64,000 nt of DNA, taken from the NCBI GenBank assembly GCA_963771355.1, contig CAVYTA010000005.1:160001-224000 (forward strand), written 5' to 3'. The position numbers and the translations under genes are program-made. This document shows positions 1-64,000 of this stretch, piece by piece. Source of the stretch: an uncultured Candidatus Rokubacteria bacterium (GTDB taxonomy: Bacteria; Methylomirabilota; Methylomirabilia; Rokubacteriales; CSP1-6). Position 1 is the first letter of the stretch. Every line of letters begins with the position of its first letter. A model generated the notes under the pieces. It saw only the letters and a list, made by a program, of their open reading frames with translations, had not been told where the DNA came from and searched no databases.

Positions 1-1758
1 CATCGTCCGGGTGACGCGGTGGAGCGCGCGGCTTTCGTGGTGCTCGTGGACTGCGCGGCCGGGAAGACCTACGAGGCGACCGTCTCCCTGACCCAGGGTC
101 GCGTGGTGGGCTGGGAGCATGTCCCCGGCGTCCAGCCGGCCATCGTGCTCGACGAGGTGCTGGCCTGCGAGGCGGCCGTGCGCGAGGATCCGCGCTGGCA
201 GGAGGCCATGCGGAAGCGCGGGGTCACCGACCTCAGCCTGACCATGGTGGATCCGTGGTCGGCGGGCAACTTCGGGCTCCCGGGCGAAGAGGGCCGCCGG
301 CTCGTCCGGACGCTGACGTGGGTGCGCCGCCACGCGGCGGACAATGGCTATGCGCGGCCCGTGGCCAATCTCCTCGCCGTCGTCGATCTGAACGAGATGA
401 AGGTGCTCCGTGTCGAGGACGGCGGCGTCGTCCCATTGCCGCCGGAAGACGCCAACTACACGGCCGAGTCGGCCGGGGTGCGCTCGGGACTCAAGCCGAT
501 CGAGATCCGCCAGCCCGAGGGCCCGAGCTTCGAGCTTCGCGGCCACGAGCTCGCCTGGCAGAAGTGGCGGATGCGGATCGGGTTCACGCCCCGCGAAGGC
601 CTGGTGATCCATACCGTGACCTACGACGACGGGGGACGGGAGCGCCCGGTCCTCTATCGCGCCTCCGTGGCCGACATGGTGGTGCCTTACGGCGATCCGC
701 GGCCGACCTATTTCCACCGCAATGCGTTCGACGTGGGGGAGTACGGGATCGGCTCGCTCGCCAATGCGCTCGAGAACGGCTGTGATTGCCTGGGCGAGAT
801 CCGCTACCTCGACGCGGTGGTCAACGACGGCCAGGGCCACGCGCTGCCGCTGCCGAACGCCATCTGCATCCACGAGGAAGACGCGGGCATCCTCTGGAAG
901 CACTTCGACATGCGCCTGCGGACCACCGAGGTGCGCCGCTCGCGACGGCTCGTCGTCTCGTCCATCTCCACCGTGGGGAACTACGAGTACGGCTTCTACT
1001 GGTACTTCTATCAGGACGGCACCATCCAGCTCGAGGTGAAGCTCACCGGCGTCATCTCGAACGGCGCCGAGCGGCCGGGGGACAAGCCCCTCTGGGGCGA
1101 GATGGTGGCGCCGGGAGTCTACGGACCCATCCACCAGCACTTCTTCTGCGCGCGCGTCGACATGATGGTGGACGGGCTCGAGAACTCCGTGTACGAGGTC
1201 AATACGGTCGCCGATCCCCCGGGCCCCGACAACCCGCACCACAATGCCTTCCACGCGGAGGCGACCCTGCTGCGCTCCGAGGCAACCGCCTCGCGAGTGA
1301 TCAACCCGCTCGCCGGACGCTTCTGGAAGATCGCCAATCCGTCGGTCCGAAATCGGATGGGCGAGCCGGTGGCCTACAAGCTCATGCCCGGGGACAACGT
1401 GCTGCCCTTCGCGGGACCGGAGGCCTCCATCACCAAGCGCGCGGGCTTCATGTCCCGCCATCTCTGGGTCACGCGCCACGACTCACGAGAGCGCTACGCC
1501 GCGGGGGAGTATCCGAATCAGCACGCGGGGGGCGCCGGTCTGCCCAGCTACGTGAAGGACGACGCGCCCATCGAGAACACCGACCTCGTCGTCTGGTACA
1601 CCTTCGGCTCGCATCACGTGGTCCGGCCCGAAGACTGGCCGGTGATGCCGGTGACCACGATCGGCTTCATGCTCAAGCCCAGCGGCTTCTTCGACCGGAA
1701 CCCCGCGCTGGACGTCCCGCGCCCGACGGCGCATGGCGAGTGCTGCCACCCGGGCTAG
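1..1758 (+). CDS. Copper-containing primary amine oxidase (TPQ enzyme), 5' truncated by window edge
   Basis: TPQ consensus TVGNYEY, catalytic Asp region [15 protein letters not shown], Cu-ligand HQH and [12 protein letters not shown] motifs; frame open from base 1. Confidence 0.95.
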
Positions 1759-1945
1759 GGAGGTCTACCGGCGGGCGGCCGGGCATAGTTCACCCAGCTC
1801 GGCGGTGATCGCCGCCGCGTACCCACGCGAGATTGCCGAGCAAGCCGCCGGTCCCGGCTGCCCGCAAGGTGGGCAACCGGCGCGGGAAGAATCCTCGTGG
1901 ACATCGCGCCATCTCAAGGACAGAAGGCCAAGGAGGACTTCGCGC

Positions 1946-2696
1946 ATGGGCAAGCTCGAGGGGAAAGTCGCCATCGTCACCGGGGCATCCAAGGGGATCG
2001 GAGCCTCCATCGCCAAGCATCTGGCTGAATCCGGCGCGGCGGTGGTCGTGAACTACGCGTCCAGCAAGGAAGGCGCCGATCGTGTGGTCGGCGAGATCGA
2101 GGGCAAGGGAGGCCGGGCGGTGGCGGTCCAGGCCGATATGGCCAAGGCCGAGCGACGTCGAGCGGCTCTTCTCGGACGCGAAGACGGCATTCGGCCGGCT
2201 CGACATCGTGGTCAACAACGCCGGAGTCTACGAGTTCATGCCGCTCGAGCAGATCACCGAGACACACTTTCACCGGCAATTCGACGTCAATGTCCTGGGA
2301 CTGATCCTGGCCGCGAAGGAAGCGGTGAAGCACTTCGGCGCCGAGGGCGGGAGCATCGTCAATATCAGCTCGGTGGCCAGCACCGCCGCGCCGCCCAATG
2401 CCTCGGTGTACAGCGCGACCAAGGCCGCCGTCGACGCGGTGACGCGCTCCCTGTCCAAGGAGCTCGGCCCTCGCCGTATCCGGGTCAATGCCATCAATCC
2501 CGGCCCGGTCGAGACGGAAGGCTTCAAGACCGCGGGTCTCGAGGAAAGCGACTTCCGCAAGCAGGTCGAGGCCCAGACTCCGCTCGGCCGCATCGGCCAG
2601 CCGCAGGATATCGCGCCCGCCGCGGTATTCCTGGCCTCGGAAGATGCGGCATTCATCACCGGCGAAACCCTCCATATCTCGGGCGGCATGCGTTGA
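1946..2696 (+). CDS. SDR family oxidoreductase (FabG/glucose 1-dehydrogenase-like); +1 frameshift near 2146-2150
   Basis: [17 protein letters not shown] in one frame, then VVNNAG and YSATK in the next; an extra base in gccaaggccgagc, probably a sequencing error. Confidence 0.9.
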
Positions 2697-2740
2697 CGCG
2701 AGCGGCGGGGCGTGCCTGAATACGAGGCACGCCCGCCGCC

Positions 2741-3607
2741 ATGCTGCTCCTGGATCCCGCCTCCGATCTGCACACGACGCTCGCCGGCCTCGCCGAGCGG
2801 GCGCGGGCCGTCTTCGTCGCCGGGCTCCCGGGGACCGGCAAGAGCCTCCTCATCCACCAGCTCGTCCAGCTCGCGCATCGGCAGGGGCGCACGGTCTCGC
2901 TCCTGCAGTGGGACGTGGCACGGCCGGCGGTCGAGAATCACGCGACGGCCCGCGCGTACCCGGCGCATCGCGGGGTGACCCACGGCGTCGTGCGCGTGGC
3001 AGTGGGGCGATGGGCGCGCGTCGCGGTCGCGCAATGGGCCGCGCGCGCCGCGGACTCCACCGCCCTGCTCGTCGGCGAGGCGCCGCTGGTGGGCCACCGG
3101 CTGGTCGAGCTGGTGCGCCCACTGGACGACGCCGCCGAACCGGTGCTGAGCGACCCGCGCACGCGCTTCGTCGTCCCGGTGCCGTCCCCCGAGCTGCGCC
3201 ACCACCTCGAGGCCGAGCGTGCCCGCCGCGCGGCCCAGCCGCTGCATCCCCGCGAGCGCGAGGACGCGCCGCCCGAGGTGCTCCGTGACCTCTGGCGCCA
3301 GCTCGCCGGCGTCGCGGCGGTGCTCGGCCTGGCGGGCGCCCCGGTCGCCGGGGCCCCGGCGCCCTACGACCCCGCGCTGTATTCCGCGGTGTACGAGCAC
3401 GTGCTCCGCCGCCGCCACGTCGACGTCTTGCGGCTCGACGCCATCCTGCCCGCGGCGGCCATGTCTCCATATGATCTCGGTATCGCCGTGGATGACCTGC
3501 GCCCCCGCGCGGACGAGGCCGAGCTGCTGCTCGCGGGAGCGGGCCGGGACTGGGCGGACCCGGCGGCCCTCGAGCAGGCCCTGGACCGCTGGTACGTCAC
3601 GCCGTGA
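2741..3607 (+). CDS. Hypothetical P-loop NTPase-like protein
   Basis: Walker A-like GLPGTGKS near N-terminus; typical GC-rich codon usage. Confidence 0.7.
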   Translation: MLLLDPASDLHTTLAGLAERARAVFVAGLPGTGKSLLIHQLVQLAHRQGRTVSLLQWDVARPAVENHATARAYPAHRGVTHGVVRVAVGRWARVAVAQWAARAADSTALLVGEAPLVGHRLVELVRPLDDAAEPVLSDPRTRFVVPVPSPELRHHLEAERARRAAQPLHPREREDAPPEVLRDLWRQLAGVAAVLGLAGAPVAGAPAPYDPALYSAVYEHVLRRRHVDVLRLDAILPAAAMSPYDLGIAVDDLRPRADEAELLLAGAGRDWADPAALEQALDRWYVTP

Positions 3608-3679
3608 CCCTCGTCCGGCCTCGGGAGCGTATTCTGTAGCGGCGGCACAGGCGATCACGCGACACGGGGAGGAGAGGCC

Positions 3680-5323
3680 ATGGCAGAGACGATCGCGGTC
3701 CTGAACCCGATGGGCTTCGCGCCGAGAGTGACACGCCGGGCGCTGGCTCCGCGCCTGCCCACGCTCGAGGGCAAGACGGTGTACCTGGTCGACTGCCGCT
3801 TCGACGACTCGGACGTATTCCTCGAGCAGATGCGGGCGTGGTTCGCCGAGCATCTGCCCGGCGTCACCCCGGTGGTGAAGCGGATCTCGAGCGTGTATCT
3901 CAACGACGACCCCGCCACCTGGGAAGAGATCCGGTCCCGAGGGCACGCCGCCATCGTGGGGGTCGGCCACTGAAGCACCTGCGCGCCGGCGGTCGCCGCG
4001 CACGCGATGACGCTCGAGGCGAGGTATGGAGTGCCCACGGTCGCGCTCCACACCGACAAGTTCGACCGGGTGGTCCGGTCGGTGGCGACGGTGAACGGCA
4101 TGCCCGGGCTCCGGCAGGTCTTCGTCCCGCAACCGATCATGGGCAAGACGGCCCGCGAGCTGCGCGGGTACGTCGACGGGAAAGATCAGATCACCGGGCG
4201 GCCCGTGATGCAGGAGGTGGTGGAGGGGCTCACACGGCCGTTCGAGGAGGGTGAAGAAGGTCCTTCCGAGTTCGACCGGACCAGCGCCCGCCTCATCGGC
4301 CCCGACACCGCCGAGCGCCTCGAGCGGCTGTTCCTGGACAGCCACTGGACCGACGGGCTCCCCATCGTGCTCCCCACCGAGGAGCGCGTGGCCGCCATGC
4401 TGGCCGGCACGCGACGCAAGGCCGACGAGGTGGTCGGGCGCATGCGCTCCACGCACTTCCGCGAGTACTGGGAGTACTCCGTCGAGAAGGTGGCCGTGAA
4501 CGCCGTGATGGCGGGGGCGCGGCCCGAGTACTTTCCCGTGATCCTGGCTCTCGCCGCCACCGGGGTGACGGCGCGGAGCAGCAGCTCGAGCGCCATGGCC
4601 TCCATGGCCGTCGTCAATGGCCCCATCCGGCACGAGATCGCGATGAACGCGGGCACCGGCGCGATGGGACCTTACAGCCACGCCAACGCCACCATCGGCC
4701 GGGCCTACGGCCTCCTCTCGCAGAATGGGCAGGGCGGCTCCGTGCCCGGGCTCAGCTACATGGGGAATCAGGGCAACAGCTACGCGTACAACAGCGTGAC
4801 CTTCGCCGAGAACGAGGAGCGTAGCCCCTGGGAGCCCTTCCATGTGCAGCAGGGATTCCCCGGCTCGGAGAGCGCGGTGAGCGTCTTCTCGGGCTGCCGG
4901 TCCACCGCGTTCGCGCTCGGGCTCCGCGAGACGCACTGGCGCGAGCACGTGCGCAACCTCCTGCGGGGCATGGACCCGAGCATCCCGCCCACCCTCTTGC
5001 TGGACCCCATCGCCGCGCGGCAGTTCGTGGATCGGGGCGGCTTCGTGAAGAAGGCCGATCTCATCGACTGGCTGTACGACACCGCCTGGATGCCGGCGCG
5101 CGAGTACTGGGACTATCAGCTCGTCCAGAACTACATCTTCCCCCGCGCCACCTTCGGGGAGGAGCCGTGGGCATCCAAGCTTCGCGCCGCGCCCGACGCG
5201 CTCATCCCCATGTTCCGCCGAGAAGACATTCACGCGGTGGTGGTGGGCGGCGAGACGAACGGCTACTGGCGCATCATGGGCTGCACCTATCAGAAGAGCG
5301 TGTCGGTGGACGCGTGGCGGTAG
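3680..5323 (+). CDS. Probable selenoprotein: UGSC-family N-terminal domain (UxxC, U at codon 98) fused to a conserved uncharacterised C-terminal domain; 547 aa with readthrough
   Basis: ORFs 3680..3973 and 4007..5323 share a frame and are separated only by TGA 3971-3973; readthrough gives GVGH-U-STC-APAV; hairpin directly downstream; GGAGGAG RBS at 3680, none before 4007. Confidence 0.85.
3980..4002 (+). promoter_or_regulatory. Putative bacterial SECIS-like stem-loop
   Basis: TGCGCG (3980-3985) pairs with CGCGCA (3997-4002) around a G-containing 11-nt apical region, after a 6-nt spacer from the in-frame TGA. Confidence 0.55.
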
Positions 5324-5342
5324 CCGGGCCGCGCCCGCGCCG

Positions 5343-6293
5343 CTAGGTGTGAACTGCCATGAGATTGTTCGGGGCCGCCAGGAAGCGGATGGGCGGACGA
5401 CCGTGAAGCGCGCTATGGCCGCGCTCCCAATTGTAGTAGTAGAGCCACGCGGGCAGCGCGTCGGTGCGAGCGCGAGAACTGGGATACGCGCGGCGATACG
5501 CCCACTCGCGCAGCAGGGTTTGGATGAAGCGTTCGGCTTTGCCGTTGGTGCGCGGGGTGTAGGGGCGCGTGCGGCAGATGCCGCAGGCCGGTGCTCCGAC
5601 ACAGGCGGGCGAACCGCTCGGCGACGGTACCCGGAGCCGTTGTCACTCAGCACCCGACGCACGCGGATGCCGTGCCGCCGGAACCAGGCCAGCGCGCGCC
5701 ACAGAAACCGGGTAGTGGTGGCGCCGCCCTCGTCGCCCAGCACCTCCACGTAGGCCAGCCGGGAGGCATCGTCAATGGCGACGTGCACGAACTCCCAGCC
5801 GATGCCGCGCACCCGGCTCCGCGCGATCCCGGTGATGCGGTGGCCCACCCGCCCGATCCGCCCGAGCTTCTTGACGTCGAGATGCACCAAGTCCCCCGGG
5901 CCGCGCCCACTGATAGCGCTGGACGGGGACCGGCGGCTCGAGCGCGGGCAACCGCGCCAGGCCCTGGCGCCGCACGATCCGCGCGACCGTCGAGGCACTG
6001 AGCTGCAGGGCCTGGGCAATCTGCGCCCCGGTCCAGCGTTGCCGGCGCAGGTGCGCCACCCAGCTCGTCAGCAGCGGCGGGGTCACGATCGGACTCCGCC
6101 GCGGGCGACACGAGCGATCGGCCAACCCCGCGGTCGCCTCCCGCGCATACCGCGCCACCCACTTGCGCACCGTCCGTTCACTCACGCCCACCGCGGCGGC
6201 TACGGCCGCGGGCCGTTCGCGCTGGGTCAGCACGCGCGCCACGATCTGGCCTCGACTCCGGGGCGTCGTCCGGGCATTCTTATGGATGTTCAT
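5343..6293 (-). pseudogene. IS481-family transposase with three net +1 frameshifts (~5895, ~5622, ~5572); real decay or read errors
   Basis: MNIHKNARTTP start, HTH, PGDLVHLDVKKLGRI, VLSDNGSGY and TPRTNGKAERF (DDE) spread over successive frames. Confidence 0.85.
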
Positions 6294-6381
6294 CCGGGCC
6301 TCCTCCTCTGCGGGGATGGTCGACTCGCAACCACCAGCTTCGCAGGGGAGACCCGGATGGACAATCTCCTGACAGTTCACA
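5348..6381 (-). mobile_element. IS481-family insertion sequence (1034 bp)
   Basis: 23-bp imperfect TIRs (TGTGAACTGCCATGAGATTGTTC vs TGTGAACTGTCAGGAGATTGTCC), TGT...ACA ends, 6-bp direct repeat GCTAGG at 5342-5347 and 6382-6387. Confidence 0.95.
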
Positions 6382-6382
6382 G

Positions 6383-7096
6383 CTAGGCGCCGGCGAAGGC
6401 GATGCGGGCGAACCGGGTCTCGGCGGTGGATCGGGTGTCGTTCGTGTCAATGGACAGGGCGATGGCCTGAGGATCGTCCGGTGCCTCGCCGAACACCCGG
6501 CGATGATCATCGACGACGTTGCGCCGCTCCCGGAGCCACTGACCGAGGCCATCCTCGCCCCGCCGCACGACGATGAAGGTCACCGTGGACGTCTTGCGGC
6601 TCTTCACGATGGTCCCGATCGGCAGGCTCGCGTCCCACACGTAGCCGATGAGACGAGAGCGCAGCAGGGCAGGGAAGCGCGGCCAGATCACGAAGAGATG
6701 GCCGGTGGTATCGGAAGTGGCGCGCTCCTGCAGGTCGGCGCCTCGGGGTAGGGCCAGCACCTTCCACTCCCACTCGAGCAGTGGAGTGGCCGCGAGCGCG
6801 ACGTGCACTTCCTTGGCGATGGTCGAATGGTCGGCGGCGCTCTTCAGATCGAGGGCGCGCCGGCCGCCATCCTCCACCACGGTGAAGTCATACGCCGGCT
6901 GACCACCCGGCGTCTCGTACTTCTGCCAGCCCGGGGGCACCCCGCGGGAGCCCAGCGGTACGTCGCGCCAGTCTTCGACCACCTGCCCGGACTTCACCGG
7001 CGCGGGAGCGCTCCACGCGGGCGCCCGCCTTCCGCTCAGCAGCCCGGCCACGGCGGTGAGGACAAGGGCCCGTCGAGTCAGCCTGGTGTCCCTCAT
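6383..7096 (-). CDS. DUF3047-like exported protein
   Basis: Twin-arginine-like TRRALV signal; TPLLEWEWKV, YVW, IDTNDT motifs. Confidence 0.75.
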   Translation of the reverse strand: MRDTRLTRRALVLTAVAGLLSGRRAPAWSAPAPVKSGQVVEDWRDVPLGSRGVPPGWQKYETPGGQPAYDFTVVEDGGRRALDLKSAADHSTIAKEVHVALAATPLLEWEWKVLALPRGADLQERATSDTTGHLFVIWPRFPALLRSRLIGYVWDASLPIGTIVKSRKTSTVTFIVVRRGEDGLGQWLRERRNVVDDHRRVFGEAPDDPQAIALSIDTNDTRSTAETRFARIAFAGA

Positions 7097-7270
7097 GGGT
7101 CCAGAGTACCAAGCGGCCGCGGTCAGGGAATCTGGGCGCCGAGCAGGAGATCGCGCTCGAGCCAGTCGAGACCCTCGCTCATGGGCCATGATTTTATCGC
7201 ACCTTGACCTCGTCGGAGCGGGTGGTACGCTGAAAACGACGGTGGTTACCACCGTTCCACGGGCTGCGCG

Positions 7271-8524
7271 ATGAAACATGAGCGGTTCGTCATCATCGGA
7301 GCTTCGTTGGCCGGGGCCAGCGCCGCCGCCGCTCTGCGCGAGGGCGGCTTCGACGGCACCGTCGAGCTCATCGGCGCGGAGCCGCAGCTCCCCTACAATC
7401 GCCCGCCGCTGTCGAAGGGATACCTCCGGGGCCAGGAGCGCTTCGAGGATCAGCTCGTCAACCCCGCCGATTACTACACCCAGCACGACATCAAGCTCCG
7501 CCTCGGGGTCCGGGTCACCCGGGTCGATCCGGGGCGGAAAGTCGTCGGCCTGGACGGCGGCGAAGAGGTGCCGTACGACCGGCTCCTGGTCGCCACGGGC
7601 GGGCGGAACCGGACGCTCACCACCCCCGGCGCGGAGCTTCCGGGCATCTTCCAGCTGCGGACGGTGGAGGATTGCGACCGCATTCGTGCCGTGGCCCGCT
7701 CGGGCGCGCGCGCGGTGGTGATCGGCCTCGGCTTCATCGGCTCCGAGGTGTCGGCGTCTCTCCGCCAGATGGGGCTCGCGGTCACCGCCATCGAGGGCCA
7801 CCCGGTGCCCCTGGCCCGTGTCCTCGGCAACGAGGTGGGCACGGTGCTGGCGGAGATCCACCGCGAGAAGGGCGTGGAGCTGGTGATGGAGGACGCGGTG
7901 TCCGCCTTCGAGGGCGCCGGTCGCCTGGAGCGGCTGCGGACCAAGGGGGGCCGGACCCTCGAGTGCGACCTGGTGGTGGCCGGGATCGGCATCGTGCCCA
8001 ACAGCGAGCTGCTGGCCGGCGCGGGAGCCGCCGTCGACAACGGCATCCTCGTGGACGCCCTCTGCCAGAGCTCGCTGCCCGGCGTCTATGCCGCGGGCGA
8101 CGTCGCCAATCACCTCCACCCTCTCTTCGGCCGGTTACGCGTGGAGCACTGGAACAACGGATTCCAGCAGGGGCGCGCCGCCGCCCGGACCATGCTGGGC
8201 GGGACGCAACCCTACGACTACCTCCATTCGTTCTGGTCGGATCAGTACGAGCACCTGCTGGAGTACGTCGGCTATGCCACCCACTGGGATCGTGTCGTCT
8301 TCCGGGGAGATCCGGGCAGCCGGAAGTTTCTCGGTTTCTTTCTGAAGGATGGGACCCTGCGCGCGGCGATGGGTCTCAACCGGGGCGGGGATCCGGAGGA
8401 TGCCAAGACGGAAGGGGAGCTGAAGCTCGTCGCGAAGCTGATCCGGGCCCGCGTACCGGTCGATCCCAAGCGCCTGGCCGACGAAACCCGAGAGCTCCCG
8501 AGTGTGGCGGAGGATCCGAGCTGA
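7271..8524 (+). CDS. FAD-dependent NAD(P)H:ferredoxin reductase (putidaredoxin reductase-like)
   Basis: IIGASLAG, PYNRPPLSKGYL, ATGG, GLGFIGSE, VYAAGDVA, RVEHW, FWSDQY. Confidence 0.92.
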   Translation: MKHERFVIIGASLAGASAAAALREGGFDGTVELIGAEPQLPYNRPPLSKGYLRGQERFEDQLVNPADYYTQHDIKLRLGVRVTRVDPGRKVVGLDGGEEVPYDRLLVATGGRNRTLTTPGAELPGIFQLRTVEDCDRIRAVARSGARAVVIGLGFIGSEVSASLRQMGLAVTAIEGHPVPLARVLGNEVGTVLAEIHREKGVELVMEDAVSAFEGAGRLERLRTKGGRTLECDLVVAGIGIVPNSELLAGAGAAVDNGILVDALCQSSLPGVYAAGDVANHLHPLFGRLRVEHWNNGFQQGRAAARTMLGGTQPYDYLHSFWSDQYEHLLEYVGYATHWDRVVFRGDPGSRKFLGFFLKDGTLRAAMGLNRGGDPEDAKTEGELKLVAKLIRARVPVDPKRLADETRELPSVAEDPS

Positions 8525-8642
8525 TGGACGGAGCATTGACGACCCGGCGGGTGGTTTTTGTCGCTTCCCACCCTTGTATGCACGCGAAGCGGAGCGACGT
8601 CAGCGTGCATGACGAGTCGTCAATCACCTCCCGCCAAGTTCC

Positions 8643-8671
8643 TTGACTTCCTGACCGGAAGCGCCCATATT
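8643..8671 (+). promoter_or_regulatory. groESL promoter (TTGACT-N17-CATATT; also resembles the RpoH-type CTTGA..CCCATAT)
   Basis: Motifs read directly upstream of and overlapping CIRCE. Confidence 0.6.
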
Positions 8672-8696
8672 GGCACTCGAGTCAGGTGAGTGCCAG
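8670..8696. promoter_or_regulatory. CIRCE element (HrcA operator)
   Basis: TTGGCACTC-N9-GAGTGCCAG versus consensus TTAGCACTC-N9-GAGTGCTAA, upstream of groES. Confidence 0.92.
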
Positions 8697-8769
8697 GCTT
8701 CTCCTCCCCCCTCCTGATGGGACCCATCCACGAAGTCCCCCTTAGCCAAGATCGGGAGGCGACCTGACC

Positions 8770-9057
8770 ATGAAGATACGTCCCCTGCACGACCGGATTC
8801 TCGTCAAGCGCGAGGAAGAGAAGGAAACCAAGAAGGGCGGCATCATCATTCCCGACTCCGCGAAGGAAAAGCCCCAGGAGGGCAAGGTCGTCGCGGTGGG
8901 CAACGGGCGAGTGAACGAGGACGGGAAGAAGGTCCCCCTGGACGTGAAGGCCCGCGACCGCATCCTCTTCGGCAAGTACGCCGGCTCCGAGGTGAAGCTG
9001 GACGACGAGGAGTACCTGATCCTGAAGGAAGAGGACGTTCTCGCCATCGTCGAGTAA
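8770..9057 (+). CDS. groES: Co-chaperonin GroES
   Basis: [30 protein letters not shown]. Confidence 0.98.
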
Positions 9058-9132
9058 CTCACCCGAATGGCAAACCCGACCGGGCCGACCGCGCCGGTCA
9101 TTCCGATCGCAGGATCGAGAAGGAGAATGTGA

Positions 9133-10749
<1,617 letters not shown>

Positions 10750-10878
10750 TCGGGTAGGACGCTACCGTCGAATCAGCGGACCATCCCGCGCTCAGATTGG
10801 TGAGCGTGTCCGAGGGCAGGGGGATCGGTTCGTCCCGGAGCTCCGGGCTGAACGGCTCGTTCATGGAGGAAGTGGACA

Positions 10879-11271
10879 ATGGAACCGACCGCACGGAAAT
10901 TGAGCTTTGGACAGCGAATGGGCGAATCGCGCGCCTCGAAAACCCTCCTCTTCTGGTCCGCGGTGGCCGCGGTCGTCGCGACCATGATCGTCGGCTTCAC
11001 GTGGGGGGGATGGGTCACGGGGGGCACCGCCCGGGCCATGGCCCAGACCATGGCCGACGAGGCGGTGGTCAAGCGGCTGGCTCCGATCTGTGTCGTTCAG
11101 TCCGGCCAGGATCCCAAGAAGGTCGAGAAGCTGAAAGAGTTGACCGCCCTCAGCGGCTATGAGCGGGGCGAGTTCTTGAAGAAGGTGGGATGGTCGAAGA
11201 TGCCCGGCGAGGCGGAGAGTGACAGCCGAGTCTCCGAGGAGTGCGCCAAGCTGCTGACCAGTACCAAGTAA
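10879..11271 (+). CDS. Hypothetical membrane-anchored protein
   Basis: GGAGGA RBS; one TM segment ending VGFTWGGWVTGG; two Cys. Confidence 0.7.
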   Translation: MEPTARKLSFGQRMGESRASKTLLFWSAVAAVVATMIVGFTWGGWVTGGTARAMAQTMADEAVVKRLAPICVVQSGQDPKKVEKLKELTALSGYERGEFLKKVGWSKMPGEAESDSRVSEECAKLLTSTK

Positions 11272-11295
11272 ACCGTTCGCGAAGGGCACGCCTGA

Positions 11296-11326
11296 GCGGC
11301 GGCGGGTCACCGAGACTCGCCGCCGC
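11296..11326. terminator. GC-rich hairpin between convergent genes
   Basis: gcggcggcgggtc-accga-gactcgccgccgc; no clear U-tract. Confidence 0.5.
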
Positions 11327-11351
11327 CGTTGGCCAGATCACGTGGCCAGGA

Positions 11352-11804
11352 TCACGGTGGTGGTCGCCGAGCCAGGAGGCGATCGAGATGGTTGGCGAAG
11401 CGCTGCCGGTCGCTCGGGCCCAGCGGCGCGGGCCCGCCGATGAGCGCGCCTTGAGAGCGCAGGTCCTGCATCAGATTCCGGATGGCGAGACGCTCACGGA
11501 CATTGTCTTCCGAGTAGAGCTCCCCCCGCGGGTCGAGCGCCTGTGCGCCGCGCGCGATGACCTCGGCGGCCAGCGGGATATCGGCGGTGACGACCAGATC
11601 CCCGGGCTGCACCTCCTGCACGATCCGGGAGTCGGCCACGTCGAAGCCCTTGGCCACTCGGAGGGTCCGGATGAAGGGCGACGGCGGGGTGCGGAGCGGC
11701 GTGTTGGCCACCAGCGTCGTCATGACCTGGGAGCGCTCGGCGGCCCGATAGAGGATGTCCTTGATCGGCTGGGGACACGCATCGGCGTCGACCCAGATCT
11801 GCAC
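11352..11804 (-). CDS. YaiI/YqxD (DUF188) family protein
   Basis: [25 protein letters not shown]. Confidence 0.93.
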
Positions 11805-11833
11805 TCAGCGCCCGCTCGCGTCGGCGAACCGGC

Positions 11834-13214
11834 TCACTCGGCTAGCGGCACCTCGTAGCGCAAGCTCCCGAGCAAGATACGCATGGTGAGCCCGTTCGTA
11901 TTCGCTCCGGCATTGGGCAGCGCCCCCCGATAGCTCCCCGGGGTCGTGGCCACGAGCTGGGTCTCGCGAATGCCGCCGTCGACAAGCTGGCGACGGATCC
12001 GTACGTCGGCGGTCGGCAGCGGTCGCCCCGCGGTATCCGTTACCCGCACCGTGATGGCGGCGGTGCGGCCCTCGGCGTCGCGCTCCCGCGTCATCTCGAA
12101 CCGTGGCAGGCCGGCGAGCTCGGACGGTTTCTCCGCCGGAATGGCCTCCTCCCTCGCGGGTATCGCGCTCGCCCCGCGCGCGGCGCTTTGCTTTGGGGGA
12201 AGCTCGGTCCGCGGCGCGGGAGCGGCCGCCCGCTCCACGGCGGGCGGGGGCGTGGCGGAACGCGTTGCCTTCGTGGAGCGGGGCCGATCGACCGTGCGCG
12301 CGGAGGCGACCGCGCGGGACGGTGGCTCGACCGCGGGCGCAGGCTCAACGGCCCGCGGCGGCTCGGCGGGGCGCGGCAGCTCGCGGGACCGCGGTGGCTC
12401 GGCGGAGCGCAGTGGCTCGGCGGGGCGCGGCAGCTCGGCGGGAGCGCGGCGGCTCGGCGGAGCGCGGCGGCTCGGCGGGGCGCGGCGGCTCGGCGGAACG
12501 CGGCGGCTCGGCGGAACGCGGCGGCTCGGCGGAACGCGGCGGCTCGGCGGAACGCGGCGGCGCCATCTCGGGCGGCGCGGCCGGGGGGGCGGACCGGAGA
12601 GCCGTGGTAGCGTCGGGCGGCGTCGGGACCTTCGTCTCGACGGGCGCCGGCATGGGGCGGCTTTCGTCCGTCGCACTGCCGGCCGCCGCCGGCTGCCTGC
12701 CCGGCGCCGTCCGCGGCTGGTCGACCGAGGCGCTGAGCCAGGACGTCCCGCGGTCCGCGACCCCGGCCACGCCGTCGGCGAGGCGGTGAATGGTATCGCG
12801 GGGCAGCACCATCGCCACGCTCACCACCGCTGCTGCGAAGACCAGAGCGGACACCAACGTTCGACGCCGTCCCGGGGTGCGCGTGGCGTCTTCTTCCTCG
12901 AGCTCGTCCGCCGCGTCCAGCTCCTCCGCGGGTAACTGGCCACCGTCGCTGAGCTGCCATGACATGCCGTCTCTGCGCGAGACGATGGCGTAGCCTTGAG
13001 TGCGAAGCAGCTCGTCCACCCCGCGGACGCGCCGCTGGTCCGACACCATCGCCGGCGGGGGTGGGGCCGGCTCCTTGCGGAGGGGCAAGTCAGGCCGCCG
13101 GTCGATGATGATTTGAAGCTCGTTGCCGTCCGCGGTGAGGTGCTGCAGGACGATATTCAGGTAGCCAAGGAGGAGAGGACTGTCGTGCGCCACGATGCAG
13201 AGATGCTGGGCCAT
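11834..13214 (-). CDS. Hypothetical membrane protein with Pro-rich hexapeptide repeats and C-terminal Ig-like (YtkA/FixH-like) domain; +1 frameshift at ~12441
   Basis: ORF 12345..13355 (start at MAQHLCIV, GGAGG RBS) continues into ORF 11834..12676 within the repeat. Confidence 0.65.
12320..12560. repeat. 18-bp tandem repeat, ~13 units, encoding (AEPPRS)-like repeats
   Basis: Unit gcggcggctcggcggaac; Glu codons recur every 18 nt except one 19-nt unit (12434 to 12453). Confidence 0.9.
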
Positions 13215-13418
13215 GTCGGTGCCCTCCCGCGCCGGATTCTGACGAAACCGGCGGTTGGGCGGCTCCTTCAAATCTTGCCCCCGCCGACCCCTCTCCGTCA
13301 AGGTAACTGCGAGCCAGATCATCCAGAGCAACTGCCACAGCAACTGCAAGGCCAAATCACCATGAAGATCAATGGTTCTCTGATATCACGAAACGGCCCG
13401 GGAAAGCGAGGATGACTG

Positions 13419-13778
13419 ATGAGCGAGGACACTTTCGACGCCAGGAAGGCTGCGGCCCGCCGCTACATGGCGACCAAGCCTCTCGTCGAACCGCTGCTGG
13501 CCCAGCTGGTCAGCCAGATGGACTCGGTCGAGCCGGCCCTGCGCGGGCAGTACGAGCAAGCGTGGCGCGCCCGAGCGGAGGCCATCGAGGCCATTCTCGA
13601 GGAGGCCGAGGCCACCCTCTACACGGTCGCCGAGCTCGAGGCCCTCGCCCGCTTCTGGGGCTCGCCCGAGGGCCGGTCCATCCAGCGCAAGGGCGCGCAG
13701 GAGATGGTGATGGTGTTCAACCGGCTTCAGCCGCTCATCGAGGCGGTCAACGACGAGGTCCTGGGCCCCGGGGCCTAG
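13419..13778 (+). CDS. DUF2059-like hypothetical protein
   Basis: YTVAELEALARFWGSPEGRSI resembles the DUF2059 core. Confidence 0.65.
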   Translation: MSEDTFDARKAAARRYMATKPLVEPLLAQLVSQMDSVEPALRGQYEQAWRARAEAIEAILEEAEATLYTVAELEALARFWGSPEGRSIQRKGAQEMVMVFNRLQPLIEAVNDEVLGPGA

Positions 13779-13796
13779 GAGCCCCGGGCGGCGTGC

Positions 13797-14783
13797 TCAC
13801 CCGGCTCGAGCGCCCGTGAACCCCGTCTTGGCGTACTTCACGTCGCGGTACTCCCCGGAGAGCACCGGCGCATGTCGGGGGGCTCCCTGCGAGGGCAGGC
13901 ACTCGATCAGGGTGTCGTAGTTCGGATGGTTGAAGAAGGCGATGGACAGGCGGGCGGCGCTCGCCGCGCCGGTCGCGGGCGGGTTCACCACGCGGTGCAA
14001 GTTCGAGAGCCACCGGTCATTGGTCCAGCGCATGAGCAGGTCGCCGATATTCACCACGAAGGTCGTCGGTGACGTCGGCACCTCGATCCAGCGCTGATCG
14101 CGCGTGCGCACCTGCAGGCCCCCCGGCACGTCCTCGCCGCTCAGGATGGTGAAGCCGCCGTAGTCCGTATGGGCGCTGGCGCGCAGCTGACCGGGCTCGG
14201 GCGGAGCGGCCTGGCCGGGGTAGTAGTTGAGCCGCATGGTGCCGATGGAGCGGTCCACCTTGTCGTCGAAGAAGCCCTCCTCCACGTCCAGCGCGAGCGC
14301 GGCCAGCCGCATCAGGAAGCGGATCTGGCTGCTCATGGCCCGGTAGTACGCGGTTGCCGCCGACTCGAAGCCGGCGGGCGCGGCCGGCCAGACGTTCGGC
14401 TCGAAGTGCCGCCGGCCCCTGGGCCCCGTGTAGTACGCGTCGCCCGAGACGTCCACCGGGCCGACGTGGAAGAACTCCTTCAGATCCGGCGGTGCGGCCA
14501 CGTCGTTCGCGGTGGCGAGCGTCTCGCCCCCCACGGGGTGATAGCCGCGGTTGGTGCCCGGGACGGGATGCCGGGCGGCGAGCTTCTCCGCGAGGGGCAA
14601 CGCGAAGAACTCGTGCGCGCGGGCGCGGAGGCCATGCACGAGCGAGTCGGGCACCCCGTGACCGCCGATGGCGAAGAAGCCGATCTCGCGGCAGGCGGCG
14701 TCGATGGCGCGCGCCACCTCCAGGCGGGCGGCCCGGCCGCCGGCGCGCGCCGGCGTCAGGTCGATGACGGGGACGGAGGTCAT
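13797..14783 (-). CDS. 2-oxoglutarate/Fe(II) oxygenase, isopenicillin N synthase family
   Basis: VPVIDL, GFF, AHTDYG (HxD), LHRV, RLS motifs. Confidence 0.93.
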   Translation of the reverse strand: MTSVPVIDLTPARAGGRAARLEVARAIDAACREIGFFAIGGHGVPDSLVHGLRARAHEFFALPLAEKLAARHPVPGTNRGYHPVGGETLATANDVAAPPDLKEFFHVGPVDVSGDAYYTGPRGRRHFEPNVWPAAPAGFESAATAYYRAMSSQIRFLMRLAALALDVEEGFFDDKVDRSIGTMRLNYYPGQAAPPEPGQLRASAHTDYGGFTILSGEDVPGGLQVRTRDQRWIEVPTSPTTFVVNIGDLLMRWTNDRWLSNLHRVVNPPATGAASAARLSIAFFNHPNYDTLIECLPSQGAPRHAPVLSGEYRDVKYAKTGFTGARAG

Positions 14784-14786
14784 GAC

Positions 14787-15545
14787 CTAGAGCGTCGAGA
14801 ACACCGAGCCGCCGTCGACGATGAGCGTCTGACCGCTCATGAAGGCGCTGTCGTCGGAGGCGAGGAAGACCACGGTCCCTTCGACGTCGTCGGGGAAGGC
14901 GTCGCGCTTGAGCGACCGGGCCTGCATGATCGCGGCCTCCTGGAAGCCCGTGATATCGGGGTTGGCCTGCACGGTATCGCTCAGGATGAGCCCCGGCGCC
15001 ACCGCGTTGACGGTGATCCGATCCGGCCCGAGCTCGCGGGCCAGCGCGCGGGTCATGGCCACCACCGCACCCTTGGACGTCACGTAGTGCATGAGCAGCG
15101 CGGTGCCCTTGGCCACGATGGCGGAGGCCACGTTGACGATGCGCCCGCCGCCCTGGGCGCGCATGGTGGGGACCACCGCGCGCGCGCAGTTCCACACGCC
15201 CCTGACGTTGACCGCCATCACGCGATCCCACTCGGCCTCGGGGATCTCGTCGAAGCGCTGCGGCTTGAGCGTGGCGAAGACCGCGGCATTGTTCACGAGC
15301 ACGTCGATGCGGGCGAAGCGGGCCAGCGCGGCCTCCACCATGGCGCGGACAGAGGCCGCGTCGCTCACGTCGGTGGGCACGCCCAGCGCGCGCCCAGTGG
15401 GATCGAGCTTGTCCGCGGCGGACCGGGGATCGGCGATGTCCGCCACCACCACGCGCGCGCCCTCGGCGAGAAACCGTTTCGCGTACGCGAACCCGATGCC
15501 CGCCGCGCCGCCGGTAATGATCGCCACCTTGCCGTCGAGCCGCAT
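14787..15545 (-). CDS. SDR family oxidoreductase
   Basis: TGGAAGIG, VNNAA, YVTSK. Confidence 0.92.
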   Translation of the reverse strand: MRLDGKVAIITGGAAGIGFAYAKRFLAEGARVVVADIADPRSAADKLDPTGRALGVPTDVSDAASVRAMVEAALARFARIDVLVNNAAVFATLKPQRFDEIPEAEWDRVMAVNVRGVWNCARAVVPTMRAQGGGRIVNVASAIVAKGTALLMHYVTSKGAVVAMTRALARELGPDRITVNAVAPGLILSDTVQANPDITGFQEAAIMQARSLKRDAFPDDVEGTVVFLASDDSAFMSGQTLIVDGGSVFSTL

Positions 15546-15594
15546 GAGTGGCGCGAGCTTAGACGACGTCACCGGAGCGGTCAAGGCGGAGCCC

Positions 15595-16266
15595 TCAGGG
15601 CGCGATGATCACGTGCTCGCGCGTGATGATGAAGGGCAGGTCGGGCGCGACGAAGTTGGGCTCGTCGGCCCGTGTCCGCGCGTATTCGGGGCTGGCGGCC
15701 GAGGCGCGCATGGCGGCGGTGTCGTCGAACCAGGTGATGGCGACGCCATCCCACGCGGGCCGGCGCCCCCCGTCATAGGCGGACCGCCGGAGGTGGCTCT
15801 GAACGTATCGCCGCACCATCGGGATGGTCGCCGCCAGCGGCCCGTGGGTCTCGCGCCAGTAGCGCTGGAAGGCCTCCACCTCCATGCCGGGCTTGCGGGT
15901 GACGAACTCCACGTTCTTCACGCCGCCCGCCGGCGCGGGGGCGTCCTTGATGACGTGCTCCTCGACGATGAGGAGGCCCATGGTCGAGCGGTCGATGAAC
16001 TTCGCCTCGTCGGCTTCGACGGCCTCGATGGCCGGCGTGCCCTGGAGCGCCCGCATGGCGGCGGTGTCCTCGAACCAGACCTCGGCGATGCCGTCGTAGA
16101 GGGGACGGCCCTTGCGGTAGCCCGAGGGCAAGGTGTGCGACTGCACGTAGCCCCGGATGCCGGGCAGCCGGGTCACCACCTCGGGATGCTTCGATCGCCA
16201 GTACTCCTGGAAGGCCTCGACGGTGAGCTCCGGCCGGCGGCGGAAATACGAGAGCGCCTTGACCAT
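15595..16266 (-). CDS. EthD-domain protein (two tandem EthD domains)
   Basis: Duplicated EAFQxYWRxxH...YVQSH...DG(I/V)AxxWFxD..ADE. Confidence 0.88.
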   Translation of the reverse strand: MVKALSYFRRRPELTVEAFQEYWRSKHPEVVTRLPGIRGYVQSHTLPSGYRKGRPLYDGIAEVWFEDTAAMRALQGTPAIEAVEADEAKFIDRSTMGLLIVEEHVIKDAPAPAGGVKNVEFVTRKPGMEVEAFQRYWRETHGPLAATIPMVRRYVQSHLRRSAYDGGRRPAWDGVAITWFDDTAAMRASAASPEYARTRADEPNFVAPDLPFIITREHVIIAP

Positions 16267-16268
16267 GG

Positions 16269-17393
16269 TCAGTCCTCCAGCAGCACGCAGTGCCGCGGCT
16301 CCACGATGAGAAAGACCGCCTCGCCCTCGGCCACCGGGTCCGTCGCCACCTCGCGGATCACGAGGGACCGTCCGCCCCAGTCCACGTGGTACTGGGTAAA
16401 GTCGCCCTGGAAGACGCGGCGGCGGACGGTGGCCGGCCACACGTTGAGGGCGCCGGCCGGGCGCTCGCGCGAGAGACGCACGTGAACGGTCCGCACCGAC
16501 AGTAGCGCCTCCGCGCCCATGCGACGGCCATGGGCGGTGCCGTGGACGAAGTCGCCGCCGGCAGTCTCCAGTACCACGAGCCCGTCGCGCTCGAGATCCG
16601 GCCGGTGGCGGCCCCGGATCAGATTGGCCGATCCGATGAAGTCGGCGACGAAGGTATTGCGGGGGAGGTCGTAGATCTCGTTGGGCGTGCCCATCTGCTC
16701 GATCACGCCGTCGCGCATGACCAGGATGCGATCGGAGATCGCCAGCGCCTCCTCGAGGTCGTGGGTCACGTACACCGAGGTGATGTCGAGGCGGCGCTGC
16801 AGCTCCTTGATCTCGAGCCGCATCTCGGCGCGCAGCTTGGCGTCGAGGTTGCTGAGCGGCTCGTCGAAGAGCAGCACCGAGGGCGAGAACACGAAGGCGC
16901 GCGCCAGCGCCACCCGCTGCTGCTGGCCGCCGGAGAGCTTGGCCGCGCTGCGGTCGGCCAGCTCGCCCATCTGCACCAGCTCGAGCGCGCCGCGGACTTT
17001 CTCCGCGACCAGGGCGGCGGGCAGCTTGCGCACGCGCAGCCCGTAGGCGACGTTGTCGAACACCGTCATGTGCGGCCAGATGGCATAGGACTGGAACACC
17101 ATGGAGAGCCCGCGCTTCTCCGGCGGTACGTGGACACGCGGGGAGGTGGCGAACACCGGGCTGCCGTCGATGCGGATCTCTCCCGACTCCGGCTGCTCGA
17201 GCCCGGCAATGGCCCGGAGGGTGGTGGTCTTCCCGCAGCCGGAGGGTCCCAGGAGCGTGAGGTGCTCGCCCGCCGCCACGGTGAAGGAGACGCCCCGCAC
17301 CGCGGGGACCTTGCCGTAGCGAACGACGAGGTCGCGCACCTCGATGGAGCCCCGGCGCGTCGATCCTCCGGACGGCCCGCTCACGCTACTCAC
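16269..17393 (-). CDS. ABC transporter ATP-binding protein (PotA/FbpC-like)
   Basis: [29 protein letters not shown]-like C-terminus. Confidence 0.95.
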
Positions 17394-19050
17394 CCGGATG
17401 CTGGATGGCGCGGCGGGCCACGGTGAAGAGGAGTACCAGCGCGATGGCGACCGCCAGCGTCTGGAGCAGCGCCATTGCCGCCGTCAGCTCGGTGCTGGTG
17501 GAGAACCACGACTCCACGATGGCGGGGGTGATGACCTTGGAATGGGGTCCCATGAGCAGGATGGACGCGCCCAGCTCCCGCACGCTGGCGATGAAGAGCA
17601 GCAGCCAGGCCGCGATGAGGCCGGGGCGGAGCAGCGGCATGGTCACGGTGCGCATGCGATAGCCCCACGAGGCGCCGCACATCTGGGCGCTTTCCTCCAG
17701 CGAGCGGTCGATCTGGAGGATCACGCCGGCGATGGTGCGGAGACCGAGCGGCAGGAAGACGGTGAGGTAGGCGATGAGGAGGAGCCAGAGCGTCCCGTAA
17801 ACCGGGATCGGGAAGATCAGCCAGGCCCAGAGCATCCCGAAGGCGAAGACCAGCCGCGGCACCGCCTGCGGGAACATCAGCACGTACTCGATGACGCCCA
17901 CGCCGGGAAGACGCGAGCGGTAAATCATCCACGCCAGGAAGCCCATGATGAGCACCCCGAGGCTGGCGGTGCCCACGCCGAGCAGGAGGCTGTTCCAGAG
18001 CGCCCCTCGTACCGCGTCCAGCGAGAGCGCGGTCCGGTAGTTCTCCAGCGTGAAGTTGCCGGCCCTGGGGAACGCGGTGGCGAGCCGCTGGATGGAGGAG
18101 TAGAGCAGAGTGAAGATGGGCAGGATCACCGCCACCCCGAGATAGGCCCAGCAAACCGCCAGGAGCGACCACCGGAGAGAGCCCACGTTCATCACGCGCG
18201 GGCGGAAGGCCTTGCCGGTGATGGTCACGAAGGTGCCCCCGCTCACCACCCGCCGATAGATGTAGACCATGAGGAACATCACCGCGAAGAGCGAGACGCC
18301 CATGGCGGCGGCGCGGGGGAACTGGGGCGGGTACTGCGAGACGAGCTGGTACATGGCGGTGGTGACCACGTAGAAGCGGCTGGGCAGCCCGAGCACCAGC
18401 GCCGCCGAGAACGAGCCCAGCATCTCGGCGAAGACGAAGATGGCCGCGCCGAGCACACCCGGCAGCACCAGCGGCAAGGTGATGCGCAGCATGGTACGCA
18501 GCCGCCCCGCCCCGAGCACCTGCGACGCCTCTTCCAGCGCGGGATCCATGGATTTCATCACCGCCCCGATCATGACGAAGGCCACCGAGCCCTCGAAGAG
18601 CGCCATGACCCAGGCGATGCCGTAGGGCGTGGTCACGTCGATGAGGTGGCCCTCGCCGCCCAGCGCCCGCCACACCTGGTTGAGGAAGCCGCCGCTGGGC
18701 GAGCCGATGAGGCTCCACGCCAGCGCGCCCATGAGCGGCGTCACGTAGTAGGGCAGCGCCATGAGCTGCTCGAGGGCCGCGCGGCCGGGGACATTGGTAC
18801 GCGTGAGGATCCAGCCCATCACGAAGCCGAAGACGACGGCCATCGCGGTGGCCACCACCGCCACCGTCACCGTATTGCCGAAGATGTGGCTGTAGCGGGG
18901 CAGGTCCGCGAAGTTGTCGAGCCCGTAGGCTTCGGGCGGACGCGCCTGGGGGTCGCCCACGCTGAGCGACGCCTGGAGGAGGAAGAAGATCGGATAGAGG
19001 ACGAGAACCGCGGCGGCGCCCCCGACCAGGAGGCTGACGAGGCGCGCCAC
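17386..19050 (-). CDS. ABC transporter permease (FbpB-like, duplicated domain)
   Basis: Many TM segments, two EAA motifs ([20 protein letters not shown]). Confidence 0.93.
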
Positions 19051-19063
19051 CGCGGCGGCTCCT

Positions 19064-20167
19064 CTAGAGCCCCATGATCCCGTTCCACTCCTTCACGAAG
19101 GCGGCGTGGCTGGTCTGGAAGTCCGTCCAGTCGGTGGGGAAGAGCAGCTTGAAGTCGGACAGCTTCTTGCCGGTGGCCATCGGCGGCGCGTCGTTCTTGA
19201 CCGAGCCGTAGAGGAGGATGGTCTGGGTCTGGTTCACCGTCTGGCCCCGGTTGGACAGCGCCCAGTCCACGAAGAGCTTGGCCGCTTCCGGATGCGGGGC
19301 CTTGTTGGCCACTCCGATGAGCGCCGGCGTGGCCGGCAGCCCATCCGGCGGCGCCACGAACTCGATCTCCGCACCCTTCTCCTTGAAGAGCGTATAGCCC
19401 GCGTACTCCGCCAGCCCGCAGATGCGGTCGTCACCCTTGGCGAGGCGGTCGAAGAGCTGGGCCCGCGAGTCGAACCCGCGCGGCCGCAGCTTGGCGAACT
19501 CCTGCCAGTAGTCGGCGCCGTAGAGCTTGCGCAGCATGTACCACTGCATGTGCTGCATGCCCGAGGTGGCGAGCTTGGCGCTCATGCCGTCCTTGTGGAT
19601 GGGGTTCAGCATGTCCTTCCAGGTCTTGGGCGCCTGCTCGGGCTTCACCTTCGACTTGTTGTAGGAAATGCCGGCGAAGGTGACGCCCATCCAGGTGAAA
19701 TAGCCGCCGGGCGTGCTCTGATACGGCGCCTTGTAGGACGCGTGCTCGGGCGAGACGTACTGCTCGTAGCCGCCCTTCTTCTGGAAGTCGATGGCGGGCG
19801 AGATGTCGGAGAGCTGGAGCACGTCGCACGCGAAGCGGCCGGCCGAGCGCTCGGCGGTGATCTTGGCGTAGAGCGCGCCCGTCTGGGCCCGCACATAGCT
19901 GGTCTTGATCTTGGGGAAGTCTTTCCGGAACGCGTCGAGCAAGGCGGCGATCCCGGCCTCGCCGTCGTGGCTGTAGTAGACGACCTCGCCCTCCGCTTCC
20001 GCCTTGGCGACGTCCGCGCCGGTCATGAAGTCGAGGACCTTGGTGCTCTTCGCGGGCGTCTGCGCGGCGGCCGGCGCGACCCGGCCCAGCATGGGGGTGG
20101 CGGCCAGGACGGCCCCGGCTTTGAGAATCTGTCGGCGTGTGATGCGATGCGACTCGTGCTCGGACAT
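19064..20167 (-). CDS. ABC transporter substrate-binding protein (AfuA/FbpA-like), Tat-exported
   Basis: ITRRQILK Tat signal; AEAEGEVVYYS; APHPEAAKLFVDWALS. Confidence 0.9.
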   Translation of the reverse strand: MSEHESHRITRRQILKAGAVLAATPMLGRVAPAAAQTPAKSTKVLDFMTGADVAKAEAEGEVVYYSHDGEAGIAALLDAFRKDFPKIKTSYVRAQTGALYAKITAERSAGRFACDVLQLSDISPAIDFQKKGGYEQYVSPEHASYKAPYQSTPGGYFTWMGVTFAGISYNKSKVKPEQAPKTWKDMLNPIHKDGMSAKLATSGMQHMQWYMLRKLYGADYWQEFAKLRPRGFDSRAQLFDRLAKGDDRICGLAEYAGYTLFKEKGAEIEFVAPPDGLPATPALIGVANKAPHPEAAKLFVDWALSNRGQTVNQTQTILLYGSVKNDAPPMATGKKLSDFKLLFPTDWTDFQTSHAAFVKEWNGIMGL

Positions 20168-20308
20168 GTGGGCGTGTCCTCCTCGACGGGGTTGTGAGCC
20201 GGCGTCCGCGCCGGCGCGAAACTTCCGATAGCATAAGCCAGGTCGGTCACTCGAGGGGCCGCGTTTTCGGACGGCAACGGTTCGGATATTGGGATAGGGT
20301 GAAGGGCC

Positions 20309-21763
20309 ATGAAAACCCATATCGAGGGCGGCTGGGTCGTCGCGTTCAACGGCAGGACGCACGAGGTCCACGAGCGGGGCAGCGTGGTGGTGGAGGACGA
20401 TCACGTGCTCCATGCGGGCCCGCCGTATGGGGGGCCGGCCGACGCGACCATCTCGGCGAAGGGCAAGCTCGTCTCGCCGGGGTTCATCAATACGCATGTC
20501 CACACCGCCGGCAACGGCGGCGACTACCTGCTCCTGGACATGGCCAAGAACGACTACCGCACCGCCAACTACATGAGCTTCGCCGCCCCGCTCAAGGGCG
20601 CGATGACGCCCCCGCCGCCGGAGGCGGTGGCGGCCATCCGTGAGTTCGTCTTTCTCCACGCCCTCAAGGGCGGCACCACCACCATCATCGACGTGGGCGG
20701 GCTCCGCGGCGACTGGGACGGCTACGCGCGCCTGGTGGACGACCTCGGCGTGCGCGTGTATGGGAGCCCGACCTTCCGCGACCGGAACACCTTCATGGAC
20801 GCGCAGGGGCGGCTCTACTACGACCACGACGCGGCGGCAGGCGAGGCCGCCTTCAAGGAGGCACTGGAGTTCGTGAAGAAGTTCGACGGCTCCGCCGGCG
20901 GGCGCCTGCGGGGCATGCTCAACGCGGCGCAGGTGGAGACCTGCACCGAGTCTCTGCTGCGGGCGGGGAAGGATGCGGCGCGCACGCTCAACATCCCCAT
21001 CCACACCCATGCCGGCGGCAATCTGATCGAGTTCGAGCGGATCATGGCGGAGTACCGGAAGACGCCCATCCAGTTCCTGGCCGACATCGGCTTTCTGGAC
21101 GAGCGCACCCTGCTCGGCCACGCCGTCTTCACCACCGCGCATCCCTGGCCGCGCTATCAATTCGGCGACGACCTGCGCGTGCTCGCCCAGACCGGCGCCA
21201 CCGTCGGGCACTGCCCGTACAAGTACGCCAAGATGGCGATGACGCTCCAGTCCTTCCAGCGCTACCTCGAGGCCGGCGTGAACATCGCCATCGGGACCGA
21301 TACCTTCCCGATGGACATGGTGGCCGAGCTGCGCTGGGCGTCGATCCTCGCCAAGATCGCGGACGCCAACTACCAGGCCGGGCTCGCGCGCGACGTCTTC
21401 AACGCGGCCACGCTGGGCGGGTGCAAGTTCCTCGGCCGTACCGATCTGGGCCGCCTCGCGCCCGGCGCCAAGGCCGACCTCCTCCTCATCAACCTCGATC
21501 ATCTGGGCGCGGGCATCTATGCCGATCCCATCAAGTCGCTGGTGGACGCCGGCTGCGGCCGGGACGTGGACACGGTGATGGTCAATGGCAAGATCCTGGT
21601 GCAGGGGGGCCGCGTCAGTCGCGTGGACGAGGACGCGGTGTATGCGAAGGTGCGCCAGGTGACCCAGCGCTACTGGGAGCATGTGCCCCGCTGGCGCTGG
21701 GACAAGGCGGGCGTGGATCAGATCATTCCACCGGCCTTCCCGCTCCATCGTGCCGCGCCGTAG
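20309..21763 (+). CDS. Amidohydrolase family (chlorohydrolase/deaminase-like)
   Basis: PGFINTHVH, IHTHA, IAIGTD, GRLAPGAKADL. Confidence 0.9.
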   Translation: MKTHIEGGWVVAFNGRTHEVHERGSVVVEDDHVLHAGPPYGGPADATISAKGKLVSPGFINTHVHTAGNGGDYLLLDMAKNDYRTANYMSFAAPLKGAMTPPPPEAVAAIREFVFLHALKGGTTTIIDVGGLRGDWDGYARLVDDLGVRVYGSPTFRDRNTFMDAQGRLYYDHDAAAGEAAFKEALEFVKKFDGSAGGRLRGMLNAAQVETCTESLLRAGKDAARTLNIPIHTHAGGNLIEFERIMAEYRKTPIQFLADIGFLDERTLLGHAVFTTAHPWPRYQFGDDLRVLAQTGATVGHCPYKYAKMAMTLQSFQRYLEAGVNIAIGTDTFPMDMVAELRWASILAKIADANYQAGLARDVFNAATLGGCKFLGRTDLGRLAPGAKADLLLINLDHLGAGIYADPIKSLVDAGCGRDVDTVMVNGKILVQGGRVSRVDEDAVYAKVRQVTQRYWEHVPRWRWDKAGVDQIIPPAFPLHRAAP

Positions 21764-22637
21764 GCGCTCCCGTCGCGCCGAGGGCGACGCCGCCCAGGAT
21801 GAGGATGATGGCCGCGATGAGGGACACGGTCGGTGTCTCGCCCAGCCAGAGCGTCGCGGTCACCACGCTGACCACCGGCGTCATGAGGAGCCCCAGCGCG
21901 GTTGTGACGGCGGGCAGGTTGCGGCTCGCCATTGCCACCGCCCAGTACGCCAGCGCGGAGCCGGGGATGCCCGCGTAGAGCAGCATGAGCACAAGGCGCG
22001 GGCTCCAGGTCACGGCGGGGAAGGGCGTGGTGGCGAATCCCACCGCGGTGAGGATGACGGTGGCGAGCAGGATCTCCCAGGGCAGGAGATCGAAGGGCGT
22101 TCCCCGCCATCGGTGCGCCCGGATGTGCAGGATGCTGCTCGCCCAGAGGAAGGCCGCGGCAAGAATGGCCAGATTGCCCAGCACCGCGCGTCGATCCCCC
22201 CAGTCGAAGGCGAGCGGGTTGAAGAGCGCGACCAGGCCCAGCAACCCCAGCGCCACGCTGGCCAGCCGCCGTGGCGTGAGCCGTTCGCCGAGGAACAGGA
22301 TGGCGCCCGGCGTCACCCACAAGGGCGTGGTGTAGGCGAGCACCACCGAGCGGCCCGTCGTCACCTGCTGAAGCCCCCACGTCGAGAGCAGCGTGAATCC
22401 CACCATGTGGAGCAGGGTGATGCTCAGCAGCACCGGCAGGTCCGCGCGGGCCGGCCGCGGCAGACGGCCCCGCAGCAGCGCGATGGCGAAGATCGTGACC
22501 ATGCCGATGGCGGTGCGCAGCGCTACCGACCACACCGGCGGCAGCGACTCGAGCAGGACCTTGTGGACGGGCCAGGTGAGGCCCCAGCAGATCACGGTGG
22601 TGATCAGCAGGAGCACGCCGGTACGGTGAGCGGTCAT
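21723..22637 (-). CDS. DMT/EamA family transporter
   Basis: About 10 TM segments; [23 protein letters not shown]. Confidence 0.88.
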
Positions 22638-22701
22638 CGTGGCGGCCGGATCATACACGATACTTGCGCCGCGGCCGCCGCCTTGGGATAATCCGTTCGG
22701 A

Positions 22702-22789
22702 GCTTCGAGGAGCGTTGCGACGGGAACCCATCCCGCCAGGCTCGGAGCGGCCGGCCTCACGGGCCGGCTGTCGGTGCAACGGCGCTCGC
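22702..22789 (+). ncRNA. SAH riboswitch
   Basis: GAGGAGCGUUGC, CCAGGCUCG and AACGGCGCUC consensus blocks; P1 22702-22709/22741-22748; pseudoknot 22710-22717/22780-22787; directly upstream of ahcY. Confidence 0.92.
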
Positions 22790-22818
22790 AAACTCCATTC
22801 CTCAGAGGAGGGCGCGAG

Positions 22819-24235
22819 ATGAGCGCCAATCGGAATTCCGCTCCCGCCGACCACGTCGTTGCTGACATCACCCTCGCCGACTGGGGCCGCAAGGAGATGC
22901 AGATCGCCGAGACCGAGATGCCCGGTCTCATGGCCATCCGCGAGGAGTACGCGGCCACCCAGCCCCTGCGCGGCGCCCGCATCACGGGCTCGCTGCACAT
23001 GACCATCCAGACCGCGGTCCTCATCGAGACGCTCCGGGCGCTCGGTGCGGAGGTGCGCTGGGCATCTTGCAATATCTTCAGCACCCAGGACCATGCCGCC
23101 GCCGCCATCGCCGCCTCGGGCGTCGCGGTATTCGCGGTGAAGGGCGAGTCGCTGGACGAGTACTGGGACTATACGCATCGCATCTTCGAGTGGCCCGACG
23201 GCGGCCACTCCAACATGATTCTGGACGACGGTGGCGATGCCACCCTACTGCTCCACCTGGGCGCCCAGGCGGAGCGCGACGCTGCCCCTATCGCGCATCC
23301 GACCAACGAGGAGGAGACCTCCCTTTTCACCGCCATCAAGGCCAAGCTGGCCAAGGACCCCACGTGGTACTCCACCCGGCTCGGCAAGATCCGGGGCGTG
23401 AGCGAGGAGACCACCACCGGGGTGAAGCGGCTCTACCAGATGGCGAAGGACGGGAAGCTGAAGTTTCCCGCCATCAACGTCAACGACTCGGTGACCAAGA
23501 GCAAGTTCGACAACCTCTACGGCTGCCGCGAGTCGCTGGTGGACGGGATCAAGCGCGCCACCGACGTCATGATCGCGGGCAAGGTCGCGGTGGTGTGCGG
23601 CTACGGAGACGTGGGCAAGGGCTCGGCGCAGGCGCTCCGCGCCCTGTCCGCCCAGGTGTGGGTCACCGAGGTCGATCCCATCTGCGCCCTCCAGGCGGCG
23701 ATGGAAGGCTACCGCGTGGTGACCATGGAGGAGGCGGCGAGCCAGGGCGACATCTTCGTCACCGCCACCGGGAACTACCACGTCATCACCCACGACCACA
23801 TGCGGCGGATGAAGGACCAGGCCATCGTCTGCAACATCGGCCACTTCGACAGCGAGATCGACATTGCCTCGCTCCGGCAATACAAGTGGGAAAACATCAA
23901 GCCGCAGGTGGACCACATCGTGTTCCCCGACGGCAAGCGCATCATTCTCCTCGCCGAGGGGCGCCTGGTGAACCTCGGGTGTGGCACCGGGCATCCGAGC
24001 TACGTGATGAGCTCGTCCTTCGCCAACCAGGTGATCGCCCAGATCGAGCTCTTCACCAAGACCGCCGACTATCCCATTGCCGTGTACGTGCTGCCCAAGC
24101 ACCTCGACGAGAAGGTGGCGCGGCTCCAGCTCACGAAGCTGGCCGCGAAGCTCACGGTGCTCACCGACGCGCAGGCGCGCTACATCGGGGTGGACAGGTC
24201 CGGGCCCCTACAAGCCCGACCACTACCGCTACTAG
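22819..24235 (+). CDS. ahcY: Adenosylhomocysteinase; apparent +1 frameshift at CCCC 24205-24208
   Basis: [42 protein letters not shown]; the conserved C-terminus [10 protein letters not shown] appears in the shifted frame. Confidence 0.96.
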
Positions 24236-24239
24236 GACT

Positions 24240-24278
24240 GGCCGGGCTGACGGAGCTCACCGCTCCGTCAGCCCGGCC
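24240..24278. terminator. Perfect 17-bp stem hairpin after ahcY
   Basis: ggccgggctgacggagc-tcacc-gctccgtcagcccggcc. Confidence 0.65.
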
Positions 24279-24285
24279 GGGCGCC

Positions 24286-24302
24286 ATTACCTCGCGGGGA
24301 AT
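24286..24302. promoter_or_regulatory. Putative XRE/MmyB-type operator, degenerate copy
   Basis: ATTACCT-cgc-GGGGAAT, matching the palindrome at 36398-36414. Confidence 0.55.
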
Positions 24303-24349
24303 TGCGCGTCCTTCCTTGCGTCCTCACCATGGGGCAAAAGGAGGACGTC

Positions 24350-24739
24350 ATGCCCCTACCTAGCGACAACGCGACCTTTCTGCGGCGAAGCCTTCAGCTT
24401 GACGGAGCGGCTTCCGGGCTCACCGGCGCGCTGCTCGTGCTCGCCGCGCCGCCCATCTCGCGCCTCATCGGCCTTTCCGCGCCCGGGATCGCACGGGCGG
24501 TTGGCGTCGGGCTCCTCATCTTCGCCGTGGCGCTGCTCTGGAATGCGCGCCGGCCGGTCCCCAGCCGGAGTGAGGCCGTGCTCGCGGTGGCGCTCAACGC
24601 CGTCTGGGTGGTGGGCAGCCTGATCCTCATCGTGGATGGTCCCCTGACGCTTCTGGGCGCGGGCGCGGTGGCGGCGGTCGCCGCGGCGGTGCTCGGGTTC
24701 TCGGTCCTGGAGGTGATCGGGCTGCGCCGGCTGCGCTAG
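24350..24739 (+). CDS. Hypothetical 4-TM membrane protein
   Basis: AAGGAGG RBS; hydrophobic segments. Confidence 0.8.
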
Positions 24740-24790
24740 AGGCCGCTCACGATCCGGGCGCGGCCGGCATCGGGTACGATAGCCGCACCC

Positions 24791-25996
24791 ATGCCGACCG
24801 CCCGGGACGACTGGCAGCGCAATGTCTGGGCGCTGGCGCTGATCGTCTTCACCGCCTTCGTGGGCTTTCAGTTCTTCTCGCCATTCCTCCCGCTCTACGT
24901 GCACGAGCTGGGCGTCACCGACCCCGGCCACATCGCGATCTGGTCCGGGGTGCTGCTGGCCGTCACGCCCGCGGTGTCGGGGCTGCTGGGCCCGCTCTGG
25001 GGCGCGCTGGCCGATCGGGTGGGGCGAAAGCTGATGATGGTCCGCTCGCTGGTGGCCTTCGTCGTGATCATCGCGGCCATGGGATTGGTAACGTCCGTCT
25101 ATCAGCTCCTCGTCGCGCGGGTGCTGCAGGGCGTCTTCGCGGGCTTCTCGGTCTTCGCGATGGCCCTGGCCAGCGTCTCGTGCCCTCGCGACAAGGTGCC
25201 GGTGGCGATCGGCCGGGTGCAGTCGGCGCAGCTGCTGAGCGTGGCGGTGGGGCCCGCCGCGGGGGGCTATGTCGCGTCACACTGGGGCATTCGTGCCGCC
25301 TTCTTCGTGACCGCGGGCATGTGCGCGCTCTCGCTGCTGGGACTGATCCTGCTCTTCACCGAGGCGCGGCCGTCCGCGTCCGGCGCGGCGGCGGAGAAGC
25401 CGGAGCGGCTGCCGCTGGCGCAGATGTTCCGCATCCCGCACTTCGCCGCGGTGCTGGGGTTGCTCTTCCTCGCGCAGTACATCGACCGCAGCCTCGCCCT
25501 CATGGTCCCGCTGAAGGTCGCGCACCTGCCCGGCATCGAACGGGTGGCCGCCACCTCGGGGCTCATCATCTCGGTGGCGGCGGTCTGCGCGACGATCTCC
25601 GCGAGCCTGGCCGGCCGGCTGGGATTGCGCTGGCCGCTGGGCTGGCTCCTCCTTGTCGGCTGCCTCGCCGGCGGCATTCCGTGCGCGCTGATGGCCTGGT
25701 CCGACGGCTGGCTCTCGCTGCTCCTCCTGCGCTGCGCTTCCGCCCTGTGTCTGGGCGGCTCGCTCACGCTGGCCTATTCGCTGGGCGGACAGATCGTGCC
25801 GAGCGCGAGCCGCGGCTCCGCCTTCGGCTGGCTTGCGCTCAGCGTCCAGGTCGGCACCGCGGTGAGCCCGCTCGCCACCGGGGCGCTGGCGGCGGTGAGT
25901 CTGCCCGGTGCCTTTCTCTTCGATGGCGTGCTGGCCTGGGTCGCGGGCGGGCTCCTGTTCTTCGGCGCGCGCGGCCTGCTTGCCCGGCGTGACTGA
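24791..25996 (+). CDS. MFS transporter (MdtG/DHA1-like)
   Basis: WGALADRVGRK motif A; about 12 TM segments. Confidence 0.9.
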   Translation: MPTARDDWQRNVWALALIVFTAFVGFQFFSPFLPLYVHELGVTDPGHIAIWSGVLLAVTPAVSGLLGPLWGALADRVGRKLMMVRSLVAFVVIIAAMGLVTSVYQLLVARVLQGVFAGFSVFAMALASVSCPRDKVPVAIGRVQSAQLLSVAVGPAAGGYVASHWGIRAAFFVTAGMCALSLLGLILLFTEARPSASGAAAEKPERLPLAQMFRIPHFAAVLGLLFLAQYIDRSLALMVPLKVAHLPGIERVAATSGLIISVAAVCATISASLAGRLGLRWPLGWLLLVGCLAGGIPCALMAWSDGWLSLLLLRCASALCLGGSLTLAYSLGGQIVPSASRGSAFGWLALSVQVGTAVSPLATGALAAVSLPGAFLFDGVLAWVAGGLLFFGARGLLARRD

Positions 25997-26032
25997 GGCC
26001 GTCGCGCCGACGCTCTGCTAGACTGCGAGCCG

Positions 26033-26929
26033 ATGCCGCCCGAGCTCCTCACCGCGCGCACGTCCACGCTCGAGATCGCCTGCGAGGCGTACGGCCCTCG
26101 CGACGGCGCGCCGGTCATCCTGCTGCATGGCTTTCCCGACGACGCTCGCGCCTGGGACGCGGTGGCGCCGCCGCTCGCGGCCGCGGGCCATCGCGTGCTC
26201 GTGCCGTACCTGCGCGGCTATGGCCCCACGCGCTTCCTCTCCGAGTCGGCACCGCGCATGGCCCAGCAAGCCGCCATCGGCCAGGATCTGCTCGACCTGA
26301 TCACGGCGCTCGACCTGCCGCCCGTCGCGCTCGCGGGGTACGACTGGGGTGGCCGGGCCGCGTGCATCGCCGCCATTCTCGCGCCGGAGCGCGTGCGGGT
26401 GCTGGTGACAATCGGCGGCTACAACGTGCAGGACACGCTGGGGCCGCCGCGGCCCGCCGATGCCGTCCAGGAACGAGCGAACTGGTATCAGTGGTACTTC
26501 AATACCGAGCGGGGCCGGCTGGGCCTCGAGAAGAATCGCCGCGAGATCTGCCGCATGCTCTGGGCGGACTGGTCGCCGGGCTGGCGCTTCGACGAGGCGA
26601 CGTTCGAGCGCACCGCGCCGTCTTTCGATAATCCGGACTTCGTGTCCATCGTGATTCACTCCTACCGCCACCGCCATCGCCACGCGCCCGGCGATCCGCG
26701 CTTCGACGCCATCGAGCGCCGGCTGGCCGAGCGGCCGCCCATCACCGTCCCGTCGGTGATTCTCCACGGCGCGGAGGACACGGTGGATCGGCCGCCGCGC
26801 ACCGAGGGGCACCTCAAGTATTTTCCCCCGGGGACGGAGCGCCGCGTGGTGGCGGGGGCCGGCCACTTCATGCCGCGCGAGCAGCCCGGCGCGGTGGTGG
26901 ACGCTCTGCGTGCCTTGCTACTTCGGTAG
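26033..26929 (+). CDS. Alpha/beta hydrolase (epoxide hydrolase-like)
   Basis: LLHGFPD, GYDWGG nucleophile, GAGHF. Confidence 0.92.
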   Translation: MPPELLTARTSTLEIACEAYGPRDGAPVILLHGFPDDARAWDAVAPPLAAAGHRVLVPYLRGYGPTRFLSESAPRMAQQAAIGQDLLDLITALDLPPVALAGYDWGGRAACIAAILAPERVRVLVTIGGYNVQDTLGPPRPADAVQERANWYQWYFNTERGRLGLEKNRREICRMLWADWSPGWRFDEATFERTAPSFDNPDFVSIVIHSYRHRHRHAPGDPRFDAIERRLAERPPITVPSVILHGAEDTVDRPPRTEGHLKYFPPGTERRVVAGAGHFMPREQPGAVVDALRALLLR

Positions 26930-27141
26930 GAGGATGGTGGCCACGAAGCGGATGCCCCACTCGGGGGCGCTGACCGGCCGCTCCGCCCAGTAGCAGCCGA
27001 ACCCGCCGAGGATCAGGTTGAGCTTCGCGGTGAGGCTGATGCGGGTCGCGCGATCTCGAGGAGACTGCCAAGCAAGAGCGCGCCGAGGAGGCTCGCCAGC
27101 ACGAGTCCGTGCCGCCTCGGCGCGCTACTTGTCATCGGATG

Positions 27142-27534
27142 CTACTGTACCTTGCGGAGCGTGACGGTGGCGGGCATGACCCCGTTGATCTGTCCGGTCA
27201 TCTCGTTCCCGTTCACCTTAAACCACCCCGTGGCGTCGGGTCCGGTGATCTGGATGTCATTCCCGGACATGATGCCATTGGTGAACCCTGCCCGCCCCCG
27301 ATGTGGCCCCTGGATATCCAGCGTCCCCCTCACCTGGCTGCCGTTCTGGGTCCACTTGACGGTCAAGGTGCCGTTTCCCGCGGTCGAGGGCTCGAACATC
27401 CAGGGGCCGGTCCAGGTGCCCGTGATATCGGTGGCGGGCGGCGCGCCGGACGTGGCGGACGGAGCGGTCGAGCAGGCCGCGGCCCCAACGAGCATCATTC
27501 CGCCGATCAGCATTCCCATCGCGAGCTTGCGCAT
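27142..27534 (-). CDS. Hypothetical lipoprotein
   Basis: AAGGAGG RBS; signal peptide ending AAAC; DITGTWTG. Confidence 0.7.
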   Translation of the reverse strand: MRKLAMGMLIGGMMLVGAAACSTAPSATSGAPPATDITGTWTGPWMFEPSTAGNGTLTVKWTQNGSQVRGTLDIQGPHRGRAGFTNGIMSGNDIQITGPDATGWFKVNGNEMTGQINGVMPATVTLRKVQ

Positions 27535-27688
27535 GGCTGTCCTCCTTGGATTGTGTGCGGGTCGCGGTACCTTGCCGCACCATACGCAATAGAGGGAGCC
27601 GCCGGACATCGGACCTTAGGCCTACCCTGGCCTCCCGGTCTCCCCCGCTCCTGCTGCCGTCCTAGGCGCTCAGGACCAGGCTCGTCCT

Positions 27689-28060
27689 TCAGCGGAGATC
27701 CGGCGTTCCGAGGGCGCGCTCAATGGCTTCGAGCAGCGCGTGATCCTCGAAGGGCTTGCGCAGGTAGGCGACCGCGCCGGAGCGCCGGACCCGCCCATGG
27801 GTAGCCTCGTCGTCGTGGGCGGTGATGAAGATGACCGGGGCCTGTACCCCCATCGTCTTCAGCCGCTCCTGCACGTCGAGGCCGCTCAGCCCGCCCAGGT
27901 GGATGTCCAGCACGATGCAGTGGCTCCGGCCGAGCGATTCCGAATCCAGGAACTCCGGCCCCGAGGCGAAGGTCTCGACGGAAAATCCGGCCGAGGCGAC
28001 CAGGCGGCGCAGGGCGCGGCGCACCGAGAGATCGTCGTCGATGATGGACACGAGCATCAT
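27689..28060 (-). CDS. Single-domain response regulator (receiver)
   Basis: IIDDD, VLDIHL, FITAH, LRKPF. Confidence 0.92.
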   Translation of the reverse strand: MMLVSIIDDDLSVRRALRRLVASAGFSVETFASGPEFLDSESLGRSHCIVLDIHLGGLSGLDVQERLKTMGVQAPVIFITAHDDEATHGRVRRSGAVAYLRKPFEDHALLEAIERALGTPDLR

Positions 28061-28115
28061 GAGGTTCGTGGTGACCAATAGAACGGAGGCTAGACCATTC
28101 CCGGGACGTTCGACA

Positions 28116-28131
28116 TTGGACCTTGGTCCAA
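28116..28131. promoter_or_regulatory. Palindromic box TTGGACC-TT-GGTCCAA (copy 1)
   Basis: Identical to 28838-28853; upstream of the receiver gene. Confidence 0.7.
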
Positions 28132-28165
28132 GGGCGGAGGTTCCGCGCCGGGGGCTGGGTCGGTC

Positions 28166-28795
28166 TCAGCGCGCTCCGTGGGGGTGGAGCCGGCCGGCCA
28201 TGCGTACCAGATCGGCCATGGAATCTGCCCGCATCTTCTGCATCACGCGCGCGCGGTGGACCTTCACCGTTTTCTCGCTGATGCCGAGCTCGGCGGCGAC
28301 TTGCTTGTTGAGTAGTCCACGCACGACCAGCCGAAGCACCTCCGCCTCGCGGGGGGTGAGTGTCCGGGCACGGCTCTGCAAGTCGGTCAGCTGGGCCCGC
28401 TCGCGCCGGTCCCGCTTGTCCTTGGCCATCGCGCGCTCCACCGCTTCCAGCAGGTCCTCGGCGGAGTACGGCTTGGTCAGAAAATCCACCGCCCCGCCCT
28501 TCATGGCGCGGACGCTGGTGGAGACGTCGCCGTGGCCGGTGACGAAGATGATGGGGATGGCCTTGCGCGCGGCCACCAACGCTTCCTGGAGCTCGAGCCC
28601 GTTCCGGCCCGGCATCTTGAGATCGAGCAGGAGACAGCCGGGCTCGATCGAGAGGGGGTGCGAGAGGAACTCGTCGGCGGAGGCAAAGGTCTCGACCTGA
28701 TAGCCGGCGGTGCGCAAGAGCCGGCCAAAGCTCTTCCGTACCGACGCGTCGTCGTCCACGACATATACCGTGCGGCAGGGCTCGGTCACGGGCAT
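28166..28795 (-). CDS. FixJ/NodW/StyR-family DNA-binding response regulator
   Basis: VVDDD, LLDLKMPG, TGHGD, FLTKP, LTPRE...SEKTVKVHRARVMQKM LuxR HTH. Confidence 0.93.
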   Translation of the reverse strand: MPVTEPCRTVYVVDDDASVRKSFGRLLRTAGYQVETFASADEFLSHPLSIEPGCLLLDLKMPGRNGLELQEALVAARKAIPIIFVTGHGDVSTSVRAMKGGAVDFLTKPYSAEDLLEAVERAMAKDKRDRRERAQLTDLQSRARTLTPREAEVLRLVVRGLLNKQVAAELGISEKTVKVHRARVMQKMRADSMADLVRMAGRLHPHGAR

Positions 28796-28836
28796 GGCAG
28801 TCTTCCGGAGGATCTCACCCCTCGGTCTCCCACCGC

Positions 28837-28854
28837 ATTGGACCTTGGTCCAAT
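28837..28854. promoter_or_regulatory. Palindromic box ATTGGACC-TT-GGTCCAAT (copy 2)
   Basis: Upstream of the FixJ-type regulator. Confidence 0.7.
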
Positions 28855-29056
28855 CCCCGTGCGGGGCGCGTCGTCACTCCCCAATCTTAACGGCGATGCC
28901 CTGGGTGCCGCCCTGAATAGTCGTCCTGCGACTTCCGGTCCGGGCGGCCCGTCGCCTTCACCTTTGAGTTGCAGTATCATGGGCCGGGCTCGCGGAGGGC
29001 CTCGGCGTCTTGCGACTGGTGGCCACTTTCGTGGCGCTGTTCGGGGGGTGGAGGTA

Positions 29057-29305
29057 ATGGATTTAGCGGGATTGATCGTCGGTCCGGTCGTGATGTCATT
29101 GGTCCTCGCCGCGCTGCGGATCTACGAGGCCCGCCGGCGTGAATCTCCGGACGATCGGTCAACGGGCGATAGGACCATGGTCCCATATCGGGCCCCACCG
29201 TCGGCGCACTACGCTCTGGACCATGTGCTGTCGCGTCAGTACCAGACAATCTTCCGACGACTGCGGCGCGGCCGCGGCGGCGGTACCACCCACGGCGCCG
29301 GGTGA
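29057..29305 (+). CDS. Small hypothetical membrane protein
   Basis: GGAGG RBS, N-terminal hydrophobic segment. Confidence 0.45.
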   Translation: MDLAGLIVGPVVMSLVLAALRIYEARRRESPDDRSTGDRTMVPYRAPPSAHYALDHVLSRQYQTIFRRLRRGRGGGTTHGAG

Positions 29306-29417
29306 TGCGGGGACAATCGAGGCGCGAACGGGGATCACGGCGCGGGGCCCCCGGTTGGGGACGTCGACGCCCCAGCCGGTCGCCGACCGGGTCGGAGACC
29401 GACAGGAGGAACTCCAC

Positions 29418-29678
29418 ATGCGGGTACGAGCGGTGACCACACTAGTGGCGTTGGCGGCGGCTGTCTGGCTGAGCGGCTGCGCGACGTCGGAGGAATGGGC
29501 GGAGTGGAAGGGCCACTCGTCGCACTTCGCCTCCGACAAGCACATGGGGTTCTCGCTACGGAACAACAAGGACGGGTCGAATCTCCGTGTCACCCGCGCC
29601 GACATGGCTGCGGCTCCCCGCGAGAACTGGTGGGGAACGGCCCTCACCGTCAACCCGAACCAGATCTTCCAGGACTAG
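29418..29678 (+). CDS. Small hypothetical lipoprotein
   Basis: AGGAGG RBS; lipobox LSGC. Confidence 0.75.
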   Translation: MRVRAVTTLVALAAAVWLSGCATSEEWAEWKGHSSHFASDKHMGFSLRNNKDGSNLRVTRADMAAAPRENWWGTALTVNPNQIFQD

Positions 29679-29693
29679 GCGAGGACACCCATC

Positions 29694-30317
29694 ATGCGAG
29701 CCAGCCCGGCATCCCTCGTTTTTGTCTTTCCCACCCTCGCTCTCGCCCTGGTCCTGACCGGCTGTCCCAAGCGCCCGCTGCTACCGCCGCCGGTGGCGCC
29801 GGCCCCGGTGGCCGCGCCGGCGCCCCCGCCCCCGCCCGCCCCCGCTCCGGCTCCGGCTCCCGCGCCGCCGCCCGCGGTGGTCGCGCCGGCGCCCACTCCT
29901 GCTCCGGCCCCCGCGCCGATGCCGGTGGCGCCGCCCACTCCTGCCCCCACGCCGGCGCCGCCGAAGGAGTACGCGGCGAACGACGCGCTCAAGCCCATCC
30001 AGTTCGACTTCGACAAGGCCGTCATCCGTCCCGGCGACGCGAAGATCCTCGACGCCAGCGGGGACTGGCTGAGGCGCAACTCGGACAATCTGCTGCTCAT
30101 CGAGGGGCACTGCGACCAACGCGGCACCGCGGAGTACAACCTGGCGCTCGGCGAGCGGCGGGCCAAGGCCGCGATGGACTACCTGGTCTCCAAGGGCGTG
30201 TCGGGGGACCGCATCACCATCGTGTCCTTCGGCAAGGAGCGGCCCCTCTGCACCGAGTCAACCGAGGCCTGCTACGCCCGGAACCGGCGTGACCAGTTCC
30301 TCACCAAGGACCGCTAG
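29694..30317 (+). CDS. pal: Peptidoglycan-associated lipoprotein (OmpA domain) with Pro/Ala-rich linker
   Basis: Lipobox LTGC; FDFDK, IEGHCDQRGTAEYNLALGERRA, SFGKERP, RNRR. Confidence 0.9.
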   Translation: MRASPASLVFVFPTLALALVLTGCPKRPLLPPPVAPAPVAAPAPPPPPAPAPAPAPAPPPAVVAPAPTPAPAPAPMPVAPPTPAPTPAPPKEYAANDALKPIQFDFDKAVIRPGDAKILDASGDWLRRNSDNLLLIEGHCDQRGTAEYNLALGERRAKAAMDYLVSKGVSGDRITIVSFGKERPLCTESTEACYARNRRDQFLTKDR

Positions 30318-30336
30318 GCAGTAGCTGTCGAGGCCG

Positions 30337-30383
30337 TGGTTCAGAGCGCGAGACGCTCGTCGGGGCGAGCGCGCTCTGGACCA
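30337..30383. terminator. Hairpin downstream of pal
   Basis: tggttcagagcgcg ... cgcgctctggacca. Confidence 0.45.
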
Positions 30384-30447
30384 TCGGCCGGGTCGCGGCC
30401 GTGAAGGCGGTTGCCCGAGGCACGCCGCGCTGCTACGCTCGGCGCCG

Positions 30448-31557
30448 ATGACGCCCGCCTACGAGGGCGATCCCGAACCGCCCAAGCTCGTGCCGCCCAA
30501 GCTGTTACTGAAGGAGCAAGGGTATCTCGCGAGACGAGCGGTCGCCGTCGGGCTCAGCCTCGGCGTCTGCCTATCCGTGTGGCCGGCGGCCGTTGACGCG
30601 CAGAGTGTGGGTGACGTGTTCCGGCGCGCGGCCCCCTCGGTGGTGGTGATCCGGGCCCGGGGGCGGGACGTGGAGGCGAGCGGGCAGACGCGCTTCAGCG
30701 AGACGGGCTCCGGCGTGCTCATCTCCAGCGACGGCAAGGTGATGACGGCGGCCCACGTGGTCCATACCATGGACGAGGTCACGGTGGAGTTCCTGGGCGG
30801 GGAGACGGTCAAGGCCCGCGTGCTCTCCTCCGAGCCCGCCGCCGATCTCTCGCTCCTCCAGCTCGAGCGCGTGCCGGCGGGGACGCGCGTGGCCAGGCTG
30901 GCCGACTCCAACGCGGTGAGGGTGGGCGATCAGGTGATGGTGATCGGCGCCCCCTACGGGCTCAGCCATTCCCTCAGCGTGGGCTGGATCAGCGCCCGCT
31001 GGGCTCCGAACACCGTGTACAAGGCCCTCCCGCTGGCCGAGTTCTTCCAGACCGACGCCAGCATCAATACCGGCAATTCGGGCGGCCCCATGCTCAACAT
31101 GGCCGGCGAGGTGATCGGCATCGTCAGCCACAACATCTCGAAGAGCGGGGGCAGCGAGGGCCTGGGCTTCGTGGCCACCGTCAATACCGCCAAGCAGCTT
31201 CTCCTGGAGCGGCGCTCCTTCTGGACGGGGCTCGAGGGCCAGCTCCTCTCCTCGGAGCTCGCCGACCTCTTCAATCTCCCGCCGCGGATGCTCGGCTTCA
31301 TGGTCAAGACGGTGGCCAAGGGCTCGCCGGCGGACGAGATGGGGATACGTGGCGGCACCAAGACCGCCGTCATCGATGGCCAGACCCTGGTGGTGGGCGG
31401 CGACATCCTGCTCGAGGTCGAAGGCATCACCGTGGGCAGCGCCGCCGACGCCATCCGGATCCGGGATCACATGGGCCAGCTCTCCTCCGGGTCGCCCATC
31501 AAGGCCAAGGTGATGCGGGCGGGGCACGTGCTCGAGCTCGAGGGCACGGTACCGTGA
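30448..31557 (+). CDS. HtrA-like trypsin serine protease with PDZ domain
   Basis: TAAHVV, DLSLL, QTDASINTGNSGGP. Confidence 0.9.
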   Translation: MTPAYEGDPEPPKLVPPKLLLKEQGYLARRAVAVGLSLGVCLSVWPAAVDAQSVGDVFRRAAPSVVVIRARGRDVEASGQTRFSETGSGVLISSDGKVMTAAHVVHTMDEVTVEFLGGETVKARVLSSEPAADLSLLQLERVPAGTRVARLADSNAVRVGDQVMVIGAPYGLSHSLSVGWISARWAPNTVYKALPLAEFFQTDASINTGNSGGPMLNMAGEVIGIVSHNISKSGGSEGLGFVATVNTAKQLLLERRSFWTGLEGQLLSSELADLFNLPPRMLGFMVKTVAKGSPADEMGIRGGTKTAVIDGQTLVVGGDILLEVEGITVGSAADAIRIRDHMGQLSSGSPIKAKVMRAGHVLELEGTVP

Positions 31558-31567
31558 GGAGACGCTG

Positions 31568-33001
31568 ATGGGATTCGCGGACTACGAGCGCTACGACGGC
31601 CTCGGCCTCGCCGGCTTGGTGCGAGGGGGCGAGCTGAAGGCGGAAGAGGTGCTCGAGGCCGCCATCGAGCGGGTGGAGGCCTTGAATCCCGCCCTGAACG
31701 CGGTGGTGACCCGGCTGTACGACCAGGCGCGCGCGGCCCTGGCCGCTGGCGTCCCCGCGGGGCCGTTCACCGGCGTGCCCTATGCCCTGAAGGATCTCGG
31801 AGCGCTCTATGCCGGGGCGGTGACCAGCTACGGGAGCCGGCTCTTCGCCGGCGCGGTGGCGGACCACGACAGCGAATATACGGCGCGGCTGAAGCGGGCC
31901 GGACTGGTCATCCTCGCCAAGACCAACACCCCTGAGATGGGGCTGGCGCCGTCCACCGAGCCGCGGCTCTTCGGCCCCACGCGCAATCCGTGGAACCGTG
32001 CGCACAGCGCGGGCGGCTCCAGCGGTGGCGCGGCGGCGGCGGTGGCCGGGGGCATGCTGCCCATGGCCCACGCCACCGACGGCGGCGGATCCATCCGCAT
32101 CCCGGCCTCGTGCTGCGGGCTGTTCGGGCTCAAGCCCACCCGGGCCCGGAATCCCATGGGACCCGATGCGGGGGAGGGCTGGGGCGGCGCCTCGGTGGGC
32201 CATGCGGTGACGCGCTCCGTGCGCGACAGCGCCGCGCTGCTCGACGTCACCGCGGGGCCCGACGTGGGCGATCCGTACTGGGCGCCGCCGCCGGCAGGGC
32301 CGTTCCTCGACGAGGTCGGCCGTCCTCCCGGACGGCTGCGCATCGCGCTGGCCACCGCGTCCTGGAACGGCGCCCCGGTGGACCCCGAATGCGCCGCCGC
32401 CGCTACGGACGCGGCGCGACTCTGCGAGTCGCTGGGCCATCACGTGGAGGAAGCGCGTCCCGACTTCGACCGCGACGCGCTCGCCCAGGCCACCCGCCTC
32501 ATCATCGGCGCCAACGTGCGGGCGGCCCTGGAGGCCGGCGCGAGGGCGCGCGGGCGGCCGCTCGAGGCCGGTGACGTCGAGCGCGTGACCTGGGAGTTCG
32601 CGGCCGTGGGCGGCGCCCACACCGCCGCCGACTACGCGCGCTCGATCGGCGTGGTGCACCGGACGGGCCGCGCGGTGGGGCGCTTCTTCACCCGGCACGA
32701 CATCATCCTGTCACCGACCATGTGCCAGCCCCCCTTTCCCCTCGGTGTGCTCGACATGTCGAGCGCCGACACGGACGCCTACCTGGCCGCCGTGCTCGCC
32801 TCCATCGGCTTCACCGCGCTCTTCAACTCGTCCGGCAACCCGGCGATGTCGGTGCCGCTGGCCTGGTCGCGAGGCGGGCTGCCTCTCGGCGTCCAGTTCG
32901 CGGCGCCCTTCGGGGGCGAGGCTCTCCTCTTCCGCCTGGGCGGCCAGCTCGAGGCGGCGCGGCCGTGGGCGGCGCGCCGTCCCGCGAATCTCGCCACCTG
33001 A
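31568..33001 (+). CDS. Amidase signature family protein
   Basis: [26 protein letters not shown]. Confidence 0.95.
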
Positions 33002-33026
33002 ATCACTTTCGCGAAAGGACACCACC

Positions 33027-34310
33027 ATGATGCGATCGCTTCGGCTCCACCTCCTGGTCGCGCTGCTCTGCCTCATCACGGCGGGCCTGGCCCAGGCCCA
33101 GAGCCTGCCCCAGGTCAAGCCCGAGCAGGTGGGGCTGTCCTCCGAGCGGCTCGGCCGCATCACCGCCATCCTCAAGGCCGACGCGGACAAGGGGACGATT
33201 CCCGGCGCCATCCTGCTGGTGGCGCGCCACGGCAAGATCGCGGCCTTCGACACCGTCGGCGTGCGCGATCCCGGGTCCAAGGCGCCCATGACCAAGGACG
33301 CCATCTTCCGCATCTACTCGATGAGCAAGCCCATCACCTCCGTGGCCACCATGATCCTCTTCGAGGAGGGCAAGCTCTCGCTGGCCGATCCGGTGGCGAA
33401 GTACATCCCCCAGCTCGGAGGGCTGAAGGTCGGCGTCGAGAAGGCGGATGGAAGCGGCGGCACGCCCACCCTCGAGCTGGTGGCGGCCCGGCGTACGATG
33501 ACGGTGCAGGACCTCCTCCGCCACACCTCCGGCCTGACCTATGGCTTCTTCGGCTCCGGATCCGTGAAGAAGGCCTACGTCGACTCGAAGCTCTGGGTGG
33601 ACTATCCCTCCAACGCGGAGTTCGTGGACCGCATCGCCAAGCTGCCGCTGGCCTACGAGCCCGGCACCACCTGGGACTACAGCCACTCGACGGACGTGCT
33701 GGGGCGGCTCATCGAGGTGGTGTCCGGCAAGACCCTCTACGAGTTCGAGAAGGCGCGCATCCTGGACCCGCTGGGCATGAAGGACACATCCTTCTACGTG
33801 ACCGACAAAGCCAAGCAGGATCGCATCGCCGAGCCCTTCCCCAATGACCGCAGCATCGGCGTGGAGGCGGAGTTCAACGACCCCCGTATGGTCCAGAAGT
33901 GGGAGTCGGGCGGCGGCGGCATGGTGGGCACCGCCATGGACTACGCGCGCTTTCTCCAGATGCTGCTCAATGGCGGCACCCTCGACGGCAAGCGCATCGT
34001 CGGCCCCAAGACGGTGGCGTACATGACCGCCGATCACATGGGCGCGGTCGCACCGGGTGCGCTCTACCTGCCCGGCGCCGGCTTCGGCTTCGGTCTGGGC
34101 TTCGCGGTGCGGAAGGACGCAGGCGTGTCGCCCTTTCCCGGCTCGGTGGGGGAGTACAACTGGGGCGGGGCGGGCGGCACGTACTTCTGGGTGGACCCGA
34201 AGGAGAACATGTTCGTGGTCTTCATGATGCAGTCGCCCAAGCAGCGCGTGTACTACCGGGCGCTCCTCAAGGACATGATCTACGCGGCGGTGGACAAGCC
34301 CGCGCGCTGA
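33027..34310 (+). CDS. Serine hydrolase, beta-lactamase family (exported)
   Basis: Signal peptide; SMSK (SxxK), LLRHTSG, WDYS, WGGAGGT. Confidence 0.93.
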
Positions 34311-34319
34311 CGCCGCCGG

Positions 34320-34359
34320 CAACGGCAGGGGAGGCGGACCCAGGGCCTCCCTGCCGTTG
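34320..34359. terminator. Hairpin downstream of serine hydrolase
   Basis: caacggcaggggaggc ... gcctccctgccgttg. Confidence 0.5.
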
Positions 34360-34390
34360 ACGCCGCCGGAACGGTGCTAGGATGGCCGGC

Positions 34391-35509
34391 ATGCCGGACC
34401 CGCGGCCACCGTTCCGCGCCGACCATGTCGGCAGCCTCCTGCGGCCGCCCGCGCTGAAGGCGCTCCGCCTCGAGCGCGAGGCCGGGCACGCCACTCCCGA
34501 CGCCCTCCGCGCCGCCGAGGACGCGGCCATCCGCGACGCGGTCGCGCTTCAGGAAGGCGTGGGACTCCAGGGCATCACCGACGGCGAGATGCGCCGGAAG
34601 TCCTGGCACATGGACTTCCTGCTCCAGCTCGGTGGCCTGTCCAGCGAAGGCAAGTCGCTGCCGGTGACCTTCACCGGTGCCTCGGGAGAGATGTTCTTCA
34701 CGCGTCCCGATCTCTCGGTGACCGCGCGCATCACCCGGCCGCGGCCCATCTTTGTCGAGGGCTTCCGCTTCCTCCGCTCGGTGGTGGGGCGCACCGCCAA
34801 GCTCACTCTCCCGTCCCCGTCCATGCTCTACACCCAAGTCGGGAGGGCGAACGTTGATCGGAACGTCTATCGCAGTCTCGACGGTTTCGCCGAGGACACC
34901 GTCGCCGCCTATCGCGCGGAGATCGCCGACCTCTACGCGGCGGGCTGCCGCTATCTCCAGCTCGATGACGTGAGCCTGGCCTATCTCTGCGATGAGTCGA
35001 TGCGCGAGCAGGGACGCCAGCGGGGTGACGATCCCGACGCGCAGCTCGCGCTATCCGTCAAGATGGTCCAGGGCGTGCTGCGCGACCGGCCGCCCGACCT
35101 CACCGTCTGCACGCATCTCTGCCGCGGCAACTTCCGCTCGTCGTGGCGCGCGCAGGGCGGCTACGAGCGGGTGGCCGAGACCATCTTCACGCAGATGCCG
35201 TACGACGGCTTCTTCCTCGAGTTCGACGACGCGCGCTCGGGCGACTTCTCGCCGCTGCGCCACGTGCCGAAGGGAGTGCGGGTGGTGCTGGGGCTGGTGA
35301 CGTCGAAATCGGGCACGCTCGAGAGGAAGGACGACCTCAAGCGGCGGCTGGACGAGGCCTCGAAGTACGTCCCCCTGGACCAGCTCGGCGTGAGCCCCCA
35401 GTGCGGCTTCTCCTCGACCGTCGAGGGCAACGCAGTCGGGGTGGAGCAGCAGCGCGCCAAGCTCGCCCTCTGCGTCGAGCTGGCCCACGAGGTGTGGGGC
35501 GGGCTCTAG
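34391..35509 (+). CDS. Single-barrel MetE-like cobalamin-independent methionine synthase II family protein (YxjG-like)
   Basis: FRADHVGSLLRP, TDGEMRR, Zn ligands THLCRGN / FLEFD / SPQCGF. Confidence 0.9.
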   Translation: MPDPRPPFRADHVGSLLRPPALKALRLEREAGHATPDALRAAEDAAIRDAVALQEGVGLQGITDGEMRRKSWHMDFLLQLGGLSSEGKSLPVTFTGASGEMFFTRPDLSVTARITRPRPIFVEGFRFLRSVVGRTAKLTLPSPSMLYTQVGRANVDRNVYRSLDGFAEDTVAAYRAEIADLYAAGCRYLQLDDVSLAYLCDESMREQGRQRGDDPDAQLALSVKMVQGVLRDRPPDLTVCTHLCRGNFRSSWRAQGGYERVAETIFTQMPYDGFFLEFDDARSGDFSPLRHVPKGVRVVLGLVTSKSGTLERKDDLKRRLDEASKYVPLDQLGVSPQCGFSSTVEGNAVGVEQQRAKLALCVELAHEVWGGL

Positions 35510-36363
35510 CCTCCCGCGTCGGTCGCGCGCCCGAGACGGCGGAGCAGGTCCTCGGTGGCGGCGTCGGCGGGGAAGAAGCATTCCACGCGCAGCTCGTGGA
35601 GCGTGATGTCGTAGGGGACGCCGAGGCCGGCCAGCGTCGAGAAGAAGGACAGCCGCAGGTCCCCCTTGGCGAGCTCCACCGCGAGGAAGGGGGCCGTCGA
35701 CGCGTCCAGATCGACCGTCCGCCACTGGCGGGGTATGTCGGGGTAGGCCAGGAGCTCCTCGAGGAGGCGGACCGTCTCGGGATCGCCCGCGCTTCGCAGG
35801 AGGTCACGGTGAAGCCACTGGATGAGGGCGGCGGCGGTGGCCTCCCAGTTCACGATATAGGGCCGCATGCCGCGTGGGTGGCAGAAGAGGCGCATGGCGT
35901 TGGGCGGGCCCAGCGCGGCCGCCTCGGCGGGATCGAGGAAGAGGCCGACGAGCCGCTGCGCGCCCTGGTTGGTGAGCAGGATATTCCACCGGCCGTCCAC
36001 CACCAGGCCGGGGTAGGGCTCCTGCTGGCGCAGCATGAAATCGAGCGCCCGCCGGACCTGCGCCATCTCGGGCGCGTCGAGCGCCCGCTCGCGATACATG
36101 GGGGCGAAGCCGGCCGCGAGGAGCAGCTCGTTGCGGGCCCGCGGCGGGACCTCCAGGACGCGCGCCAGCAGCAAGAGCATCTCGCGGCTCGGCTGGGCGC
36201 GGCCCGTCTCGATGAAGGAGAGGTGTCGCGCGGAGACCTCGGCCTCGACGGCGAGGGCCAGCTGGCTCATCCGTTGCCGCTCCCGCCACTGGCGGAGCAG
36301 TCCCCCGACGGTGCGGCCCGCGCGCACGCGATTCACCCGCAGCCCGTCCCGTGCTCCTTGCAT
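35506..36363 (-). CDS. XRE-family transcriptional regulator with MmyB-like ligand-binding domain
   Basis: LLRQWRERQRMSQLALA..SARHLSFIETGRAQPSR HTH; QQEPYP; ELRVECFFPAD. Confidence 0.92.
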   Translation of the reverse strand: MQGARDGLRVNRVRAGRTVGGLLRQWRERQRMSQLALAVEAEVSARHLSFIETGRAQPSREMLLLLARVLEVPPRARNELLLAAGFAPMYRERALDAPEMAQVRRALDFMLRQQEPYPGLVVDGRWNILLTNQGAQRLVGLFLDPAEAAALGPPNAMRLFCHPRGMRPYIVNWEATAAALIQWLHRDLLRSAGDPETVRLLEELLAYPDIPRQWRTVDLDASTAPFLAVELAKGDLRLSFFSTLAGLGVPYDITLHELRVECFFPADAATEDLLRRLGRATDAGG

Positions 36364-36397
36364 GCCGGGAGTCTACACCGCGCGCTGAATGTGGGAC

Positions 36398-36414
36398 ATT
36401 ACCTCGGAGGTAAT
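36398..36414. promoter_or_regulatory. Perfect palindrome ATTACCT-N3-AGGTAAT, probable operator of the adjacent XRE regulator
   Basis: Lies between the divergent regulator and the thioesterase-dehydrogenase operon. Confidence 0.7.
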
Positions 36415-36476
36415 TGAAGCGGGGCCGCTCCCCGGCCACGATGTGGACCACCACTGACGCCCAAGGAGGCTTCCTG

Positions 36477-36887
36477 ATGACCGGTAGCGGCCTGGATCCT
36501 GCGCTGATGACGGAGCGGTGGAAGGGGACCCTGGGGGAGCATCTCGGCATCGAGTTCGTCGAGACGGCGCCGGACCGGGTGCGCGCCCGGCTCCCGATTC
36601 GCGACGCGCTCCGTACCGTCGGCGGCGCCTTGCACGGCGGCACCCTCATGGCCTTTGCCGACACGGTGGGCGCGGTGGCCACCGTGCTCAACCTGCCCGA
36701 GGGCGCGACCACCACCACGCTCGAGTCCAAGACCAATTTCTTCGCCGCCGGCCGCTCCGGCGCCGCGCATGCCGAGTCCACGCCGCTCCATCGCGGCAAG
36801 CGGACCCAGGTCTGGCAGACGCGCGTGACCGACGACGGCGGCCGGCTGCTCTCGCTCACCATCCAGACCCAGATGGTACTCACGTGA
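36477..36887 (+). CDS. PaaI-family hot-dog thioesterase
   Basis: LHGGTLMAFADT; AAGGAGG RBS. Confidence 0.92.
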   Translation: MTGSGLDPALMTERWKGTLGEHLGIEFVETAPDRVRARLPIRDALRTVGGALHGGTLMAFADTVGAVATVLNLPEGATTTTLESKTNFFAAGRSGAAHAESTPLHRGKRTQVWQTRVTDDGGRLLSLTIQTQMVLT

Positions 36888-37873
36888 CCGGCGCGCCCGC
36901 GCCCCTCCGCGTCGCCTTCGTGGGCGGCTTCGCGGCATGCTTCGTCGAGCCGGTGCGCGCGCGCCTGACCACGGCGTGCGAGCTCGTGCTGGCGGACGAG
37001 CGAGACATCGTGGCGCGGCTGCCCGAGGTGGACGTGCTCGTCGGCATGACCTTCACCCCCGCCATGGGAGCCGCGGCCACCCGGCTCCGTCTCGTCCAGG
37101 TGCCCGGCGCGGGGACGGACCGCATCGATTCCGCCGCGCTGCCGGCCGGCGCGTCCCTCGCCAATGCCTACGGGCACGAAGCCGGCATCGCGGAGTACGT
37201 CCTGGGCGCCATGCTGACCCTGAACCGCGGCTTCGGCCGGCTCGACGCGAGCCTGCGCCAGGGCCGCTGGGAGGCGGCCTGGTCGCATGATGCCCCGCCG
37301 CCGCCGACCGCGCCCGAGCTGGCCGGCAAGACGCTCGGCATCCTCGGCTATGGCCGCATCGGACGGGCAGTGGCGCGCCGCGCCCGCGCCTTCGACATGG
37401 AGATCCACGCCATCCGGCGTGAGCCTCGCGGCACCAGCGCCGAGGGCCTGACCGTTCTGGGTGGGCCCGAGGCGCTGGATGACCTGCTGCGCGCGTCGGA
37501 CTACCTGGCCATCACCCTGACGCTCACCCCGGAGACGCGCGGCCTGCTGGGCGCGCGCGAGCTCGGCCTCCTGAAGCGGAGCGCCGTGATCGTCAACGTG
37601 GCCCGGGGCGAGGTCCTCGACGAGGACGCGCTCTACCAGGCCCTCGCCGACGGGACCATTGCCGGTGCCGCGCTCGACGTCTGGTATCGCTATCCCACCG
37701 CGCCGGGCCCCACCTTGCCCGGCCGCCGGCCCTTCCACGAGCTGCCCAATGTCTTGATGACGCCCCATGTCTCGGGCTGGACCGAGGGCATGCTGGCCGC
37801 GCGCGCCGACGTCATCGCGGGCAATATCGCGCGCGTGGCACGAGGTGAGCCGCCGCTCAACCGGGTCCCGTGA
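36884..37873 (+). CDS. D-isomer specific 2-hydroxyacid dehydrogenase
   Basis: GILGYGRIG, VNVARG, AALDV, MTPHVSG; GTGA overlap with upstream gene. Confidence 0.92.
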   Translation: MTGAPAPLRVAFVGGFAACFVEPVRARLTTACELVLADERDIVARLPEVDVLVGMTFTPAMGAAATRLRLVQVPGAGTDRIDSAALPAGASLANAYGHEAGIAEYVLGAMLTLNRGFGRLDASLRQGRWEAAWSHDAPPPPTAPELAGKTLGILGYGRIGRAVARRARAFDMEIHAIRREPRGTSAEGLTVLGGPEALDDLLRASDYLAITLTLTPETRGLLGARELGLLKRSAVIVNVARGEVLDEDALYQALADGTIAGAALDVWYRYPTAPGPTLPGRRPFHELPNVLMTPHVSGWTEGMLAARADVIAGNIARVARGEPPLNRVP

Positions 37874-37920
37874 CGCGGTAACGTTCGGCGCTGCGCCGAC
37901 GCGGAGGCTATACTGTCGGC

Positions 37921-39159
37921 GTGCCGATCGCCGTTCTGGGCGCGGGAATGCAAGGCACCTGCATCGCGCTCGAGCTGGCCCGTCGTGGGTTCGACGTCGA
38001 TCTCCTCGATCAGGACCTCGAGCCCCTCAATCGCGCCAGCCTGCGGAACGAAGGCAAGATCCACCTCGGCTTCGTGTACGCGAGGGACGCGACGCTTCGT
38101 ACTGCCCGGTTGATGATCGAGGGCGCGCTCGCCTACCGCCGTCTGCTCTCCGAATGGACGGCGGGGGCGCTGGACCATCCGGTCCTTTCGGAGCCCTTCA
38201 CTTATCTGGTCCCGGAAGACTCGGCCCTGCCGCCCGCCGAGCTGGCGGCCCACTATGCCGCCGTGGAGCGGCTGTACGAGGACGGCGTGCGGGCCGGCGG
38301 CGACTACCTCGGATTGGCGCCCGACCGGCTCTGGCGCCCGCTCGACCGGGGCGACTACTCGGCATTTGCCGCCGCCGAGCATGTGCAGGCCGGCTTCGCC
38401 ACCGCCGAGGTCTCGGTGGATCTCCGCGAAACCGCGGCGGTGCTCCGGCGCGTCCTCTCGGCGCATTCCCGGATCCGTCTGCTCCTGGGCAAGCGCGTCC
38501 GGCAGGTCGTCCGCACGAGCGCGGGCTTCCGCGTCGAGGGGGACGCGGCGGGGGCGGAACACTGGAGCCTGGACTGTGACCAGGTCGTGAACGCTCTCTG
38601 GGACGGGCGGCTCAACATCGATCGTGGGCTCGGCCTCCTGCCCACGCGCCCCTGGGTGCATCGGCTGAAGTACCGGGTGATGGTGGCACGGCCGGACCGT
38701 CTCCGCCAAATGCCGTCCCTGTCCTTCGTCCTGGGTCCGTATGGCGACGTCGCGGCCTACCCCGGCGGCGAGGCCTATGTCTCGTGGTATCCGGAATGTC
38801 TCCGCGGCTGGAGCACCGAGGTGGAGCCGCCGGTGGACTGGGCCGCCGCGTGCACGGGCCGCCTGCCGCCGGGCGAGCAGCTCGCCATCGGACGACGGGT
38901 CCTCGACGCCTTCGACCGGCTCGTGCCCGGCCTCGCGGGCGCCGATGTGCGGACCGTCGATGCCGGGGTCATCTTCAGCTGGGGGCAAACCGACATCACG
39001 GACCCCGCGAGCGTACTGCACCGCCGCGACGAGACGGGAGTCGAGTCCGCCGACGGGTACCATTCGGTGAATACCGGCAAGCTCACCACCGCGCCGCTCT
39101 TCGCAGTGGACGCGGCCGACCGGGTGGCGGGCCGGGTCGTGGCCCCGCGGAGCTCCTAG
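37921..39159 (+). CDS. FAD-dependent oxidoreductase (DAO-like)
   Basis: VLGAGMQG, ASLRNEGKIHLG, GKLTTAP. Confidence 0.85.
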   Translation: MPIAVLGAGMQGTCIALELARRGFDVDLLDQDLEPLNRASLRNEGKIHLGFVYARDATLRTARLMIEGALAYRRLLSEWTAGALDHPVLSEPFTYLVPEDSALPPAELAAHYAAVERLYEDGVRAGGDYLGLAPDRLWRPLDRGDYSAFAAAEHVQAGFATAEVSVDLRETAAVLRRVLSAHSRIRLLLGKRVRQVVRTSAGFRVEGDAAGAEHWSLDCDQVVNALWDGRLNIDRGLGLLPTRPWVHRLKYRVMVARPDRLRQMPSLSFVLGPYGDVAAYPGGEAYVSWYPECLRGWSTEVEPPVDWAAACTGRLPPGEQLAIGRRVLDAFDRLVPGLAGADVRTVDAGVIFSWGQTDITDPASVLHRRDETGVESADGYHSVNTGKLTTAPLFAVDAADRVAGRVVAPRSS

Positions 39160-39168
39160 GACCCGGGC

Positions 39169-40149
39169 ATGGATTCGATCGGCCCGTCCGCGACTCGCCG
39201 CGTGCCCAAGGTGGTCATCGGGCTTCCGGTCCACAATTCCGAGCGCTTCCTGCAGGAGACGCTCGAGTCGGTCGCGGCGCAGGACCATCCCAACCTCGAG
39301 ATCGTCATCTCCGACGACGCGTCGTCGGATGGGACACCGGATATCTGCCATGCCTACGCCCGCCGGGACGCCCGGTGCCGCGTCGAGCGACACGCCCAGC
39401 GCATGGGATGGATCGCGAACTACAACTCACTCCTCCGGCACTCCACCGGGGACTATTTCCTGTGGGTGCCGCACGACGACGTCTACGATCCGGCCTATGT
39501 GGGGACCCTCGTCGCCCTCCTGGAGGCACGGCCAGACGCGGTGCTTGCGTACGCCACCACGCTGGCCATCGACGAGCACGGGAGCGTCCTCCGCCGCTTC
39601 GCGGGACATGCGGCCCTACACCGCGCCACCACGCCACTCCAGCGGGGGCTCCGCTATCTCTGGTGGACGGAGAACGAGAAATTCATTCCCTTCCGCGGGG
39701 TGGTCCGGAGCGGAGCGATCCGGGCGGTGGGCGGCCTCGAGCCCGGGCCGTGGGGCGTCTACGCCGACGACCTGTGGCTGTTCCGCCTGGCGCTGCTGGG
39801 GAGCTTTGTCCACGAGGCCCGCCCGCTCTGCCGAAAGCGGTACTACCGGGGCAGCGTCTCCACGCTGAACCGGTACACGCTCGGTCAGCGCATGGCCTAC
39901 CTCGCCGCCCATCGAGCTCTCGCGCGCCGCGCGCGGCTCACCCGGCGTGACCAGGCCGTCTTGCTGACAGCGATCGCCCTTCGCCAGGCAGGCCTTGCCG
40001 CGGGGTGGCTGCTCCGTCGGTCCCGGCGTGGCGTGGATCGGTTTCTCCCCACCGATCGCCTGGAATGGTATATCTCGCCGGCCGAGCTCCCGCGGCGCCT
40101 TCGGAACCTCGCGCGCCGGGTGCGGCGCCTCGGGCCGCCCGGGCCGTAG
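39169..40149 (+). CDS. Glycosyltransferase family 2
   Basis: LPVHN, ISDDASSDGT, HDD. Confidence 0.9.
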   Translation: MDSIGPSATRRVPKVVIGLPVHNSERFLQETLESVAAQDHPNLEIVISDDASSDGTPDICHAYARRDARCRVERHAQRMGWIANYNSLLRHSTGDYFLWVPHDDVYDPAYVGTLVALLEARPDAVLAYATTLAIDEHGSVLRRFAGHAALHRATTPLQRGLRYLWWTENEKFIPFRGVVRSGAIRAVGGLEPGPWGVYADDLWLFRLALLGSFVHEARPLCRKRYYRGSVSTLNRYTLGQRMAYLAAHRALARRARLTRRDQAVLLTAIALRQAGLAAGWLLRRSRRGVDRFLPTDRLEWYISPAELPRRLRNLARRVRRLGPPGP

Positions 40150-40192
40150 GAGCCCTTGCCTGTTGGGGGCGCAGGCCCTAATGTGTGGCCCC

Positions 40193-41041
40193 ATGGGATC
40201 GCTCGACGGGAAAGTGATCGTGGTCACGGGAGCCAGCCGCGGCATCGGCGCCGACATCGCGAGGCTCTTCGCCGCCGAGGGCGGCCGCGTGGTGTGCGCG
40301 GCCCGGACGCTTCGCGAGGGGGATCATCCCCTGGAGGGCTCGCTCGAGCACACGGTGAGCGAGATCCGCGGGGTCGGAGGCGAGGCCACCGCGGTGGCGG
40401 TCGACATCTCCGAGCCCGCCGAATGCGAGCGTCTGCTCGAGGCGGCGCGGAAGGCCTATGGCCCGGTGGACGTGCTCGTCAACAATGCCGCGCTGACCTA
40501 CTTCATCCCGGTCCAGGACTATCCCGTCAACAAGTGGCTGCGCTCCTGGGCGGTGAACGTGCACGCGCCCTTCATCCTGAGCAAGCTCGTCCTCTCGGAC
40601 ATGGTGCCGCGCCGCCGGGGGAGCATCGTGAACATCTCCTCGGGCTCGGCCATCGGACCCGGTCGCGGGCCGTACCCGGAGCCGGAGCGCTATAGCGGAG
40701 GCACCTGCTATGGCGCGGAAAAGGCGGCGCTGGAGCGCTTCACCCAGGGGCTGGCCCGCGAGGTCTATCCCCACGGGATCTCCGTCACCGCGCTGTCGCC
40801 GTCCCAGGTCGTGCCCACGCCGGGCACGGTGCATCACAAGCTCGTGCGCGGCATGGACGACCCGCGGGGCGAGCCGCCCATCCTGATGGCGCGCGCAAGC
40901 TTGCTGCTCGCCACGCTCCCGTGCGAGCAGATCACCGGGCGGGTGACCTATAGCCAGGAAATCCTCAAGGAGCATGGCTGGATCACGGACGCCCGCGGGC
41001 GGGGCGTGGACTCCAAGGGCAGCGGCTACTCCCAGATCTAG
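40193..41041 (+). CDS. SDR family oxidoreductase
   Basis: TGASRGIG, VNNAA, YGAEK. Confidence 0.9.
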   Translation: MGSLDGKVIVVTGASRGIGADIARLFAAEGGRVVCAARTLREGDHPLEGSLEHTVSEIRGVGGEATAVAVDISEPAECERLLEAARKAYGPVDVLVNNAALTYFIPVQDYPVNKWLRSWAVNVHAPFILSKLVLSDMVPRRRGSIVNISSGSAIGPGRGPYPEPERYSGGTCYGAEKAALERFTQGLAREVYPHGISVTALSPSQVVPTPGTVHHKLVRGMDDPRGEPPILMARASLLLATLPCEQITGRVTYSQEILKEHGWITDARGRGVDSKGSGYSQI

Positions 41042-41149
41042 CGGCCGGGCTCCCGGTCGATCCAGACGTCCTGCAGGCTCCCGAAGATGTCGATGCGCAC
41101 CGAGCTGCCGGTGAAGTTCGCCGGAGAGCCCGCCGGAGAGACGTTAACA

Positions 41150-41181
41150 TTGACATAGTAAATTTGTTAGGTGTATCTAAC
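41150..41181 (+). promoter_or_regulatory. Promoter (TTGACA -35) overlapped by a DtxR/MntR-like box GTTAGGTGTATCTAAC
   Basis: AT-rich island upstream of the iron permease; imperfect palindrome 41166-41181. Confidence 0.6.
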
Positions 41182-41262
41182 CAACATGCACGACGTCATC
41201 CGGCTGCTCGCCGAAGGCGGCCCGGCTCGCGTCCTTCTTGGCGCCGACCCGCGAGAGCCGCG

Positions 41263-43206
41263 GTGACGACGCTCGTGTTGCTGCTCGCGCTTCCGGCCGT
41301 GCTCGGGCCGGCGCCCGGCGCCGCTCAGTCCCCAACGCCTCCCGCGGGTGAGACCGATCCGGCGCCGATGGTCCTCCACATTCTCGACTACGTGGCCGTG
41401 GACTATCCGGGCGCGGTGAAGGACGGCCGGGTGCTCGACGACGGCGAGTACAAGGAGCAGGTGGAGTTCGTGGCCCAGGCCCGTGCCCTCCTCGCGCGCC
41501 TGGCCTCGCGGCCCGAGCGGGCGGCGCTGGAAGCCCAGGCCGAACGCCTCATCGCGCTCGTGCGCGACAAACGCCCCGGCGCGGAGGTGGCCACGCTGGC
41601 CGGCGAGCTGCGCTGGGCCCTCATCGCCGCCTACCGGATCGAGGTGGCGCCCAAACGCCCGCCCGATCTCCGGCGGGGCGCCGCGCTCTACGCCGAGCGT
41701 TGCGCCCTCTGTCACGGTGCCACCGGCCACGGCGATGGGCCCGCGGGGACCCGCCTCGATCCCAAGCCCAGCGATTTCCACGACACGGAGCGCATGGCCC
41801 AGCGCAGCCTCTACGGTCTCTACAGCACCATCACCCTGGGCGTGGAGGGGACGGCCATGGTGGGGTTTCGCGCGCTCAGCGAAGACGAGCGCTGGGCGCT
41901 GGCCTTTCACGTGGCCGCGCTCGGCACGCCCGAAGCGGAGCGGCAACGGGGGATGGCGCTGTGGAACGCCGGGCAGGGGCGGACGGCCTTTCCCGATCTC
42001 GCGAGCATCGCCACGCGCAGCCCGCGCGAGGTCGAGGCCCGCCACGGCGCCGACGCGCGGGCGCTTCTCGCCTTCCTGCGCGCCCAGCCCGATGCGCTGG
42101 GCGCCAAGGGCAATGCCGCCCTGGCCTCCAGCCAGCGCCTCCTGCGCGACAGTGTGGAGGCGTACCGGGAGGGACGCGCGCGCGAGGCCCACGACCTCGC
42201 GGTCTCGAGCTATCTGGACGGCTTCGAGCTTGCGGAGCCGAGTCTCGATGCGGTGGACCGCGGCCTGCGCATGGAGGTGGAGGCGGAAATGCTTCGCTTC
42301 CGCGGACTCGTCAAGGACGGCGCCCCGCTGGCCGCGGTGGAGTCCCAGGCCCGCACGCTCGAGGGGCTGCTGGCCCGGGCGCGGGACGTCCTGGAGGTCG
42401 GCGGGCTGCCGGCCGGCGCCGTCTTCGCGTCGGCCTTCATCATCCTCCTGCGCGAGGGTCTCGAGGCCATCCTGGTGCTGGCCGCCCTCATCGCGTTGCT
42501 CGTCAAGGCGAACCGCCGCGACGCGCTGCCCTGGGTGCATGCGGGCTGGATCCTCGCCCTTCTGCTGGGCGGGCTGACCTGGTGGGTGGCTTCCACCGTG
42601 GTGAGGATCAGTGGGGCGACGCGCGAGATGACGGAAGGGGTGACCGCGCTCGTCGCCGCCGCGGTGCTCCTCTACGTCGGCTTCTGGATGCACGGCAAGA
42701 GCCGCGCCTCACGCTGGCACGCATTCCTGGAGTCGCGACTGGCGGGGGCGCTGTCCGCTCGCACCATGCGGGCGCTGGGTTTCGTGTCCTTCCTGGCGGT
42801 GTACCGGGAAGTGTTCGAGACGGTTCTGTTCTACGAGGCCCTGGCCGCCGAGGCCGGGCCCGGATCGACCTTGATGCTGCTGGGAGGCCTCGCGGCGGCC
42901 GCGGCAACCCTGGTTGTGCTGAGCTGGCTGATCGTGCGCGGCAGCCTGCGCATGCCGCTCGGCCTGTTCTTCGGCGTCTCCTCGGTCCTCATCGGCCTCC
43001 TCGCCATCGCCTTCGCGGGCAAGGGCATCGCCGCACTCCAGGAAGCCGGCTCCCTGCCCACTCACACGGTGAATATCCCGGCGGTGCCGCTCATCGGCCT
43101 CTATCCCAGCGCGGAGGGGCTCGTCGTCCAGGCCATCCTCCTCGTGGTGGTGATGGTGGGCTTCGCCTGGACCTCGCGCTCGGTCCGCTCCGCCCGGGCG
43201 CTTTGA
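41263..43206 (+). CDS. Cytochrome c / FTR1 family iron permease fusion (PbrT/EfeU-like)
   Basis: CALCH heme motif; two REGLE/REVFE iron-permease motifs; start uncertain. Confidence 0.9.
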   Translation: MTTLVLLLALPAVLGPAPGAAQSPTPPAGETDPAPMVLHILDYVAVDYPGAVKDGRVLDDGEYKEQVEFVAQARALLARLASRPERAALEAQAERLIALVRDKRPGAEVATLAGELRWALIAAYRIEVAPKRPPDLRRGAALYAERCALCHGATGHGDGPAGTRLDPKPSDFHDTERMAQRSLYGLYSTITLGVEGTAMVGFRALSEDERWALAFHVAALGTPEAERQRGMALWNAGQGRTAFPDLASIATRSPREVEARHGADARALLAFLRAQPDALGAKGNAALASSQRLLRDSVEAYREGRAREAHDLAVSSYLDGFELAEPSLDAVDRGLRMEVEAEMLRFRGLVKDGAPLAAVESQARTLEGLLARARDVLEVGGLPAGAVFASAFIILLREGLEAILVLAALIALLVKANRRDALPWVHAGWILALLLGGLTWWVASTVVRISGATREMTEGVTALVAAAVLLYVGFWMHGKSRASRWHAFLESRLAGALSARTMRALGFVSFLAVYREVFETVLFYEALAAEAGPGSTLMLLGGLAAAAATLVVLSWLIVRGSLRMPLGLFFGVSSVLIGLLAIAFAGKGIAALQEAGSLPTHTVNIPAVPLIGLYPSAEGLVVQAILLVVVMVGFAWTSRSVRSARAL

Positions 43207-43313
43207 CGCGCGCGGGCGGCTATGGCAGGATCGTCGGGATCAGACGAGCCCGCGGGGCCCGCGCCGAGGCCACGAACCGGCAGCCGAGTCAACGCCCGAA
43301 TCAGGAGCCATCA

Positions 43314-45029
43314 ATGCGCAAGTACCTCGACATCAAGCTGGACGACCGTACCGTCACCACGCGTGAGCTGTCCGGCGAGGCCGTGGTCAAGGCCGGCCGG
43401 TACTTGATCGCCAAGACGCTCCTCGAGGCCGGCGCCGCCACCGTGGACCCGCTCTCGCCGGCGAACCCGCTGATCTTCTCGGCGGGGCCCTTCGCGGGCT
43501 CGAGCTTCTCCAACGCCAACCGCACCAGCGTGGGCTGCAAGAGCCCGCTCACCGGCGGCGTCAAGGAGGCCAATGGCGGGGGCACCTTCAGCTATGGGCT
43601 CGGCCAGCAGAAGATCGCCGGCTTCACCCTGCACGGCGTCTCGCCCACCTGGGTGGTGCTCCACTTCAAGAAGGACGGCGGCATCGACTGGGACGACGCG
43701 ACCCCGTACCTGGGCAAGGGGAACTTCGAGGCCCAGGCCATGCTGCACGCCCGCTACGGCAAGAAGGTGACCATCGGCCTTTGCGGGCCCGTGGGCGAGT
43801 ATCAGGGTCTCATCGCCGGCATCGCCTTCAGCGACAAGGACGGCCGCCCCGCCCGCCTCTCCGCACGCGGCGGCGTCGGGGCGGTGATGGGGGCCAAGAA
43901 GGTCAAAGCCATCGTGGTGGACCTGGATCGCATCCCGCCCTTCGAGGATTCCAAGAAGGTCAACGCCGCCATCAAGAGCTACGCCAAGCTGCTGCAGGAC
44001 GACTCCATGGTGAAGAACTTCTACGCGAAGATCGGCACCATGGGCATGGCCGACCTCCAGAACGCGCTGGGCGGGCTTCCGGTGAAAAATTTCAGCGCCG
44101 GCCAGCAAGCCGACGTGGCGGCGGGGGAGAAGTTCAAGATGGGCGGTGAGCACATCGCACCCTTGAACGTGTCGCGTGGCGGCGATCACACGCACGCCTG
44201 CATGCCCGGCTGCGTGATCCAGTGCAGCAACGTCTATCACGACGCCGCCGGCAAGGAAGTGGTCTCGCCGGTCGAGTACGAGACCCTCGGGCTCCTGGGC
44301 ACGAACTGCGGGCTCAGTGACCCCGACGACCTCGCCCAGATGAACTTCATCGCCAACGACCTGGGCGTGGACACCATCGAGCTGGGCGCCATGATCGCGG
44401 TGCTGATGGAGGCGGGGCTCGGCGTGTTCGGCGACGTGAAGTTCATGACCGACACCCTCGCCGAGATCCGCCAGGGCACCGCCAACGGCCGCATCTGGGC
44501 GCAGGGCACCGCGCGCGTCGGTGAGCACTACAAGGTGCGGCGCGTGCCCGTCATCAAGAAGCAAGCTATCAGCGCGTATGATCCACGTGTCGTCGAGGCC
44601 ACCGGGGTCACCATGATGGCCACCGCGCAAGGGGCGGACCACACCGCCGGTAATCTCCCGCGGCTCAAGACCCGTGAGATGGAGCTGCCCGCCATCATCG
44701 AGCAGAGCCTGCTCCAGCAGGCCCGGGTAGCGGCGAGCGACTCGCTGGGGCTCTGCATCTTCGGCGGCGGCGTCACCACCGCCAACCTCGACTTCATCAC
44801 CGACGCCATCAATTCCGCCCACGGCACGAGCCTGACCAAGGATTTCTTCGAGGCGCTGGGGCGGGACACCCTCAAGCTCGAGTGGGAGTTCAACCGGCAG
44901 GCGGGCTTCACCGACAAGGACGACGAGCTGCCCGGGTTCTTCTACTCCGAGCCCTTGCCGCCGACCAACCACGTAGCGCGCTTCCACGGGGCGGAGGTCC
45001 ACGGCATGTACGCGAAGCTGCCCGCCTGA
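43314..45029 (+). CDS. Aldehyde:ferredoxin oxidoreductase family (W/Mo-pterin)
   Basis: KSPLTGGVKEANGGG, ARGGVGAVMGAKKVKAI, CMPGCVIQC, EYET, DSLGLC. Confidence 0.92.
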   Translation: MRKYLDIKLDDRTVTTRELSGEAVVKAGRYLIAKTLLEAGAATVDPLSPANPLIFSAGPFAGSSFSNANRTSVGCKSPLTGGVKEANGGGTFSYGLGQQKIAGFTLHGVSPTWVVLHFKKDGGIDWDDATPYLGKGNFEAQAMLHARYGKKVTIGLCGPVGEYQGLIAGIAFSDKDGRPARLSARGGVGAVMGAKKVKAIVVDLDRIPPFEDSKKVNAAIKSYAKLLQDDSMVKNFYAKIGTMGMADLQNALGGLPVKNFSAGQQADVAAGEKFKMGGEHIAPLNVSRGGDHTHACMPGCVIQCSNVYHDAAGKEVVSPVEYETLGLLGTNCGLSDPDDLAQMNFIANDLGVDTIELGAMIAVLMEAGLGVFGDVKFMTDTLAEIRQGTANGRIWAQGTARVGEHYKVRRVPVIKKQAISAYDPRVVEATGVTMMATAQGADHTAGNLPRLKTREMELPAIIEQSLLQQARVAASDSLGLCIFGGGVTTANLDFITDAINSAHGTSLTKDFFEALGRDTLKLEWEFNRQAGFTDKDDELPGFFYSEPLPPTNHVARFHGAEVHGMYAKLPA

Positions 45030-45673
45030 CCCGGTCCGGGGATTCCGCCGCGGAGACGGAGTCCGCCGCGCTCCAGCACGAGGAGCGCGGCGAGCAGATA
45101 GGCGAGCCCCAGGGTGAAACCACCCAGCACGTCCGAGATCCAGTGCATGTCCAGGTAGAGCCGGCTCGCCGCCACCACCACCACCGTCGCCCCCGCGAGC
45201 GCGCCGCCCAGCACGCGCCAGCGCCGCCGAGCGCGCGACCCCGCCAGCACGTAGGCCGCCAGGCCGAGCAGCACCACCAGGCTCAGCACATGGCCGCTGG
45301 GGAAGCCCCAGGGCTCCAGATTGGGCCGGGGCCGATCGATCAGGCGCTTGGCCACCAACTGCAGCACCCCCGTGCCCGCCATGAAGAGGGGGATGAGCAG
45401 GGCGTGACGCCGATTGCCCCGCCAGGTCATGGCCGAGACCAGCAGGATGAGCAGGATCAGCCCCCCGGCGTCTCCGAGTGAGGTGACCGCGCCCATGCCG
45501 GCGCCCAGGGCCGGCCCCTGGGTCTGCTGAACCAGCCGGCGTACCCCCTGGTCAAAACTACCCAGGTAGTCGTGGATGGCCAGGGCGGCGACCGAGAGAA
45601 AGGCGACGGTGGACAAGGCGGTCGCTCCCCTCAGGGGATCCCGAAGCCACCGCCAGACCGGGCCAATCCGCAT
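44942..45673 (-). CDS. PAP2-family phosphatase
   Basis: KRLIDRPRP, FPSGH, SRLYLDMHWISDV; 3' end overlaps the AOR gene, so the true stop is uncertain. Confidence 0.85.
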   Translation of the reverse strand: MRIGPVWRWLRDPLRGATALSTVAFLSVAALAIHDYLGSFDQGVRRLVQQTQGPALGAGMGAVTSLGDAGGLILLILLVSAMTWRGNRRHALLIPLFMAGTGVLQLVAKRLIDRPRPNLEPWGFPSGHVLSLVVLLGLAAYVLAGSRARRRWRVLGGALAGATVVVVAASRLYLDMHWISDVLGGFTLGLAYLLAALLVLERGGLRLRGGIPGPGQAGSFAYMPWTSAPWKRATWLVGGKGSE

Positions 45674-45732
45674 CCGTCAGATTGTCACACAGTCCGTAAG
45701 CCCTTGGTATCCCGGTTGCAGTAGCGGAGGCC

Positions 45733-46803
45733 ATGCGCGTCCTCCGTGGCCTGGCGCTCGTCGCCGGCCTCATCGTGGTTCTCGTCCTGCTGGTGCGACT
45801 GGGCGCGGACTCCGTATGGACGTCGATACGCTCGGTGAGTCCTGCCCAGCTCATCCTCCTCTGCCTCATCTATGGTGTCTCCCAGGTGCTCGACACCATC
45901 GGCTGGCGTTGCGCGTTCGCGCGCGCGCGCGTGCCGTTCTTCCGGCTGCTCGCGGCGCGCTCGGCCGGCGAGGCGGTGAACGCAGTGACCGTGCTGGGCG
46001 GGGTGGGCGGCGAGCCCGTGAAGGCCTGGCTGGTGAGCGACGAGGCCTCGAAGGAAGAGAGCGTGGCCTCGGTGATCATCGCCAAGACCGCCATCACCGC
46101 GGCCCAGCTCGTGCTCCTCTTCGTCGGCACGGTGCTGGCGCTCACCACGCTGGACCTCGACGGCCTCGTCGTGCGCGCAATGCTCGGGCTGCTCGTGATC
46201 GAGGCGCTCGCGGTGGGCGGATTCTTCGCGCTGCAGGTGACGGGCGTGATCGGCAAGTCGCGCCGCGTGCTCGCCGCGGTGGGGGTGCCCACCGCGGGCC
46301 TGCACGTGTATCGCCTGGATCGCGCGCTCCGTGGCTATTACGCGAAGGAATGGCCGCGATTCCTGGCGTCGGTGGCCTGGCACTTCGCCGGCTGGTTGGT
46401 GGCGGTGGTCGAGGCGGCCTACGCGCTGCACCTCGTGGGCGTGGGGAGCGGGCTGAGTGTCGCCGCGGTGGTGGAAGCCCTCGGCGCCGGCGTGCGCTTC
46501 CTCACCTTCTTCGTGCCCGCCAGCGTGGGGGTGCTCGAGAGCGCCAACGCCGCCGTCTTCGTGACGCTGGGGTTCGGCGCCAGCGCGGGGCTCGCCTTCA
46601 CCCTGCTGCGGCGGGCCCGTCAGGCCATCTGGGTGGTGGCGGGGATCGTGGTGCTCGCGGCGATGCGCGCGCGGTGGGTGCGCGCGCAGTGGACCCGTTT
46701 TGTCGCGCCGATCACGCTCAAGCGGCGCGGGAGGGCGGAGAAGGGGCGGGCGCGGCGACGAGCAGCCGCAGCGCGCGCGGCAGCACCTCGATCTCGTCCT
46801 TGA
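45733..46803 (+). CDS. Lysylphosphatidylglycerol synthase TM/flippase-like membrane protein
   Basis: GGVGGEPVKAWL, VPASVGVLE; multiple TM segments. Confidence 0.8.
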   Translation: MRVLRGLALVAGLIVVLVLLVRLGADSVWTSIRSVSPAQLILLCLIYGVSQVLDTIGWRCAFARARVPFFRLLAARSAGEAVNAVTVLGGVGGEPVKAWLVSDEASKEESVASVIIAKTAITAAQLVLLFVGTVLALTTLDLDGLVVRAMLGLLVIEALAVGGFFALQVTGVIGKSRRVLAAVGVPTAGLHVYRLDRALRGYYAKEWPRFLASVAWHFAGWLVAVVEAAYALHLVGVGSGLSVAAVVEALGAGVRFLTFFVPASVGVLESANAAVFVTLGFGASAGLAFTLLRRARQAIWVVAGIVVLAAMRARWVRAQWTRFVAPITLKRRGRAEKGRARRRAAAARAAAPRSRP

Positions 46804-47590
46804 CCGGGCCCTTCACCACCGAGACTCGCCGGCCGCGCACGAGGAGAGCGTCCGCGGCGGCGGTAGGCAGGCGCAGCAGCCGGCGCAGCAATCGGCCCCA
46901 CAGCGCCAGCCGGGTGGTGCGGGGCAGCACGAAGACGTCCAGCAGCCCGTCGGTGGGCGAGGCCGCGGGAGTGAGGCTCAGGAATCCCCCGTACGCCTCG
47001 ACATTGGCCACCGTGACCAGCGCCGCCTGCCGGGACACGGTCCGGCCGTCGACCTCGACTCGGATGGCGCCACGCAGTGGCTCGACGAGAAAGCGCCGCG
47101 CGGTCCACACGTAGGCCAGGAGCCGCCGCAGCCGGGAGCGGGGCTGGGCGCCCACTGCTTCCACCGCGGCCTGGATGTCCGCCAGCATGCCGTAGCTCGA
47201 GTGACAGAGGAAGATCTCGCCGTTGGCGGCCGCCGCGTCGGCGCGGATGATCTCGCCGTGGTCGAGCAGCTCCACCACCGCCTCCACTTGGCCGCGGTGT
47301 CCGAAGGCCCGCGCGAAGAGATTGCCGAAGCCGCTCGGCACCGGCACGAACGGGATCTGGTGGCGTATCGCCACCCGCGCCGCCGCGCTCATGGTGCCGT
47401 CGCCGCCCACGCAGACGAGGTGCGAAATGCGCGCGCCGCGAGGACGGCGCCAGCGGGCGAGGCGGCGGAGATCCGCGATGGCGTCGAGCCGCGTCCGCCA
47501 GCCGCGCGCTTCGAGCGCGACCTGCAGCCGGCGCGCCAGGGCCAGCGCGCGGCCATTGCCCGAGCCCGGGGTTGCGAAGATCTGGATCAT
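46718..47590 (-). CDS. Diacylglycerol/lipid kinase family protein
   Basis: [27 protein letters not shown]. Confidence 0.85.
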
Positions 47591-47687
47591 CACCCCAGGA
47601 GCAGCAAGGCGGCTGCCAGGGTCAGTGCGCGCCAAGTGCCCGTGGGGATGGAGCGCGCGCCCCCTCCCGGGCGGCCCGCGGTACCCT

Positions 47688-48491
47688 CTACCCGGTAGTT
47701 TGCGGCCGCCGCGGGCCCGCGCGCTCGGCGCTCCCGGCCAGCAGGACGCCGCTCACCACGAGAATCGGCACCGCCAGCCCGATGAGAGTCCAGGTGACCC
47801 GCACCGCCTCGCCGCCGATGCCACCGCCATGGAGAAGGCGGACGTGCGCGAGGATCCCGTCCGGCGGGCCGCCCAGCACGGCCGCGAAGGCGAGCAGCGC
47901 GCCGGTGAGACCCAGGAGGCCGTTGACCGCGAGGGTCAGAGCGCCCAGCAGACGGTGCAACCCGCCGCCGCTGGGCCGCCGGCGGGAAGGATGCGCGCGC
48001 CGCCGCCGCCACGTGGACGGCGGCCAGAGCCAGAGCCCCGTCGCTCCCTCGACCAGGAGCAGCAGCCCCAGCAGTCCCACGATGGCGGAGCCGGGGCGGC
48101 CCATGTGCAGCGAGGTGTGAAGCCGGTGCACCGCCACCAGGACGGAGCGATCGGGGAACCGGCTGCCGAGCACGGTGCCGCGATAGGGATCCACCCAGAC
48201 CTCCACGCGGTCGCCGCGCCACCGGAGCTCGATCCGGTGCGGCTCCCGTGCGGAGCGCGCGAGCCGGACCGCGCGCGGCTCGGCGCCCGGGTACCGGGCG
48301 CGGGCGCTGGCCACGGCGGCGTCGAGCGAGGCGGCCGACGCCGCGGGCTCGACCGCCGGCGGCCGTCCGTCGAGGGCCGCGCCGAGCTCCTCGCGATAGA
48401 CCAATGCCGAGCCGCTCAGGCCGAGGACCAGGACCACGGGACCGGTGAGCAGCCCGATCCAGCGGTGCACGCGAACGACGGCGGGGCGCAT
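47688..48491 (-). CDS. PepSY-associated TM domain protein (short)
   Basis: [30 protein letters not shown]. Confidence 0.8.
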
Positions 48492-48548
48492 GGCGTGAGA
48501 GCCTACGCGGAGGTCCAGGACCCGTCAACGCCGGTGTATGATCCCCGC

Positions 48549-49535
<987 letters not shown>

Positions 49536-49554
49536 GCCCGACCCGCCGCGCCGG

Positions 49555-51168
49555 TCACTTGTCGAGCCAGGTGTCCTGGAGCCGGCAGCAGTTGTAGACG
49601 ACGTTGTGCGGGATCAGGTTCTTCACGTAGGGATGGTGGGCGAAGCGGTCCACCCGCCAGCCCATGATGGGCCGCGGGGCCTCTTCCTCGAGCCGCTTCT
49701 GGATCTGGGCCACCAGGACCAGGCGCTTGGCGGCGTCCGTCTCCTGCGACTGCTGCTCGATCAGCTTCATGATGCCCTCATCGCAGTGCCCGCTGTAGTT
49801 GCGGGACGAGCCGCAGGCGTAATTCTCGAAGAAATTGCCGTCGGGATCGTCCACCCCGAGCCCGGTGAGGTTGGCCGCGACCTGGAACTCCCGGCGGGTG
49901 GCGAGGGGATGCCACTGCGCCGTCTCCACCTGCTTCAGCGTGGCCTCCACCCCGACCGCCTTCAGCTCGTTGATCACGAAGGCGGCGAAGTCGAGATAGA
50001 TGGCGATGGCGCGGGTGGCCATCTCCACGCGCAGGGGATGGCCGGGGCCGAAGCCCGCTTCCGCCAGCAGCTTCTTGGCGCGCCCCTTCTCGTCGGGGCC
50101 CTTGCCATACCCCGCGAGCTGGGTGAGGTCCTTCTCGGCGAGTCCCCACACGCCCCAGGGCTTGGGGGAGAGCGAGGCGCCCACGACGGCGCTGCCACGG
50201 TGCACCGCCTGCACGTACGAGCGCCGGTCGATGGCGAGGCTGAACGCGCGCCGGACCTTCACGTTGTCGAAGGGCGGCCGGGTGGTGTTGATGAGGATGT
50301 TCTCGTTGACGTTGGTGGAGGTGACCGTGAACACCATCTTCGGCACCGAGCCCTTGAGCTGCTCGGCGATGTCCACGGTGGTGTCGCCCGGATAGGCCAC
50401 GTCCACCTGACCGGCCTGCAGCGCGGCCACCCGCGTGCCGCGCTCGACCACCACGATGTAGCGCACCCCGTCGAGATAGGGCCGGCCCTTCACGAAGTAG
50501 TCGGGGTTCTTCACCAGGTCCACGGTCTCGCCGCGCTTCCACTCCTTGAACTTGAAGGGGCCGGTGCCGATGCAGCGCGAGCGATGCTCGGCGAGCGGCA
50601 CGTGGGCGGGAATCACCGGCGAATAGCCGGAGGCGAGCATGACCAGCAGCGAGGGCTGCGGCCGCTTCAGCCGGAACACCACCGTGTGGGCATCCGGCGC
50701 CTCGATGGCGTCGACGTTGCTGTACCACTCCTTGCGGGGGTTCAGACGGAGCTTCGCGGAGGCGTCGGCCGCCTCGCGGACCACGTCGAAGGTGAACTTC
50801 ACGTCGCGGGAGGTGAAGGGCTTGCCGTCGTGCCAGCGCACGTCCTTCCGGAGGAAGAATACGAGGTTCCGGTAGCCGTCCTGCCAGGACCACCGCTCGG
50901 CCAGCTCGGGCATGATGTTCTCGGGACGCTCCATCTGCTTGAGCTGGTCGAAGACCACGAGGTTGGAGTAGCAGGGCATGGCGGGCCAGGTGACCGAGTT
51001 GGTCGCGCTCTCGTGAATGGCGAATCCCTGCGGGAGATCCTCACGGTGCACCAGCTTGAGCACCCCGCCCGGCTTGCCCTCGCGCGGCGCGGGCGCCTGC
51101 GCGAAGGCGGGAACGGCGAGGAGGAGCAGGGTGACGACGAGGCCGATCACCGGCCGGGACTGGCGCAT
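49555..51168 (-). CDS. ABC transporter substrate-binding protein family 5 (orphan)
   Basis: Signal peptide; LRKDVRWHDGKPFTSRDVKFTF, GTGPFKF. Confidence 0.9.
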   Translation of the reverse strand: MRQSRPVIGLVVTLLLLAVPAFAQAPAPREGKPGGVLKLVHREDLPQGFAIHESATNSVTWPAMPCYSNLVVFDQLKQMERPENIMPELAERWSWQDGYRNLVFFLRKDVRWHDGKPFTSRDVKFTFDVVREAADASAKLRLNPRKEWYSNVDAIEAPDAHTVVFRLKRPQPSLLVMLASGYSPVIPAHVPLAEHRSRCIGTGPFKFKEWKRGETVDLVKNPDYFVKGRPYLDGVRYIVVVERGTRVAALQAGQVDVAYPGDTTVDIAEQLKGSVPKMVFTVTSTNVNENILINTTRPPFDNVKVRRAFSLAIDRRSYVQAVHRGSAVVGASLSPKPWGVWGLAEKDLTQLAGYGKGPDEKGRAKKLLAEAGFGPGHPLRVEMATRAIAIYLDFAAFVINELKAVGVEATLKQVETAQWHPLATRREFQVAANLTGLGVDDPDGNFFENYACGSSRNYSGHCDEGIMKLIEQQSQETDAAKRLVLVAQIQKRLEEEAPRPIMGWRVDRFAHHPYVKNLIPHNVVYNCCRLQDTWLDK

Positions 51169-51339
51169 GGGAACCTCCGTGGGCGGGGGAGAGCCGAGGG
51201 CACGATACCGTGATGGTACCGGGATCGCGGCGCGGCGACAAGGCGCTCGCGTTCCTTTGCGCCGCTCCGTGGGCACGTGGTATCCATGGTGGGTCGAGGG
51301 AGTGTCGAGTGGAGTGCACCCATTGCCAGGAGGCCGCCC

Positions 51340-51618
51340 GTGACTGTCGACCGCTACACCAGGGTCGTGCTGACCGTCATCGCCGTCGCGCTCACGGTCC
51401 TCGCCGTGCGCCCGTGGATTCCGGAGCCGGGTCCCGCCCAGGCCCAGACGACGAGCCCGAGGTACGAGGTGGTGGTCCCGAAGGACTGGGGCAAGCTCGT
51501 CGCCTTCGGCAACAACAACCTCCTCCTCGAGGCGCCGGACAAGAGCCTGCGCATCGTCGACGTGGAGGGCAAGGCGCCGGAGTATCCGAAGGTGAAGGCG
51601 CACATCCGTTGGCAGTGA
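51340..51618 (+). CDS. Hypothetical exported protein
   Basis: AGGAGG RBS, GTG start, DRYTRVVLTVIAVAL signal/TM. Confidence 0.7.
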   Translation: MTVDRYTRVVLTVIAVALTVLAVRPWIPEPGPAQAQTTSPRYEVVVPKDWGKLVAFGNNNLLLEAPDKSLRIVDVEGKAPEYPKVKAHIRWQ

Positions 51619-51995
51619 TGGCGCGCGCCCGTATCCTCGCTGTCTCTCTGCTGGCCTTCGTCGCCGTCGGCGCCCCGATGATGGGGACCCGGACCGCGGG
51701 GGCCCAGTCGGCGAGCACGGACTCCTTCCGGGTGGAGGTGGACCGTGAGGCACCCACCCGGGGCGCGATCGCGGGCTGGCTCTACAACGACAGCCGCGAT
51801 ACGGTGGGGTTGGTGCGCCTGCGTCTCGAGGTGATCGACGACGACGGGAAGGTGGTGGAGCGCCAGCAGGGCTGGGCCTACGGCAACCTGCGGCCCGGCG
51901 ATCGTGCCTTCTTCCGCCTCCCGATCCCCGAGCGGAAGGGGACGCGGCGCATCACCGTCGAGTCCTTCGTGATCCAGTCGGTGCAGTCGCCCTGA
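51618..51995 (+). CDS. Hypothetical exported protein (FxLYD-like Ig fold)
   Basis: TGATG coupling; signal peptide; GWLYN, LRPGDRAFF. Confidence 0.65.
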   Translation: MARARILAVSLLAFVAVGAPMMGTRTAGAQSASTDSFRVEVDREAPTRGAIAGWLYNDSRDTVGLVRLRLEVIDDDGKVVERQQGWAYGNLRPGDRAFFRLPIPERKGTRRITVESFVIQSVQSP

Positions 51996-52020
51996 CGTCC
52001 GACCGACCCGCGCGCGCGGG

Positions 52021-53073
52021 CTAGACGCCCGCCCGCTTGAGAGTGGCCTCGATGTTGGCGGGGCTGGGGGCGCGCTTCCCGGCCTCGACCTCGCGCATGG
52101 TCTCGATCACCGCGTTGGAGACCGGCGTCTTCACGCCGCGCTCGCGGCCCTGAGCCGCCACGTGGCCGTTCATGTACTCGATCTCGGTGGGCCGGCCCTT
52201 GATCACGTCCTGCGCCATGGAGGCGCGCCAGTTCCGCCCGCTCGCGGCCGCCGGGGTTAGCATCCGGTCCAGCGCCTCCCAGGTCTCGCGCTGATCCGCC
52301 CGCGCCCACTCCTCGGCCTCGACGCCGCCGAACTTGGGAATGCGCAGGCCCGCGGCCAGGCCCACGCGGGCGGATTCCGCGGCCAGATGGATGGTGATGG
52401 CGCGGCCGGCCTCGCTGGAGGCGACCTCGAGATTGCCCAGCCCGGTCATGGCCTGCACGGGATTGCCCATGCAGTTCTGCGACAGCTTGCACCAGCGCTC
52501 CCCCCACAGATTGTCGGTGGCCCGCGAGCCATCGATCACGGAGCACATCTCCGCCAGCTCGTTCACGCGCGGGGTGATCCGCCCGTCGTGCTCGCCGGGC
52601 CGGAAGACGTCGTGGCCCTTGCCGGTGCCTCGCTCCATGCCGCGCTCGACTTGACCCGGCTTCCAGAGGGCCACGCCGATCTTGGACATGATGAGCCCCA
52701 CCGAGCGGCCCGCCCCCGCCACCGCGGCCACCATGGGGTCCGGCCAGCAGTTCTGGGACGACACCACATAGCCCTCGGGGGAGAGATGGCGCAGGGCGAG
52801 CTGGGTGGCCCACGGCGTGTCGTAGGCCTTCATGGCCACGAAGGCGATCTCGAAGTCTCGCGGCAGACGGGCCGCGTCGTTGAGATGCACCGCGGTGGGC
52901 CGCGCCTCGAAGGGATCGTGCGGTCCCGTGACCGAGATTCCCTTCTGGCGAATCGTCTCGACCTGCTCCGCCCACGGGTCCACCAAGGTCACGTCGTGGC
53001 CCGAGCGGGTGAGGAAGGCCCCCAGATAGCTGCCGATCGCCCCTGCGCCGATGAAGAGGATTTTCTTTGGCAT
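52021..53073 (-). CDS. Ketopantoate reductase family protein
   Basis: IGAGAIGS, MKAYD, SQN, SMAQDVIKGRPTEIEYMNG. Confidence 0.9.
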   Translation of the reverse strand: MPKKILFIGAGAIGSYLGAFLTRSGHDVTLVDPWAEQVETIRQKGISVTGPHDPFEARPTAVHLNDAARLPRDFEIAFVAMKAYDTPWATQLALRHLSPEGYVVSSQNCWPDPMVAAVAGAGRSVGLIMSKIGVALWKPGQVERGMERGTGKGHDVFRPGEHDGRITPRVNELAEMCSVIDGSRATDNLWGERWCKLSQNCMGNPVQAMTGLGNLEVASSEAGRAITIHLAAESARVGLAAGLRIPKFGGVEAEEWARADQRETWEALDRMLTPAAASGRNWRASMAQDVIKGRPTEIEYMNGHVAAQGRERGVKTPVSNAVIETMREVEAGKRAPSPANIEATLKRAGV

Positions 53074-53140
53074 GGCGCGGATTATGGCATGGCGGAGGAA
53101 ACATTGACAGCCCTTGGCGGCGCGTGATACCCGAGCCAGG

Positions 53141-54112
53141 GTGACCTCTTCGACCCCCGCCAACCCCCGCCTCGCGCGGCGGCTGATTCTCGACGAGCTC
53201 TTCGACCTCTCGCTCTACGAGGCGCTGCAGCGCGTGGCGCCGCCGCCGGAACGCAAGGTGCTGGCCGAGCTGATCCCCGTCGAGCGGCGGCACCTGGAGT
53301 TCTGGCAGCGGTTCTTCGCCCTCCGCCTCGACCGGCTCGACTGGGGCCGCCGGCTCAAGCTCGCGTTCCTCGTGCTCGTCTGCCGGGTACTGGGGGCGCC
53401 CGCCATCCGTCTCGTGCTCGAGGCCATCGAGGTGCACGGCGTGCGCAAGTATCTCGGGGTGTGGAAGACGTACGGCGACGGGCCGCTGGGGCCCGCGGTA
53501 CGGGAGGTCCTGGAGGACGAGTTCCGTCACGAGGACGTGGTGGTGACGGGCGGGGAGTCGCGCTGGATCAACGCCGAGCGCGTGCGGGACATCTTCCTCG
53601 GCGGCAATGACGGCCTGGTGGAGATTCTCGGCGCCATGAGCGGCTTCTTCGCCGCCTTCGGGGCCTCGGTCACCCTGGTGATGGCCGGTCTGACGGTGGC
53701 GGTGGCAGGGGCGCTGTCCATGGCCGCCGGCGCCTACATCGCGGTGAGCTCCGAGATCGAGGTGGCCCGCGTGGAGGTGGAGCGGCGGCGCTTCCTGGGC
53801 GAGGCGGAGGGCAAGGTCCCCGTCGAGCGCCCCGTCGTCACGGGACTGGTGGTGGGGATCAGCTATTTCCTGGGGGCGCTGGTGCCGGTGCTCCCCTTCC
53901 TTTTCGGGGCTACCACCGTGGTCCCGACCATCCTCACCGCGGGGAGCATCATCATCGCGGTGTCCACGGTGCTGTCGTTTCTGTCCGGCATGGACGTGGG
54001 CCGGAGACTCCTCACGAACCTGGTGATCATCGCCGCCGCTGTCAGCGTCACTTACGCGATCGGCGTGATCACCAGGTCCGTGTGGGGGATCGTCGGCTCC
54101 GCTAGCCGGTGA
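53141..54112 (+). CDS. VIT1/CCC1 family transporter with N-terminal ferritin-like domain
   Basis: ExxH motifs (ERRH, EFRH); RDIFLGGNDGLV, AGALSMAAGAY. Confidence 0.85.
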   Translation: MTSSTPANPRLARRLILDELFDLSLYEALQRVAPPPERKVLAELIPVERRHLEFWQRFFALRLDRLDWGRRLKLAFLVLVCRVLGAPAIRLVLEAIEVHGVRKYLGVWKTYGDGPLGPAVREVLEDEFRHEDVVVTGGESRWINAERVRDIFLGGNDGLVEILGAMSGFFAAFGASVTLVMAGLTVAVAGALSMAAGAYIAVSSEIEVARVEVERRRFLGEAEGKVPVERPVVTGLVVGISYFLGALVPVLPFLFGATTVVPTILTAGSIIIAVSTVLSFLSGMDVGRRLLTNLVIIAAAVSVTYAIGVITRSVWGIVGSASR

Positions 54113-55547
54113 CCGCCACGTAGCGGTCGTTGCCGTCCCGGCGTACGAGGAGCATCAACGGCTTGTCCTTGGCCCGCTTGTCCACCGCCTCGCGCAGATC
54201 CTCCACGCTGGTGATGGGCCGGCGGTCCGCCTGCACGATCACGTCACCCGCCTGGAGGCCGGCCTCGGCGGCGGGGCTGCCATTGCGGACGTCGCGAATC
54301 AGCACGCCCTTGGTGCCCGCGGGCAGGGACAGCGCCTGCGCGACTTCCGGCGTGATGGGGGCCACGGTGACCCCCAGGGCGCCCTTGTCGTCCGCCTTGG
54401 CCGCTACCACGTCAGTGTCACGATCCTCCAGCTTCGCGATGGTGGCCGACAGCGTGAGCGTCTTGCCTTCACGCAGCACCTTGATCGGCACCTGACGGCC
54501 CGCGGGGAGATCCGCCACCAGCCGCGGCAGGTCTTCCGTGCGGGTCACCGCGTGACCGTCCAGCTCGACGATCACGTCACCCTGCCGGACACCGGCCTTG
54601 GCCGCGGGCGAGCTCTCCGTCACCTGGGCGACCAGCGCGCCCTTGCCGGCTTCGAGCCCGAGGCCCTTGGCCAGGGTGGGCGTCATTTCCTGGATGGAAA
54701 CGCCCAGCCAGCCCCGCTCGACGCGGCCGGTGGACGCGAGCTGCGACACCACGGACTTGGCGAGGTTCACCGGGATGGCGAATCCGATACCCACCGAGCC
54801 GCCGGTCTGGCTGAAGATCGCCGCGTTGATCCCGACGACCTGTCCGCGCGAGTTGATGAGCGGGCCGCCGCTGTTGCCGGGATTGATCGAGGCATCCGTC
54901 TGGATGAAGTCGTCGTAGGGACCGGCGCCGATCACGCGCCCGGTGGCGCTCACGATGCCGGTGGTCACGGTCTGCGCGAGGCCGAACGGGTTGCCGACGG
55001 CCATCACCGCCTCGCCCACCTGGAGCGCGGCGGAGTCGCCGAGGGCCACCACGGGAAGATCGGTCGCCTCGACCTTGAGAAGCGCCAGGTCGGTGCGGGC
55101 GTCACGGCCCACCACCTTGGCGGGAAGCTCGCGGCCGTCGGCCAGCTTGACGCGGACCTGGGTGGCGCCGTCCACCACGTGGTGGTTGGTCACGATGTAG
55201 CCGCTCGCGTTGATGATGAAGCCCGAGCCGAGGCTCCGGCCCTTCCGCTGGAGGCGGTCGGACGGATCGTCCGGCGTGAAGGGGAAGGGCGCGCGCAGCT
55301 GCGGCGACTCCTGCGCGCGCGTGGCGCTGACGTTCACCACCGCGGGCTTGACCGCGCGGGCCAGCTCGACCCAGGCCGGGGCGGGAACGGTCGGCGCGGT
55401 GACCGCCACCGGACGATCGGTCCAGATCGGCGTGTCGGTCCTGCCGAAGCCCGGCGAGACCGCGCCCAGCGCTCCGAGCGTGAAGACAATGGCGATGAGG
55501 CCCGTCGCGGGCCAGGCCCAGTGGCGGCGGATGGTCGGGAAGTCCAT
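54102..55547 (-). CDS. DegP/DegQ (HtrA) serine endoprotease, two PDZ domains
   Basis: TNHHVV, DLALL, QTDASINPGNSGGP. Confidence 0.95.
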   Translation of the reverse strand: MDFPTIRRHWAWPATGLIAIVFTLGALGAVSPGFGRTDTPIWTDRPVAVTAPTVPAPAWVELARAVKPAVVNVSATRAQESPQLRAPFPFTPDDPSDRLQRKGRSLGSGFIINASGYIVTNHHVVDGATQVRVKLADGRELPAKVVGRDARTDLALLKVEATDLPVVALGDSAALQVGEAVMAVGNPFGLAQTVTTGIVSATGRVIGAGPYDDFIQTDASINPGNSGGPLINSRGQVVGINAAIFSQTGGSVGIGFAIPVNLAKSVVSQLASTGRVERGWLGVSIQEMTPTLAKGLGLEAGKGALVAQVTESSPAAKAGVRQGDVIVELDGHAVTRTEDLPRLVADLPAGRQVPIKVLREGKTLTLSATIAKLEDRDTDVVAAKADDKGALGVTVAPITPEVAQALSLPAGTKGVLIRDVRNGSPAAEAGLQAGDVIVQADRRPITSVEDLREAVDKRAKDKPLMLLVRRDGNDRYVAVTG

Positions 55548-55707
55548 GGCTCCTCCATGTACGGTTGTACGGGATTCACTAGAGATTGAAGTTCATCCTA
55601 GACCATAGCGGACACGGATGAGAGGAGGATGAAGCGAGCGTGAGAAGTTTCTTAGCCGGCGGCCCCGCGCCGAGGGGCCTCGCTTGACAATGGGGGGCCG
55701 GCGGCCG

Positions 55708-56679
<972 letters not shown>

Positions 56680-56691
<12 letters not shown>

Positions 56692-56804
56692 AAAAGGCCC
56701 ATCTACTTTGTTGGCGCCCTCGGCCGCACGCTCAACGTAGAGAGTACGCCTCGCGTGCGACTCTCGGGCGCCGCCTCGCATCTGGACCTTTTTGAGCCGC
56801 CGGC
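56680..56804. repeat. 125-bp palindromic MITE/REP-like element
   Basis: 22-bp terminal inverted repeats with 2 mismatches plus nested internal stems; lies between convergent genes. Confidence 0.65.
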
Positions 56805-56822
56805 GAGTTGTTTTGCAGCTGG

Positions 56823-57401
56823 CTAGCGCGCGCCGGCCACTCCCGCGTCGAAGGACAGCCCGATCTTCTTGAACTCGTCCAGCACGTCGGGCCCGATGGC
56901 CTCGAGCTGCTCGGCGACGATGGGCGGCAACCCGATGTCGTTCCGGTCGTGGACACCGCCGGTGATGACGGTCTGGAGGACGCTGTCCTTGGTGTCCACG
57001 TTGCGGAAGCCGCGGCACCAGCCGGGCGGGCAGGAGAACGAATCCCACTGCTCCAGCACCACCGTCTCCTCGCCGCGGTCGCCCACGTAGAACTCGAACT
57101 TGCCCTCCAGCACGGTGAAGGTCTCGAAGGTCTTCACGTGCGCGTGCAGCGCCGGGCCCTGGCCGGGCGGGCAGACCGAGATGAACATGGTCATGCCCGC
57201 CGCGCCGTACACCGGGGCCTGATTCCCGAAGGGCGAGTCGGTCTTCTCGAGCACTACCGGCATGATCTTCCGCGCGAAGATGATGTCGCGGGCGGCCAGC
57301 GGCACCCGGTCATTGCCCTTCATGGTGGACATGGGCTCGAGGCGGGCGAAGCGCGCCACCCGCTCGTCGATCTCGGCGCGTGAGGGATTGACGGTCTGCA
57401 T
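56823..57401 (-). CDS. Cupin domain protein
   Basis: PPGQGPALHAH..TFETF, PPGWCRGFRN. Confidence 0.85.
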   Translation of the reverse strand: MQTVNPSRAEIDERVARFARLEPMSTMKGNDRVPLAARDIIFARKIMPVVLEKTDSPFGNQAPVYGAAGMTMFISVCPPGQGPALHAHVKTFETFTVLEGKFEFYVGDRGEETVVLEQWDSFSCPPGWCRGFRNVDTKDSVLQTVITGGVHDRNDIGLPPIVAEQLEAIGPDVLDEFKKIGLSFDAGVAGAR

Positions 57402-57424
57402 GGGACGGTCTCCTTGGGTGCGGG

Positions 57425-57697
57425 CTATTCGATGCCACGGAAATAGCCGGGGGGTACCGGCTGATACTCCTTGGAGCGGACGTACCCGCGCTTCTTGAGA
57501 CAGCCGCGGTACACGTCCTGGATCATGACCGGGTAGGTGGGCGTCGGGGCCGCTTCCTTGGCGCACTCCTGGCTGTCGCTGACGAACTGCTCCGGGGTCG
57601 CGCCCGGCCTGGACCAGAAGAAGGCGGTGCACCCGCCGAGCAGGGTCACGAGGACGGCGGCGGAGGCTAGCCCGAGGATCGCGCGACGATGCGACAT
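57425..57697 (-). CDS. Small hypothetical lipoprotein
   Basis: Lipobox LGGC; WSRPGAT..DSQEC..YRGCLKKRGY. Confidence 0.75.
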   Translation of the reverse strand: MSHRRAILGLASAAVLVTLLGGCTAFFWSRPGATPEQFVSDSQECAKEAAPTPTYPVMIQDVYRGCLKKRGYVRSKEYQPVPPGYFRGIE

Positions 57698-57727
57698 GTC
57701 GGATCTCCCGTCGTGCTGCCGTGGTGA

Positions 57728-58120
57728 TCAGGGAAGGGGCTTGCAGCCGGGACGATCGTAACGGTGAAACTCGCCTCGCGCATTGATGGCGACGCGGATC
57801 GAGGGCTCGGGCCCCCGCGGCTCGAGGTGGTGCCAGCGATTCTTGGGGCCGAAGACGAAGTCACCCGCGCGCCCCCGGATCGGCTTGGGCTCGTCTTCGA
57901 TGTACCAGTCGATGTCGCCCGCCACCACCACCCACCACTCGTCGTGGAGGTGGTAGTGGGTGTCGTTCGGATGGCCCGGGGGCTGGCAGATGATGAAGGC
58001 CTGGATGTCGTCGGTGAGCACGAGCGCCTCCGACCACGGCGGCGTGCCCTTGCGCGCGCGCAGCTCCTCCACGCGGGTCCAGAGACGGCCCGTCTCCATC
58101 AGCGGAACCCGGACCGCCAT
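57728..58120 (-). CDS. Cupin domain protein
   Basis: HYHLHDEWW, GDFVFGPKNRWH. Confidence 0.82.
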   Translation of the reverse strand: MAVRVPLMETGRLWTRVEELRARKGTPPWSEALVLTDDIQAFIICQPPGHPNDTHYHLHDEWWVVVAGDIDWYIEDEPKPIRGRAGDFVFGPKNRWHHLEPRGPEPSIRVAINARGEFHRYDRPGCKPLP

Positions 58121-58122
58121 GG

Positions 58123-59673
58123 CTAGCGGGAGACCTGCATCTCGGCCGCGATGAGCCGGTAGTCGGCGCGTGGCTTGAACGTCACCCGCTGGCTCGTGCC
58201 GTAGACGATGACTTCCTGGAAGAGCTCGAGCCACGGCTTCTCGTCGTGGATGATCTGGGTGGCCTCGGTGTAGAGCGGCTTGCGTCGGGCCGGATCCAGC
58301 GAGTAGCGCGCCTGCTCCATGAGCTCGTGGAAGCGGTGCCCGGGCTGGCTGCCCGCCCAGTACTTGCCGTTGAGCCCGGTGGGATGGAGCAGGCGCCAGA
58401 TGCTTCCGTCCGCGTCGAGCAGGGTGGACTGGGGGTTGATGAGGAGGAGGCCGCCCACGGGGATGGCGCGGTCGTTGACCATCTTCTGGCGGGCGCCCAT
58501 CTCCATCATGGCGATGCGGGCGCGGATACCCGCCTTGGCCCACATGTCGGCGATGACCTCGATGAGCTGCTTGTCGTTGACCATGGTGCCCATGCCGGCA
58601 TGCAGGGTCACGTCGATGCCGCCGGGGAAGCCGGCCTCGGTGAGGAGGGCCTTGGCGCGCGCCACGTCGTAGGAGTACGGCTTCAGCGCGGGGTTGTGGC
58701 CGAAGTCGGTGTCGGCCACGCCCCCGCTATACGGCTTTCCGTAGCCGGCGTAGATGCCCTTGACGATGCCATTGATGTCGAGCGCGTGATGCAGGGCCTG
58801 GCGGACGCGCTTGTCGGCGAGCGGGCCCTGGGTGGCGTTCATCGCGCACGCCGCCGTGCGCGACGAGGGGACGCTCACGATGCGCGTGGTCCGCCCCTCC
58901 GCGATGGCCTTGATGCGGTCGGGCGGGACATTGGTGACGATGTCGGCCTCGCCCCGGTCGAGCGCGACCAGGCGGGGGAAGTCCTCGGGGATGGGCTTCC
59001 AGACCACGCGGTCCACTCCCGGCTTCTTGCCCTCCCAGCCCCACCAGTCGCGGTTGGCCTCCATCACGAGGCGCTCGTCCTTCACCCACTCGACGAAGCG
59101 GTAGGCGCCGGTGCCCACCGGGCGCCGGGCCAGCTCCTTGACGCCCTCGTCGGTGGTGAGGCGGGCGGGGAGGATCTGCGAGCCCATCTGCGCCATGCGT
59201 ACGGGCAGGAGGGGGTCCGGCTTCTTGGTGACGATACGCACGAGGCCGGGGTTGGGGGCCTGCACCGCCTCGATGGTGGCGAAGCCCGCCGTCACCCCCG
59301 TCTTGCCCGGCACGAGGTTGCGCTCGAGGGTGGCCTTGACGTCGTCGGCGGTGAGCGGCGCGCCGTCGTGGAACTTCACGCCGGAGCGGAGCGTGAACTC
59401 CCAGGTGGTGTCGTTGACGGCGCGCCACGCGGTGGCCAGTCCCGGCTGGAGCACGAGGGCCGAGTCCCAGCGCGTGAGGGAGTCGTAGAGGTTGTAGAAG
59501 TAGTTGACGGTGAGCACCTGGGTGCTGCGGCCCGGGTCCATCGTCGTCGCCTCGGCGGGCTGCGCGATGGTGATCTGGAGGGGCTGGGCCGGCGCCGGTC
59601 GCGGGGCGATCCCCACTCCCAGCGCGAGCGCCATGAGGCCGACGGCGGCGACGCGGATCCGGGCGCGCCTCAT
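58123..59673 (-). CDS. ABC transporter substrate-binding protein family 5
   Basis: LRSGVKFHDGAPLTADDVKATL, PVGTGAYRF. Confidence 0.9.
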   Translation of the reverse strand: MRRARIRVAAVGLMALALGVGIAPRPAPAQPLQITIAQPAEATTMDPGRSTQVLTVNYFYNLYDSLTRWDSALVLQPGLATAWRAVNDTTWEFTLRSGVKFHDGAPLTADDVKATLERNLVPGKTGVTAGFATIEAVQAPNPGLVRIVTKKPDPLLPVRMAQMGSQILPARLTTDEGVKELARRPVGTGAYRFVEWVKDERLVMEANRDWWGWEGKKPGVDRVVWKPIPEDFPRLVALDRGEADIVTNVPPDRIKAIAEGRTTRIVSVPSSRTAACAMNATQGPLADKRVRQALHHALDINGIVKGIYAGYGKPYSGGVADTDFGHNPALKPYSYDVARAKALLTEAGFPGGIDVTLHAGMGTMVNDKQLIEVIADMWAKAGIRARIAMMEMGARQKMVNDRAIPVGGLLLINPQSTLLDADGSIWRLLHPTGLNGKYWAGSQPGHRFHELMEQARYSLDPARRKPLYTEATQIIHDEKPWLELFQEVIVYGTSQRVTFKPRADYRLIAAEMQVSR

Positions 59674-61010
59674 CCGTAGATCTTCCGGAGCTCTCCCGCC
59701 GCCCATTTCACCGCGTCCTCCGCCTTCATGCCCTGCACGCTCTTGGCGAACATGTCGGTGAGGATGTACTTGGAGTAGACCTCGGTGGCCTTGGCCGAGG
59801 GCGGGCCCGCGTAGCCGATCATGCGCGAGGCGGCGGCGGCCTGGCGGTAGATCCTCATGGGCTGGTCGACCTTGTTCCACAGGGGGTGCTGCTCCCAGTA
59901 CTTGGTGGAGCCCACCGAGAAGCCCTCCGCGACCTCGAACCACTTGCCGAACTGTTCCTTGCCGTGGAGCCACTTGAGGAAGTCCTTCGCGAGCTTCTGG
60001 TTCTTCCCGTACTTCATGACGGCGTGCGAGAACGCCACGTGATAGCTCCAGGTGCCGGCGGGCCCGGCGGGGAGCGGCGCGTGCTCGATATCGCGCACCA
60101 TCGGCTCGCCCTTCTCGTCCTTGATCTTGTCCTGGCCACGCTTGGCCGCGATGTAGATGCTGGCGCCATTCAGCGTTGCGGCGATCTCGCCGGCAAGAAA
60201 GGCCCGATTATTGGTGGTGTCGTCCCAGGCCAGGCCGCCCTCGTCGCAGGCGTCCTTCCAGAAGGCCTGCATGAACTTCACCGCCTCCACCGCCTCCTTG
60301 CTCTCGAACACGACCTTCTTGCCGGTCTGGTCGACCTCGGATGCCCCGTAGGCCCAGATCGTCGGGTAGCTCCACGCGGGGGCGTCACCGAAGGTATGGC
60401 CGAGGGTCTGGCCATAGGGATGGCCATTCTTCTTCAGCTTCATCCCGACCTGCCGCAGCTCCTCGAGCGTCTTGGGAAAGGTGGTGGCGCCCACCTCGGC
60501 GAACCACGACTTCCGGTAGGCGATCTGGAGACCGACGATCCCGTGGGGCAGCGCGAGCCAGCGCTTCCCGTCCTTGGAGGCGGCCTCCGCCTGGGCGTAG
60601 TAGCCGCCCTGGTCCTTGCCCTGCCACTCGCCCAGGTCGGTCATGTCGGCGAGGGCGTTCTGGTAGAGGTGGGGCCAGTTGTGCAGCATCATGATGATGT
60701 CGGGGCCACTGCCCGACTGGATGGCGGCGGTGATACGGGGCTGGAGATCGTTACCGTTGACGGTCTCGAGCTGGATCTCCGCGCCGAGGGCCTTGGAGGC
60801 CGCGGGCAGGATGTCCTGCTTCAGCGCGACGTCGCAGGCGGGAATGAAGTCCACCCAGCGGAGCAGGTGGAGCTTGGTCCCCTGCGCGAAGGCGGGCGCG
60901 CGGCGCGCGGCGAGAATGCCTTCGAGGCCGGCCGCCGCCGACAGCGCGGCGGTGCCGGCGAGGAAGGCCCGGCGGCCTGGATCGGGACGGTCGGTCGTGG
61001 TGTCGCGCAT
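59670..61010 (-). CDS. Tat-exported extracellular solute-binding protein (carbohydrate-type family 1)
   Basis: GRRAFL Tat signal; GGLAWDDTTNNRAFLAGE. Confidence 0.9.
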   Translation of the reverse strand: MRDTTTDRPDPGRRAFLAGTAALSAAAGLEGILAARRAPAFAQGTKLHLLRWVDFIPACDVALKQDILPAASKALGAEIQLETVNGNDLQPRITAAIQSGSGPDIIMMLHNWPHLYQNALADMTDLGEWQGKDQGGYYAQAEAASKDGKRWLALPHGIVGLQIAYRKSWFAEVGATTFPKTLEELRQVGMKLKKNGHPYGQTLGHTFGDAPAWSYPTIWAYGASEVDQTGKKVVFESKEAVEAVKFMQAFWKDACDEGGLAWDDTTNNRAFLAGEIAATLNGASIYIAAKRGQDKIKDEKGEPMVRDIEHAPLPAGPAGTWSYHVAFSHAVMKYGKNQKLAKDFLKWLHGKEQFGKWFEVAEGFSVGSTKYWEQHPLWNKVDQPMRIYRQAAAASRMIGYAGPPSAKATEVYSKYILTDMFAKSVQGMKAEDAVKWAAGELRKIYG

Positions 61011-61040
61011 GTGCTCCTCCATGTGGGTCGGGTAAGTGGC

Positions 61041-62396
61041 TCAGGACTCGTAGATCTTCTTCAGCTCCGTCTCGGCCCACTTGACGGCGTCCTCGGCCTT
61101 GGTGCCGGTGACCGCCTTGGCGTACATGTCGACGATGATGTACTTGGTATAGGACTCGGTGGCCTTGCCCGAGGCCGGTCCCGGGTACCCGAGCATCCGC
61201 GACTGCCGTGCCGCCTGCCGGAACACCTGCAGCGGCTTGTCGACCTTGGCCCACATCGGGTGGTCCTCCCACTTCTTGGTGGCGCCGACGCTGTAGCCCT
61301 CGTTGACCTCGAACCACTTGCCGTAGTTCGCGTCCTGGTGCAGCCAGGTGAGGAAGTCCTTGGCCAGCTTCTGATTCTTCGAGTACTTCATGATCGAGTG
61401 CTGGAAGGCACCGTAGAGAGCGAACTGCCCGGCCGGCCCCTTGGGCAGGAGCGCCGCGTGCTCGATGTCCTGGAAGAGCGCCTCCCCCTTGTCGTCCTTG
61501 AGCTTGTCCTTCTGGCGCTTGGCCACGATGTAGATCGACGCGCCGTTGAGCGTGGCGCTGATCTCGCCGGCGTGGAAGGCGCGGTTGTTGTTGGTGTCGT
61601 CCCAGGCGGCGCCGCCCTCGTCGCAGGCGTCCTTCCAGAAGGCCTGCAGGAACTTCACCGACTCGAGCGTCGCCTTGCTGTTGATGACCACCTTCTTGCC
61701 GCTCTGGTCCACTTCCGCCCCGCCGAAATCCCACAGGAACGGGTAGGCAAAGGTGGGCGGGTCGCCGAAGCTGTGGCCGAGCGCCTGGCCCACCGGCTTG
61801 CCCTTGGCCTTGAGCTTCTTGCCGACCTCGCGCCACTCATCCCAGGTCTTGGGGAACTCCCGGGCGCCGATCTCGTTGTGCCAGGAGCGCCGGTAGGCGA
61901 CCGCGTTGCCGCCGGTGCCGTGGGGCACGGCCAGCCACTTGCCGCCCACCTTGGCGGTGGAGGTGAAGACGTCGTAGTAACCGCCCTGCGCCTTGCCGAT
62001 CGGCTCGGCCACGTCGCTGACGTCGACGAGGGCGTTCTGGTAGAGCTGAGGCCAGTTCCACAGCATCTGGATGATGTCGGCGCCGCTGCCCGACTGCACC
62101 GCGGCGGTGATCCGCGGCTGCAGGTCGTTGGCATTGATGAACTCGAACTGCACCTCCGCGCCGAGGGCCTTGCTCGCCTCCGGCGCCTGGCGCTTCAGCT
62201 CCACGTCGGCCTCCGGGATGAAGTCCACCCAGCGGACGATGTGGAGCTTGGTGCCCTGTGCGAAGGCGGGAGCGCGCCGCGCCGCGAGGATGCCCTCGAG
62301 GCCGGCGAGGGCGGACACCGTCGCCGCGCCCGCGAGAAAGGTTCGCCGTGTGACCTGGGATCGATCGGGAGCCGGGGCGTATGCCGAAGCGCGCAT
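61041..62396 (-). CDS. Tat-exported extracellular solute-binding protein (paralog)
   Basis: TRRTFL Tat signal; GGAAWDDTNNNRAFHAGE. Confidence 0.9.
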   Translation of the reverse strand: MRASAYAPAPDRSQVTRRTFLAGAATVSALAGLEGILAARRAPAFAQGTKLHIVRWVDFIPEADVELKRQAPEASKALGAEVQFEFINANDLQPRITAAVQSGSGADIIQMLWNWPQLYQNALVDVSDVAEPIGKAQGGYYDVFTSTAKVGGKWLAVPHGTGGNAVAYRRSWHNEIGAREFPKTWDEWREVGKKLKAKGKPVGQALGHSFGDPPTFAYPFLWDFGGAEVDQSGKKVVINSKATLESVKFLQAFWKDACDEGGAAWDDTNNNRAFHAGEISATLNGASIYIVAKRQKDKLKDDKGEALFQDIEHAALLPKGPAGQFALYGAFQHSIMKYSKNQKLAKDFLTWLHQDANYGKWFEVNEGYSVGATKKWEDHPMWAKVDKPLQVFRQAARQSRMLGYPGPASGKATESYTKYIIVDMYAKAVTGTKAEDAVKWAETELKKIYES

Positions 62397-62428
62397 GGAT
62401 GCCTCCCCTCAAGAGAGATCGGACGTTG

Positions 62429-63703
62429 TCAGGCCTCGTAAATTTTCCGCAGCTCGCCCTCTGCCCACTTGACGGCATCCTCGGCGGCCAAGCCCTGGAT
62501 GCTCTTGGCGAACATGTCCACGAGGATGTACTTCGACAGCGCCTCCGTGGCTTTGCGGCCCGGAGGGCCGGCATGACCGACCTGCCGGGCGAACTGTAGC
62601 GTTTCCGGGAACACCGCGGTCTTGGGATCCTTCCGCCAGAGCGGATGGTCCTTGTACCCGCGCGTGCCGGGGATCCCGAAGGTGTCCATGGTCTCGAAGT
62701 ACTTGTCGAACTGGGCGCGGTCCATGTAGTAACGAATGAAGTCCTTGGCAAGTTTCTGGTTCTTGCCGTACTTCATCACGCAGCTGTTCCAGGCCGGGAG
62801 CCAGTAAAAGCGCCCTGCCGGACCGGGTGGATAGTGGCCGTGATTGGTGCCCTTGTAGACGTCGGGGAACTTCCCGCGCGCCGCCACGTAGATACTGGGG
62901 GCATTGCCGGTGAGCGAGATCTCGCTGGAGAGAAAGGCGCGGTTGTTGTTGCTGTCGTCCCAGGCCAGCCCGCCCTCGTCGAAGCACTCCTTCCACAGCA
63001 CGTTGTTGAACTTGACCGCGTCCACGGTGGCCTTGCGGTTGAGGATGACGGTGCGGCCGTCCTTCTCCACCTCCATGCCGCCCCACATCCAGACGAGGGG
63101 ATAGGACCAGTTGTTCGGGTCGTTGATGCTGTGGCCGAAGGCTTGGCCGAAGGGCTTGCCCTTGGCCTTCATGCGCTTGCCGGCGGCGCGGAACTCGTCC
63201 CAGGTCTGCGGGTAGCGGAGGCCCTCCGCCTGGAGCCAGTCCTCGCGGTAGGTGACGGCCCAGGAGACGATGAACTGCGGCACCCCCACCCAGCGGTTCC
63301 CGGCCATGCAGTTGACCCGCGCGTAGTCGTACCAGCCGCCCTGCCGGCCGCCGACCTCCTCGGCCACGTCCGACACGTCCACCAGCGAGTTCTCGTAGAG
63401 CAGCGGGTGGTTGTTGGCGATGATGATGATGTCGGCGCCGGCTCCGCTCTGCACCGCCGCGGTGACGCGGGCCTGGATGTCGTTCTGGTTGATTCGCTCG
63501 ATGCGGATCTCCGCGCCCGCTTGCTTCCCGAATTCCCGAGCCTGCGCCTCGAAGAGGGTGTCGGCGGCGGGGATGAAGTGCGACCACTGGAGGAGGTGCA
63601 GCGTGGTGCCCTGCGCCAGAGCCGGCGCGCGCCCCGCGGCGAGGATGCCCGCGATACCGGCAGTGGCGATGAACTCTCGACGGCTCGGTCGGCGGCTCTT
63701 CAA
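62429..63703 (-). CDS. Tat-exported extracellular solute-binding protein (paralog)
   Basis: AAGGAGG RBS, TTG start, SRREFI Tat signal; GGLAWDDSNNNRAFLSSE. Confidence 0.88.
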   Translation of the reverse strand: MKSRRPSRREFIATAGIAGILAAGRAPALAQGTTLHLLQWSHFIPAADTLFEAQAREFGKQAGAEIRIERINQNDIQARVTAAVQSGAGADIIIIANNHPLLYENSLVDVSDVAEEVGGRQGGWYDYARVNCMAGNRWVGVPQFIVSWAVTYREDWLQAEGLRYPQTWDEFRAAGKRMKAKGKPFGQAFGHSINDPNNWSYPLVWMWGGMEVEKDGRTVILNRKATVDAVKFNNVLWKECFDEGGLAWDDSNNNRAFLSSEISLTGNAPSIYVAARGKFPDVYKGTNHGHYPPGPAGRFYWLPAWNSCVMKYGKNQKLAKDFIRYYMDRAQFDKYFETMDTFGIPGTRGYKDHPLWRKDPKTAVFPETLQFARQVGHAGPPGRKATEALSKYILVDMFAKSIQGLAAEDAVKWAEGELRKIYEA

Positions 63704-63814
63704 ACGATGTCCTCCTTGACCGCGGGTGACACGCCGCCACACCGCGGCGTACCCGCTACCTATCATGGGGCGTGCGGCCAGGCAAGGGCCGACCCCGAGC
63801 TACTGGGCCGCGGC

Positions 63815-64000
63815 CTAGCGAGGGGCCACGGCGTCGCGGGCGAAGGCGGCCACCGCATCCAGGAGGTCGGGGAAGGCCAGAGCGTCATTGTGATGGGCTC
63901 CGATGATCCGATGAAAGCGCTTGGGGCCGGTGGCGGCGGCGAACAGCTCCTCCCCCAGCTCGAAGGGCACGATCTCGTCCCGGTCGCCGTGGGCCACGAG
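63815..64000 (-). CDS. Alpha/beta hydrolase, C-terminal fragment (cut by window edge)
   Basis: AHGDRDEIVP, GAHHND. Confidence 0.8.
   Translation of the reverse strand, partial: LVAHGDRDEIVPFELGEELFAAATGPKRFHRIIGAHHNDALAFPDLLDAVAAFARDAVAPR

Follow-up and report, generated by a model that had tools for sequence, protein, structure and literature searches.

The UGSC-containing (seleno)protein family has been in print since 2007-2008 as a family of unknown function (PMC1976440, PMC2398784), and in the GOS survey it ranked high in abundance among selenoprotein families. The available text of a 2026 review still lists it as uncharacterised (PMC13188914), and no function for UGSC is added in the accessible parts of PMC1976440, PMC9312934 and PMC7539508. 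A fusion of UGSC with a second domain, Unknown_1, was described by Zhang and Gladyshev in 2008 (PMC2398784, Fig. S1A). A separate, better characterised group comprises the Sec-bearing B proteins of glycine and proline reductase, GrdB and PrdB; according to the accessible text of PMC11229817, PrdB uses its Sec to attack a substrate, held by PrdA, at the alpha carbon, and a Cys variant of PrdB is inactive.

The window analyzed here is a stretch of 64,000 nucleotides from the genome of an uncultured Candidatus Rokubacteria bacterium (5.5 Mb, 99.8% complete, approximately 70% G+C), in which two apparent genes are one gene of 547 residues with an internal UGA that very likely encodes selenocysteine. 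The two open reading frames, called separately as 97 aa (3680-3973) and 438 aa (4007-5323), were proposed in the earlier note to share a frame split only by TGA 3971-3973, and translation with TGA read as U agrees: the frame is single on the forward strand, has no other interruption and ends with TAG. The readthrough product contains one recoded codon, U98, within the motif H-U-S-T-C (residues 97-101), and has a calculated mass of 60.4 kDa with Cys at position 98. The note was also right that a ribosome-binding site precedes ATG 3680 and that none precedes ATG 4007, upstream of which no GGAG or AGGA occurs within 22 nt; Met110 is not likely to be a genuine start, although it is the start that gene callers choose. 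Homologs number in the thousands (7,863 of 8,000 candidates scored), and among the best 120 protein hits 102 are pieces of 434-443 aa while 18 are full length, 546-557 aa. The features of the locus are collected in Table 1.

Table 1 Features of the UGSC/Unknown_1 locus and its surroundings (positions are those of the window)
Feature	Position	Strand	Basis or remark
Ribosome-binding site GGAGGAG	3668..3674	+	Sequence; 5 nt 5' of ATG 3680
Whole gene, 547 aa, Sec predicted at 98	3680..5323	+	18 full-length Cys homologs (546-557 aa); AlphaFold pLDDT 96.8, pTM 0.94
UGSC domain, residues 7-164, modelled as a flavodoxin-like alpha/beta fold	3698..4171	+	PF24696 91.5 bits; structure model
U98-S-T-C101 motif	3971..3982	+	TGA at 3971-3973; TGA/Cys codons among 135 related loci
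Predicted SECIS-type hairpin	3980..4006	+	Loop GGUC 3991-3994, 17 nt past UGA; -15.6 kcal/mol
Internal ATG (Met110), gene callers' start	4007..4009	+	Commonest start printed among database pieces is Met110
C-terminal Unknown_1 domain, residues ~201-547	4280..5320	+	No Pfam family; Ala280 at 4517-4519
IS481-family element	5348..6381	-	24 nt past stop; 6-bp target repeat 5342-5347 and 6382-6387
Stand-alone C-domain (Unknown_1) paralog, family Cys kept	55684..56691	+	No PF24696 match alongside

The protein is almost certainly a selenoprotein with Sec inserted at UGA 3971, because the genome holds the Sec machinery, homologs carry Cys at the same position, related loci divide between TGA and Cys codons, and synonymous codons in the adjoining hairpin are frozen. 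A genome search found tRNA-Sec, selA and selB on contig C7 and selD on contig C4, each family above its cut-off, the full set that the earlier note had suggested looking for. Each of the 18 full-length homologs in the best 120 hits has Cys in the U98 column, and across 135 related loci, a set that takes in the locus itself and some duplicates, the codon is TGA in 86, TGC or TGT in 44 and unaligned in 5. Forty relatives were searched and the whole gene was found in 11, each with one TGA. A FastTree tree of 109 rows requires two changes of the Sec/Cys label, and with three distant Sec rows as its root the Cys rows are nested among Sec rows, which suggests that Sec is ancestral and Cys later.

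The competing view, that TGA 3971 is a true stop or a sequencing error and the locus encodes two proteins or is a pseudogene, is highly improbable. It can draw on the predominance of the 438-aa piece in databases and on a frameshifted SDR gene that lies nearby in the window, but it does not explain why TGA is exchanged only with Cys codons, why sequence 5' of TGA is conserved (45-94% identity), or why the codon constraint described below tracks TGA and not Cys. Contigs assembled from other runs, rather than raw reads, span the codon with no difference listed there (X1 at 3600-3991, X8 at 3600-5327), and a contig of the RNA run X18 (3931-4128) crosses it, again with no listed difference. A base-call error at 3971-3973 was ruled out by these contigs together with the single TGA in 11 of 11 other genomes that have the full gene. 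None of the outcomes that the earlier note had named as fatal to a selenoprotein has come about: the codon stands in contigs of other runs, the Sec genes are there, and homologs continue across the position with either Cys or TGA in the column.

The available text of PMC13188914 gives a bSECIS model with a loop of 3-9 nt that begins with G and lies 16-37 nt after the UGA, a stem of at least 4 bp and an energy of -7.5 kcal/mol or lower, and the hairpin that follows UGA 3971 fits it in loop, spacing and energy (Table 1). The energy is not better than that of shuffled sequence (z 0.57, -0.34 and 1.21). The pattern of synonymous sites points clearly to selection acting on the hairpin. Among 41 distinct HUSTC loci, only 5 of 144 four-fold columns have an entropy of 0.2 or less, and these are codons 102-106, which lie in the hairpin. 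The same synonymous sites (3983-3997) are fixed in 70-72 of 72 distinct TGA loci, whereas 36 Cys loci have a mixture, a comparison between samples that are not independent because the Cys loci are mostly a single clade.

The assignment of the N-terminal part to the UGSC family, made in the earlier note, was upheld by a Pfam PF24696 match that runs across the TGA far above the gathering cut-off of 25 bits; NCBIfam NF041046 scored 60.7, below its cut-off of 125. The gene shares with the family the PF24696 match and the position of U-x-x-C, and differs in its fusion and in its motif, which translation bears out as the U-S-T-C variant that had been read there. The genome's other five UGSC genes are stand-alone and carry U-G-S-C. 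PF24696 was found in 126 of 151 genomes of the phylum and in all 95 other genomes of the same family, in 2-13 copies. Papers describe the domain as thioredoxin-like; AlphaFold models it as flavodoxin-like, the best of the fold matches listed being flavodoxin- or receiver-like (structure match rows cover residues 28-192), with the Sec motif after the third core strand. An hhalign comparison with a thioredoxin profile, itself thin at 4 rows, gave 0.25-0.4%. The earlier description of a CxxC-type redox motif holds in part: a U-x-x-C is there, but in the profile tests it looks nearer to the U-x-x-C of GrdB and PrdB than to the thioredoxin CxxC. Four distant full-length members (P0176, P0183, P0227 and P0257) have a UGSC-like domain in which both motif cysteines are missing. 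P0176 and P0183 were seen to start with hydrophobic, signal-like segments.

The C-terminal domain is confidently modelled, and neither a Pfam family match nor a close solved structure was found for it. The fusion to an uncharacterised domain, in one frame, was read correctly. The selenoprotein fusion is, however, not "hidden" as the earlier note had it, since it was described in 2008 (PMC2398784): the printed Unknown_1 segment matches residues ~272-324, as judged by eye, and the order is the same, UGSC followed by Unknown_1 in one frame. The present gene is a USTC, Cys-less variant of that fusion; the USTC form may already be listed elsewhere, for example in the sequence files of PMC2398784. 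The Cys highlighted in Unknown_1 in that paper is Ala280 here; Ala is found in 74 of 80 USTC rows, whereas all seven other copies of the C-terminal domain in the genome retain the Cys. The examples of 2008 came from marine reads and aquatic bacteria, while the nearest named relatives of this gene are Rokubacteria, the closest named locus being 95% identical.

Within the genome there are six PF24696 matches, with one TGA each, and eight copies of the C-terminal domain. The gene at 3680-5323 is the only fusion, and the five stand-alone UGSC genes adjoin stand-alone C-domain genes, so that six of the eight C-domain copies are fused to or adjoin a TGA-bearing UGSC gene; no PF24696 match lies alongside the other two. 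The two domains appear to form one unit because of this association and because the two-domain AlphaFold model is confident (pTM 0.94, pLDDT 96.8). Four loops of the C-terminal domain (residues 297-310, 359-370, 401-412 and 520-537) differ strongly between paralogs and behave in the alignment as substrate-specific loops would. Some proteins of 709-741 aa (P0175 and P0200, and also P0194 and P0211 by two matched stretches) contain a tandem Unknown_1 pair and gave no Pfam match.

The IS481-family element downstream of the gene ends in TGT...ACA, and the matches to its transposase are not all in one frame; it is absent from the relatives L025, L027 and L072, and contigs from both run X2 and run X5 bypass it. 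Upstream and on the same strand, window positions 1-3607 (+) hold genes for a copper amine oxidase and a P-loop protein; of the 135 related loci, just 5 have the P-loop cluster. The SDR gene at window positions 1946-2696 is frameshifted near 2146 and intact in L025 (249 aa, 96-97% identical); the frameshift is either a real lesion or an assembly error. Elsewhere in the genome, at C5:965963 (+), a further in-frame TGA in the context T-U-P-H-C likely marks a thioredoxin-fold selenoprotein.

Profile comparisons indicate that the N-terminal domain is very probably related, at a distance, to the part of glycine/proline reductase protein B that carries Sec. The test set was composed of 25 GrdB- and PrdB-like proteins from 25 of 30 loci. 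By hhalign, the profile of fused N-terminal domains gave 88.7% with GrdB-like proteins (E 2.6e-6, 101 columns) and 83.3% with PrdB-like proteins, and the profile of stand-alone UGSC proteins gave 92.5% and 37.1%, respectively; Sec was in register in the alignments, and the 11 controls per query reached at most 5.9%. The 25 proteins alone were also used to build an HMM that covers their Sec region. Among the 20,749 windows of the genome that are centred on a TGA, this HMM ranked TGA 3971 first (E 0.009), and five of the six UGSC genes fell within the top six (E-values 0.009-0.25), with one unrelated window in fourth place; the sixth UGSC gene was absent from the 12 best rows. The reverse search with a UGSC HMM retrieved GrdB-like proteins at E 4e-6 and placed 24 of the 25 in a list of 76, which also held a chance SDR end at E 0.0037. 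By these sequence profiles the homology is distant but reciprocal.

The likeness is confined to the surroundings of the Sec, including the following helix and an E-x-x-G-x-P strand; the N-terminal part of GrdB and PrdB is unmatched here, and PF07355, the family model for both, matches nothing in the genome at E <= 1. Selenoprotein genes of GrdB-like and PrdB-like type (L148-L177) were seen within the same order, where PF07355 matches occur in 38 of 61 genomes, and were not found in the present genome. A statement linking UGSC with GrdB/PrdB was not found in the accessible literature on both; subscription papers, database comments and supplements may hold one. The tested GrdB/PrdB link is the new element of this work, and it gives a specific, assayable mechanism that we rate as about as likely as not.

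The commonest neighbour of the related loci is a thioredoxin-reductase-like (TrxB-like) gene with an intact CxxC, present at 28 of 135 loci, a lower bound because many loci are on short contigs; at 25 of these it is the immediate neighbour and has the same orientation. Three TrxB-like proteins tested against TIGR01292 scored 254-324, under the cut-off of 343. The neighbours of related loci offered no consistent clue to a substrate. In the Rokubacteria clade that holds the present gene, a TrxB-like gene stands alongside none of 43 rows, and a search of the 151 phylum genomes, limited to 15 scored candidates in each, detected it in only 15, compared with 126 for PF24696; three of those 15 were without a PF24696 match. 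An unlinked member is present in this genome at C4:203437-204342 (-), adjoining a peroxiredoxin-like ORF, and is a second thioredoxin-reductase-like gene of the subfamily that neighbours UGSC/Unknown_1 genes in other lineages. For the pair of one relative (L075), a predicted complex of the UGSC and TrxB-like proteins scored 0.60, against 0.00 for the best of three controls, with contact agreement between runs of at least 62% and partner pLDDT of at least 84. This prediction lends weak support to such a complex. In the calibration, 18 of 157 solved complexes passed the mark with a score of 0.60 or lower, and so did both of the mismatched pairs that passed at all (2 of 215).

Such neighbours are also what would be expected of a general thiol-disulfide or peroxide reductase, the function that the literature assumes for UGSC, in which U-x-x-C would shuttle electrons to peroxides, protein disulfides or the Cys of the partner domain. 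The Cys kept in the seven other C-domain copies of the genome fits such an enzyme as well, and we give it a minor but real share of the probability. With about equal chances of being right or wrong, we favour by analogy a thiol-recycled reductase in the manner of GrdB and PrdB, in which a small organic substrate, predicted to be bound by the C-terminal domain, would be the target of the selenolate. In this scheme SelB would recognise the hairpin and direct Sec to UGA 3971, and the N-terminal domain would supply the GrdB/PrdB-related Sec region. By analogy, Sec98 would then attack an activated carbon or heteroatom of the substrate (a C-N, C-S or N/S-oxide bond). The adduct would be resolved by Cys101, with a selenenyl-sulfide as the product. 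Re-reduction could be provided by NADPH and a thioredoxin-reductase-like flavoprotein, as the neighbours in other lineages hint, or by the general thioredoxin system. The substrate probably differs between paralogs.

Several observations count against a GrdB/PrdB-like reductase. Natural Cys homologs are common, at 44 of 135 loci, unlike the inactive Cys variant of PrdB; no similarity was seen between the C-terminal domain and GrdE-like or other grdB-neighbour proteins; and some distant members, as noted above, have neither of the motif cysteines. The last point would suit a binding or redox-sensing protein without turnover, in which the C-terminal domain binds a ligand and U-x-x-C reports the redox state, as would the resemblance of the N-terminal fold to receiver domains and the two C-domain genes that have no UGSC match alongside. 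Such a sensor is nevertheless quite improbable, as Sec and hairpin are retained across several phyla, there is no output domain, and the commonest neighbour is a reductase gene. Somewhat less improbable, though still unlikely, is that Sec98 and Cys101 are ligands of a metal or an iron-sulfur cluster, or bind metalloids, in a lyase, hydratase or detoxifying enzyme. The structure matches bearing on it are at noise level (Foldseek rmsd 15-17), His388 is the only Cys or His beyond the motif to reach 75% conservation, and in the proteins nearest to the Sec region by sequence, Sec acts as a nucleophile.

As a gene, 3680-5323 amounts to an annotation correction inside a known family, most of whose top database matches are truncated at the UGA. 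In a broader and more tentative reading, UGSC plus Unknown_1 might represent a large overlooked class, in which a GrdB/PrdB-type Sec module is joined by a substrate-binding domain of undescribed fold that replaces the pyruvoyl subunit, the whole being fed from NADPH through a thioredoxin-reductase-like enzyme of its own; in Rokubacteria, with 2-13 copies per genome, the paralogs might cleave C-N, C-S or oxide bonds of soil organic compounds. With the Sec module placed beside GrdB and PrdB, and with one-chain Cys homologs that adjoin a candidate reductase, the question of what UGSC does becomes a target for assay and structure determination.
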